Position numbers and translations under genes: made by a program. The notes under the pieces were generated by a model. The model was given only the letters and a program-made list of their open reading frames with translations. It did not search any database and was not told the origin of the DNA. This document shows positions 1 through 34,732 of a stretch of DNA of 34,732 bases, piece by piece. Each line of letters starts with the position of its first letter. The stretch's first letter is position 1. This stretch comes from an uncultured virus (IMG/VR IMGVR_UViG_2847556114_000004). Taxonomy: Duplodnaviria > Heunggongvirae > Uroviricota > Caudoviricetes. Location of the stretch: the IMG/VR virus record IMGVR_UViG_2847556114_000004, one strand, 5' to 3'.

Positions 1-737
1 TTGGTACCGGAAGTGCGCTCGATCGCCTGAAAAAACTCATTCCACCAGGCGTTCAGCCGAAGTTCACAAGTGCTGCAGAGTTGCTGGCGTGGCAGCGGGA
101 AGAAGGACTGAAACATTGTGAAGAGCTCGACAAGCTGAATCAGAAAGCGCGTACAGAGAAAATCTTCGGTCGCTCTGGCATCCAGAGCCTGCATCGCAGC
201 TGCACGTTCGCCAACTACGAAGTATCCGGTGAGCAACAGCGCAAGGCCTACACCATGGCGAAAAGCTACGCACAGAACTTTGGGGCTGGCTTTGCGAGCT
301 TCGTGTTCAGTGGCGGGCCTGGTACCGGTAAAAACCATCTGGCAGCGGCAATCGGGAATCATCTCCTGTCCGGTGGCAAATCTGTGTTGGTGGTGACAAT
401 CCCTGACCTGATGCTGCGTGTTCGCGAGTGCTACGACGGTGGTCAGTCAGAGGCCGCATTGCTGGATGACCTATGCAAAGTTGATCTGCTGGTCCTGGAT
501 GAAGTCGGTATTCAGCGCGGAAGCAACGGCGAGAAAGTCATTCTGAATCAGGTTATTGACCGTCGCCTGTCGTCGATGCGTCCGGTGGGGATCCTGACGA
601 ACCTGAACCACGAAGAACTTCTCGGAGCGTTGGGCGCGCGGGTTATCGACCGTCTCCAGATGGATGGCGGGGTGTGGGTGAACTTTGACTGGGGCAGCTA
701 TCGCAAGAACGTTAGCCATCTCCGGATCGTTAAATAA
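1..737 (+). CDS. dnaC: Phage DnaC-like helicase loader / replication ATPase (5'-truncated by window)
   Basis: Frame is open from the window start (GTGSALDRLKKLIPPGVQPKFTSAAELLAWQ). Walker A GGPGTGKNHLA, Walker B LLVLDE, and a DnaC-like C-terminus (FDWGSYR). Confidence 0.9.
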   Translation, partial: GTGSALDRLKKLIPPGVQPKFTSAAELLAWQREEGLKHCEELDKLNQKARTEKIFGRSGIQSLHRSCTFANYEVSGEQQRKAYTMAKSYAQNFGAGFASFVFSGGPGTGKNHLAAAIGNHLLSGGKSVLVVTIPDLMLRVRECYDGGQSEAALLDDLCKVDLLVLDEVGIQRGSNGEKVILNQVIDRRLSSMRPVGILTNLNHEELLGALGARVIDRLQMDGGVWVNFDWGSYRKNVSHLRIVK

Positions 738-755
738 CTTGGAGGGCAAATCACT

Positions 756-1067
756 ATGGCAAGCAAATCACTATGGGCAATTGTCGATTTCCTTCGGGTT
801 AACCAGACCATAACCCCGCGTGAGGTTCAGAACCTGCTGGGATGCGACTGCAAGAAGGCACACAACCTGCTGCTTCACCTGGTACGCAAAACGGTAGTAA
901 TCCGCACTGGCGAGCCGCATCGCCCGGTCTATTCGCTTCAGCCCGGTGGCGAGCAGAATATCAAGCAACTCAAATCGAAAGTGAGAAAAAACATGGTCAC
1001 ATCCGTATGCCGCACAAGTCCGGCTATGCAGCGTGTACTGGCGTTTTACGGGAGAGTATCAGCATGA
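756..1067 (+). CDS. Phage winged-HTH-like hypothetical protein
   Basis: GGAGG RBS upstream; HTH-like segment (ITPREVQNLLGCDCKKAHNLLLHL); stop overlaps the next start (ATGA). Confidence 0.7.
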   Translation: MASKSLWAIVDFLRVNQTITPREVQNLLGCDCKKAHNLLLHLVRKTVVIRTGEPHRPVYSLQPGGEQNIKQLKSKVRKNMVTSVCRTSPAMQRVLAFYGRVSA

Positions 1068-1705
1068 AACCAGATGTTAAAAAAATCATCGCCGATATCA
1101 AGGCGACAAAAGGGAACCGCAAATTTTGTAATGGCCTGGCTGGCACACTCCAGGATGATAATTATGCGTCATCGATTTGCAAATACGTTAAAACCGTAAT
1201 GCCGGAAAGAATCGATCTCCTGATTGAATACACTGAAAACCTTGAAGCTGAAGTCACAGACATGGCAGTACAGCTCGCTAACGCCGAGAGCAAGTGCAGG
1301 GAGCTGGCGGAGGAGAATGCGGGACTGAAGTCGGCAATTAGTTGTCATGCTGCTGGATTTACTGTGTGCGAAGCATGTGGAGAGGAAAACACATCAGGCA
1401 ATGATGATGTATGCCGCGTACTGAACGAAACCCCAGCCACAGACGCTTTCCTGGCTGAAGTGCGGGCGCAAGTCTGGATTGAAGGTAGCGAGCCAGAAGA
1501 ATTTGGGCGTTATTGGGTTCGTTACGAAACTGATGTGGGAACGCAATACTGCTCTGCTAAGTGGATGGAACACAACTTCTGCGCAGGTAGTAACACCAAC
1601 ATCCATAAAATATGGCTGGCTGACCATTCTCGGTCGATTAACTCTCTGCGCGGCGTAACGCATTACACCAAATTGCCTGATTCACTGGAAGGAGCAGCCC
1701 AATGA
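1064..1705 (+). CDS. Ead/Ea22-like accessory protein with a DUF551-like C-terminal module
   Basis: ATG at 1064 overlaps the upstream stop. ELAEENAGLK...TPATDAFLAEVRAQ motif of the ead family; ends VTHYTKLP. Confidence 0.7.
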   Translation: MKPDVKKIIADIKATKGNRKFCNGLAGTLQDDNYASSICKYVKTVMPERIDLLIEYTENLEAEVTDMAVQLANAESKCRELAEENAGLKSAISCHAAGFTVCEACGEENTSGNDDVCRVLNETPATDAFLAEVRAQVWIEGSEPEEFGRYWVRYETDVGTQYCSAKWMEHNFCAGSNTNIHKIWLADHSRSINSLRGVTHYTKLPDSLEGAAQ

Positions 1706-2253
1706 AAGCACTCAACAAACAGGCGCTGCGTGTTCCTGAGCGCAAAAGACGTGACTGGAGTCAGGCGGTAATGCGCGATTGCGATTTCTGCAACCAATGG
1801 TCACTCACTATTCATCATGAAGATAGCGGATGTATATGCGCTAGTTGCTGCGACGCTGAATACACATCTGAACTGAAGGGCGCACTTGAATCAGCGATTG
1901 ACCGCGCTGAAGCCGCAGAGAAGCGCAACGCTGAATTACAAAGCGAGAATGCATACATCCGCAACCGGTACAAAGAACTGGACCTGTTAATCGGGAAAAA
2001 CATCCTGGTCATGCAGGCTGCAATTATCGAATGGCAGGCAACTGGCGACGCTAAGAATGGACTCGCATGGATTTATAACACGCTGTTTGGGCCTGGTGAA
2101 TTGCCTGACGAATCTGAGAAAGATGCTCAGGCCTACTTTGACCGCAAATATGCACCGATTGACGGAGAGCTTATGGCGCTTCACAAGTGGTTTTGGGAGC
2201 AAAGTGAAGCTGAACGCGCTGCCGCCACTGGCATTGGCGTGAAGGGGGAGTGA
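1702..2253 (+). CDS. Ead/Ea22-like protein with Cys-rich N-terminal segment
   Basis: MKALNKQALR start typical of the ead/Ea22 family; CDFC...CICASCC; coiled coil; translationally coupled to the upstream gene. Confidence 0.75.
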   Translation: MKALNKQALRVPERKRRDWSQAVMRDCDFCNQWSLTIHHEDSGCICASCCDAEYTSELKGALESAIDRAEAAEKRNAELQSENAYIRNRYKELDLLIGKNILVMQAAIIEWQATGDAKNGLAWIYNTLFGPGELPDESEKDAQAYFDRKYAPIDGELMALHKWFWEQSEAERAAATGIGVKGE

Positions 2254-2254
2254 G

Positions 2255-2563
2255 ATGGATAAATTAATCAAACCTACCACAAAAGGTAAACATGACGGTT
2301 CATGTGATTATCTTTGCTCGGAAGATGCGCGATTCATCGTTATGCGCGGCGATTATACGGAAGCGGAAATAATTCAGGCTTCTGTGTCCCAAGATGTAAT
2401 CGACTCGGATGGTGCGGCTGATTTTGCAAGTAGCGCCCGCTATTATCAGTGCTGGTACAAAGTTAGCCCAATAGGTGGTCAGGATGGCTATTCAGGCTGG
2501 CATCATCCTCGTGACTCGCCGTGTCGCGGTGCATATTTCGCATCAGTTTTGCAATGGGATTAA
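2255..2563 (+). CDS. Phage hypothetical protein
   Basis: GGGGAG RBS, tight operon spacing, 102 aa. Confidence 0.7.
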   Translation: MDKLIKPTTKGKHDGSCDYLCSEDARFIVMRGDYTEAEIIQASVSQDVIDSDGAADFASSARYYQCWYKVSPIGGQDGYSGWHHPRDSPCRGAYFASVLQWD

Positions 2564-2576
2564 GGAGGACTAACCC

Positions 2577-3509
2577 ATGACAACTAACAACCACCCGGCG
2601 CACGGTCCTGTATCACTCGATCGCCTGCACCAGATACGCGAAATACTCAGCAAAGCAGCAGCACAAAGCGACGGCGGTAATCTCGGCTACGCAATAGCTG
2701 ATGCTGTGAAGGTGATTGATGAGGCTATTGCAGCGTTTGGTGCTGAGCCTGCACCAGTAGATATTGAAATGCTGGCCACTGTACTGAGAAACGCTCCGTT
2801 AGCGCCGTCAGATAGCCAGGGCAAGCCGAGAGCGCCGGTAGTGCCGGATGAAGATCCGCGAGATGCATTCGAGCGAACATTCAAAATGCCGAAGCATGTC
2901 ACCCGCTGCGGTACCGGATATGCAGTAACGGCATATTCCGCATGGTTAGCCCATGATTTCGTTAGGATGTGGGAGGGCTGGAACGCTTGCCGCGCCGCCA
3001 TGCTTCAGGGTGCCGAACCTGCAAGTAATTGCGATGAATTACCGCTGGACTACCTGCAAGGGCACAAAGACGGGCTGGAATGGGCAGCACAACTGGCAAA
3101 AGCAAATCATCCGGAAACTGGCGACTGGCTTTACGATGACCCTATCGAATTGTCAAAGGCGATACGCAAGGGGCCGGATATGCCATTATCCGATGGCAAC
3201 TCTCCGGTGATTCAGGATGGCTGGATTAAGTGCAGCGAGCGGATGCCGGAAGACGAGCAGGAGGTTCTAACCAGGAACAGGATGGGGCATTGCTTTGTAT
3301 CGTTCTTTGATGAGCATTCAGGGCTGTTTTTCGACAGAGTAGATGTGGCCGCCGCATGCTGTATAGAGCACATATTGGTAACCCATTGGATGCCACTGCC
3401 AGCAGCACCGCAGCAGGAGGCTGAGAACAGAATTCAGATTGGCAAATCCGAAGCCAAGGAAGAGTGGGATATGGGGGCGCGTCTGACAAAGCACAGATTC
3501 AAACCATAG
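2577..3509 (+). CDS. Eaa-like / DUF551 domain mosaic protein
   Basis: AAGGAGG RBS; GWNACRAAMLQG motif; DUF551-type WIKCSERMPE...VTHWMPLPAAP. Confidence 0.8.
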   Translation: MTTNNHPAHGPVSLDRLHQIREILSKAAAQSDGGNLGYAIADAVKVIDEAIAAFGAEPAPVDIEMLATVLRNAPLAPSDSQGKPRAPVVPDEDPRDAFERTFKMPKHVTRCGTGYAVTAYSAWLAHDFVRMWEGWNACRAAMLQGAEPASNCDELPLDYLQGHKDGLEWAAQLAKANHPETGDWLYDDPIELSKAIRKGPDMPLSDGNSPVIQDGWIKCSERMPEDEQEVLTRNRMGHCFVSFFDEHSGLFFDRVDVAAACCIEHILVTHWMPLPAAPQQEAENRIQIGKSEAKEEWDMGARLTKHRFKP

Positions 3510-3550
3510 CTACCATACAAGCGATATGTGAATTCCCATATCGACAATAT

Positions 3551-3576
3551 AACCCGCTACGGCGGGTTTTCTTTTT
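3551..3576 (+). terminator. Intrinsic terminator (copy 1 of a 20-bp direct repeat)
   Basis: AACCCGC-TACG-GCGGGTT followed by a T-rich tract. Confidence 0.8.
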
Positions 3577-3630
3577 CGCTTCATCGATCCCTGCTACGAT
3601 TCACTTACTTTTACTGATGGGAATAGGGAT

Positions 3631-3798
3631 ATGAAGAAAATTCTTGTTGTTTTATTGGTGTCACTTTTTTCACTGACAGCAACGGCAGCAAACAAGCCAT
3701 GCTCAGGTAAGAAAGGCGGAATATCGCATTGTTCGGGTGAAAAATTTGTTTGTAATGATGGCTCTATCAGCAAGTCCAAGAAGGTTTGCCAGAAATAG
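3631..3798 (+). CDS. ydcA: YdcA-family small secreted Cys-rich protein (moron; absent from the ORF track)
   Basis: 55 aa MKKILVVLLVSLFSLTATAANKPCSGKKGGISHCSGEKFVCNDGSISKSKKVCQK: signal peptide plus the KPCSG-KGGISHC-KFVCNDGSIS-SKK-C pattern of E. coli YdcA. Confidence 0.85.
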   Translation: MKKILVVLLVSLFSLTATAANKPCSGKKGGISHCSGEKFVCNDGSISKSKKVCQK

Positions 3799-3830
3799 TT
3801 ATCAATAAATAGCACTCACCATCAAAATTA

Positions 3831-3852
3831 AACCCGCTACGGCGGGTTTTTT
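3831..3852 (+). terminator. Intrinsic terminator (copy 2 of the 20-bp direct repeat)
   Basis: AACCCGCTACGGCGGGTTTTTT, identical over 20 bp to 3551-3570. Confidence 0.8.
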
Positions 3853-3858
3853 CTTGCA

Positions 3859-3892
3859 TTGATTTTCTATTATCAACTGTACATAATGTCAG
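3859..3892 (+). promoter_or_regulatory. Candidate sigma70 promoter overlapped by a LexA-box-like site
   Basis: TTGATT (3859)-17 bp-CATAAT (3882); CTG-TACATAATGT-CAG (3877-3892) fits CTG-N10-CAG. Confidence 0.5.
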
Positions 3893-3938
3893 TGTCAGTC
3901 TGAGCAACTGACAACCTACTGCGCCACGGAGAGAAACC

Positions 3939-4538
3939 ATGGCGCATGAACTACAACTCATCAAGCAGTCCTCAGGAATCCTGATCCCCGCGACGCCGGA
4001 GACCAGCGATATTCTGCAATCAAAAATCAAACTCGGCGCCGTGCTGGTGGCAGAGTTCCGGCAGGTACGCAACCCTGCCTTTCACCGTCGCTTCTTCGCA
4101 TTACTCAATCTCGGTTTCGAATACTGGGAACCAACCGGCGGGGCTATCTCTTCCAACGAGCGCAAGCTGGTAACCGGCTACGCTAAGTTCCTTGCCTCAT
4201 TTGCGGGAAGCGAAGCCGCACTCCTGGATGCTGCCGAGCAATATCTCGACCGTATCGCAGATAAGCGTGCTGGAAGTATCAGCATCTGCAAATCCTATGA
4301 CGCATACCGTGCATGGGTGATCATCGAGTCTGGCCACTACGACGCTATCCAGTTGCCTGACGGCACCCTTCGCAAACATCCCCGCAGTATTGCCTTTGCC
4401 AACATGGATGAAACCGAGTTCCAGCAACTGTACAAAGCCGCGCTCGATGTTCTGTGGCGCTGGGTATTGTCCCGGGCATTCAAGACTCAGCGTGAAGCGG
4501 AAAACGCCGCAGCGCAGCTCATGAGTTTTGCGGGCTGA
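3939..4538 (+). CDS. DUF1367 family protein (nin region)
   Basis: RNPAFHRRFFALLNLGFEYWEP and PRSIAFANMDETEF motifs; usual position upstream of ninG/Q. Confidence 0.85.
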   Translation: MAHELQLIKQSSGILIPATPETSDILQSKIKLGAVLVAEFRQVRNPAFHRRFFALLNLGFEYWEPTGGAISSNERKLVTGYAKFLASFAGSEAALLDAAEQYLDRIADKRAGSISICKSYDAYRAWVIIESGHYDAIQLPDGTLRKHPRSIAFANMDETEFQQLYKAALDVLWRWVLSRAFKTQREAENAAAQLMSFAG

Positions 4539-4744
4539 TGGCGATGAAATATTCCTGGTTCCACCATCACGAATGCACAACCGAACAGGCAAACGAGCTG
4601 GTGGCGAGTTATCGCCGTCGTGGCGCCACAGTAGAACGCAGCCTGAACCGCGACAACATCACCTGGACCGTCAGCGTTCAGCTGCCGGAAAGCGAGAAAG
4701 CGCCGCGCCCGAGTAAGGTCTGGCAAAACAGGGCGTGGGGGTGA
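4538..4744 (+). CDS. Conserved phage hypothetical protein (nin region)
   Basis: Coupled to both neighbours; 68 aa (WFHHHECTTEQANELVASYRRRG). Confidence 0.7.
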   Translation: MAMKYSWFHHHECTTEQANELVASYRRRGATVERSLNRDNITWTVSVQLPESEKAPRPSKVWQNRAWG

Positions 4745-4746
4745 GC

Positions 4747-5355
4747 ATGGCTAAGCTACCGCGCCGTAAGTGCGCCAACAAAGAATGCCGCCAGTGGTTT
4801 CACCCGGTGCGTGATACGCAGACTGTCTGCGGTTATGAGTGCGCCAGCGCCGTCGGCAAAGAGCAGACCAGAAAAGCGCGGGGAGCCGCACAACGCAAGG
4901 AGTCCGCCAAACAGCGCGCCACTGAGAAGAAAGAGCGAGCCGCCTGGCGCCAGCGTAAAGCTGCTGCAAAACCGCTGAAGCACTGGGAGGATTTAACCCA
5001 GCGCGTCGTCAATGACTATATTCGCGAGCGTGACCATGATTTGCCATGCATCAGTTGTGGGACGTTCGACACCGTCCAGTGGGAAGCCGGGCATTACCGC
5101 TCACGTGGGAAAGCGTCACATCTTCGCTATCACGAAGACAATATCAGTAAACAGTGCCACCACTGTAACGTTCAGCTGTCGGGCAATCAGCAGCAGTACC
5201 GCCTTGGCCTTATCGAGAAAATAGGGCCTGAGCGCGTCGAGGCACTCGAAAACAATAACGTCCCACACCGATACACCATCGAAGAACTCGAAACCATTAG
5301 GAAGCACTACAGCGCGCTTCGCCGTGGATTAATTAAGAGCAGGGAGGCTGCATGA
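4747..5355 (+). CDS. ninG: NinG/Rap recombination endonuclease
   Basis: N-terminal Cys cluster, YIRERD...CISCG, AGHYRSRG, QCHHCN...LSGN (HNH-like NinG signature). Confidence 0.92.
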   Translation: MAKLPRRKCANKECRQWFHPVRDTQTVCGYECASAVGKEQTRKARGAAQRKESAKQRATEKKERAAWRQRKAAAKPLKHWEDLTQRVVNDYIRERDHDLPCISCGTFDTVQWEAGHYRSRGKASHLRYHEDNISKQCHHCNVQLSGNQQQYRLGLIEKIGPERVEALENNNVPHRYTIEELETIRKHYSALRRGLIKSREAA

Positions 5356-5489
5356 CATTTGAATCCTATTTTGCCGATCACCTCCGCGTTCGTTGGCAAC
5401 GATTGCGCTTATATCACTTTCCCGGCTCTGTGCTGACGGACTACCGAATACTGAAGAACTACATCAAAACCATAGGCGGTGCTGTATGA
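5352..5489 (+). CDS. ylcG: YlcG family small protein (absent from the ORF track)
   Basis: 45 aa MTFESYFADHLRVRWQRLRLYHFPGSVLTDYRILKNYIKTIGGAV; ATGA overlaps with ninG and Q. Confidence 0.8.
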   Translation: MTFESYFADHLRVRWQRLRLYHFPGSVLTDYRILKNYIKTIGGAV

Positions 5490-6175
5490 ACACTCAATTT
5501 CTCGAATACGTGCGCCAGCAGCTGATAGTGGCCACCGCCGACCTGAGTGGTGCGACGAAGGGGCAGTTAATGGCCTGGCTTGAGAACGCGCAGTTCGATA
5601 CCGGTACCTTTAAGCGGAAGAAGATGAAGGTGAAGGATGAGGTTACTGGCGAGATGATAACTCTGGATAACCCGCCAATCCCAGGTAAACAGTCGCATGC
5701 CAAGGGATCGCATATTCCGCTGGTGCAGCCGGTTGAATACTCCACTGCATCGTGGCGCCGTGCACTGATGACGCTCGAAGAACACCAGAAGGCCTGGCTG
5801 CTATGGAACTACAGCGAGAATGTGCGCTGGGATAATCAGGTGTTGATTACTCAGTGGGCGTGGTCGAAATTCTGCGAGCATCTGGCCGGAAAAAAGGTGG
5901 CGAAGAAGACCATTGACCGGTTGCGTCAGCTAATTTGGCTAGCTGCTCAGGATGTGAAAGGCGAGTTATCCGGGAAGGATCCGTATCAGTATGGCGATCT
6001 GGCTGCGTTGGTGGGCGTTAACAAAACAAACTGGTCTCAGAATTACGTGGAACATTACGATGCGATGATCAGCCTGTATAAGGGACTCGATTCCCAGTCA
6101 CTACATCATGTTTCGCGATCACGTTCACAACAAAAGGCAGCAAATTATCAGCAAGGTATTGCAGAAATGAATTAA
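5486..6175 (+). CDS. Q: Late antitermination protein Q (phage 82-type)
   Basis: LEYVRQQLIVATADLSGATKGQL, LIWLAAQDVK and an HTH near the C-terminus; followed by a pR'/tR'-like unit. Confidence 0.88.
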   Translation: MNTQFLEYVRQQLIVATADLSGATKGQLMAWLENAQFDTGTFKRKKMKVKDEVTGEMITLDNPPIPGKQSHAKGSHIPLVQPVEYSTASWRRALMTLEEHQKAWLLWNYSENVRWDNQVLITQWAWSKFCEHLAGKKVAKKTIDRLRQLIWLAAQDVKGELSGKDPYQYGDLAALVGVNKTNWSQNYVEHYDAMISLYKGLDSQSLHHVSRSRSQQKAANYQQGIAEMN

Positions 6176-6187
6176 TTAGCATATATT
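6159..6187 (+). promoter_or_regulatory. Late promoter pR'
   Basis: TTGCAG (6159)-17 bp-TATATT (6182) overlapping the Q stop codon, the canonical position. Confidence 0.7.
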
Positions 6188-6244
6188 TCGTGTAAATCTG
6201 ATATTGTGCCATTGTTGTATGCACTGGCAGTAAATGAGTTTTCG

Positions 6245-6271
6245 AGCCCGAGGTTAGCGCCTTGGGCTTTT
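6245..6271 (+). terminator. tR' late terminator
   Basis: AGCCCGAGG-TTAGCG-CCTTGGGCT-TTT about 60 nt downstream of pR'. Confidence 0.75.
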
Positions 6272-6290
6272 GCGTTTCTGGAGGATGGCA

Positions 6291-6473
6291 ATGAAATTTT
6301 CTGAATTACCTGAAAGCGCTAAACATATAGCCCGTGAGGCGTTATCAAAGGCTGCTTTTTCTATGGGTAGCAATGCGGATGTTTTTGAATATGAGAGAGT
6401 AGGTGAGGCAATTGCTGCTGCGTTTGTCAAAATGGAGCGCTACGACAGCGCTCCAGATGTTTGCGCGGATTAG
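6291..6473 (+). CDS. Small hypothetical protein convergent with the GhoS-like gene
   Basis: GGAGG at 6280 with ATG at 6291; 60 aa; stop overlaps the reverse gene's stop. Confidence 0.55.
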   Translation: MKFSELPESAKHIAREALSKAAFSMGSNADVFEYERVGEAIAAAFVKMERYDSAPDVCAD

Positions 6474-6751
6474 GATTTATCCAAACCACGCCATGTGCGC
6501 CCAGCTGATTCCGTAACTAAAACAGCAGGATCTTTTTTTACTGAGTTTGCTGTTGAGTAGGCCTTTTCAAGAACGTCTGCCCGGGTAATGTTACCGGAAT
6601 AATTATACTCAGCGTCAGGGAGTTGGTATTTTGTACCATCCCCATTCAGGATGGTTCGCTTAAAGCCTTTACCTTCCATTTTTTCATGTAGCTCTTCATA
6701 ATCGTCAGAATCTGCGTTATGCAGCTCAACTCGAACAGTGAAGTTAGTCAT
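6470..6751 (-). CDS. DUF2622 / GhoS-like (Cas2-like fold) small protein, moron
   Basis: FTVRVELH...YEELHEKM...GFKRTI...G..YQLPDAEY pattern of the DUF2622/GhoS family; antisense to the late operon. Confidence 0.75.
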   Translation of the reverse strand: MTNFTVRVELHNADSDDYEELHEKMEGKGFKRTILNGDGTKYQLPDAEYNYSGNITRADVLEKAYSTANSVKKDPAVLVTESAGRTWRGLDKS

Positions 6752-6877
6752 ATAATACCCATTAATTACCTGTGGAATTATGACGTTACCAGTTTCCTTT
6801 GCCTGTGGAAAGCGGGAAACCCTGATGACCTGACAGGGTTAACAAATCAGGTTTATTAATTATTGAACTGAACATTT

Positions 6878-6902
6878 AGCCCTGGCACCCGCTGGGGCTT
6901 TT
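6878..6902 (+). terminator. Intrinsic terminator upstream of the lysis cassette
   Basis: AGCCCTGGC-ACCC-GCTGGGGCT-TTT. Confidence 0.65.
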
Positions 6903-7016
6903 CTATTTCAGGCTCACGGGAATCATCCACTACGAGCTTTGTTGATAAATCCAGCCCGTGAAGCCTGACCCTCATTTAAAACACACAGCACCAGCAAACA
7001 GCGAGGTGTGAGAGAT

Positions 7017-7223
7017 ATGCATCGCATGGAAAAATTCACTAATGGTGCCGCAGTTGGCGCGGGAACCACGACGACCCTATTTGGTGCCCTCTCACTGAAC
7101 GACTGGGCGCTGGTCGTAGGTATCGCCTGCACAATTGGAACGTTCGTCATCAACTGGTACTACCGGGACAGGGAGTACAGAAGAAAAGCAGGAGGCGACG
7201 ATGTCCCCAGCACTGAGAAGTAA
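7017..7223 (+). CDS. Class II (pinholin-like) holin with dual-start motif
   Basis: GAGGTG RBS; Met1-His-Arg-Met4 (7017/7026); two TM segments (LNDWALVVGIACTIGTFVINWYY); basic tail; upstream of a SAR endolysin. Confidence 0.85.
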   Translation: MHRMEKFTNGAAVGAGTTTTLFGALSLNDWALVVGIACTIGTFVINWYYRDREYRRKAGGDDVPSTEK

Positions 7224-7689
7224 ACTTATTGCGGCAATGGGCGGCGGTGCTATCGCTATTGCCACCGTCATGCTGTCCGGTAAGGATGGACTGGAGGGGC
7301 GCGAATACGTTGCTTATCGCGATGTGGTCGACGTTCTCACGGTCTGCGATGGCCACACTGGTTCCGATATTATCCCCGGCAAACGCTACACCGATAAAGA
7401 GTGTGATGCGCTGACCCGAGCAGATTTGACCAGGATTGCCCGACAAGTCGATCCGCATATCCGGGTGCCGGTTAGCGAAACTCAGCGCGCCGCTATCTAC
7501 TCGTTCGCCTATAACGTCGGCGCTACCGCCACCATCAATTCCACGCTACTGAAAAAGCTCAACGCCAAAGACTACGGTGGCGCATGTGCTGAGCTTAAAC
7601 GCTGGGTGTATGCAGGCGGCCAGAAGTGGAAAGGGTTGATGAACCGGCGCGACGTTGAATATGAAGTCTGCACATGGAGCCAGAAATGA
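7201..7689 (+). CDS. SAR endolysin (GH24 lysozyme)
   Basis: Gly/Ala-rich N-terminal SAR helix; catalytic E-X8-D-X5-T (EGREYVAYRDVVDVLT); FAYNVG and GLMNRR motifs. Confidence 0.95.
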   Translation: MSPALRSKLIAAMGGGAIAIATVMLSGKDGLEGREYVAYRDVVDVLTVCDGHTGSDIIPGKRYTDKECDALTRADLTRIARQVDPHIRVPVSETQRAAIYSFAYNVGATATINSTLLKKLNAKDYGGACAELKRWVYAGGQKWKGLMNRRDVEYEVCTWSQK

Positions 7690-8078
7690 CACCACTGTTT
7701 AAAGTGCTGCTCATCGTGTTCGTGGCATCCCTGGCTGGTGGCTTGGTCTGGTCCGCAAATCATTACAGCAGCAAATACCATACCGAGAAGAGGCGTGCTG
7801 ATGATGCTGAGCAGTCGGCAACCAGTGCCGTGACCATCACCGATAACGTCCTGCGCACCATCAAAATCACCAACATCGTTCTGGAGACCAACCAGCATGC
7901 CAAACAGCAGATCGCACTGGAGTCACAGAGAGCTCAGGCAGACATCAAAGTGGCTGTTGCGAGCGATGACTGCGCTCGTCGGACTGTGCCTGCTGGCGCT
8001 GCTGACAGGTTGCGGCAATACGCGGACAGTTTACGTACCGGTTCCGGCGGTGCCACTCCCGGCAAACCTGACTACTGA
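7686..8078 (+). CDS. Rz: Inner-membrane spanin (Rz-like)
   Basis: N-terminal TM, coiled coil, DDCARRTVPA Cys; follows the endolysin. Confidence 0.85.
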   Translation: MTPLFKVLLIVFVASLAGGLVWSANHYSSKYHTEKRRADDAEQSATSAVTITDNVLRTIKITNIVLETNQHAKQQIALESQRAQADIKVAVASDDCARRTVPAGAADRLRQYADSLRTGSGGATPGKPDY

Positions 8079-8220
8079 AACGCCACAGCCAGCCATTCCC
8101 GACCCGCTGACCTACGGGGCCAGTCTGGATCTGAATGTGAATCTACTTTCGGCGCTGGGTCAGTGTAACATCGACAAGGCCAGCATCAGGGAACTCGAAA
8201 CATCACGATCCGCGCAATAA
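7966..8220 (+). CDS. Rz1: Outer-membrane spanin lipoprotein (Rz1-like, overlapping type)
   Basis: ATG 7966; lipobox LLTGC; Pro-rich segment; LLSALGQCNIDKASIR; overlaps the 3' end of Rz in another frame. Confidence 0.85.
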   Translation: MTALVGLCLLALLTGCGNTRTVYVPVPAVPLPANLTTETPQPAIPDPLTYGASLDLNVNLLSALGQCNIDKASIRELETSRSAQ

Positions 8221-8297
8221 CGGGGCCACTAAGCGAGCGAGTATTGACTATTGAGCAAATGAACAATATAAGTAAGACATGCTGTCACATTAGCATC

Positions 8298-8327
8298 CGC
8301 TCTTAAAATCTCGCTCTGAAAAAGAGC
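8298..8327 (+). promoter_or_regulatory. Lambda-type nut site (boxA + boxB)
   Basis: CGCTCTTA (8298-8305, lambda boxA), 7-nt spacer, GCTCT-GAAAA-AGAGC (8313-8327). Lambda nutR boxB is GCCCT-GAAAA-AGGGC, so the difference is one compensatory C-G to T-A pair. Confidence 0.7.
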
Positions 8328-8333
8328 AGCACC

Positions 8334-8361
8334 AAGCCTCGCCATCGTGCGGGGCTTTTTT
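8334..8361 (+). terminator. Intrinsic terminator directly after the nut-like site
   Basis: AAGCCTCGC-CATCGT-GCGGGGCTT-TTTT. Confidence 0.8.
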
Positions 8362-8884
8362 GTATCCGAATTTCACCGCTGTAGCAAACAACGATCCGGT
8401 TACCGATTCTTTTATGGTGGCAAAAGCATTCGGCAAGTTATCCAAAAACGTAGTCCGCGATATTGAAAGGACTATTGATGCTTGCCCTCGAGAGTTTGAT
8501 ACAAAGCTCAACTTTGAGCTTTGCTATAAAAACAATAAGTTACAGAATGGTAAGCCGCAGAAGTTCTAACGTCTCCGCAAGGATGGGTTAATGCTTCTTG
8601 TGATGTCTTATACCAAGAAGGAAGCCATGCGTATCAAAATCGCATACATCAACGCTTTCAACTGGATGTACGCAATGCTTCAGATTGGCCAGCGCCAGTT
8701 CGAGGAAGAGCGAAACGCGGTCATGCTTGAGTTCATGAAAGAGAAAGACGTGGCGAGTATGTCCGGTCGTCTGCTCAATCGCTGGGGAAGGGTGAAAAAG
8801 CCTATTTTGCTTGCGAAGATCGAACGACTTGAAAAGCAGGGGCAGATACCACTGCCGGGATTTGCCAAAGCAATTACTGAATAG
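8360..8884 (+). pseudogene. rha: Rha-family regulator, disrupted by an in-frame TAA and lacking a clear start
   Basis: ORFs 8360-8569 and 8591-8884 share a frame: PVTDSFMVAKAFGK..KNVVRDIE...NGKPQKF*RLRKDGLMLLVMSYT..A..IKIAYINAFN (Rha motifs), TAA at 8567-8569. No ATG or RBS at the 5' end. Confidence 0.8.
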
Positions 8885-8885
8885 G

Positions 8886-8909
8886 GGCCGCCACTGAGCG
8901 GTCTTTTTT
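8886..8909 (+). terminator. Intrinsic terminator after rha
   Basis: GGCCGC-CACTGA-GCGGTC-TTTTTT. Confidence 0.7.
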
Positions 8910-9006
8910 ATGTCCATTACAAAGCTCATCTGCGGGTGGGCTTGATAATGGAACTCTCTGCTGATAATGATATGACTCCAGTATTAACTATGGAGTTGTG
9001 GTGATT

Positions 9007-9348
9007 ATGAGTATCGTCCGTGCCGACTTGCTTGAGAAGGCCAAAAATGTAGTCAATGGACCTCAAGACGAGAGTGAAATAATAAAAGCAGCGCTCGAAT
9101 ACTATATAAAAATGAAAGCCGGAAGGCGTTGGAATCAAAGCGATGTAGATGCTTTTGCTAGGAAAATTGAGCAACTGTCTACTGGGGAATATTTTACCAT
9201 TAAGGAGCTAATTGATGACTGGGAAGATCTGAATTCCTCGAGTCAAAAAACGCTAGGGAAAAAGTTATCTAAATACTCGAAAGGTTCTAAAACGATTAAG
9301 AAAACGAGTAAATCTGATACGAATCTGCAAGGTTACCAAAAAATATGA
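9007..9348 (+). CDS. AT-rich moron protein: possible RHH-like N-terminus plus DUF1413-like C-terminus
   Basis: GGAG/GGTG upstream of ATG 9007; ESEIIKAALEYYI helix; FTIKELIDDW...KTLGKKL...NLQGYQK pattern resembles DUF1413. Confidence 0.6.
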   Translation: MSIVRADLLEKAKNVVNGPQDESEIIKAALEYYIKMKAGRRWNQSDVDAFARKIEQLSTGEYFTIKELIDDWEDLNSSSQKTLGKKLSKYSKGSKTIKKTSKSDTNLQGYQKI

Positions 9349-9382
9349 TTTGTATTACCTACGAATCATAATCAGTCTTGTT

Positions 9383-9403
9383 GCCGCCTCTGGGCGGTTT
9401 TTT
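9383..9403 (+). terminator. Intrinsic terminator
   Basis: GCCGCC-TCTG-GGCGGT-TTTTT. Confidence 0.75.
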
Positions 9404-9491
9404 ATTGCCATTACGATGGGCTTTACAGCAGGCATTCCCTGAGTGTCTGCGATAATGCTTTATTATCATTGTTAACGACGGGGTAAAAATC

Positions 9492-9689
9492 ATGAAAATT
9501 TTAGTTGAACACAACTCCAAAGTTATCTGGATGCGTGATAATGAAACATCTGAAGGTGTGGCCTGCAGGAGTTATATTAAGGACGGCGTACAGCAAAAGA
9601 TTATTGCCGCCCTTGAGGATGCCTTAGCTCAGGCAAAGGGTGAGTTATTATGCTGGAATGACTCTGATGCTGTGAGTGACATTTCCTGA
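9492..9689 (+). CDS. Small hypothetical protein convergent with and overlapping the DUF1883 gene
   Basis: GGGGT RBS-like site, ATG, 65 aa; 42-nt 3' overlap with the reverse gene. Confidence 0.5.
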   Translation: MKILVEHNSKVIWMRDNETSEGVACRSYIKDGVQQKIIAALEDALAQAKGELLCWNDSDAVSDIS

Positions 9690-9917
9690 GCCACCACCTA
9701 AATCAATCGTAACGTTCCAGTATCCCATATGAGGCGCAACCAACCGGGTCGGAAGTCTCTCGAAGAAACCACCACCACCATGATGATGAAAACCCCGGTT
9801 ATTTTTATAACTATTGAAGTTACTGTCGGTAGTGAGAAGGATGTTGCACTGGTGCGAGCAGTCAACAACAACGACATCACCTGCATTCAGGTGCATTCGT
9901 TTGTGAAGAAATTGCAT
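9648..9917 (-). CDS. DUF1883 domain protein (moron)
   Basis: AAGGAG RBS then ATG at 9917; LNAGDVVVVDCSHQCNILL...FNSYK...P.RL.AP..GYWNVTIDLGG pattern. Confidence 0.8.
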   Translation of the reverse strand: MQFLHKRMHLNAGDVVVVDCSHQCNILLTTDSNFNSYKNNRGFHHHGGGGFFERLPTRLVAPHMGYWNVTIDLGGGSGNVTHSIRVIPA

Positions 9918-10094
9918 AAGTCTCCTTATCAAGAGGCAATCAGCACTCCTCTCAAGGCTGGTACGCCAACGTCCCACCGCTGACGGGCTGAGCCATTACC
10001 TTACCCAGACTCAACGATAAGTAACATCCTGATATTCAGACAGTAACTGTAATCGATAATGCTGAAGAATAGGCAGTAAATACAGGTGACTGAT

Positions 10095-10733
10095 ATGGCA
10101 ACACTGAAGGATTTATCAAACCAGTTAAAGCAACTGCAAAAGCAAATCCCGTTTGCCACAGCTCAGGCGATGACAAAAGTTGTACGCCAGATTGAGTTGG
10201 CTCAGAAGACGGCATTCGAACGACATCTGGAGAGCCCCACGCCGTTTACCGTTAAATCAGTTGGTTCGGTGGCGGCAAGAAAGAACAATCTGACCGCAAA
10301 GGTTTTTGTCCGTGATACCGCTGCTGGTTATCTGGAACCATTCGAGTTTGGCGGAGAGCACAAGCTCAATAGCCAGGCTCTATTAAATCCCAAGAACGTT
10401 AAGCTAAACAAATACGGCAACATGCCGCGTAATAAGCTCTCACAGCTTAAAGCAAAGGAAAATGTATTCGTAGGTGAGGTTGATGGCGTTAACGCTGTCT
10501 GGCAGCGTAAGAAGCCGATGAAAGCTAAGAAGCGACGGGCCAAACGTTCCGCTAACGGGACGCGAAGACCGAAACGCAAACAGCGTTCTCCAAAGCTTTT
10601 GATCCGGTTTGGTGATGCGCTACCTGTGACTCCAGTGCTGGGGTATATGGATAGGTCCCATACCATGGCGAACGCACTGCTACCGTCTGCTTTAAATCAG
10701 GCGATAGCAGAAGCCATCAGGACGGCAAAATAA
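10095..10733 (+). CDS. Basic phage protein, possible neck/tail-completion (gpZ-like) protein
   Basis: AGGTG RBS; QIPFATAQAMTK...PTPFT motif common just upstream of terminases; highly basic C-terminal half. Confidence 0.65.
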   Translation: MATLKDLSNQLKQLQKQIPFATAQAMTKVVRQIELAQKTAFERHLESPTPFTVKSVGSVAARKNNLTAKVFVRDTAAGYLEPFEFGGEHKLNSQALLNPKNVKLNKYGNMPRNKLSQLKAKENVFVGEVDGVNAVWQRKKPMKAKKRRAKRSANGTRRPKRKQRSPKLLIRFGDALPVTPVLGYMDRSHTMANALLPSALNQAIAEAIRTAK

Positions 10734-10743
10734 AAGCAGTAAC

Positions 10744-11247
10744 TTATAAGCTAATTTCGCAAGCTTTTATGAAGCTGTTAACTGCAGTTGTCGATCCAGA
10801 AACATTGGCTGACATGGAATGCTGGTTTCCGCCATCCTTTGTTTGCACACCAACTAACACTTTGGATTTCGCCCCCTGAAGCTGCTTAAGCACTGTTTTT
10901 AGTTGGTCCGCGTCATCCGATTGAATCTGGAGGCTCTGAACATTACGTCTTGAAAGGGTAGCATCGAGCTTCACTGTGGTATTCCCGTCGACCTTCATTA
11001 TCAGGTCCATTGGTACCTCTGATAGTGATTCGGTGCTTTTATCCATTTCAACGTATGCCGCCGATAGCTTTTCTTTAGTGCAGTCAAACACAATGGCGCC
11101 ATTGTCGGATGAAACCTCGCCAAGCATCATTGCTTTCTTACCACCAGAGAAAAGGTCATCTTCAGTATTAGTTACCCACTGGGCATGAGCAATTGGTGAT
11201 GCCAGCACTGCGGCTACGAAAGTTATTTTGATTATATTGTTACCCAT
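10744..11247 (-). CDS. Exported/periplasmic hypothetical protein (moron)
   Basis: AAGGAG RBS, ATG 11247; Sec signal ending AHA; two Cys; 167 aa. Confidence 0.75.
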   Translation of the reverse strand: MGNNIIKITFVAAVLASPIAHAQWVTNTEDDLFSGGKKAMMLGEVSSDNGAIVFDCTKEKLSAAYVEMDKSTESLSEVPMDLIMKVDGNTTVKLDATLSRRNVQSLQIQSDDADQLKTVLKQLQGAKSKVLVGVQTKDGGNQHSMSANVSGSTTAVNSFIKACEISL

Positions 11248-11314
11248 TACATTCTCCTTGTATTGAATAGGAATAATCATAGTCGGAGCGAATGGTCGAA
11301 GCCATTAAAAAAAT

Positions 11315-11360
11315 GGGTCCTTCCTGAGACTTTTGTAAGGTACGGGCATTGCGCGCCGCG
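11315..11360 (+). other. Lambda-like cos site (cosQ + cosN)
   Basis: GGGTCCT (cosQ, 11315-11321), 23 nt, then TACG|GGCATTGCGCGC|CGCG. Same layout and spacing as lambda TACG|GGGCGGCGACCT|CGCG; immediately upstream of terS. Confidence 0.85.
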
Positions 11361-11390
11361 GTGTTTTCCTAGCTACAACTTTCAGATTTG

Positions 11391-11538
11391 TGTCCCATGT
11401 CCCACCTCTGGCGATCATTACGGACACCTCGCCAGCTCTGGCTATTCCAGTTTATTCCAGTGGGACATTCTGGTGGGACATGGCAAAAATGTCCCAGGCG
11501 AATGTCCCACCCCAGAAAATGTCCCAGGTGATGTCCCA
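11391..11538. repeat. Eight TGTCCCA heptamers (6 direct, 2 inverted); probable cosB terminase-binding sites
   Basis: TGTCCCA at 11391, 11398, 11490, 11503, 11520, 11532; TGGGACA at 11461, 11474. Confidence 0.8.
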
Positions 11539-12107
11539 TGACCACGATGAACCAGAGTCAGTACGCACAACATTCAGGTGTGGATCGCAAAACAATTGGT
11601 CGGTGGATTAAAGCCGGGCGCTTCATTGTGATGGACGGAGACCTGATTGACGTAGAGGCCAGCGATGCGGCATTGAAGAAAAACCGCGATGGCAAAGACC
11701 CGCGCGCCTCGAACGCGAAGAAAAAGAAAACTCCCGTCGTTAGCGATAACGATGATGACGGTGATGAAATCAATAAAACTGTCCGCCAGATAATGCTCAC
11801 TGAAGGGGCAGATCTTTCGAGAGAGGAAGCGGGACGTATCCGCGAGAATTACATGGCCCTGCAGGCAAAGCTGCAGTATGAAAAAGACAGCGGCCAGCTT
11901 ATTGAGCTGACAGCAGCCGAGGAGGTTTTATTCAACGCCTTTCGCCAACAGCGTGATGCCTGGCTTAACTGGCCGTCCAGGGTGGCGCCGCTAATGGCTG
12001 CTGATCTGGATGTACCGGCGGACAGGATGACAGAGGTGCTGATTGAACATGTCCACAAACACATCTCAGTCCTCGGAGAGCCAGAGTTTAACCCGGCAGA
12101 AGATTGA
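11538..12107 (+). CDS. Terminase small subunit (Nu1-like)
   Basis: N-terminal wHTH (QSQYAQHSGVDRKTIGRWIKAG), ALQAKLQYEKDSGQLIE coil; between cos and terL. Confidence 0.88.
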   Translation: MTTMNQSQYAQHSGVDRKTIGRWIKAGRFIVMDGDLIDVEASDAALKKNRDGKDPRASNAKKKKTPVVSDNDDDGDEINKTVRQIMLTEGADLSREEAGRIRENYMALQAKLQYEKDSGQLIELTAAEEVLFNAFRQQRDAWLNWPSRVAPLMAADLDVPADRMTEVLIEHVHKHISVLGEPEFNPAED

Positions 12108-14172
12108 GCGTCTTGAATTAAGCGTCCGCAAAGGCTGGACACCCCCGCCGCGTATCAGTGTGCCGCAGTGGGCAGATGACTATCGTAAGCTGGCAAAAGA
12201 GGCTGGGAGCACTTCGGGAAACTGGGAAACATCGACGGTAGAAATTGCCCGCGGACCGATGCTTGCCGCGACGGAGTCCGGGGTTCATATCATCACTGTA
12301 ATGTGCTGTACCCAGTTGATGAAGACAGCACTGCTGGAAAACCTTTTTGGCTATTTTGCCCACCTCGATCCTTGTCCGATACTGCTGCTGCAGCCGAAAG
12401 AAGAAGCCGCTGAACAGTTTTCGAAAGAGCGTATTAGCCCGCTGGTAAGGGTGACGCCGGTACTGCGTAAAATCATCGGTGATTCGAAACAGAAAAGCTC
12501 GAAAGAAACCATTCTTTACAAGGCATTCACTGGCGGATTTCTGGCGCTGGCGGGTGCTGGTAGCCCTGATAACCTTGCGCGTCGTCCGATTCGTGTCCTG
12601 CTGGCGGATGAAGTGGACAAGTACCCGATAACCCGCGAAGGCGATCCAATTGCGCTGGCCGAAGAGCGTACAGCGACATTTGGCCTAACCTGGCTGTCTG
12701 TACGCGCCTGTTCGCCGACGGTGGAGGATGAGAGCCGCATTGCTGACAGCTATGCCGACTCCGATCAGCGCCGGGCATCTGTGGTTTGCCCGCACTGTGG
12801 CCACCGCCAGTTCCCCGACTTTTTCAAACACGTTCAGTGGCCGAAAGAGGGAGATAAACACCTGACTAAATCGGCGATGCTCTATTGCGAATGCTGTGGT
12901 AGTGGCTGGTCCGAAGGACAGCGCCTCAGAGCTCTGCACACTATTCGATGGCATCAGACGCGCCCATTTGAGTGCTGCGGGGAGCGGCACTCACCGCTGA
13001 TGGATTATGACCTTGCCTGGCGGGCGGCAGACGAGGGCAGCGTTGAAAAGGTCTGGCAATGGTCAGAGTCGGAACGGCATGCGGTCTATCGCGCAATCTG
13101 CCCCTCCTGTGGAAAGGAGGCAGTCGATAACCACCACGCGGGGTACCAGGCATCCAAGCTTTTCAGCCCCTGGCAAAAAGATAAGCCGTCGGATATTGCG
13201 AAAAAATATATCGATGCGAAGGGCGATCCGGATAAGGAACAGGCGTGGTGGAATACCCAGATGGGGCTTCCGCACCGACCTAATCATGGGAAACAGCTCC
13301 CTGTTGATGTTCTGCTGGCGCGCCGGGAAATATTTCCGGCCGTCGTTCCGGACGGGGTGGCATTGTTAACAGCTGGAGTTGATACCCAAGACGATCGCTT
13401 CGAAATTACGATCACCGGCTGGGGGAGAGATGAAGAATCGTGGTCGGTCGCGCATGACGTTATTTATGGTGACCTTGAGACGGAAGAACCCTGGAAGCGA
13501 CTGGATGCATACCTGAAACAGATCTGGCGACGTGGTGACGGGCGCGGCCTGAATATCATGGCAACGTGCATGGACTCCGGCGGCCACCATACGCAGAAGG
13601 TATACGAATTCGCCAAAGAGCGTCTTGGCCGTCGTGTCTGGGCAATTAAGGGGGAGTCTGCACAGGGAGGCAAACGCAATCCTGTCTGGCCGACCAAACG
13701 ACCATCATCGAAAAGCAAAGCCAGTTTCCGCCCTGTCATTCTGGGGGTTAACTCAGCGAAAGACGTGATACGCGGTCGCCTGCATCTTGAGCCACCCAAA
13801 CCTGGCGCCGCCGCTGCGGGTTATATGCATTTTCCTGACGATCGCGATCTCGGGTACTTCAATCAGCTGCTGGCGGAGCGACTGGTTTACAAAGTCATTT
13901 CCGGGCAGCGGTACAGTATCTGGGAAGCAATACCAGGACGAGCTAACGAAGCGCTTGACTGCCTCGTTTACAGCTATGCCGCGCTGTGCGGTCTCAAACA
14001 TATGGGGTTAAAACTCAACGTCCGGGCCGCCAACCTCGAAGCCGATCCGGATAAGTTCCTGCCAGCGCCAGTTGGACAGGAAGAAAAAATCAATTACGAG
14101 CTGCCGGGTGCGGTTATTGAAGAACCAGCGCCGGTCAAACGTAAGCGAATATCGCAACTCCTGCCGAAATAA
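12049..14172 (+). CDS. Terminase large subunit (lambda gpA family)
   Basis: TQLMKT Walker A variant, LLADEVDKY, ACSPT, CxxC motifs, LTAGVDTQDDR, CMDSGG, NEALDC. Start codon uncertain (12043 TTG or 12049 ATG). Confidence 0.95.
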   Translation: MSTNTSQSSESQSLTRQKIERLELSVRKGWTPPPRISVPQWADDYRKLAKEAGSTSGNWETSTVEIARGPMLAATESGVHIITVMCCTQLMKTALLENLFGYFAHLDPCPILLLQPKEEAAEQFSKERISPLVRVTPVLRKIIGDSKQKSSKETILYKAFTGGFLALAGAGSPDNLARRPIRVLLADEVDKYPITREGDPIALAEERTATFGLTWLSVRACSPTVEDESRIADSYADSDQRRASVVCPHCGHRQFPDFFKHVQWPKEGDKHLTKSAMLYCECCGSGWSEGQRLRALHTIRWHQTRPFECCGERHSPLMDYDLAWRAADEGSVEKVWQWSESERHAVYRAICPSCGKEAVDNHHAGYQASKLFSPWQKDKPSDIAKKYIDAKGDPDKEQAWWNTQMGLPHRPNHGKQLPVDVLLARREIFPAVVPDGVALLTAGVDTQDDRFEITITGWGRDEESWSVAHDVIYGDLETEEPWKRLDAYLKQIWRRGDGRGLNIMATCMDSGGHHTQKVYEFAKERLGRRVWAIKGESAQGGKRNPVWPTKRPSSKSKASFRPVILGVNSAKDVIRGRLHLEPPKPGAAAAGYMHFPDDRDLGYFNQLLAERLVYKVISGQRYSIWEAIPGRANEALDCLVYSYAALCGLKHMGLKLNVRAANLEADPDKFLPAPVGQEEKINYELPGAVIEEPAPVKRKRISQLLPK

Positions 14173-14180
14173 GGAAAATC

Positions 14181-14444
14181 ATGTTCAACCGGAACACCAG
14201 CCTGCTTGCCGGCGCAATGACTGACGATCAGCTCAGGGATGCGCTTGCGAAAGCTCAGCAGGCGTACATTGATTTAGCAACCGGGAGCCACGGTGTTTCG
14301 TTTTCCTATACGCAGGGAGACGGGACGCGATCAGTGTCCTATCAGCAAAGCACCCTGGCTGATCTGCTGGCCCTGATTCAACTTCTGCAGGCGCAACTGG
14401 GGATTATCTCTCGTCCCCGGAAACCAGCGAGGTTTAGATTCTGA
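14181..14444 (+). CDS. Head completion protein (gpW-like)
   Basis: LAKAQQAYIDLATG...RSVSYQQSTLADL..LI..LQAQLG; lies between terL and portal. Confidence 0.85.
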   Translation: MFNRNTSLLAGAMTDDQLRDALAKAQQAYIDLATGSHGVSFSYTQGDGTRSVSYQQSTLADLLALIQLLQAQLGIISRPRKPARFRF

Positions 14445-16081
14445 TGAATAAAGTACAGATACTGGGCTCTGATGGGCAGCCGTTGCGACAGCAGCGTCCC
14501 TCTATGCTGGTGGGGGGGAGCCGCGTACCTTATGACGCAGCTGACTCTTTCAGCGATCAACTGGCGAACTGGCAACCCGCGCTGTGGTCCCCGGACAATG
14601 AAATTAACATTTACCGGGATCGCATCGTGTCCCGCGCACGCGATCTGGTCCGTAATGACGGCTGGGCAAACGGTGCGGTCACACGTCTGCTGGATAATGC
14701 GGTTGGTGCCAACTTCCGCCCCATCATGAAACCCGATTACCGTGTTCTCAGAATGATCACCGGAAACAAGGCGTTTGATGCGTCCTGGGCGGAAGAGTAC
14801 GGAAAAGCACTGGACGGGCACTGGCGGACCTGGAGTAACGATCCTGGCCGGTATTGTGATGTTGAACGAAAACTCACCGTGTCGCAGATGTTACGCCTGG
14901 GATTTCGTCACAAGCTTATTGACGGGGATGCTCTGGCCATTCTCCAGTACAGAACTGACAGGCTTGGTCCCGGAAGAGGGCGTTACGCCACCACGGTACA
15001 GATTGTCGATCCTGACCGCCTCAGTAATCCTCAGCAGAATTTCGATATGCCAAATGTCCGTGGTGGCGTTGAAATTGATGCGGACGGTGCGCCGGTTGCT
15101 TACCACATCAGGGAGGCCCATATCGGTGACTGGTGGAGCGGGGCTAAAACCATGACGTGGCAGCGTATCCCGCGTGAAACTGACTGGGGACGCCCGCATG
15201 TGGTTCACGATTTTGATCATGAGCGTGGCGCGCAGCACCGCGGTAACGGCATCCTGACTCCGGTTATTCAGCGTCTGAAAATGCTGGTGAAGTATGACCA
15301 GAGTGAGCTTGAGGCAGCAATTCTTAATGCCATATTCGCCGCTTACATTGAGTCACCCTATGACCCTGCGATGGTTCAGTCTGCCCTGGGCGAGACCTAT
15401 GACGAGTCGGAGTTAGGCACTTATCAGGACGGGCGTGTTGAGTTCCATAACGATCGGCGTCTGACACTTCAGAATGGTGCCCGAATGCCCATTCTTTATC
15501 CTGGTGAGAAAATCACGACGGTTAACGCGGCGCGGCCCTACAGCAATTTTGAAGTCTTCGAATCTGCTGTTCTCCGTAATTTTTCTTCAGGAACAGGGTT
15601 GTCCCCACAGCAGGTCACCCAGGACTGGTCTGACGTTAACTACAGTTCTGCACGCTCCTCGTTGCTGGAGGCATGGAAAACACTGACTCGCCGCCGGGAC
15701 GATTTTTCTACCGGCTTCGCTCAGCCCATTCTCACCGCCTTTGTTGAAGAAGTTCACGACAATGAGGATTTACCCCTGCCCGCAGGCGCACCTGATTTTG
15801 TTGACGCCAGAGCCGCGTATTCTCGCGCGCGCTGGATGGGGCCAGGGCGCGGCTGGGTGGATCCGGTTGCAGAGAAAAAAGGCGCCATTCTTGGTCTGGA
15901 TGCCGGACTTTCCACCCTCGAGATTGAGGTGGGTGAAAACGTCGGTGAAGACTGGGAAGAAGTGCTTGATCAGCGCCAGAGAGAAATTGAGTCATGTCTT
16001 AAACGCGGATTACCGCTTCCGAGCTGGGCACAGGCTGACCAGTTTGCGAGCCAGACCATTACCGATCCGGAGGAAAAGTGA
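14444..16081 (+). CDS. Portal protein (lambda family)
   Basis: RARDLVRND, DWSDVNYSSARSSLLE and GRGWVDPVAE motifs. Confidence 0.95.
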   Translation: MNKVQILGSDGQPLRQQRPSMLVGGSRVPYDAADSFSDQLANWQPALWSPDNEINIYRDRIVSRARDLVRNDGWANGAVTRLLDNAVGANFRPIMKPDYRVLRMITGNKAFDASWAEEYGKALDGHWRTWSNDPGRYCDVERKLTVSQMLRLGFRHKLIDGDALAILQYRTDRLGPGRGRYATTVQIVDPDRLSNPQQNFDMPNVRGGVEIDADGAPVAYHIREAHIGDWWSGAKTMTWQRIPRETDWGRPHVVHDFDHERGAQHRGNGILTPVIQRLKMLVKYDQSELEAAILNAIFAAYIESPYDPAMVQSALGETYDESELGTYQDGRVEFHNDRRLTLQNGARMPILYPGEKITTVNAARPYSNFEVFESAVLRNFSSGTGLSPQQVTQDWSDVNYSSARSSLLEAWKTLTRRRDDFSTGFAQPILTAFVEEVHDNEDLPLPAGAPDFVDARAAYSRARWMGPGRGWVDPVAEKKGAILGLDAGLSTLEIEVGENVGEDWEEVLDQRQREIESCLKRGLPLPSWAQADQFASQTITDPEEK

Positions 16082-16944
16082 ATCTACCCCATCTGGCCCA
16101 GCGATTATTTAACACCCCGCTGGCGCTGCACCCGAGTAAAGCCGAAGTCATCATGGCATCCGTAATGGACCGATTTGGTATCAGTAAAATCGAATCTTCT
16201 CTTGCCATGGAGGATGACTGGTACGGATATGACGATAACCGGGGACGTGAATCCCGTAGTGATCCGGGTTATGACAATGTGCTGGGTGTCGCCGTCATCC
16301 CGATATGCGGAACGCTGGTGCAAAAACTGGGCAGTCTGCGTCCGTACAGTGGAATGACAGGGTATGACGGCATTCGTCAGGCGTTTCTTACTGCGATGGA
16401 AGATCCCGACATTTCGGGCATTTGCCTGGATATCGACTCACCCGGCGGCGAGGTCGCTGGATGCTTCGATCTGGTTGATGTCATTTACGGCTCCCGGGGG
16501 AAAAAGCCTATCCATGCCATTCTGACGGAAAGCGCTTATTCCGCTGCGTATGCCATTGCCAGTGCAGCGGACCGGATTTCTGTTCCGCGCACCGGCGGAG
16601 TGGGTTCTGTGGGTGTGATCACCATGCACCTTGACTGGACGCAGCGGATTAAAGATGACGGTCTTAAAGTTACGATCATCACCTATGGATCCCGCAAGGC
16701 TGAAGGTTCGCCGCTGAGAGAGTTGTCAGATGAAGCGCTGGCCGCCATCCAGCAGGACATTAACACCATGGGCGAATTGTTTGTGAACACTGTTGCCAGA
16801 AACCGGGGGATTAGCGCAAAGGTTATAAAAAGTACCCAGGCCGCCTGTTTTATGGCTGCTGATGGCGTTGAAATTGGACTGGCTGATGAGGTGTGTCCTC
16901 CTGACGCTGCGTTCAAAAACTTACTTGAAAAAACAGGAGCCTGA
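16078..16944 (+). CDS. Prohead maturation protease (S49 family, gpC-like)
   Basis: LDIDSPGGEV, AYSAAYAIAS, VGSVGV motifs. Confidence 0.93.
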   Translation: MNLPHLAQRLFNTPLALHPSKAEVIMASVMDRFGISKIESSLAMEDDWYGYDDNRGRESRSDPGYDNVLGVAVIPICGTLVQKLGSLRPYSGMTGYDGIRQAFLTAMEDPDISGICLDIDSPGGEVAGCFDLVDVIYGSRGKKPIHAILTESAYSAAYAIASAADRISVPRTGGVGSVGVITMHLDWTQRIKDDGLKVTIITYGSRKAEGSPLRELSDEALAAIQQDINTMGELFVNTVARNRGISAKVIKSTQAACFMAADGVEIGLADEVCPPDAAFKNLLEKTGA

Positions 16945-16945
16945 A

Positions 16946-17536
16946 ATGGCAAAGAAAAAGACGTTTAGTTTTGCTCACCTCATTGGTCTTGGCCCTTCCG
17001 CTTCTGAGGAAGAAGAGGATAAAAAAGCCAAAAAAGCGAAAGCCCGTCGCGCGGAAGAGGACGAGCGCGAAGATGATGCCGATGATGATGAGCGCGACGA
17101 CGACGCGGAAGAAGACGAACGCGACGATGATGCTGAAGATGACGGCGATGATCCGGATGCGTCAGAAGATGATGATTCTGAAGACGACGGCGACGACGAT
17201 CGCAAAGAGAGTAAGGCGGTAAAAAATGCACGCGCTGCTGAGCGTAAACGCTGTGCCCGTATTTTCGGCAGTAAGCATGCAGCTGCGAATCCTTCACTGG
17301 CCGCGTCACTGGCTTTCAATACCGGGATGAGTTCTGCGGCAGCAATTAATGTCCTAGCCTCTTCGGCTCCGGCCGCAGCCGCATCTCAGCCATCCCGTAA
17401 ACGCTCTCTCGATCAGCGTATGCAGGAAAGCCACCAGGTCCGGCTTAATCCGGATAGCGGACAGAAAGAGACCGGAAAGTCTGCGCTGGTAAGTAAAATG
17501 ACCGGCCTCTACAACTCCACAAGAGGAGAGAAATAA
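16946..17536 (+). CDS. Probable scaffolding protein with acidic repeat tract
   Basis: ATG 16946 after AGGAG; AERKRCARI motif typical of Nu3-like scaffolds; lies between protease and decoration gene. Confidence 0.75.
   Translation: MAKKKTFSFAHLIGLGPSASEEEEDKKAKKAKARRAEEDEREDDADDDERDDDAEEDERDDDAEDDGDDPDASEDDDSEDDGDDDRKESKAVKNARAAERKRCARIFGSKHAAANPSLAASLAFNTGMSSAAAINVLASSAPAAAASQPSRKRSLDQRMQESHQVRLNPDSGQKETGKSALVSKMTGLYNSTRGEK
17051..17200 (+). repeat. Degenerate 27-nt (9-aa) coding tandem repeat, AEEDERDDD-like
   Basis: AEEDEREDD ADDDERDDD AEEDERDDD AEDDGDD... in the scaffold ORF. Confidence 0.7.
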
Positions 17537-17940
17537 TGGATCAGTTTGGTCAGAATGCGTTTGCGCCTGGCATGAAGAGCGCGCTGTTTGTTCCGGATCA
17601 GCTTGTCGCTGGCACGCTCCAGCTGGTGACTGACACCGGGATCATTACGGGCGGTGCCTTTAAGCGTGGTACTGTCCTGGGCCTGGTGGCTGCCAGCGGG
17701 AAATACACGCAATGTGTGAAAACGGCTGAAGATGGCAGTCAGTTACCCGTTGCTATTCTGGTTGATGATGTTGATGCATCGTCTTCCGATCAGAACGGCG
17801 GCCTGTATCTGATGGGGGAATTCAACCAGCACCGAATTATTTTTGATAACTCCTGGACGACCGCTGACCTGAAAAAAGCGCTCCGACCGCTGGCTATCTT
17901 CCTGAAAGACAGTGACCAGGCACCTGTAACCACCTCCTGA
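17536..17940 (+). CDS. Head decoration protein (gpD-like)
   Basis: KRGTVLG...DGSQLPVAIL...YLMGEFN motifs; upstream of the capsid gene. Confidence 0.9.
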   Translation: MDQFGQNAFAPGMKSALFVPDQLVAGTLQLVTDTGIITGGAFKRGTVLGLVAASGKYTQCVKTAEDGSQLPVAILVDDVDASSSDQNGGLYLMGEFNQHRIIFDNSWTTADLKKALRPLAIFLKDSDQAPVTTS

Positions 17941-18037
17941 TTTCCCCCACGGCTCTCCTGACGAATGCTTTAACCGGCAGGGGCTGGCTCGTTTAAATTT
18001 TTTGCCAGCTGCGGCTGGCACTATCAAGAGACTGAAT

Positions 18038-19087
18038 ATGGAAAATATTTTTGATACCAGCGTGCTGGTGCAGGTTGTTCCTAACCTGAAAACCAGTCAG
18101 AACTGGCTGCTCGATCGCTTCTTCCCGAATGTCGTGACTTACGAGACTGAAGAAGTGGCGATTGATGTTGATGTCGGCCTGCGTCGTATGGCGCCGTTCG
18201 TCTCCCCGCTGGTGGAAGGTAAGCTGGTCGAATCCCGTAAATACCAGACCAATACCTTCAAACCGGCATACATCAAAGATAAGCGCGCGCCGGACCTGCG
18301 CAAACCTATCCGCCGCCAGATTGGTGAGCGTATTGGCGGGGAATATACCGCTGCCGAGCGCGAAATGCTGAACCTTCAGTTTGAAATGACTGACCAGATT
18401 GACATGATCAACCGTCGTCTGGAATGGATGGCGGCGAGTGCGCTGGTGTCTGGGACCGTAACCGTCGCCGGGGAGGGCTATGAAACTAAGGTGGTGGATT
18501 TCGGGCGTGCTTCGGATCTGACCATCACTCTTAGCGGCTCGGATAAATGGCCACTGACCGTTGCAGCTGGCGCTACCAATACCCAGCCATCAGATGACAT
18601 TGAAATCTGGCAGACTACTTTCCTGAAAGAGTCCGGCTCTGTCGCCACGGATCTGGTCTTTACGAATAAGTCATGGCGTGCATTCCGACTGGATACCACC
18701 ATCAAGGATAACGCCATTACATTCCCGGCGCTGAGCCCGTTTGGTAACCAGATTAACGCCGGCCCACAGGTAATGAAGGGCGCAATTTATAAAGGGCGCT
18801 GGGGTAACTTTGACCTCTGGTTATATAACGACTGGTTTATTGACCCGCTGGACAACGTCGAGAAGCCTATGATCCCCGATGGCGCTGTCATTATGAGTGG
18901 TGCCGATCTGATGGGTACCCGCGCCTTTGGCGTTATCCTGGACCCGGCTTTCAACTACGGTCCGCTGGCTTATGCGCCAAAATCCTGGGTGAAAGAAGAT
19001 CCAGCCCAGCGTCTTATCCTGATGCAATCCTCCCCGCTGGTTATTCCGAGCCGGGTAAATGCATCCCTCTGCGCAACGGTGGTCTGA
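18038..19087 (+). CDS. Major capsid protein (lambda gpE family)
   Basis: LLDRFFP, MAPFVSP, FKPAYIK, RRLEWMAA, QSSPL motifs. Confidence 0.95.
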   Translation: MENIFDTSVLVQVVPNLKTSQNWLLDRFFPNVVTYETEEVAIDVDVGLRRMAPFVSPLVEGKLVESRKYQTNTFKPAYIKDKRAPDLRKPIRRQIGERIGGEYTAAEREMLNLQFEMTDQIDMINRRLEWMAASALVSGTVTVAGEGYETKVVDFGRASDLTITLSGSDKWPLTVAAGATNTQPSDDIEIWQTTFLKESGSVATDLVFTNKSWRAFRLDTTIKDNAITFPALSPFGNQINAGPQVMKGAIYKGRWGNFDLWLYNDWFIDPLDNVEKPMIPDGAVIMSGADLMGTRAFGVILDPAFNYGPLAYAPKSWVKEDPAQRLILMQSSPLVIPSRVNASLCATVV

Positions 19088-19088
19088 T

Positions 19089-19469
19089 ATGGCAAAACAA
19101 CCTAATACCGGGCTGGCTGATGATCTGAATGCAGAAGGATCTGCCAAAGACGGCCTGAGCGTTGACGACCTGAATGCTGGCGATAACACCCAGGAAAAAC
19201 AGCCTTTGAGCAAAACAGATGATGCCGAATTGTCTGTTGATGACGATGGTGGTGACGAAAAATCCGGAGACACTGAATCGCAGGAGTATGTGGTGTTGAA
19301 AGGGAATTGCATTCGTCATGACGGGGAGATGTACCGCGAAAATATGCGCATCCCTGTAACCGGCAAAGATGCTGAGCGTCTTCTGCAGTCCGGCGTTATT
19401 GCTGATGTTGATGTGCTTCGTAAGCGAGTTCTTGCTTCTCAGCCATCAGTTTCAGTTACGACAGGGTAA
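19089..19469 (+). CDS. Head-region hypothetical protein (gpFI position)
   Basis: Follows the capsid gene; acidic N-terminus; YVVLKGNCIRHDG...AERLLQSGVI domain. Confidence 0.65.
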   Translation: MAKQPNTGLADDLNAEGSAKDGLSVDDLNAGDNTQEKQPLSKTDDAELSVDDDGGDEKSGDTESQEYVVLKGNCIRHDGEMYRENMRIPVTGKDAERLLQSGVIADVDVLRKRVLASQPSVSVTTG

Positions 19470-19473
19470 TGAC

Positions 19474-19833
19474 ATGGGCGTGGACTGGGATTCTCATCTT
19501 CTGAGTCCGCTGCATGATGTCTTTGGCGATGAGCACGAGTACCGTCCACGTAACGGTACTCCTTTTACAATTAACGGGATTTTTGACCGTGGTTATGCGC
19601 AGGTTGCTGAAAACCTTGATGGCGATTCAGAAATTAACACCTCCAGCCCGATGTTGGGTGTGCGCGATGCTGAATTTCGCAAGCTGGGTAAATCGCAACC
19701 TGCTGTATCTGACCGGGTATTTATAAAGACGGTCGGTGGTCACATCATCAATCAGTTATTTGTTGTGTCAAACGTCGAACCCGACAGTCATGGCGGATCT
19801 CGTCTTGTCCTCAATGTGGTAAAACCGCGATGA
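19474..19833 (+). CDS. Head-tail joining protein (gpFII-like)
   Basis: FGDE...GIFD...EPDSHGG..LVL beta-rich pattern; synteny. Confidence 0.75.
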   Translation: MGVDWDSHLLSPLHDVFGDEHEYRPRNGTPFTINGIFDRGYAQVAENLDGDSEINTSSPMLGVRDAEFRKLGKSQPAVSDRVFIKTVGGHIINQLFVVSNVEPDSHGGSRLVLNVVKPR

Positions 19834-20375
19834 ATTCAGCAGCGATACGGCAAATGGTTGTCACTGCACTAACCGGGACAACCAGCGCGGGCGACCGCGT
19901 ATTCTCTCCACGCGACTGGTCAACTTCACCAGATATGTATCCTGTGTTGTTGGTTCAGACGCCTTTTGAACAGAAAAAATCACAGGGGCGTAATACCCCT
20001 GCTTTTACCACCCTCACCACTGTCAGGATCACTGGGCGCGTTCAGGAGTATGACGGCGATACAGTGGATGATGGAGCCATGCGGGCAGAGCTGGCGCTTG
20101 AAAGCCTTCGCGAGCAGGTGGAGCGCGCGGTGATCAACAGCTACGAACTGACGCGGAATATTCAGAAATACGCGGAAGTTCGTTCAACCATCAATGTTGA
20201 TTCAGAAGGAGAGGCCCATATGGGGCAGCTTCTTTTCGAGATCGACATAGAGCATTACCAGGGGCCGGAAGATTTTTATCCTGTCCAGTCGGTTCCCCTT
20301 GAGGGCATGGATATTGCGGTCGACATGCCAGACGGCACAGTTAAACCGGGTATCAGCCTCAATCTTCAGGAGTAA
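19830..20375 (+). CDS. Tail terminator/completion protein
   Basis: IRQMVVTAL...TSAGDRVFSPR motif; position before DUF2635 and sheath. Confidence 0.7.
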   Translation: MNSAAIRQMVVTALTGTTSAGDRVFSPRDWSTSPDMYPVLLVQTPFEQKKSQGRNTPAFTTLTTVRITGRVQEYDGDTVDDGAMRAELALESLREQVERAVINSYELTRNIQKYAEVRSTINVDSEGEAHMGQLLFEIDIEHYQGPEDFYPVQSVPLEGMDIAVDMPDGTVKPGISLNLQE

Positions 20376-20378
20376 TCC

Positions 20379-20576
20379 ATGTTTGTTAAGCCGAACAACG
20401 GGCTCAGCGTTCGCTGTCCCGTCAAGGGCATCCCATTGCCTAAAGAGGGTGCTGAAGTACCTGACAATATTTTCTGGCGTCGCCGTCTGAGCGATGGGGA
20501 CGTGATCCTCTCTAAAAAGGATGAGGGCGCGCCAGAGAAACAATCATTACCTAAAAAAGCGGGAGAAAATGAATGA
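20379..20576 (+). CDS. DUF2635 family protein (Mu gp38-like)
   Basis: MFVKP..G..VRCP...LP.EGAEVP...FWRRRL.DGDV signature. Confidence 0.88.
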   Translation: MFVKPNNGLSVRCPVKGIPLPKEGAEVPDNIFWRRRLSDGDVILSKKDEGAPEKQSLPKKAGENE

Positions 20577-22075
20577 CCGTACCTTTCGCTCGTGTTCCCG
20601 ATAACCTGCGGGTAGGGCTTTTCTTCGTTGAGTTTGATAACTCAATGGCCAATAACGCCACTGCCACGCAGCGCACCCTGCTTATCGGTGGGATGCTCAG
20701 TACCGGCTCAACCCCCCCTGGTATTCCGCAGCGAGTTTCCTCTTCGGATACCGTCGGTGAGCTGACAGGAAAAGGGGGAATTCTGCAGGCCATGATGGCG
20801 GCGTATCAGAAAAATGATACCGCAGCCGAAGTCTGGATCCTGCCGCTGGAGGAAGACTCCGATTCCATGGTGGCTGCAACCGGCACCATTAAAGTGAGCA
20901 GCGCACCGACGGCAACCGGAGTGATCTCCCTTTATATTGCTGGTGAGCGCATTCAGTTGACCGTTGTAGCAACAGATACGGTGGCAGCGATCGCCACCTC
21001 TCTGGCCGCGGCGATTAACGCAAAAACCACGCTACCTGTAACCGCCAGTGCGACTACGGATACCGTAACCCTGACCGCGAAGAATCTTGGTGCTACGGGT
21101 AATGGGATCGACATTCGCCTGAACTTCCTCGGCTTACCTGGAGGCGAGTCCACACCTGCAGGCCTGGAACTGACGATTACTGCTATGTCTAACGGAGTCG
21201 GGGCTCCGGATATTACCGGCGCGCTGGCAAACCTGCAGGATCGGACATTCGATTTCATCATCAACCCTTACGACGATACAACCTCGTTGAATGTGATGAA
21301 GGAGTTCCTATCAGACACTGGCGGTCGCTGGGCATGGGACAAGCAGCTTTATGGCCATTCCTTTGGTACCACCACCGGGACTTACGCCCAGCTCGGTACC
21401 AAAGGTGAGCTGCGCAATAACCAGCATGAGACCCTGCTGGGCGTAAATAAATCGCCGTCCCCTTCCTGGGCATGGTCTGCAGCTTACACCGGCGCAGCTG
21501 CGGTGAGTCTGCGTAATGACCCCGGCCGCCCGCTACAGTCGCTCGCTGTTCAGGGGGTGCTTGCGCCAGAACTGCAGGATCGCTTTGAGCTGACCGAGCG
21601 TAACAATCTGCTGTACAGCGGCATTTCGACATTTACGGTCGATGACGATGGCACGGTGCGCATTGAAAACCTGATCACCACCTACCAGAAAAACAGCTAT
21701 GGCGATGCAGATGACAGTTATCTGGAAGTGGAGACGCTGTTCAGCCTGATGTTTGTGACCCGCTACCTGCGCACAGCGGTGACCAGCAAGTTTGGCCGTA
21801 TGAAGCTTGCTGCGGATGGAACCCGATTTGCACCTGGCGCGGCGATCGTCACGCCAAACATTATCAAGGCCGATCAGATTGCCGAGTACCAGACTCTGGT
21901 ATGGAACGGTTATGCGCAGGATGCGGAGGCATTCGCAAAAAATATCATCGTCGAGCAGAACGCCAAAAATCCGAACCGCGTCGATGTGCTGTGGCCGGGA
22001 ACCCTCATGAACCAGTTGCGCATTTTCGCGCTGCTCAATCAGTTCCGCACTCGGGCTGAATCAACAGGAGCTTAA
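20573..22075 (+). CDS. Contractile tail sheath protein (Mu gpL-like)
   Basis: FFVEFDNS, DPGRPLQ, ERNNLLYSGIST, ITTYQKN, NRVDVL motifs. Confidence 0.95.
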   Translation: MTVPFARVPDNLRVGLFFVEFDNSMANNATATQRTLLIGGMLSTGSTPPGIPQRVSSSDTVGELTGKGGILQAMMAAYQKNDTAAEVWILPLEEDSDSMVAATGTIKVSSAPTATGVISLYIAGERIQLTVVATDTVAAIATSLAAAINAKTTLPVTASATTDTVTLTAKNLGATGNGIDIRLNFLGLPGGESTPAGLELTITAMSNGVGAPDITGALANLQDRTFDFIINPYDDTTSLNVMKEFLSDTGGRWAWDKQLYGHSFGTTTGTYAQLGTKGELRNNQHETLLGVNKSPSPSWAWSAAYTGAAAVSLRNDPGRPLQSLAVQGVLAPELQDRFELTERNNLLYSGISTFTVDDDGTVRIENLITTYQKNSYGDADDSYLEVETLFSLMFVTRYLRTAVTSKFGRMKLAADGTRFAPGAAIVTPNIIKADQIAEYQTLVWNGYAQDAEAFAKNIIVEQNAKNPNRVDVLWPGTLMNQLRIFALLNQFRTRAESTGA

Positions 22076-22078
22076 ACG

Positions 22079-22450
22079 ATGGCAGGTGATACTACTAACC
22101 GCCTGGCGGGAACCGCCTATGTCACTGTTAACGGTGTGACGGTAATGGTGGAGGGCTCGTTTAAATACCAGGCTGCCACCGTAAACCGTACCACCCTGAC
22201 AGGGATGGATGGTGTGCACGGATATAAGGAAAAACCTGTGGCGCCATACATTTCTGCCCGACTGCGTGACAGTGGCGGAACGAATGTGCAGGGCTTTAAC
22301 CAGCAGACGAACGTCAACGTGATCGCCGAGCTGGCTAACGGGAAAACTATCATTGGCCGTTCACTCTGGACGGTCAACGTCCAGGAAGTGGAAAGCGAAG
22401 ATGCAGTATTTGATGTTCGCTGGGAAGGCCGCGACGTAACGGAGAACTAA
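22079..22450 (+). CDS. Tail tube protein (Mu gpM-like)
   Basis: RLAGTAYV, GMDGVHGYKE, ELANGK motifs. Confidence 0.92.
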   Translation: MAGDTTNRLAGTAYVTVNGVTVMVEGSFKYQAATVNRTTLTGMDGVHGYKEKPVAPYISARLRDSGGTNVQGFNQQTNVNVIAELANGKTIIGRSLWTVNVQEVESEDAVFDVRWEGRDVTEN

Positions 22451-22451
22451 G

Positions 22452-22730
22452 ATGGCTGAGATTGAACGCGTTAAAACCATTCCATTAACCGTAGCGCTGG
22501 ATGATGCTGCGGAGAAGACCACTTATACGCAGCTGGAGCTGAAAGCACCCACGCTAAGCCAGGCTGAGCAGTTTTATGAGAAACAGGCTGCGTCAACGTC
22601 GCTCGCGGCGATGCGCCTGCTTATTGCGCTGGTTTCCGGTACGCGTGAAAGCGTACTGCAGCCGATGGATTTTCTCGACTTCCGTAAGTGTGAGGAGTAT
22701 CTGCTCAGTTTTTTGACCTGGAAGCCCTGA
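22452..22730 (+). CDS. Tail assembly chaperone (gpE/gp41-like)
   Basis: LELKAPT...LIALVSG...MDFLDF; lies between tube and tape measure. Confidence 0.85.
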   Translation: MAEIERVKTIPLTVALDDAAEKTTYTQLELKAPTLSQAEQFYEKQAASTSLAAMRLLIALVSGTRESVLQPMDFLDFRKCEEYLLSFLTWKP

Positions 22731-22879
22731 CAACCTGGCAGGAAATGGCCGCTGACGTCACCTTCTATTTCCGCTGGTCTGAGGACAGGGCGTGGGGAAT
22801 GACCCGCGCCCGGCTGAAATGGTGGGTGGCGCAGGCATCCCGGATAAACAAGCTTAGGAAACCTGAAGACGATGAGTAA
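22709..22879 (+). CDS. -1 frameshift extension of the tail chaperone (E+E'/GT-like)
   Basis: Slippery T TTT TTG at 22709-22715; the -1 frame reads DLEALTTWQEMAADVTFYFRWSEDRAWGMTRARLKWWVAQASRINKLRKPEDDE* to 22879, resembling P2 E'. Confidence 0.8.
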   Translation, partial: FFDLEALTTWQEMAADVTFYFRWSEDRAWGMTRARLKWWVAQASRINKLRKPEDDE

Positions 22880-24731
22880 TTCTTTTGATTTTGAGCTGGT
22901 GGCCAGCGACCAGGTTAGCGAGGCTATAGACCGCATTAATGAGGCTGTCCGTGACCTGGAGCCGAAGCTAGATAAAACTAAAGAAGGGCTCAAGTTAGGC
23001 GGTCAGGAAACAGCCGACGGACTGAGCGGTTTTATTTCTCGCCTCGAGAATATGTCGAAGAGCGCGCGGGATAACGTGCAGTTTATTGGCGACATGGTTC
23101 CCCCACTGAAAATGGTGGGGGAGCTCACGGGGAAGATGGGGGCGCTGGGGTTAGCCGGTGCTGCCGGCTACGGACTGAAACAGGTCGCTTATGGATTTCG
23201 GGAGGCATCCCGTCAGGCCTATAATCTTGATGTCTCGGCAAAAAATGCGGGAATGCGTGTAGACGATTTTTCCCGTCTTGCTGGAGCGATGCGCATCCTT
23301 GGCGCTGATAGTGAAAGTGCCAATGCTTCTATCGATGGTATGGCGAAAACGCTGAAAGAAGCCGCCAGTGGCGCGAATGGGCAGGTACTTGGTGCGCTCG
23401 CACAGATCGGTGTTCAGATACAGAAAAATAATGATGGTTCTGTTGATACGCTAAAAACATTACAGGAGATTGCTCGTGTCTTCCCTTCGTTGCGGCCTGA
23501 GCAACAAAAGTCCGTAGCGGATGCTCTTGGGCTGACGCCAGAAATGTTGGCGTTAATGCGTGAAGGTGAGCGCATGAAAACGCTGCTGGCTAAATCTGAT
23601 GAGTTTGGTCTGACTGTGGATCCGGCACTAAATCAGCAATTGAGTGAAGTGAACGGCACTATGAATGAGCTCAGCGCATCCTGGGATGGTCTGTGGCAAC
23701 GTTCAAAAAACAAGGCACTTAAGACCATTCTTTCGGATGGTTCAGTCAAAGACGGCCTTGAAGGTGTTACCGATCTGTTCACTAATGGTGATTTTACTGG
23801 GCTGTCTCATGCTCTCGGTTTTATCAACAGCAATGATGCTGAGAAACTACGGCGCATTCAGAACGATAAGGAACTTTATAACAGCTTACCCCGCAGTGAA
23901 CGTGGGCAGGTTGACGCGGGTTTCATGACTGATGCTGTAAGAAAGCGGTACGATGCGAATTACCGCGCGACCGATTCTGCGATTCAATTGCAGAATGACT
24001 TATCCGCTATCAGCCAGCCACAATCCAACGTTGCACGCGGCAATGTTCCTTACGGGGAAACAAGGAATAACGCAATTGGCTTCAGAAATAATAATCCCGG
24101 TAATTTGAGGGTTGCAGCAAACGCAACGGGTAAAAATGGCGGATTTTCTACCTTTGCGAATGATGCCGACGGAAGAGCTGCAATGGCGAGACAGCTGATG
24201 TTGTATGGTGACAGGGGGAATAATACTCTGGATGGGATTATTCATACCTATGCTCCGCAATCAGAGAATAATACTCGTGCATATATTGACTCCGTCTCAA
24301 AAGCCACTGGATATGGAGCCAAAGAGCAAGTAAATCTGCACGATCCGGAAACATTAAAAACGATAATGGCAGCCATGATTAAACATGAGAATGGCGCACA
24401 ACCTTATACTGAGGAACAACTGCTAAACGCCATCCAGACCGCCATTACTGATGATCGGTGGTCAGGGAAGAGAAATCCGGATGTGCTGGCCCAGCAGCGG
24501 TATGACATTATCTCTGGATCACGCGGCGTGGATCAAGAACCCACGATACTCAGAACACAACAAGGGAAAAGTGATGAAGTTGCCCTTAGTGAAAATCTGG
24601 CGCGGTCGTTTAAGGAGGCCATGTCCGATCAGTCTCTCAAGCTTGAAATCACGATGGTCAATGATAAGGGGGAGCGTAAAACCTATAATGCGGAAAATAA
24701 TGGCAGAATAACAACGGCCATGAATTACTGA
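22872..24731 (+). CDS. Tape measure protein with C-terminal lysozyme-like/transglycosylase domain
   Basis: FDFELVASDQVS start, helical body, NNPGNLR...FSTF...II.TYAP..ENNT.AYI..V motif. Confidence 0.85.
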   Translation: MSNSFDFELVASDQVSEAIDRINEAVRDLEPKLDKTKEGLKLGGQETADGLSGFISRLENMSKSARDNVQFIGDMVPPLKMVGELTGKMGALGLAGAAGYGLKQVAYGFREASRQAYNLDVSAKNAGMRVDDFSRLAGAMRILGADSESANASIDGMAKTLKEAASGANGQVLGALAQIGVQIQKNNDGSVDTLKTLQEIARVFPSLRPEQQKSVADALGLTPEMLALMREGERMKTLLAKSDEFGLTVDPALNQQLSEVNGTMNELSASWDGLWQRSKNKALKTILSDGSVKDGLEGVTDLFTNGDFTGLSHALGFINSNDAEKLRRIQNDKELYNSLPRSERGQVDAGFMTDAVRKRYDANYRATDSAIQLQNDLSAISQPQSNVARGNVPYGETRNNAIGFRNNNPGNLRVAANATGKNGGFSTFANDADGRAAMARQLMLYGDRGNNTLDGIIHTYAPQSENNTRAYIDSVSKATGYGAKEQVNLHDPETLKTIMAAMIKHENGAQPYTEEQLLNAIQTAITDDRWSGKRNPDVLAQQRYDIISGSRGVDQEPTILRTQQGKSDEVALSENLARSFKEAMSDQSLKLEITMVNDKGERKTYNAENNGRITTAMNY

Positions 24732-24762
24732 TCACTGTCGTCATTTCGTTAAGGAAGAAGTT

Positions 24763-25011
24763 ATGAATGAAAAAGTTTTTGGAGCAAAAGCCATTTAGAC
24801 TCCAAAGGTTTTTGCGCTTGTTTACCTGGTAATTGGCATTTTCCTCGTTTTTTCTGTTGTCTCAATGAATTTCACGGCGATTACGATATCGGTGGTAAGT
24901 GCATTGCTTTTACGTGTGCTTTATGAGTTCCTAATGAACTCATTCAAGGCGACTGAGCATCTTTACAGGATCGCCGAATCTCTTGACCGTAATGGATCCA
25001 GCGATAAATAG
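24763..25011 (+). pseudogene. DUF4282-like small membrane protein with premature TAG (absent from the ORF track)
   Basis: AAGGAAG RBS; MNEKVFGAKAI*TPKVFALVYLVIGIFLVFSVVSMNFTAITISVVSALLLRVLYEFLMNSFKATEHLYRIAESLDRNGSSDK; TAG at 24796-24798. Confidence 0.65.
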
Positions 25012-25034
25012 ATAAGTCATTTCAGTGCATATGT

Positions 25035-25059
25035 AAACCGCCGACATGGCGGTTTTTTT
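25035..25059 (+). terminator. Intrinsic terminator after the tail moron
   Basis: AAACCGCC-GACAT-GGCGGTTT-TTTT. Confidence 0.8.
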
Positions 25060-25074
25060 ATTTCCGGAGGCGTG

Positions 25075-26478
25075 ATGCCGTCAATTATCCAGGACGCAAT
25101 AACTTCTCTTTTGGGGGGAGATACCAGCGATGACTGGCAGGGGCAGTTACGGCCCAGCTCATTCAGAGGTGTGCCATTTGCAATTGTTGCTGAGGAAGGG
25201 AGCCACGGCCGACGCCAGGCGGTACATGAATATCCCTACCGTGATACAGCCTGGATAGAGGATATCGGGCGGGCAACACGGCGATTTGTTATTCGCGGTT
25301 TCTTGATCCAGAACAGCCAGGTTTACGGCGGCGGCGATGCTATCACACAGCGCCAGTCACTGATTGAAGCCTGTGAACAAAAAGGTAGCGGTACGCTTGT
25401 CCATCCGACACTGGGCGAATTAACGGTTTCCATCCCTGAGAATGGTTTGCGTATTTCCGGTTCGATGGAGAACGGGCGAGTATTTGAATTTACCCTGATG
25501 GCAATTGAATCAGGGCTTAAAGTGTTTGCTGTCACGGGCAGTACCGTTGCAGGCGCCACGGTGAAAACCAACTATTTGAAACTGGTCAGCACTGCTGTGC
25601 TGAGCACGATTGCCAGGGTTAAGAGTGAAATCCGCGGTGTCACACAGGCTATAAACACCATCAGAGGCACGGTCACGTTCTGGACTAACATGGTTGACAG
25701 CACCATCAGTCAGGTCACGAATCTCAGCAATGTCCTGAACTCCACGTTCGGGAATACCCGGTACGGACGTTACAGTAAAGGCTCTGTGGGCGGTAGTTCC
25801 TCTGCTGTTGCTGGCAAATCGTCAGTTGCTGATGTGGATGATGAGAGAGCACTGGCTGACAAGGTAACAGCCCAGTCGGTAATGGACCGGAAAAATGTTA
25901 CCGACAGGTCGAGCCAGCTTAGCAGCTCCAACACACCTGATGAGTTTGTCCAGGGCGTCGCCGACGTGGTAAACGCAATTCTTAACAGCGCCGGCAGCGT
26001 TAATGACCGAATCACAGCGCTGGAAAAACTGGCTAATTCAATCAGCACGGAGTACCAGCAGTCCGACAGCAGCAAAGCGATTTCGGCGACCATGAACACG
26101 CTGATTGTTGTGCTATGTACTGGTGCCATGACCAGTGCCGCTGCGGACTCCAGACCAGCCAGTACAGACGAGGCAGAAGAGTTAACTCAACGAGTTTCTG
26201 TGCAACTTGATACGGCGCTGGTTCTGGCTGGAGACCGCGCGGACGATGATATGTATAACGCGCTTCTCGCCGTCAGATCGGCATTCCTTTCTACGATGAG
26301 TGAGCGTGCTTCTGGTCTGAGCGAGCTTCTGCAGGTTACTACCGCTCAGCCGCTTCCGGCGCTGACGCTGGCAAACCGATTATACCAGGATGCCACCCGT
26401 GCAGATGAACTGGTACAGGAAGCGCGCGTACCGCATCCGGCGTTTATGCCGACAACCATGAAGGTACTGAGGCAATGA
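25075..26478 (+). CDS. DNA circularization protein (Mu gpN-like)
   Basis: LRPSSFRGVPF, HEYPYRD...EDIGR, GTLVHPTLG, C-terminal LA.RLY.D..RA.EL...HPAF. Confidence 0.93.
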   Translation: MPSIIQDAITSLLGGDTSDDWQGQLRPSSFRGVPFAIVAEEGSHGRRQAVHEYPYRDTAWIEDIGRATRRFVIRGFLIQNSQVYGGGDAITQRQSLIEACEQKGSGTLVHPTLGELTVSIPENGLRISGSMENGRVFEFTLMAIESGLKVFAVTGSTVAGATVKTNYLKLVSTAVLSTIARVKSEIRGVTQAINTIRGTVTFWTNMVDSTISQVTNLSNVLNSTFGNTRYGRYSKGSVGGSSSAVAGKSSVADVDDERALADKVTAQSVMDRKNVTDRSSQLSSSNTPDEFVQGVADVVNAILNSAGSVNDRITALEKLANSISTEYQQSDSSKAISATMNTLIVVLCTGAMTSAAADSRPASTDEAEELTQRVSVQLDTALVLAGDRADDDMYNALLAVRSAFLSTMSERASGLSELLQVTTAQPLPALTLANRLYQDATRADELVQEARVPHPAFMPTTMKVLRQ

Positions 26479-27560
26479 ATGCAGACAGCGATCTGGATGT
26501 TGTTTCTTTGACGGTCGACGGCAAAATCATCGAGGGGTGGGATTCTGTCCGGGTAACGCGGGGTATTGAGCGTTTTCCCTCTGATTTCGATCTTGGGCTA
26601 ATGGATTACTTCCCTGGCAACGAAGATCGTCAACTCGTTGAAGAGGGAATGTCTTGTGAAGTTCGTATCGGAGATGATCTGACACTGACGGGATATGTTG
26701 ATGACTGGGAACCCGCACTATCGCGCTCCCGCCATGAGGTCCGCGCCACGGGCAGGAGCAAATGTCAGGACCTGGTGGATTGCTCAGCTGAGTGGCCTAA
26801 CAACGTCATTAATGCCAGTAATGCGCTTGAAATTGCTTCTCGCCTGGCATCCTACTACGGCATCACCGTAACCACGGATGTTGATGAACTTGTGAAGGTA
26901 CCCCAGTTCACTCTGAACTGGGGTGAGTCTCCGCAAGAAGTCATCGATCGGGTGGCCAGATGGTCTGCTCTGCTTTACTACGATCAGCCCGATGGAAACC
27001 TGTTACTGACCCGGGTGGGAACACGTCGTGCGGCGAGTGGGATAGCCGAAGGGGTAAATGTCGAGCAGGCATACTACCGCAAATCGATGGCTGACAGGTT
27101 TTCAGATTATGTCGGTGTATCAATGAGCGTTTCTCCAATTGCAGGGTATTCGCCTGATACGGCCTATGACGCTGTGACTCTGGCAACGGCGAGAGATCCG
27201 GAGGCCGCCCGTATGCGGTACCGAAAACATATATCGATTGTGGAAAGTACCCTGATGGCTACTCAACAGGCACAAAGTGCGATCGACTGGGAAATGAACC
27301 GGCGGTACGGACGTTCAAAACAGCTCTCGGTAACCATCGATTCCTGGCGGGATAAAGACGGGAAACTGTGGGAACCAAACACATTGATCCCCGTTGATCT
27401 TCCCACCTTACGGTTGCCGGAGACTGAATTGCTACTGGCAGAAGTCACCTATATGCGCGATGACTACGGCACCCATGCACGCATGACGCTGATGCCGCCT
27501 GAAGCATTCGCCGTTCAGCCATATGCCTTCTACCAGAACCTGGCGGGATTCAATACATGA
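26475..27560 (+). CDS. Baseplate hub protein (Mu gpP/gp44-like)
   Basis: GWDSVRV, TGYVD, GRSKCQDLVDCS, LWEPN motifs. Confidence 0.92.
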   Translation: MNADSDLDVVSLTVDGKIIEGWDSVRVTRGIERFPSDFDLGLMDYFPGNEDRQLVEEGMSCEVRIGDDLTLTGYVDDWEPALSRSRHEVRATGRSKCQDLVDCSAEWPNNVINASNALEIASRLASYYGITVTTDVDELVKVPQFTLNWGESPQEVIDRVARWSALLYYDQPDGNLLLTRVGTRRAASGIAEGVNVEQAYYRKSMADRFSDYVGVSMSVSPIAGYSPDTAYDAVTLATARDPEAARMRYRKHISIVESTLMATQQAQSAIDWEMNRRYGRSKQLSVTIDSWRDKDGKLWEPNTLIPVDLPTLRLPETELLLAEVTYMRDDYGTHARMTLMPPEAFAVQPYAFYQNLAGFNT

Positions 27561-28141
27561 AGCAACTATTTAAACATGCAGCGACTAGGATCGCCGGCAT
27601 GCTGGGGATTGGCCGGATCACGGCTATGAAAGATGGTGGGGTGGTGCAGTCAATCCAGTACCAGACTCCGCTGGAGGTGGCCAGCGCACCGCGGATGGCT
27701 GAATTTGGTTTTTCATCCGGCCTGCCGTCAGGGACTGACGTGGTTCTGGCTTTTATTGGCGGTGATCGTTCCAGCGCGGTGGTAATTGCGTCCAACCATC
27801 AGGGGTTCCGTCATACAGGCCTGAAAGCGGGCGAAACGGTCATGTATAACCAGTGGGGTCTTAATATTCTCCTGACGGAGAAGGGGATCTTCCTGGATGC
27901 AAAGGGCCAGAATGTTGAGGTCAATAACGCCACTAACGTGACCATCAATGCCAGCCAGGGGATTCTTGCAAATACCCCGATCCTGAGGTGCACGGGTGAC
28001 ATTGTTGATAACTGTGAAACCAATACCCGAACACTGAAAGAGCTGCGGGATGCACATAATGACCATGATCATGTGGTTAAAAATGCCCAGAGTGGCAATG
28101 ACAATATCCGCAGCCAAAAAACAGAGGATCAGGTGACATGA
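27557..28141 (+). CDS. Baseplate spike protein (Mu gp45/gpV-like)
   Basis: FGFSS..P.G, GGDRS, GET.MY, C-terminal HNDHDH metal-binding motif. Confidence 0.92.
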   Translation: MKQLFKHAATRIAGMLGIGRITAMKDGGVVQSIQYQTPLEVASAPRMAEFGFSSGLPSGTDVVLAFIGGDRSSAVVIASNHQGFRHTGLKAGETVMYNQWGLNILLTEKGIFLDAKGQNVEVNNATNVTINASQGILANTPILRCTGDIVDNCETNTRTLKELRDAHNDHDHVVKNAQSGNDNIRSQKTEDQVT

Positions 28142-28575
28142 GTGACATCGCTTCATTCTGGAATGTGGATGAGATGTTTGCTGACTGGCAGAAAGGGCTG
28201 GGCGAACTCACCACGGGGAACGATTTACAGACTGCAATACTGGACAGCCTGTTTACTGACAGGCTGGCGCGCGCTGACGATGATTATGAGGATAGCGATC
28301 GCCGCGGCTGGTGGGGGGATTCTGGGGAGGAATCCCAACTGGGATCCCGGCTGTGGCTGCTACGGCGGAAAAAACTGACCCCGGATGTAGCAAAAAAAGC
28401 GGAGGAATACTCGAGTGAAGCGCTCAACTGGTTAAAGGTTGATGGCGTTGTCAGCGAGGTTATTCCTGTTGCCAGGATCGTCCTGCCTGACCGGCTCAAT
28501 CTCATTATCCGCTATCAGGCACCGGGGAAGGACTGGCAGGAATTCAGGTTTTACTGGATATGGGAGCAACGTTAA
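28138..28575 (+). CDS. Baseplate protein (Mu gp46-like)
   Basis: LQTAILDSLFTDR, RGWWGD, GSRLWLL motifs. Confidence 0.92.
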   Translation: MSDIASFWNVDEMFADWQKGLGELTTGNDLQTAILDSLFTDRLARADDDYEDSDRRGWWGDSGEESQLGSRLWLLRRKKLTPDVAKKAEEYSSEALNWLKVDGVVSEVIPVARIVLPDRLNLIIRYQAPGKDWQEFRFYWIWEQR

Positions 28576-28576
28576 T

Positions 28577-29719
28577 ATGCCGTTTAAACGACCGACGCTG
28601 AGCGAACTCCGCGACGGAAACCGGAAATTTATGCAGGCGGAGCTTGAGGATGTTGGTGCGCTCCTGCGCTTCGCGAACCTGAAGGTACTGGCTGACATGG
28701 ATGCGGGGATGGGGCATCTGCATTACGCCTACCTTGACTATATTGCCCTGCAGACAAACCCGTTTACCTCTACCGATGAGTATCTCGCCGGGTGGATGGC
28801 CCTTAAGCAGGTATTCAGAAAACCAGCTGCAGCGGCGAAGTCGCCTGCGGTACAGGCTAGTGGCAGTGTTGACAGTATTATCCCTGTTGGCTCGATCATT
28901 AACCGCGGGGACGGATACCAGTACCGGACGGATGCAGATCTTAAAATTCAGGCAGATGGATTTGGTATCGTCGCGGTGACGGCCATCCTGCCGGATATTA
29001 CCAGTGATGTAACGGGTGGAGGCGCGCGCGGTAACGCTGATGCCGGGACCATAATGACCCTGGACGCGAATATTGCTGGCGTGGATCCACAGGTAACGTT
29101 ACTGTCCGCTGCGACCGGCGGAGCCGATATTGAAACGGAAGAGGACTTTCGCAGTCGTGGCTTGCTGGCATGGCAGAATCCGCCTCAGGGTGGAAGCGAC
29201 GCCGATTATAAAAAATGGGCGCTTGAGGTTTCGGGCGTCACCCGCGCGTGGGTAAAGCGGCGTCTGAACGGGGCCGGGACCGTTGGCGTGTATATCATGT
29301 GTGATCGGAATGACAATGGTGGGTTTCCGGTCGGTACCGATGGAATATCCCAACTTGAGGACTGGGGGGCTGTTAAAGCCACCGGAGACCAGCTCGCTGT
29401 CGCCGACCACATCTATCCGCAGCAGACAGACACTGCCATTGTTTTCGTATGTTCCCCGATCAAGAAAGTCATCAATATTGAAATCTCTGGTATCAAAAAT
29501 GCCGACAGCACCACAGTTCAGGGTATAAAAGACGCGCTGACGGCGCTGTTTTTTGATGAGGCTAACCCTGATGGTTCCGGGAAAGTTTACCTCTCTGATA
29601 TTAACGGGAGTATCGGCGGTGTTAGTGGCACGACGGGCTATATCCTTAACTCTCCGATGGCCAATATCACCTTTGCTGTTGGCGAAATTCCGGTGCTTGG
29701 CGGGGTGAATTTTGTATGA
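28577..29719 (+). CDS. Baseplate J-like protein (Mu gp47)
   Basis: MPFKRPTL start, GGADIE, PQGGSDADY..WA..V.GVTRAW motifs. Confidence 0.93.
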   Translation: MPFKRPTLSELRDGNRKFMQAELEDVGALLRFANLKVLADMDAGMGHLHYAYLDYIALQTNPFTSTDEYLAGWMALKQVFRKPAAAAKSPAVQASGSVDSIIPVGSIINRGDGYQYRTDADLKIQADGFGIVAVTAILPDITSDVTGGGARGNADAGTIMTLDANIAGVDPQVTLLSAATGGADIETEEDFRSRGLLAWQNPPQGGSDADYKKWALEVSGVTRAWVKRRLNGAGTVGVYIMCDRNDNGGFPVGTDGISQLEDWGAVKATGDQLAVADHIYPQQTDTAIVFVCSPIKKVINIEISGIKNADSTTVQGIKDALTALFFDEANPDGSGKVYLSDINGSIGGVSGTTGYILNSPMANITFAVGEIPVLGGVNFV

Positions 29720-30309
29720 GCCTCTTTTCAAAAAATGATTATGCCGGTGCGCTTGGCGCGTTGCTGCCGACGGGCAGGGCGTGGCCCAGATCGCAAAAAA
29801 CGGTACAGGCTGCGGTATTACGGGCACTGGGCAGCGCGTTTCAGCGTTCTGACAACGATGCGCAAAGCCTGATTACTGGTGCTTTTCCCCCTACAGCGAC
29901 GGTAATGTTGTCAGAATGGGAAAGCTCTCTGGGGTTACCAGATGATTGTGCGATTGGTGAATCCGGTGGCGTCAGCGATCGCCAGCGCGCCGTGGTGGCA
30001 AAGTTAATCAGCACCGGCGGCCTGAACCGCGATTATTACATCCGGGTGGCTGCAGCTCTTGGTTATACCATCACTATCACACAGTTCCGGCCCGCTATGA
30101 GTGGCATGTCAGTATGCGGTGATGCGCTTAACGGTGACGAGTGGCCATTTACCTGGCGGATAAATGCGCCACAAACAACGATCAAGTATTCGCTTGCTGG
30201 CGCGTCCTACTGCGGAGATCCGCTCGCATCGTGGGGCAATAAACAACTGGAGTGTTCAATCAACAAAATTGCCCCATCCCATCTGAACATCATTTTCAAT
30301 TATTCATAA
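29716..30309 (+). CDS. Baseplate wedge protein (Mu gp48 / YmfQ / DUF2313)
   Basis: LLPTGRAW, EWE..LGLPD.C, LEC.I.K.APSH motifs. Confidence 0.9.
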   Translation: MSLFSKNDYAGALGALLPTGRAWPRSQKTVQAAVLRALGSAFQRSDNDAQSLITGAFPPTATVMLSEWESSLGLPDDCAIGESGGVSDRQRAVVAKLISTGGLNRDYYIRVAAALGYTITITQFRPAMSGMSVCGDALNGDEWPFTWRINAPQTTIKYSLAGASYCGDPLASWGNKQLECSINKIAPSHLNIIFNYS

Positions 30310-30360
30310 CTGATATTTCCCCCTCTGATTTTATCGCTTAACACTAAGTGAGGATTAACT

Positions 30361-31347
30361 ATGCTCCGAATCGGGCAAGTCGAAGCCACTGCAACGCAGG
30401 ATGGCAAATATACTGATGGAAGTGTTGCTGGTGGTATTGCCGCAACGAGGCTGCGGGCAGCAGCGTTTAACGCCACGCAGGAAGAGTTAGCGCATATCGT
30501 AGAGTCAGCAGGATTGGCGCTCGACATTAACGATATGACTCAGGTTTTAAAAGCCATTCAAAAACTCACACTGAGCCGTGCTAACCCATTTGCTGACATT
30601 AAAGCGGATGGTGCAGGGGCAGTGTCAACAGCTCTAGCAAATCTTGGTTTGTCTTCATTCGCTGATAAAGCTGCGGAAACCAAGCAGACATTTTCTTACA
30701 CAGTGCAGGCAAAATATGGTTATGAAGTATTAAGCGCCGCAGGAGAGATTGTTGCAGCGCTTTATGCTGATAACCGTTCGGCGTATTTGCACTCGGTGTC
30801 AGGAAAACCGGTAACCATCCCAGATAAAGCTGGCACGATGGCTCTTGTTGATGACCTCAAGGCGGGCCTGCCTCCAATCGGAATCCCCTTTTTCTGGCCG
30901 CAGGCTGCGATGCCAAATACGGTTGTGGATGAGTGGAGCCAGATGGTGTTTTTGAAAATGAACGACACCACGTTTTCAGCTACGCAATATCCGATCCTCG
31001 CCAAAGTGTGGCCCGGTCTGAAATTAACTGACTCCCGTGGTGAGTTCATTCGTATAAACGATGATGGACGCGGTATAGACGCAGGGAGAGCGCTACTGTC
31101 CGCGCAGGGTGATGCGATACGTAATATCACAGGCGGTCTGGGGTTTGTTCCGATGGTCGGGAATGTAGATGTATATGGTGCGTTTACAGTCGGAGGATCG
31201 CAAAATATTGTAAATCTGGGCGTTGACGGAAACCCTACTACGATTGCGCAATCCATGTATTTTGAGGCCGCAAAATCGGGCGTACCTGTAGCGGCAGAAA
31301 ACAGACCGCGCAATATCACATTTAACCTGGTCGTGAGGGCGAAATAA
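30361..31347 (+). CDS. Tail fibre protein with collar domain
   Basis: FNATQEEL, LSRANPFADIK...ALANLGL, PIGIPFFWP...DSRGEFIR...Q.DAIRNITG...ENRPRNI. Confidence 0.9.
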   Translation: MLRIGQVEATATQDGKYTDGSVAGGIAATRLRAAAFNATQEELAHIVESAGLALDINDMTQVLKAIQKLTLSRANPFADIKADGAGAVSTALANLGLSSFADKAAETKQTFSYTVQAKYGYEVLSAAGEIVAALYADNRSAYLHSVSGKPVTIPDKAGTMALVDDLKAGLPPIGIPFFWPQAAMPNTVVDEWSQMVFLKMNDTTFSATQYPILAKVWPGLKLTDSRGEFIRINDDGRGIDAGRALLSAQGDAIRNITGGLGFVPMVGNVDVYGAFTVGGSQNIVNLGVDGNPTTIAQSMYFEAAKSGVPVAAENRPRNITFNLVVRAK

Positions 31348-31928
31348 TGATCCAAGTTTTTGATGAAAATGGACTGGCAACTGAGTCGGGTGAAATTCGT
31401 TGTTTTTATTACACCGCTGATACCGGGGAGTATATGGGCTGGTCTGACGAATTTATCAACGTCGGCGTCAGTCTGCCTGGTAATTCCACCACGTTGGACC
31501 CAGGAGATTGTGCTGTTGGTCAGGTTTCAGTGTTCGTGAATGGGGCGTGGTCCCGACAGGAGGACAATCGCGGCACTCTCGTGTATTCAACACTAGACGG
31601 AGGCGAGCTAACGGTAGATTACATTGGAAAAATTAAAGACGGATTCGTTGCCGTTGCGCCAGCTACTCAGTTTGACAGTTGGAATGGCTCGGCGTGGGTT
31701 ACTGACGAAGTAGCACAGCACGCAGCGAGGGTGTTAGCGACAGAGAATAAACGGCAGTCACTGATAACGGCGGCGCATCAATCCGTCAGTCTGCTGCAAC
31801 TGAAGCTGCAAGCTGGGCGTAAATTGTCAGATGCTGAAACAGCAAGGCTCAACGAAACGCTGGACTATATCGAGGACCTGGAAGCCGTTGATGACGAAAA
31901 TCCTGTATGGCCAGAGAAGCCAGAATAG
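31347..31928 (+). CDS. Tail fibre assembly chaperone (Tfa)
   Basis: GVSLPGNST, EDNRG..VY, FDSWNG..WV, C-terminal WPEKPE. Confidence 0.9.
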   Translation: MIQVFDENGLATESGEIRCFYYTADTGEYMGWSDEFINVGVSLPGNSTTLDPGDCAVGQVSVFVNGAWSRQEDNRGTLVYSTLDGGELTVDYIGKIKDGFVAVAPATQFDSWNGSAWVTDEVAQHAARVLATENKRQSLITAAHQSVSLLQLKLQAGRKLSDAETARLNETLDYIEDLEAVDDENPVWPEKPE

Positions 31929-32197
31929 GAACCTTTGATGGAATGGGCGCGTGCAGTCATATTGGTTGTGTTAGCTCGGCCCACTGATTTTTCATATTGC
32001 CGATGGCATGCGTAACGGTGTGCCATAGAAATTTCTGTTCTGGAGTTTTGATCCCGAAGATTTCCCGACGGTGCCACGAAACCAATGGCAACTGATTGAT
32101 CTTGAATGGGTGCAATAGTAAGTATCAGGAGGCGTTTTTTAGTGGGTTTTTGGTGTTAACTTACTGAAGTATATGGATTATTACGGTTTGAGTTTTA

Positions 32198-32225
32198 ACA
32201 GGAATCGTATTCGGTCTCTTTTTAT
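32198..32225 (+). other. att core (prophage right junction): duplicated 3' end of SdsR/RyeB sRNA
   Basis: ACAGGAATCGTATTCGGTCTCTTTTTAT matches the SdsR terminator loop and 3' arm, without the 5' arm GACCGAATAC. pphA/yebW, the normal sdsR neighbours, are downstream. Confidence 0.85.
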
Positions 32226-32545
32226 GCGGATTTCATTTCAATAAGTTAGAACGTCATGTCCAAAAATTTCCGAAATTTGTCCACATATCCGTATTTGGGA
32301 TTGCTTCGTTATACCACACAGTTTTTAACATTCACAGTGTATTTGCAGAGAAAAAGAACAGGGCTGGGCGCTGTTTTTCCTCGTATCCAGGAGTGTGCAT
32401 GACGTATGTGTCAGTGTTTTCAGTGGGTTCTTGTTCCCTCAGACGTTTGGACTCGCTTGTACCGATAGCGGTATACTTCTTCATCAATAGGTGAAGTTCT
32501 CACCACTGACTCGGGACTTAGACTCACAGTAAAGAGACAGAAGAA

Positions 32546-33825
32546 ATGGATAAGTTTAAAGAATGGCTGGTGATGGAAATTGGTAATGCAGACGATCTCT
32601 CTTCCTCATTGAATCTATACACTAATGTCTATCAGTTAATACCTGAATATAAATTTGTATTTTCGTCTCCTAAAGGTCCATATCCGGGCTTTCAAACTAA
32701 CAAAAAGTTCGAAAACGGAGCATCTATTCGTTCTTTATTCAATGATGAAAACGTGTTCGTCATGGATCCTCAAACGATAGAAGAAATGTTTAGTGATAAA
32801 CGCTGCTCTACTTTTAAAATAGACTACTCAATATCCCTTGATAGCCAGGCAATAAGCTATTTGCGGCCTTATATTAACGGAAAGGTCTCAGGTTTAGATG
32901 ATGACATTGAAGAAATATTCAATTTTATTTCCCATAAAAATACTCAGGTAGATTCTGTATTGTATGAACTGGAGAATCTTAAAAATTTAGATGTAAAAGA
33001 AAACCATCATAAAATATTTGATAAATTGTTAGGTTACGAGTTTATAAAGGATGTAGATTTCATCAAAACGGGAAATACCGGGAAATTGACATCAAAAATA
33101 TCACAAAGTGAGCTTTTTCTTAAAACTGACAGGCATTTTAATTCTATGCTTGCTAAACACAAGGATTCTGAGTTCAGGCGTGCGCTACGAAATCGACATG
33201 ATAGTATATACGCTTACCTTCTTATGATGAGTATCATCCAAATCAAATCACCCGCCAGATCGCTAAAGAATAAACTTATCGATCTGTTAATTTTTGCACA
33301 CAACAAAGTCGGTTTTCTGGCCACAAGAGAGCTGATTCTTGCAAGTGAGTTCTTTAAAAGAGGAACTCAATTTAGATTTTTTAACAAGATACTTAAAAAT
33401 CAAAAAATATGTGGCCAGCTTTACATGGGATGGCATGGGACCTTACTCATTGCAGATATTTAGAACAAGCTATTACCTTCAATACCGGAAATGACCAACG
33501 GTATTTTTTCCCTGGAATTTTAAGCTGTGATAAAGGATTTATTGAAGCTATGGAGCTGACACCATTAAAGGCCGTTGCATTTAATACCCAGGGTGGGCCG
33601 CCACTGCTCTTTTACCATGATAATGACGTGAAAAAAATCACAGCAGACATACCTGAGGTTATTGATTTTTATAAAAAAATAACTAGCAAACATAAAAGAG
33701 AAGAAAGAGCCAGCACGCGAAATGCACCCACTTATGACCTGCAATCTATTGTTACAGAACTGGAAGAAGAGCTGGAAGCTGTTGCCCAGGTGCCTGTTAG
33801 GCGGGCTGATCACATAGGGTCGTGA
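32546..33825 (+). pseudogene. AT-rich horizontally acquired gene (~426 codons), split by a 1-nt frameshift; PIN-like acidic motifs
   Basis: ORFs 32546-33463 and 33409-33825 overlap in -1 register across A-runs at ~33395-33407 (CTTAAAAATCAAAAAATATG). The fused reading gives FFNKILK.SKNMWPALHGMAWDLTH. Confidence 0.65.
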
Positions 33826-33898
33826 CACCAGCATCGTTCGGAATTTTGCTGCTATGGTTTAATTAAGTGAAGGGTAATATTTGTATGCAGGAGGTCAA

Positions 33899-34540
33899 AT
33901 GGGACAGCCTGACAAAATCTACCAGCGGATCGTAGCAACAAACTGGCGACACGTCTGGGTCGTTGGGGATCTCCACGGTTGCTTCTCTTTATTGATGGCA
34001 AAACTGCGTCAGTGCCATTTTGATCCCTGGCAGGATCTGTTGGTTTCAGTGGGCGATGTTATCGACCGTGGCCCTGACAGTCTCCGTTGCCTGCGCCTGA
34101 TGCGTAAAAGCTGGATTGTGGCAGTCAGGGGCAATCATGAGCAGATGGCGTTGGATGCACTGGCGACGGGGGAGCAACTGTCGTGGTTTATGAACGGCGG
34201 CGCGTGGTTTGCTCACGCGGATCAGCCCGCGGCGAGGTTAGCACTGGAAGCGTGCCGAAAGTTACCCTGGATTCTGGAACTACGCTGCCGGAGTGGTATA
34301 CACGTTGTTGCTCATGCTGATTACCCGGATGATGATTACCAGTGGCAAAAAGAGGTCGATTTACAGCGGGTACTGTGGGATCGTGCGCGGTTGATGAACA
34401 ATGGTAACGGCATACGCGGCGCGGATCACTTTTGGTTTGGCCATACGCCGCTGCGGCATCGGTTGGATCGCGACAATCTGCACTATATTGATACCGGTGC
34501 GGTATTTGGCGGCGAATTAACGCTGGTGCAACTGCAATAA
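33899..34540 (+). CDS. pphA: Serine/threonine protein phosphatase 1
   Basis: GDLHG, VGDVIDRG, RGNHE, GHTP, IDTG metallophosphoesterase motifs; GGAGG RBS; convergent with yebW. Confidence 0.93.
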   Translation: MGQPDKIYQRIVATNWRHVWVVGDLHGCFSLLMAKLRQCHFDPWQDLLVSVGDVIDRGPDSLRCLRLMRKSWIVAVRGNHEQMALDALATGEQLSWFMNGGAWFAHADQPAARLALEACRKLPWILELRCRSGIHVVAHADYPDDDYQWQKEVDLQRVLWDRARLMNNGNGIRGADHFWFGHTPLRHRLDRDNLHYIDTGAVFGGELTLVQLQ

Positions 34541-34732
34541 TCAGAAATCACTGTATTCCTGGGCCGGACGCCAGAAGCTGTCGATATAATCGTCCGCAGG
34601 TAAACATCCGCCGTTACGAATGCGCTGATCGTCCATCGATACAAGGCATTGCTGCTCAGTTTTGTAGACATCAACCACGATATCTTCACAACCGCCGTCA
34701 AGGTAGCACACAAAAAGAACCAGCGTGAACAT
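34541..34732 (-). CDS. yebW: YebW family (DUF1482) small protein
   Basis: MFTLVLFVCYLDGGCEDIVVDVY.TEQQCL..M.DQRIR.GGC...FWRPAQEY.DF closely resembles E. coli YebW; synteny with pphA. Confidence 0.92.
   Translation of the reverse strand: MFTLVLFVCYLDGGCEDIVVDVYKTEQQCLVSMDDQRIRNGGCLPADDYIDSFWRPAQEYSDF

What the first reader, a model, noticed from the sequence alone, without database searches (positions are those of the whole stretch)
8244..8884. Lambda-type nut site in the late region: promoter-boxA-boxB-terminator-rha, a possible N-sensing switch or nut decoy RNA
Seen: after Rz1 there is a candidate promoter (TTGACT 8244, 17 bp, TATAAG 8267), then lambda boxA CGCTCTTA (8298), a boxB hairpin GCTCT-GAAAA-AGAGC (8313-8327), a strong terminator 6 nt later (8334-8361), then rha. 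The boxB differs from lambda nutR by a compensatory pair, which argues for selection on RNA structure. Known: nut sites normally lie in early pL/pR transcripts and bind N (or HK022 Nun) with Nus factors, whereas late transcription depends on Q. Inference: the unit may make an ~85-nt nut RNA that titrates N/NusB-NusE of superinfecting lambdoid phages. Alternatively it may be an N-triggered readthrough switch that turns on downstream cargo (rha and later morons) only when an N protein appears. Either would be an RNA-based phage-sensing module. I do not know of a description of this arrangement but cannot check the literature.
Basis: partly seen in the sequence, partly recalled or inferred. Interest (0 to 1): 0.8.

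Follow-up and report, generated by a model that had tools for sequence, protein, structure and literature searches.

The report
Orphan lambda-type nut gate before rha
A small portable DNA cassette after the phage lysis genes carries a genuine lambda-style anti-termination (nut) signal wedged between a promoter-like site and a terminator, probably a gate that opens a downstream regulator gene only when a lambda-type N protein is present, although in this prophage that regulator gene is already broken.

Summary
The nut pattern occurs once in the window and in 0 of 100 shuffles.

It is a portable cassette of about 135 bp. I found 12 near-identical copies (family F1) and 6 copies of a diverged second family (F2) with the same layout. 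Between families, boxB keeps 13 of 15 bases and the two changes form one compensatory pair. The spacer keeps 1 of 7 and the linker 4 of 11. The boxB meets the lambda-N rules: GNRNA loop, closing U-A and a stable stem. It closely matches a canonical nutR in another enterobacterial prophage that encodes a lambda-like N.

Every copy but the window's runs into a shared leader. Where I looked further, a Rha or KilA-N regulator gene follows. Only 1 of 10 carrier records encodes a lambda-type N with its own nutL and nutR.

Best reading, about 0.45: an N-gated promoter-nut-terminator switch. Decoy or sRNA, relic and booster-nut readings remain open.

In the window, rha is dead, through a 5' deletion and an in-frame TAA. 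The -10 lacks the conserved final T, and no transcript data could be had. I found no such cassette in print or in 50,697 phage records.

The parts
7674..8220 (+). Context: Rz-like (7674-8078) and overlapping Rz1-like (7897-8220) spanin genes, the end of the lysis cassette.
   Evidence: PHROGs phrog_214 and phrog_456.
8244..8249 (+). -35-like hexamer TTGACT.
   Evidence: Read. TTGACT is invariant in 12 of 12 F1 copies, and TTGA is also kept in F2. In L004 and L006 homology to the other copies begins 2 nt upstream of it.
8267..8272 (+). -10-like hexamer TATAAG, 17 bp after the -35. It lacks the conserved final T.
   Evidence: Read. It reads TATAAA in 10 of 12 F1 copies and TATAAG in 2, TAAATA in F2 and TAAAAC in L149. 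The consensus scan does not list it.
8279..8296 (+). Predicted 5' hairpin of the short RNA (6 pairs: 8279-8284 with 8291-8296). The transcription start near 8279 is inferred.
   Evidence: Folds.
8298..8305 (+). boxA, CGCTCTTA.
   Evidence: Read. It aligns with the boxA of lambda nutL and nutR and of G293 nutR. It is single-stranded in the fold.
8313..8327 (+). boxB hairpin GCUCU-GAAAA-AGAGC, of lambda-N type.
   Evidence: The GNRNA loop, closing U-A and stem-stability rules come from passages of PMC12027372.
8334..8361 (+). Intrinsic terminator: 9-pair stem, 6-nt loop and six T. It starts 6 nt after boxB.
   Evidence: Related terminators stand at the same place in phages ES18 (annotated 'terminator') and Sf101.
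8362..8379 (+). First 18 nt of the shared rha leader. The sequence shared with the other 11 F1 copies ends at 8379.
8380..8884 (+). rha remnant. Homology to Sf101 rha starts at about codon 17. An in-frame TAA lies at 8567-8569. The ORF11CD3 domain in the second piece is intact.
8883..8912 (+). Second intrinsic terminator, after the rha remnant.

Best explanation
The element is a self-contained, horizontally mobile gate made of a promoter, a nut site and a terminator. It sits in front of the leader of a Rha or KilA-N regulator gene.

How it would work. A sigma-70-type promoter (inferred) makes a transcript of about 85 nt. That transcript carries a 5' hairpin, boxA and a lambda-N-type boxB. It stops at an intrinsic terminator 6 nt after boxB, so in a quiet lysogen only the short RNA is made. 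When a lambda-specificity N protein is in the cell, it binds boxB and, with the Nus factors at boxA, makes RNA polymerase ignore the terminator. The leader, the regulator gene and whatever lies beyond are then transcribed.

Where N would come from. It could be the phage's own N, as in provirus G407, which also has canonical nutL and nutR. In most carriers, which lack N, it would have to come from a co-resident or superinfecting lambdoid phage.

Shown here: the nut identity, the cassette's architecture, its conservation in two diverged families, and its link to the leader and cargo. Inferred: promoter activity, N binding and readthrough.

In the window itself the gate is intact but its first cargo gene, rha, is dead.
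For: 1. Nut identity.
- boxA is 8 of 8, with a 7-nt spacer (8-9 nt in lambda and G293).
- boxB has a GNRNA loop, a closing U-A and a 5-bp stem.
- The sequence is nearly that of the canonical nutR just after cro in G293. That prophage encodes a lambda-like N and a nutL-type boxB.
- Across 8 nut sites, 40 of 40 stem cells pair, and pair 3 reads CG:3, UA:3, GC:2.

2. It is a conserved unit.
- There are 12 F1 copies and 6 F2 copies with the same order of parts.
- Between the family consensuses, boxB keeps 13 of 15 bases and the 2 changes form one compensatory pair. The spacer keeps 1 of 7 and the linker 4 of 11. This is the pattern expected for a protein-recognised hairpin.
- The top pair of the terminator switches from C-G to G-C.

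3. Link to cargo.
- 11 of 12 F1 copies and all 6 F2 copies run into the same leader.
- An ORF starts about 215 nt after boxA in 10 F1 loci.
- Pfam gives Phage_pRha for L004 and L030 and KilA-N for L028 and L021. PHROGs gives Rha for G005.

4. The left border of homology in L004 and L006 lies 2 nt before the -35, so the promoter-like site travels with the unit.

5. G407 has an N whose first 20 residues match lambda N at 18 of 20. It also has nutL- and nutR-type boxBs in addition to the late copy.

6. Precedent for extra nut sites: phage mEp021 uses three (passages of PMC11893012).
Against: - The -10 lacks the final T in every copy (TATAAG, TATAAA, TAAATA, TAAAAC), and the consensus scan does not list the promoter.
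- No transcript data could be obtained.
- Nine of 10 carrier records show no lambda-type N homolog and no second boxB. Six of those nine are only 36-87% complete. Two complete carriers also have no arginine-rich N-like ORF. In most hosts the gate would therefore have no resident key.
- Four F1 copies, including the one in N-bearing G407, have a GGAAA loop. This fits GNRNA, but its function is untested.
- Q-modified late transcription would pass the terminator anyway, so the cargo does not strictly need this gate.
- In the window the cargo is a pseudogene.
Confidence: 0.45

Rival explanations
1. The product is the short RNA itself. In this reading an RNA of about 85 nt, made constitutively, acts in trans. 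It could be a decoy that soaks up N or NusB-NusE of incoming lambda-type phages. It could instead be a base-pairing small RNA, like other short terminated prophage leaders.
For: - The architecture, a promoter placed tightly against a terminator, is that of a small-RNA gene. The RNA has a stable fold and a U-tail.
- Most carriers lack N, so the nut cannot serve the phage's own antitermination.
- The window keeps the cassette intact although its cargo is dead.
- Short terminated late-promoter transcripts can be regulators: StxS (abstract of PMC7547250) and IsrJ (passages of PMC7067206).
- From memory, not checked here: Friedman and colleagues (1990) showed that over-made boxA transcripts compete for a host factor and block lambda growth.
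Against: - The single-stranded stretches that a base-pairing seed would need are the least conserved parts between F1 and F2: spacer 1 of 7, linker 4 of 11.
- The unit is always joined to the same leader, and to a Rha or KilA-N gene wherever that was examined. A free-standing RNA gene has no need of this.
- A -10 without its final T argues against the high output that titration would require.
- No expression data exist.
Confidence: 0.22
2. Hitch-hiking relic. An early-region nut fragment was once captured next to the terminator-leader-rha cassette. It now spreads with that cassette by recombination among lambdoid phages and does nothing in most carriers.
For: - F1 copies are nearly identical, so their conservation may only reflect recent spread.
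- The cassette is rare. It was found in 1 of 401 family genomes, in 7 of 50 rha upstream regions, and in none of the phage records.
- Most carriers lack N.
- Other inserts occupy the same spot in other phages.
Against: - Two families that have diverged strongly elsewhere keep the same order of parts, the full boxB loop and upper stem, and compensatory stem changes.
- No decayed copy was seen among the 18.
Confidence: 0.18
3. A booster nut with no promoter of its own. The site would be read only as part of long transcripts coming from upstream. It would re-load N on polymerase before the terminator, like the third nut site of mEp021.
For: - The promoter is imperfect.
- G407 has its own N.
- mEp021 has an additional nut site inside an operon.
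Against: - Nine of 10 carrier records show no N.
- The -35 and the first bases of the -10 are kept at a 17-bp spacing in both families. The L004/L006 junction keeps the -35.
- From general knowledge: N-modified polymerase from the early right promoter is already terminator-resistant.
Confidence: 0.08

Closest known systems
Lambda nutL and nutR (N-utilisation sites), and the canonical nutR of the G293 prophage
   Same: boxA CGCUCUUA, a short spacer, and a 15-nt boxB with a GNRNA pentaloop and a closing U-A. The spacer and stem are almost identical to G293 nutR.
   Different: - It lies in the late region, after Rz/Rz1.
- It has its own promoter-like site about 20 nt upstream.
- An intrinsic terminator follows only 6 nt downstream.
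- It precedes a Rha or KilA-N gene.
- Nine of 10 carrier records show no N gene.
Short terminated transcripts of the Q-dependent late promoter (lambda 6S RNA, StxS; the Rfam families isrJ and STnc100 sit at that place in related proviruses)
   Same: A promoter followed at once by a terminator, so that a short RNA is made until an antiterminator arrives. The terminator sequence is nearly identical to that of an isrJ copy. The short RNA may itself be a regulator (PMC7547250, abstract).
   Different: - The signal is an RNA nut site for N, not a DNA site for Q.
- It lies after the lysis genes, not between Q and the lysis genes.
- It scores 24.3 bits against the isrJ cut-off of 37.
- G003 carries a true isrJ as well as the cassette.
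Third nut site (nutR2) of the mEp021 group of phages
   Same: A nut site beyond the canonical two (passages of PMC11893012).
   Different: There the site lies within an early operon of a phage that has its own N-like Gp17. No dedicated promoter or terminator is described in the passages I read.
HK022 Nun exclusion of lambda
   Same: A prophage exploits the N-boxB specificity of another phage (abstracts of PMC4124055 and PMC5386594).
   Different: Nun is a protein that binds the invader's nut RNA. Here the resident carries the nut RNA and the invader would bring the protein. No Nun-like arginine-rich ORF was seen in G003 or G005.

Membership tests
Lambda-type nut site | boxA close to CGCUCUUA, single-stranded, 5' of boxB | tested here: met
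   CGCTCTTA at 8298-8305. It is unpaired in the fold and aligns with the lambda and G293 boxA. Variants are TGCTCTTA in L026 and CGTTC(A/T)TTA in F2. G407 nutR also has CGTTCTTA.
Lambda-type nut site | boxB: 5-bp stem, GNRNA pentaloop, closing U-A pair | tested here: met
   GCUCU-GAAAA-AGAGC. The rules are taken from passages of PMC12027372. 40 of 40 and 65 of 65 stem cells pair. The loop is GAAAA in 14 of 18 copies and GGAAA in 4.
Lambda-type nut site | Lies in an early (pL or pR) transcript of a phage that encodes the cognate N | tested here: not met
   It lies after Rz1 in the late region. A cognate N and canonical nut sites were found in 1 of 10 carrier records. The window's own early region is off-window and the assembly is not held. 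Its nearest relative, G001, shows no lambda-type N.
Lambda-type nut site | N- and Nus-dependent antitermination | not testable with these tools
   This needs reporter or in vitro transcription assays.
isrJ (Rfam RF01393) | Score at or above the gathering cut-off of 37 bits | tested here: not met
   24.3 bits, E = 0.011. The match rests on the terminator and a weak 5' part. There was no Rfam hit at gathering level in the whole window.
Q-dependent late promoter leader (pR'-tR' type) | Lies directly downstream of the Q gene and upstream of the lysis genes | tested here: not met
   Q is at 5393-6175, with a terminator at 6244-6269. The cassette lies after the lysis genes. It occurs with three different Q families.
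Base-pairing (Hfq-type) small RNA | Intrinsic terminator with a U-tail, plus a conserved single-stranded seed | tested here: inconclusive
   The U-tail is present. The single-stranded spacer and linker are the least conserved parts between families, at 1 of 7 and 4 of 11. Hfq binding cannot be tested here.

The most novel reading that the evidence does not exclude
In prophages that have no N of their own, the cassette is an RNA-based sensor of foreign lambda-type phages. The invader's or a neighbour's N protein opens the resident's promoter-nut-terminator gate and switches on a Rha or KilA-N regulator. That regulator either blocks the invader or wakes the resident prophage so that it escapes with it. 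This would be a defence or eavesdropping trigger built on the specificity of transcription antitermination.
Probability: 0.25. Interest if true: 0.85.

Novelty: new variant of a known kind. Interest (0 to 1): 0.6.

Why it matters
Nut sites are textbook elements of the early operons of phages that encode N. Here a lambda-specificity nut has its own promoter-like site and terminator, moves as a cassette and sits before an antirepressor-like gene. Most of the prophages that carry it lack N.

If the gate works, it shows that antitermination signals can be re-used as portable switches. It also shows that one phage's N protein can be read by another prophage. That gives a directly testable route to cross-talk, exclusion or piggy-back induction among co-resident lambdoid phages. 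The tests are simple: reporter fusions with and without N, and plating assays.

Tried and rejected
- Rfam at gathering level on the window gave 0 hits. At E-value level only isrJ appeared, below its cut-off.
- blastn of 8221-8380 against the phage records and against E. coli genomes matched only the terminator part. blastn of the F2 cassette against the phage records matched only the leader and rha.
- The window's own assembly is not held. The nearest genome G001 and provirus G002 lack the region. The window's early region, and with it the question of whether this prophage has N, could not be examined. G001's related prophage shows no lambda-type N or nut, but mosaicism makes this a weak hint.
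- Expression: the look-up of sequencing runs returned only contig-level runs. The four RNA-labelled metagenome runs I laid hold relatives' Rz/Rz1 and an unrelated terminator, and none covers the cassette. This says nothing either way about transcription.
- The metagenome pattern scan gave only 2 loci.
- MAFFT on the full-length cassettes misaligned the F2 boxB (A6). I re-aligned from boxA onward (A7). The F2 terminator 3' arm is offset by one column in A7, so I read the terminator pairs by eye and did not count them.
- An arginine-rich ORF scan of G003 and G005 found no N- or Nun-like candidate at the early-left position.
- Earlier findings of this scan: nothing by sequence or by words.
- The paper by Cocozaki and colleagues (2008) on P22 and lambda boxB overlap is not held. 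Whether P22-type N proteins could also open this gate is therefore left open.
- L030's 44-kb contig could not be searched for N.
- Literature searches for a late-region nut, a nut decoy or a Rha-nut link found no such description. This holds only for the library searched.

Full report
WHAT IS THERE

The window is a lambdoid prophage. PHROGs identifies a DnaC-like loader (3-737), NinB, NinG, a Q-like antiterminator (5393-6175), a holin, an endolysin, an Rz-like spanin (7674-8078), an Rz1-like spanin (7897-8220), Rha-family fragments, and then the small and large terminase subunits.

- TTGACT at 8244-8249, a 17-bp spacer, and TATAAG at 8267-8272.
- boxA CGCTCTTA at 8298-8305.
- boxB GCTCT-GAAAA-AGAGC at 8313-8327.
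- A 9-pair terminator stem at 8334-8357, ending in six T at 8356-8361.

A loose boxA-spacer-boxB pattern hits once in the window and in 0 of 100 shuffles. The predicted 86-nt RNA folds into a 5' hairpin, a free boxA, the boxB hairpin and the terminator, with z = -3.0.

IT IS A PORTABLE CASSETTE

blastn against 50,697 phage records and against the complete E. coli genomes matched only the terminator part. A related terminator stands at the same place, between Rz1 and rha, in phage ES18, where it is annotated as such, and in Sf101. Neither has a boxA or boxB.

Pattern scans of the viral, genome and metagenome collections found the whole unit in 11 further loci. One lies in a Citrobacter portucalensis genome. 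I call these 12 copies F1.

F1 copies are nearly identical from just upstream of the -35 to 18 nt past the terminator, while the left flanks differ. In L004 and L006 homology starts 2 nt before the -35. The loop is GAAAA in 8 copies and GGAAA in 4. One copy has TGCTCTTA as its boxA.

The unit is rare. It was found whole in 1 of 401 genomes sampled from the family.

A SECOND, DIVERGED FAMILY

I fetched 55 loci that encode relatives of the Rha protein downstream of one copy. I read the upstream regions of the 50 that had enough sequence.
- Three carry F1.
- Four carry a clearly diverged version, F2.
- Forty-three carry neither.

A further pattern scan added two more F2 copies, giving six in all.

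F2 has the same order of parts:
- TTGAAA, 17 bp, TAAATA.
- A boxA-like CGTTC(A/T)TTA.
- A boxB of UCUCU-GAAAA-AGAGA.
- A terminator with a different top pair.
- The same leader.

Between the two family consensuses the conservation by segment is as follows:

| Segment | Bases kept | Note |
|---|---|---|
| boxB | 13 of 15 | The two changes are one compensatory pair, G-C to U-A; 65 of 65 cells pair |
| boxA | 6 of 10 | |
| Spacer | 1 of 7 | |
| Linker | 4 of 11 | |

This is the conservation pattern expected of a hairpin read by a protein at its loop and upper stem. It is not the pattern expected of a base-pairing seed. It rests on one evolutionary split, so it is suggestive rather than statistical.

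IT IS A TRUE LAMBDA-TYPE NUT

One family genome, G293, matched only the boxA-boxB part. There the sequence lies directly after a cro-like gene and before a cII-like gene, next to a cI-like repressor. This is the canonical nutR position.

The same prophage encodes an N-like protein with a lambda-like arginine-rich start. It also has a nutL-type boxB with a GCGCU stem.

I aligned the late copies with lambda nutL and nutR (fetched) and with the nut sites of G293 and G407. boxA, spacing and boxB correspond. Pair 3 of the stem reads C-G, U-A or G-C, and all 40 cells pair.

Passages of a 2025 mutational-profiling preprint state that lambda N prefers a GNRNA pentaloop, needs the closing U-A with U as the key base, and follows stem stability. 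The second loop base had a minor effect (PMC12027372). Both GAAAA and GGAAA copies meet these rules.

WHO CARRIES IT, AND WITH WHAT

Downstream:
- 11 of 12 F1 copies and all 6 F2 copies continue into one shared leader, also present in ES18 and Sf101.
- In 10 F1 loci an ORF starts about 215 nt after boxA.
- Where I scanned the cargo, it is Phage_pRha with or without ORF11CD3 (L004, L030, G005) or KilA-N (L028, L021).
- The other F1 cargos were judged only by their N-terminal sequences.
- L029's contig ends within the leader.
- The cargo of L147 and L149 was not examined.

Upstream:
- Spanin genes are family-verified in the window and in G005 only.

N genes in the carriers:

| Record | Completeness | Lambda-type N homolog | Other boxB hairpin |
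|---|---|---|---|
| G003, G004, G005 | 98-100% | none | none |
| G407 | 100% | yes; first 20 residues match lambda N at 18 of 20 | nutL- and nutR-type boxBs |
| G408-G413 | 36-87% | none | none |

Further points:
- G003 and G005 have no further boxA-plus-hairpin site and no arginine-rich ORF at the early-left position.
- The Citrobacter genome has only this one boxB and no N homolog.
- Lambda-type N homologs occur in 22 of 401 genomes of the family, so such phages do circulate there.

THE WINDOW'S COPY

The cassette itself is intact. The shared leader, however, stops at 8379. Homology to Sf101 rha resumes at 8380, at about codon 17. The leader, the ribosome site and the start codon are therefore gone. 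An in-frame TAA at 8567-8569 stands where Sf101 has TAC.

rha is thus a pseudogene. A second terminator follows at 8883-8906. Beyond it lie small ORFs, one with a DUF1413 match, and then the terminase genes.

The window's early region is not in the window, and the assembly is not held. G001, the nearest genome, has a prophage similar to the window over the replication-to-Q region. It shows no lambda-type N or nut.

WEAK POINTS

- The promoter is only predicted. Its -10 lacks the conserved final T in every copy, and the tool's scan does not list it. In its favour, TTGA and TA-A are kept at 17-bp spacing in both families, F2 has an A-rich tract upstream, and the L004/L006 junction preserves the -35.
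- No usable RNA data exist.
- The F1 copies are too alike to be independent witnesses.

HOW IT MOST LIKELY WORKS

A promoter set tightly against a terminator, with an antitermination signal between them, is the logic of lambda's own regulated units. Here it is compressed and made portable. The best reading (0.45) is therefore an N-gated switch for the Rha or KilA-N gene and whatever follows it. It would use the phage's own N in G407-type phages. In the many carriers without N it could be opened only by another phage's N.

The rivals are:
- The short RNA as the product, either a decoy or a small RNA (0.22).
- A hitch-hiking relic (0.18).
- A promoter-less booster nut (0.08).

The remainder is left for readings not thought of.

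COMPARISON WITH WHAT IS KNOWN

The element works like a nut site but fails the positional part of membership: an early operon and a cognate N in the same phage.

It resembles the short terminated leaders of Q-dependent late promoters. The Rfam families isrJ and STnc100 sit at that place in G001, G003 and G005. It is not one of them, at 24.3 against 37 bits.

Phage mEp021 shows that a third nut site can exist.

I found no description of a late-region promoter-nut-terminator cassette, of a nut decoy RNA, or of a Rha-nut link in five full-text searches. No copy exists in the deposited phage records searched.

VERDICT

It is a new variant of a known kind. Its function is unproven but directly testable. 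Interest 0.6.

Noticed in passing
window 8360-8884: rha is a pseudogene. The leader, start codon and about 16 codons are deleted (junction 8379/8380). An in-frame TAA at 8567-8569 stands where Sf101 has TAC. Both pieces fall below the Pfam Phage_pRha cut-off, while the ORF11CD3 domain is intact.
   Followed up: yes
window 6176-6290; L062 (G001), L015:7843-7918 (G003), L012:9751-9963 (G005): The Rfam small-RNA families isrJ and STnc100 lie between the Q gene and the lysis genes in related proviruses. They look like short terminated late-promoter transcripts. The window has a terminator at 6244-6269 at the matching place but no Rfam hit.
   Followed up: partly
L012:18342-18920 (G005) and L015:16900-17380 (G003): Downstream of the cI-like repressor, where N would sit, both proviruses have several hundred bases of GC-rich sequence. 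It looks structured and has no convincing ORF or PHROG match. It might be an RNA-based antitermination element of the HK022 put kind. This was not tested.
   Followed up: no
window 8242-8275 compared with L141:70-105 (lambda late promoter): The cassette's promoter-like region resembles the lambda late promoter around the -35 (TATTGACT then ATTGA). The likeness is weak and may be chance.
   Followed up: no
L005 (G005), downstream of the cassette: The rha gene of this provirus is interrupted by a 425-aa transposase gene. The rha tail resumes beyond it.
   Followed up: partly
L004 and L026 (two provirus contigs with the same IMG genome number): One source genome seems to carry two cassette copies in different proviruses. 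One has a GAAAA loop and CGCTCTTA. The other has a GGAAA loop and TGCTCTTA.
   Followed up: no
window 8334-8361; L061 (G153 isrJ): Nearly the same terminator sequence serves both an isrJ copy and the site after Rz1. This is why Rfam gives a sub-threshold isrJ hit.
   Followed up: partly
L082-L084, L089, L092-L094, L114 (upstream of the terminator-leader-rha cassette): The spot just before the terminator is a variable insertion site. Other phages carry unrelated inserts there, including a TATAAT-containing promoter-like stretch and a second tandem terminator.
   Followed up: no
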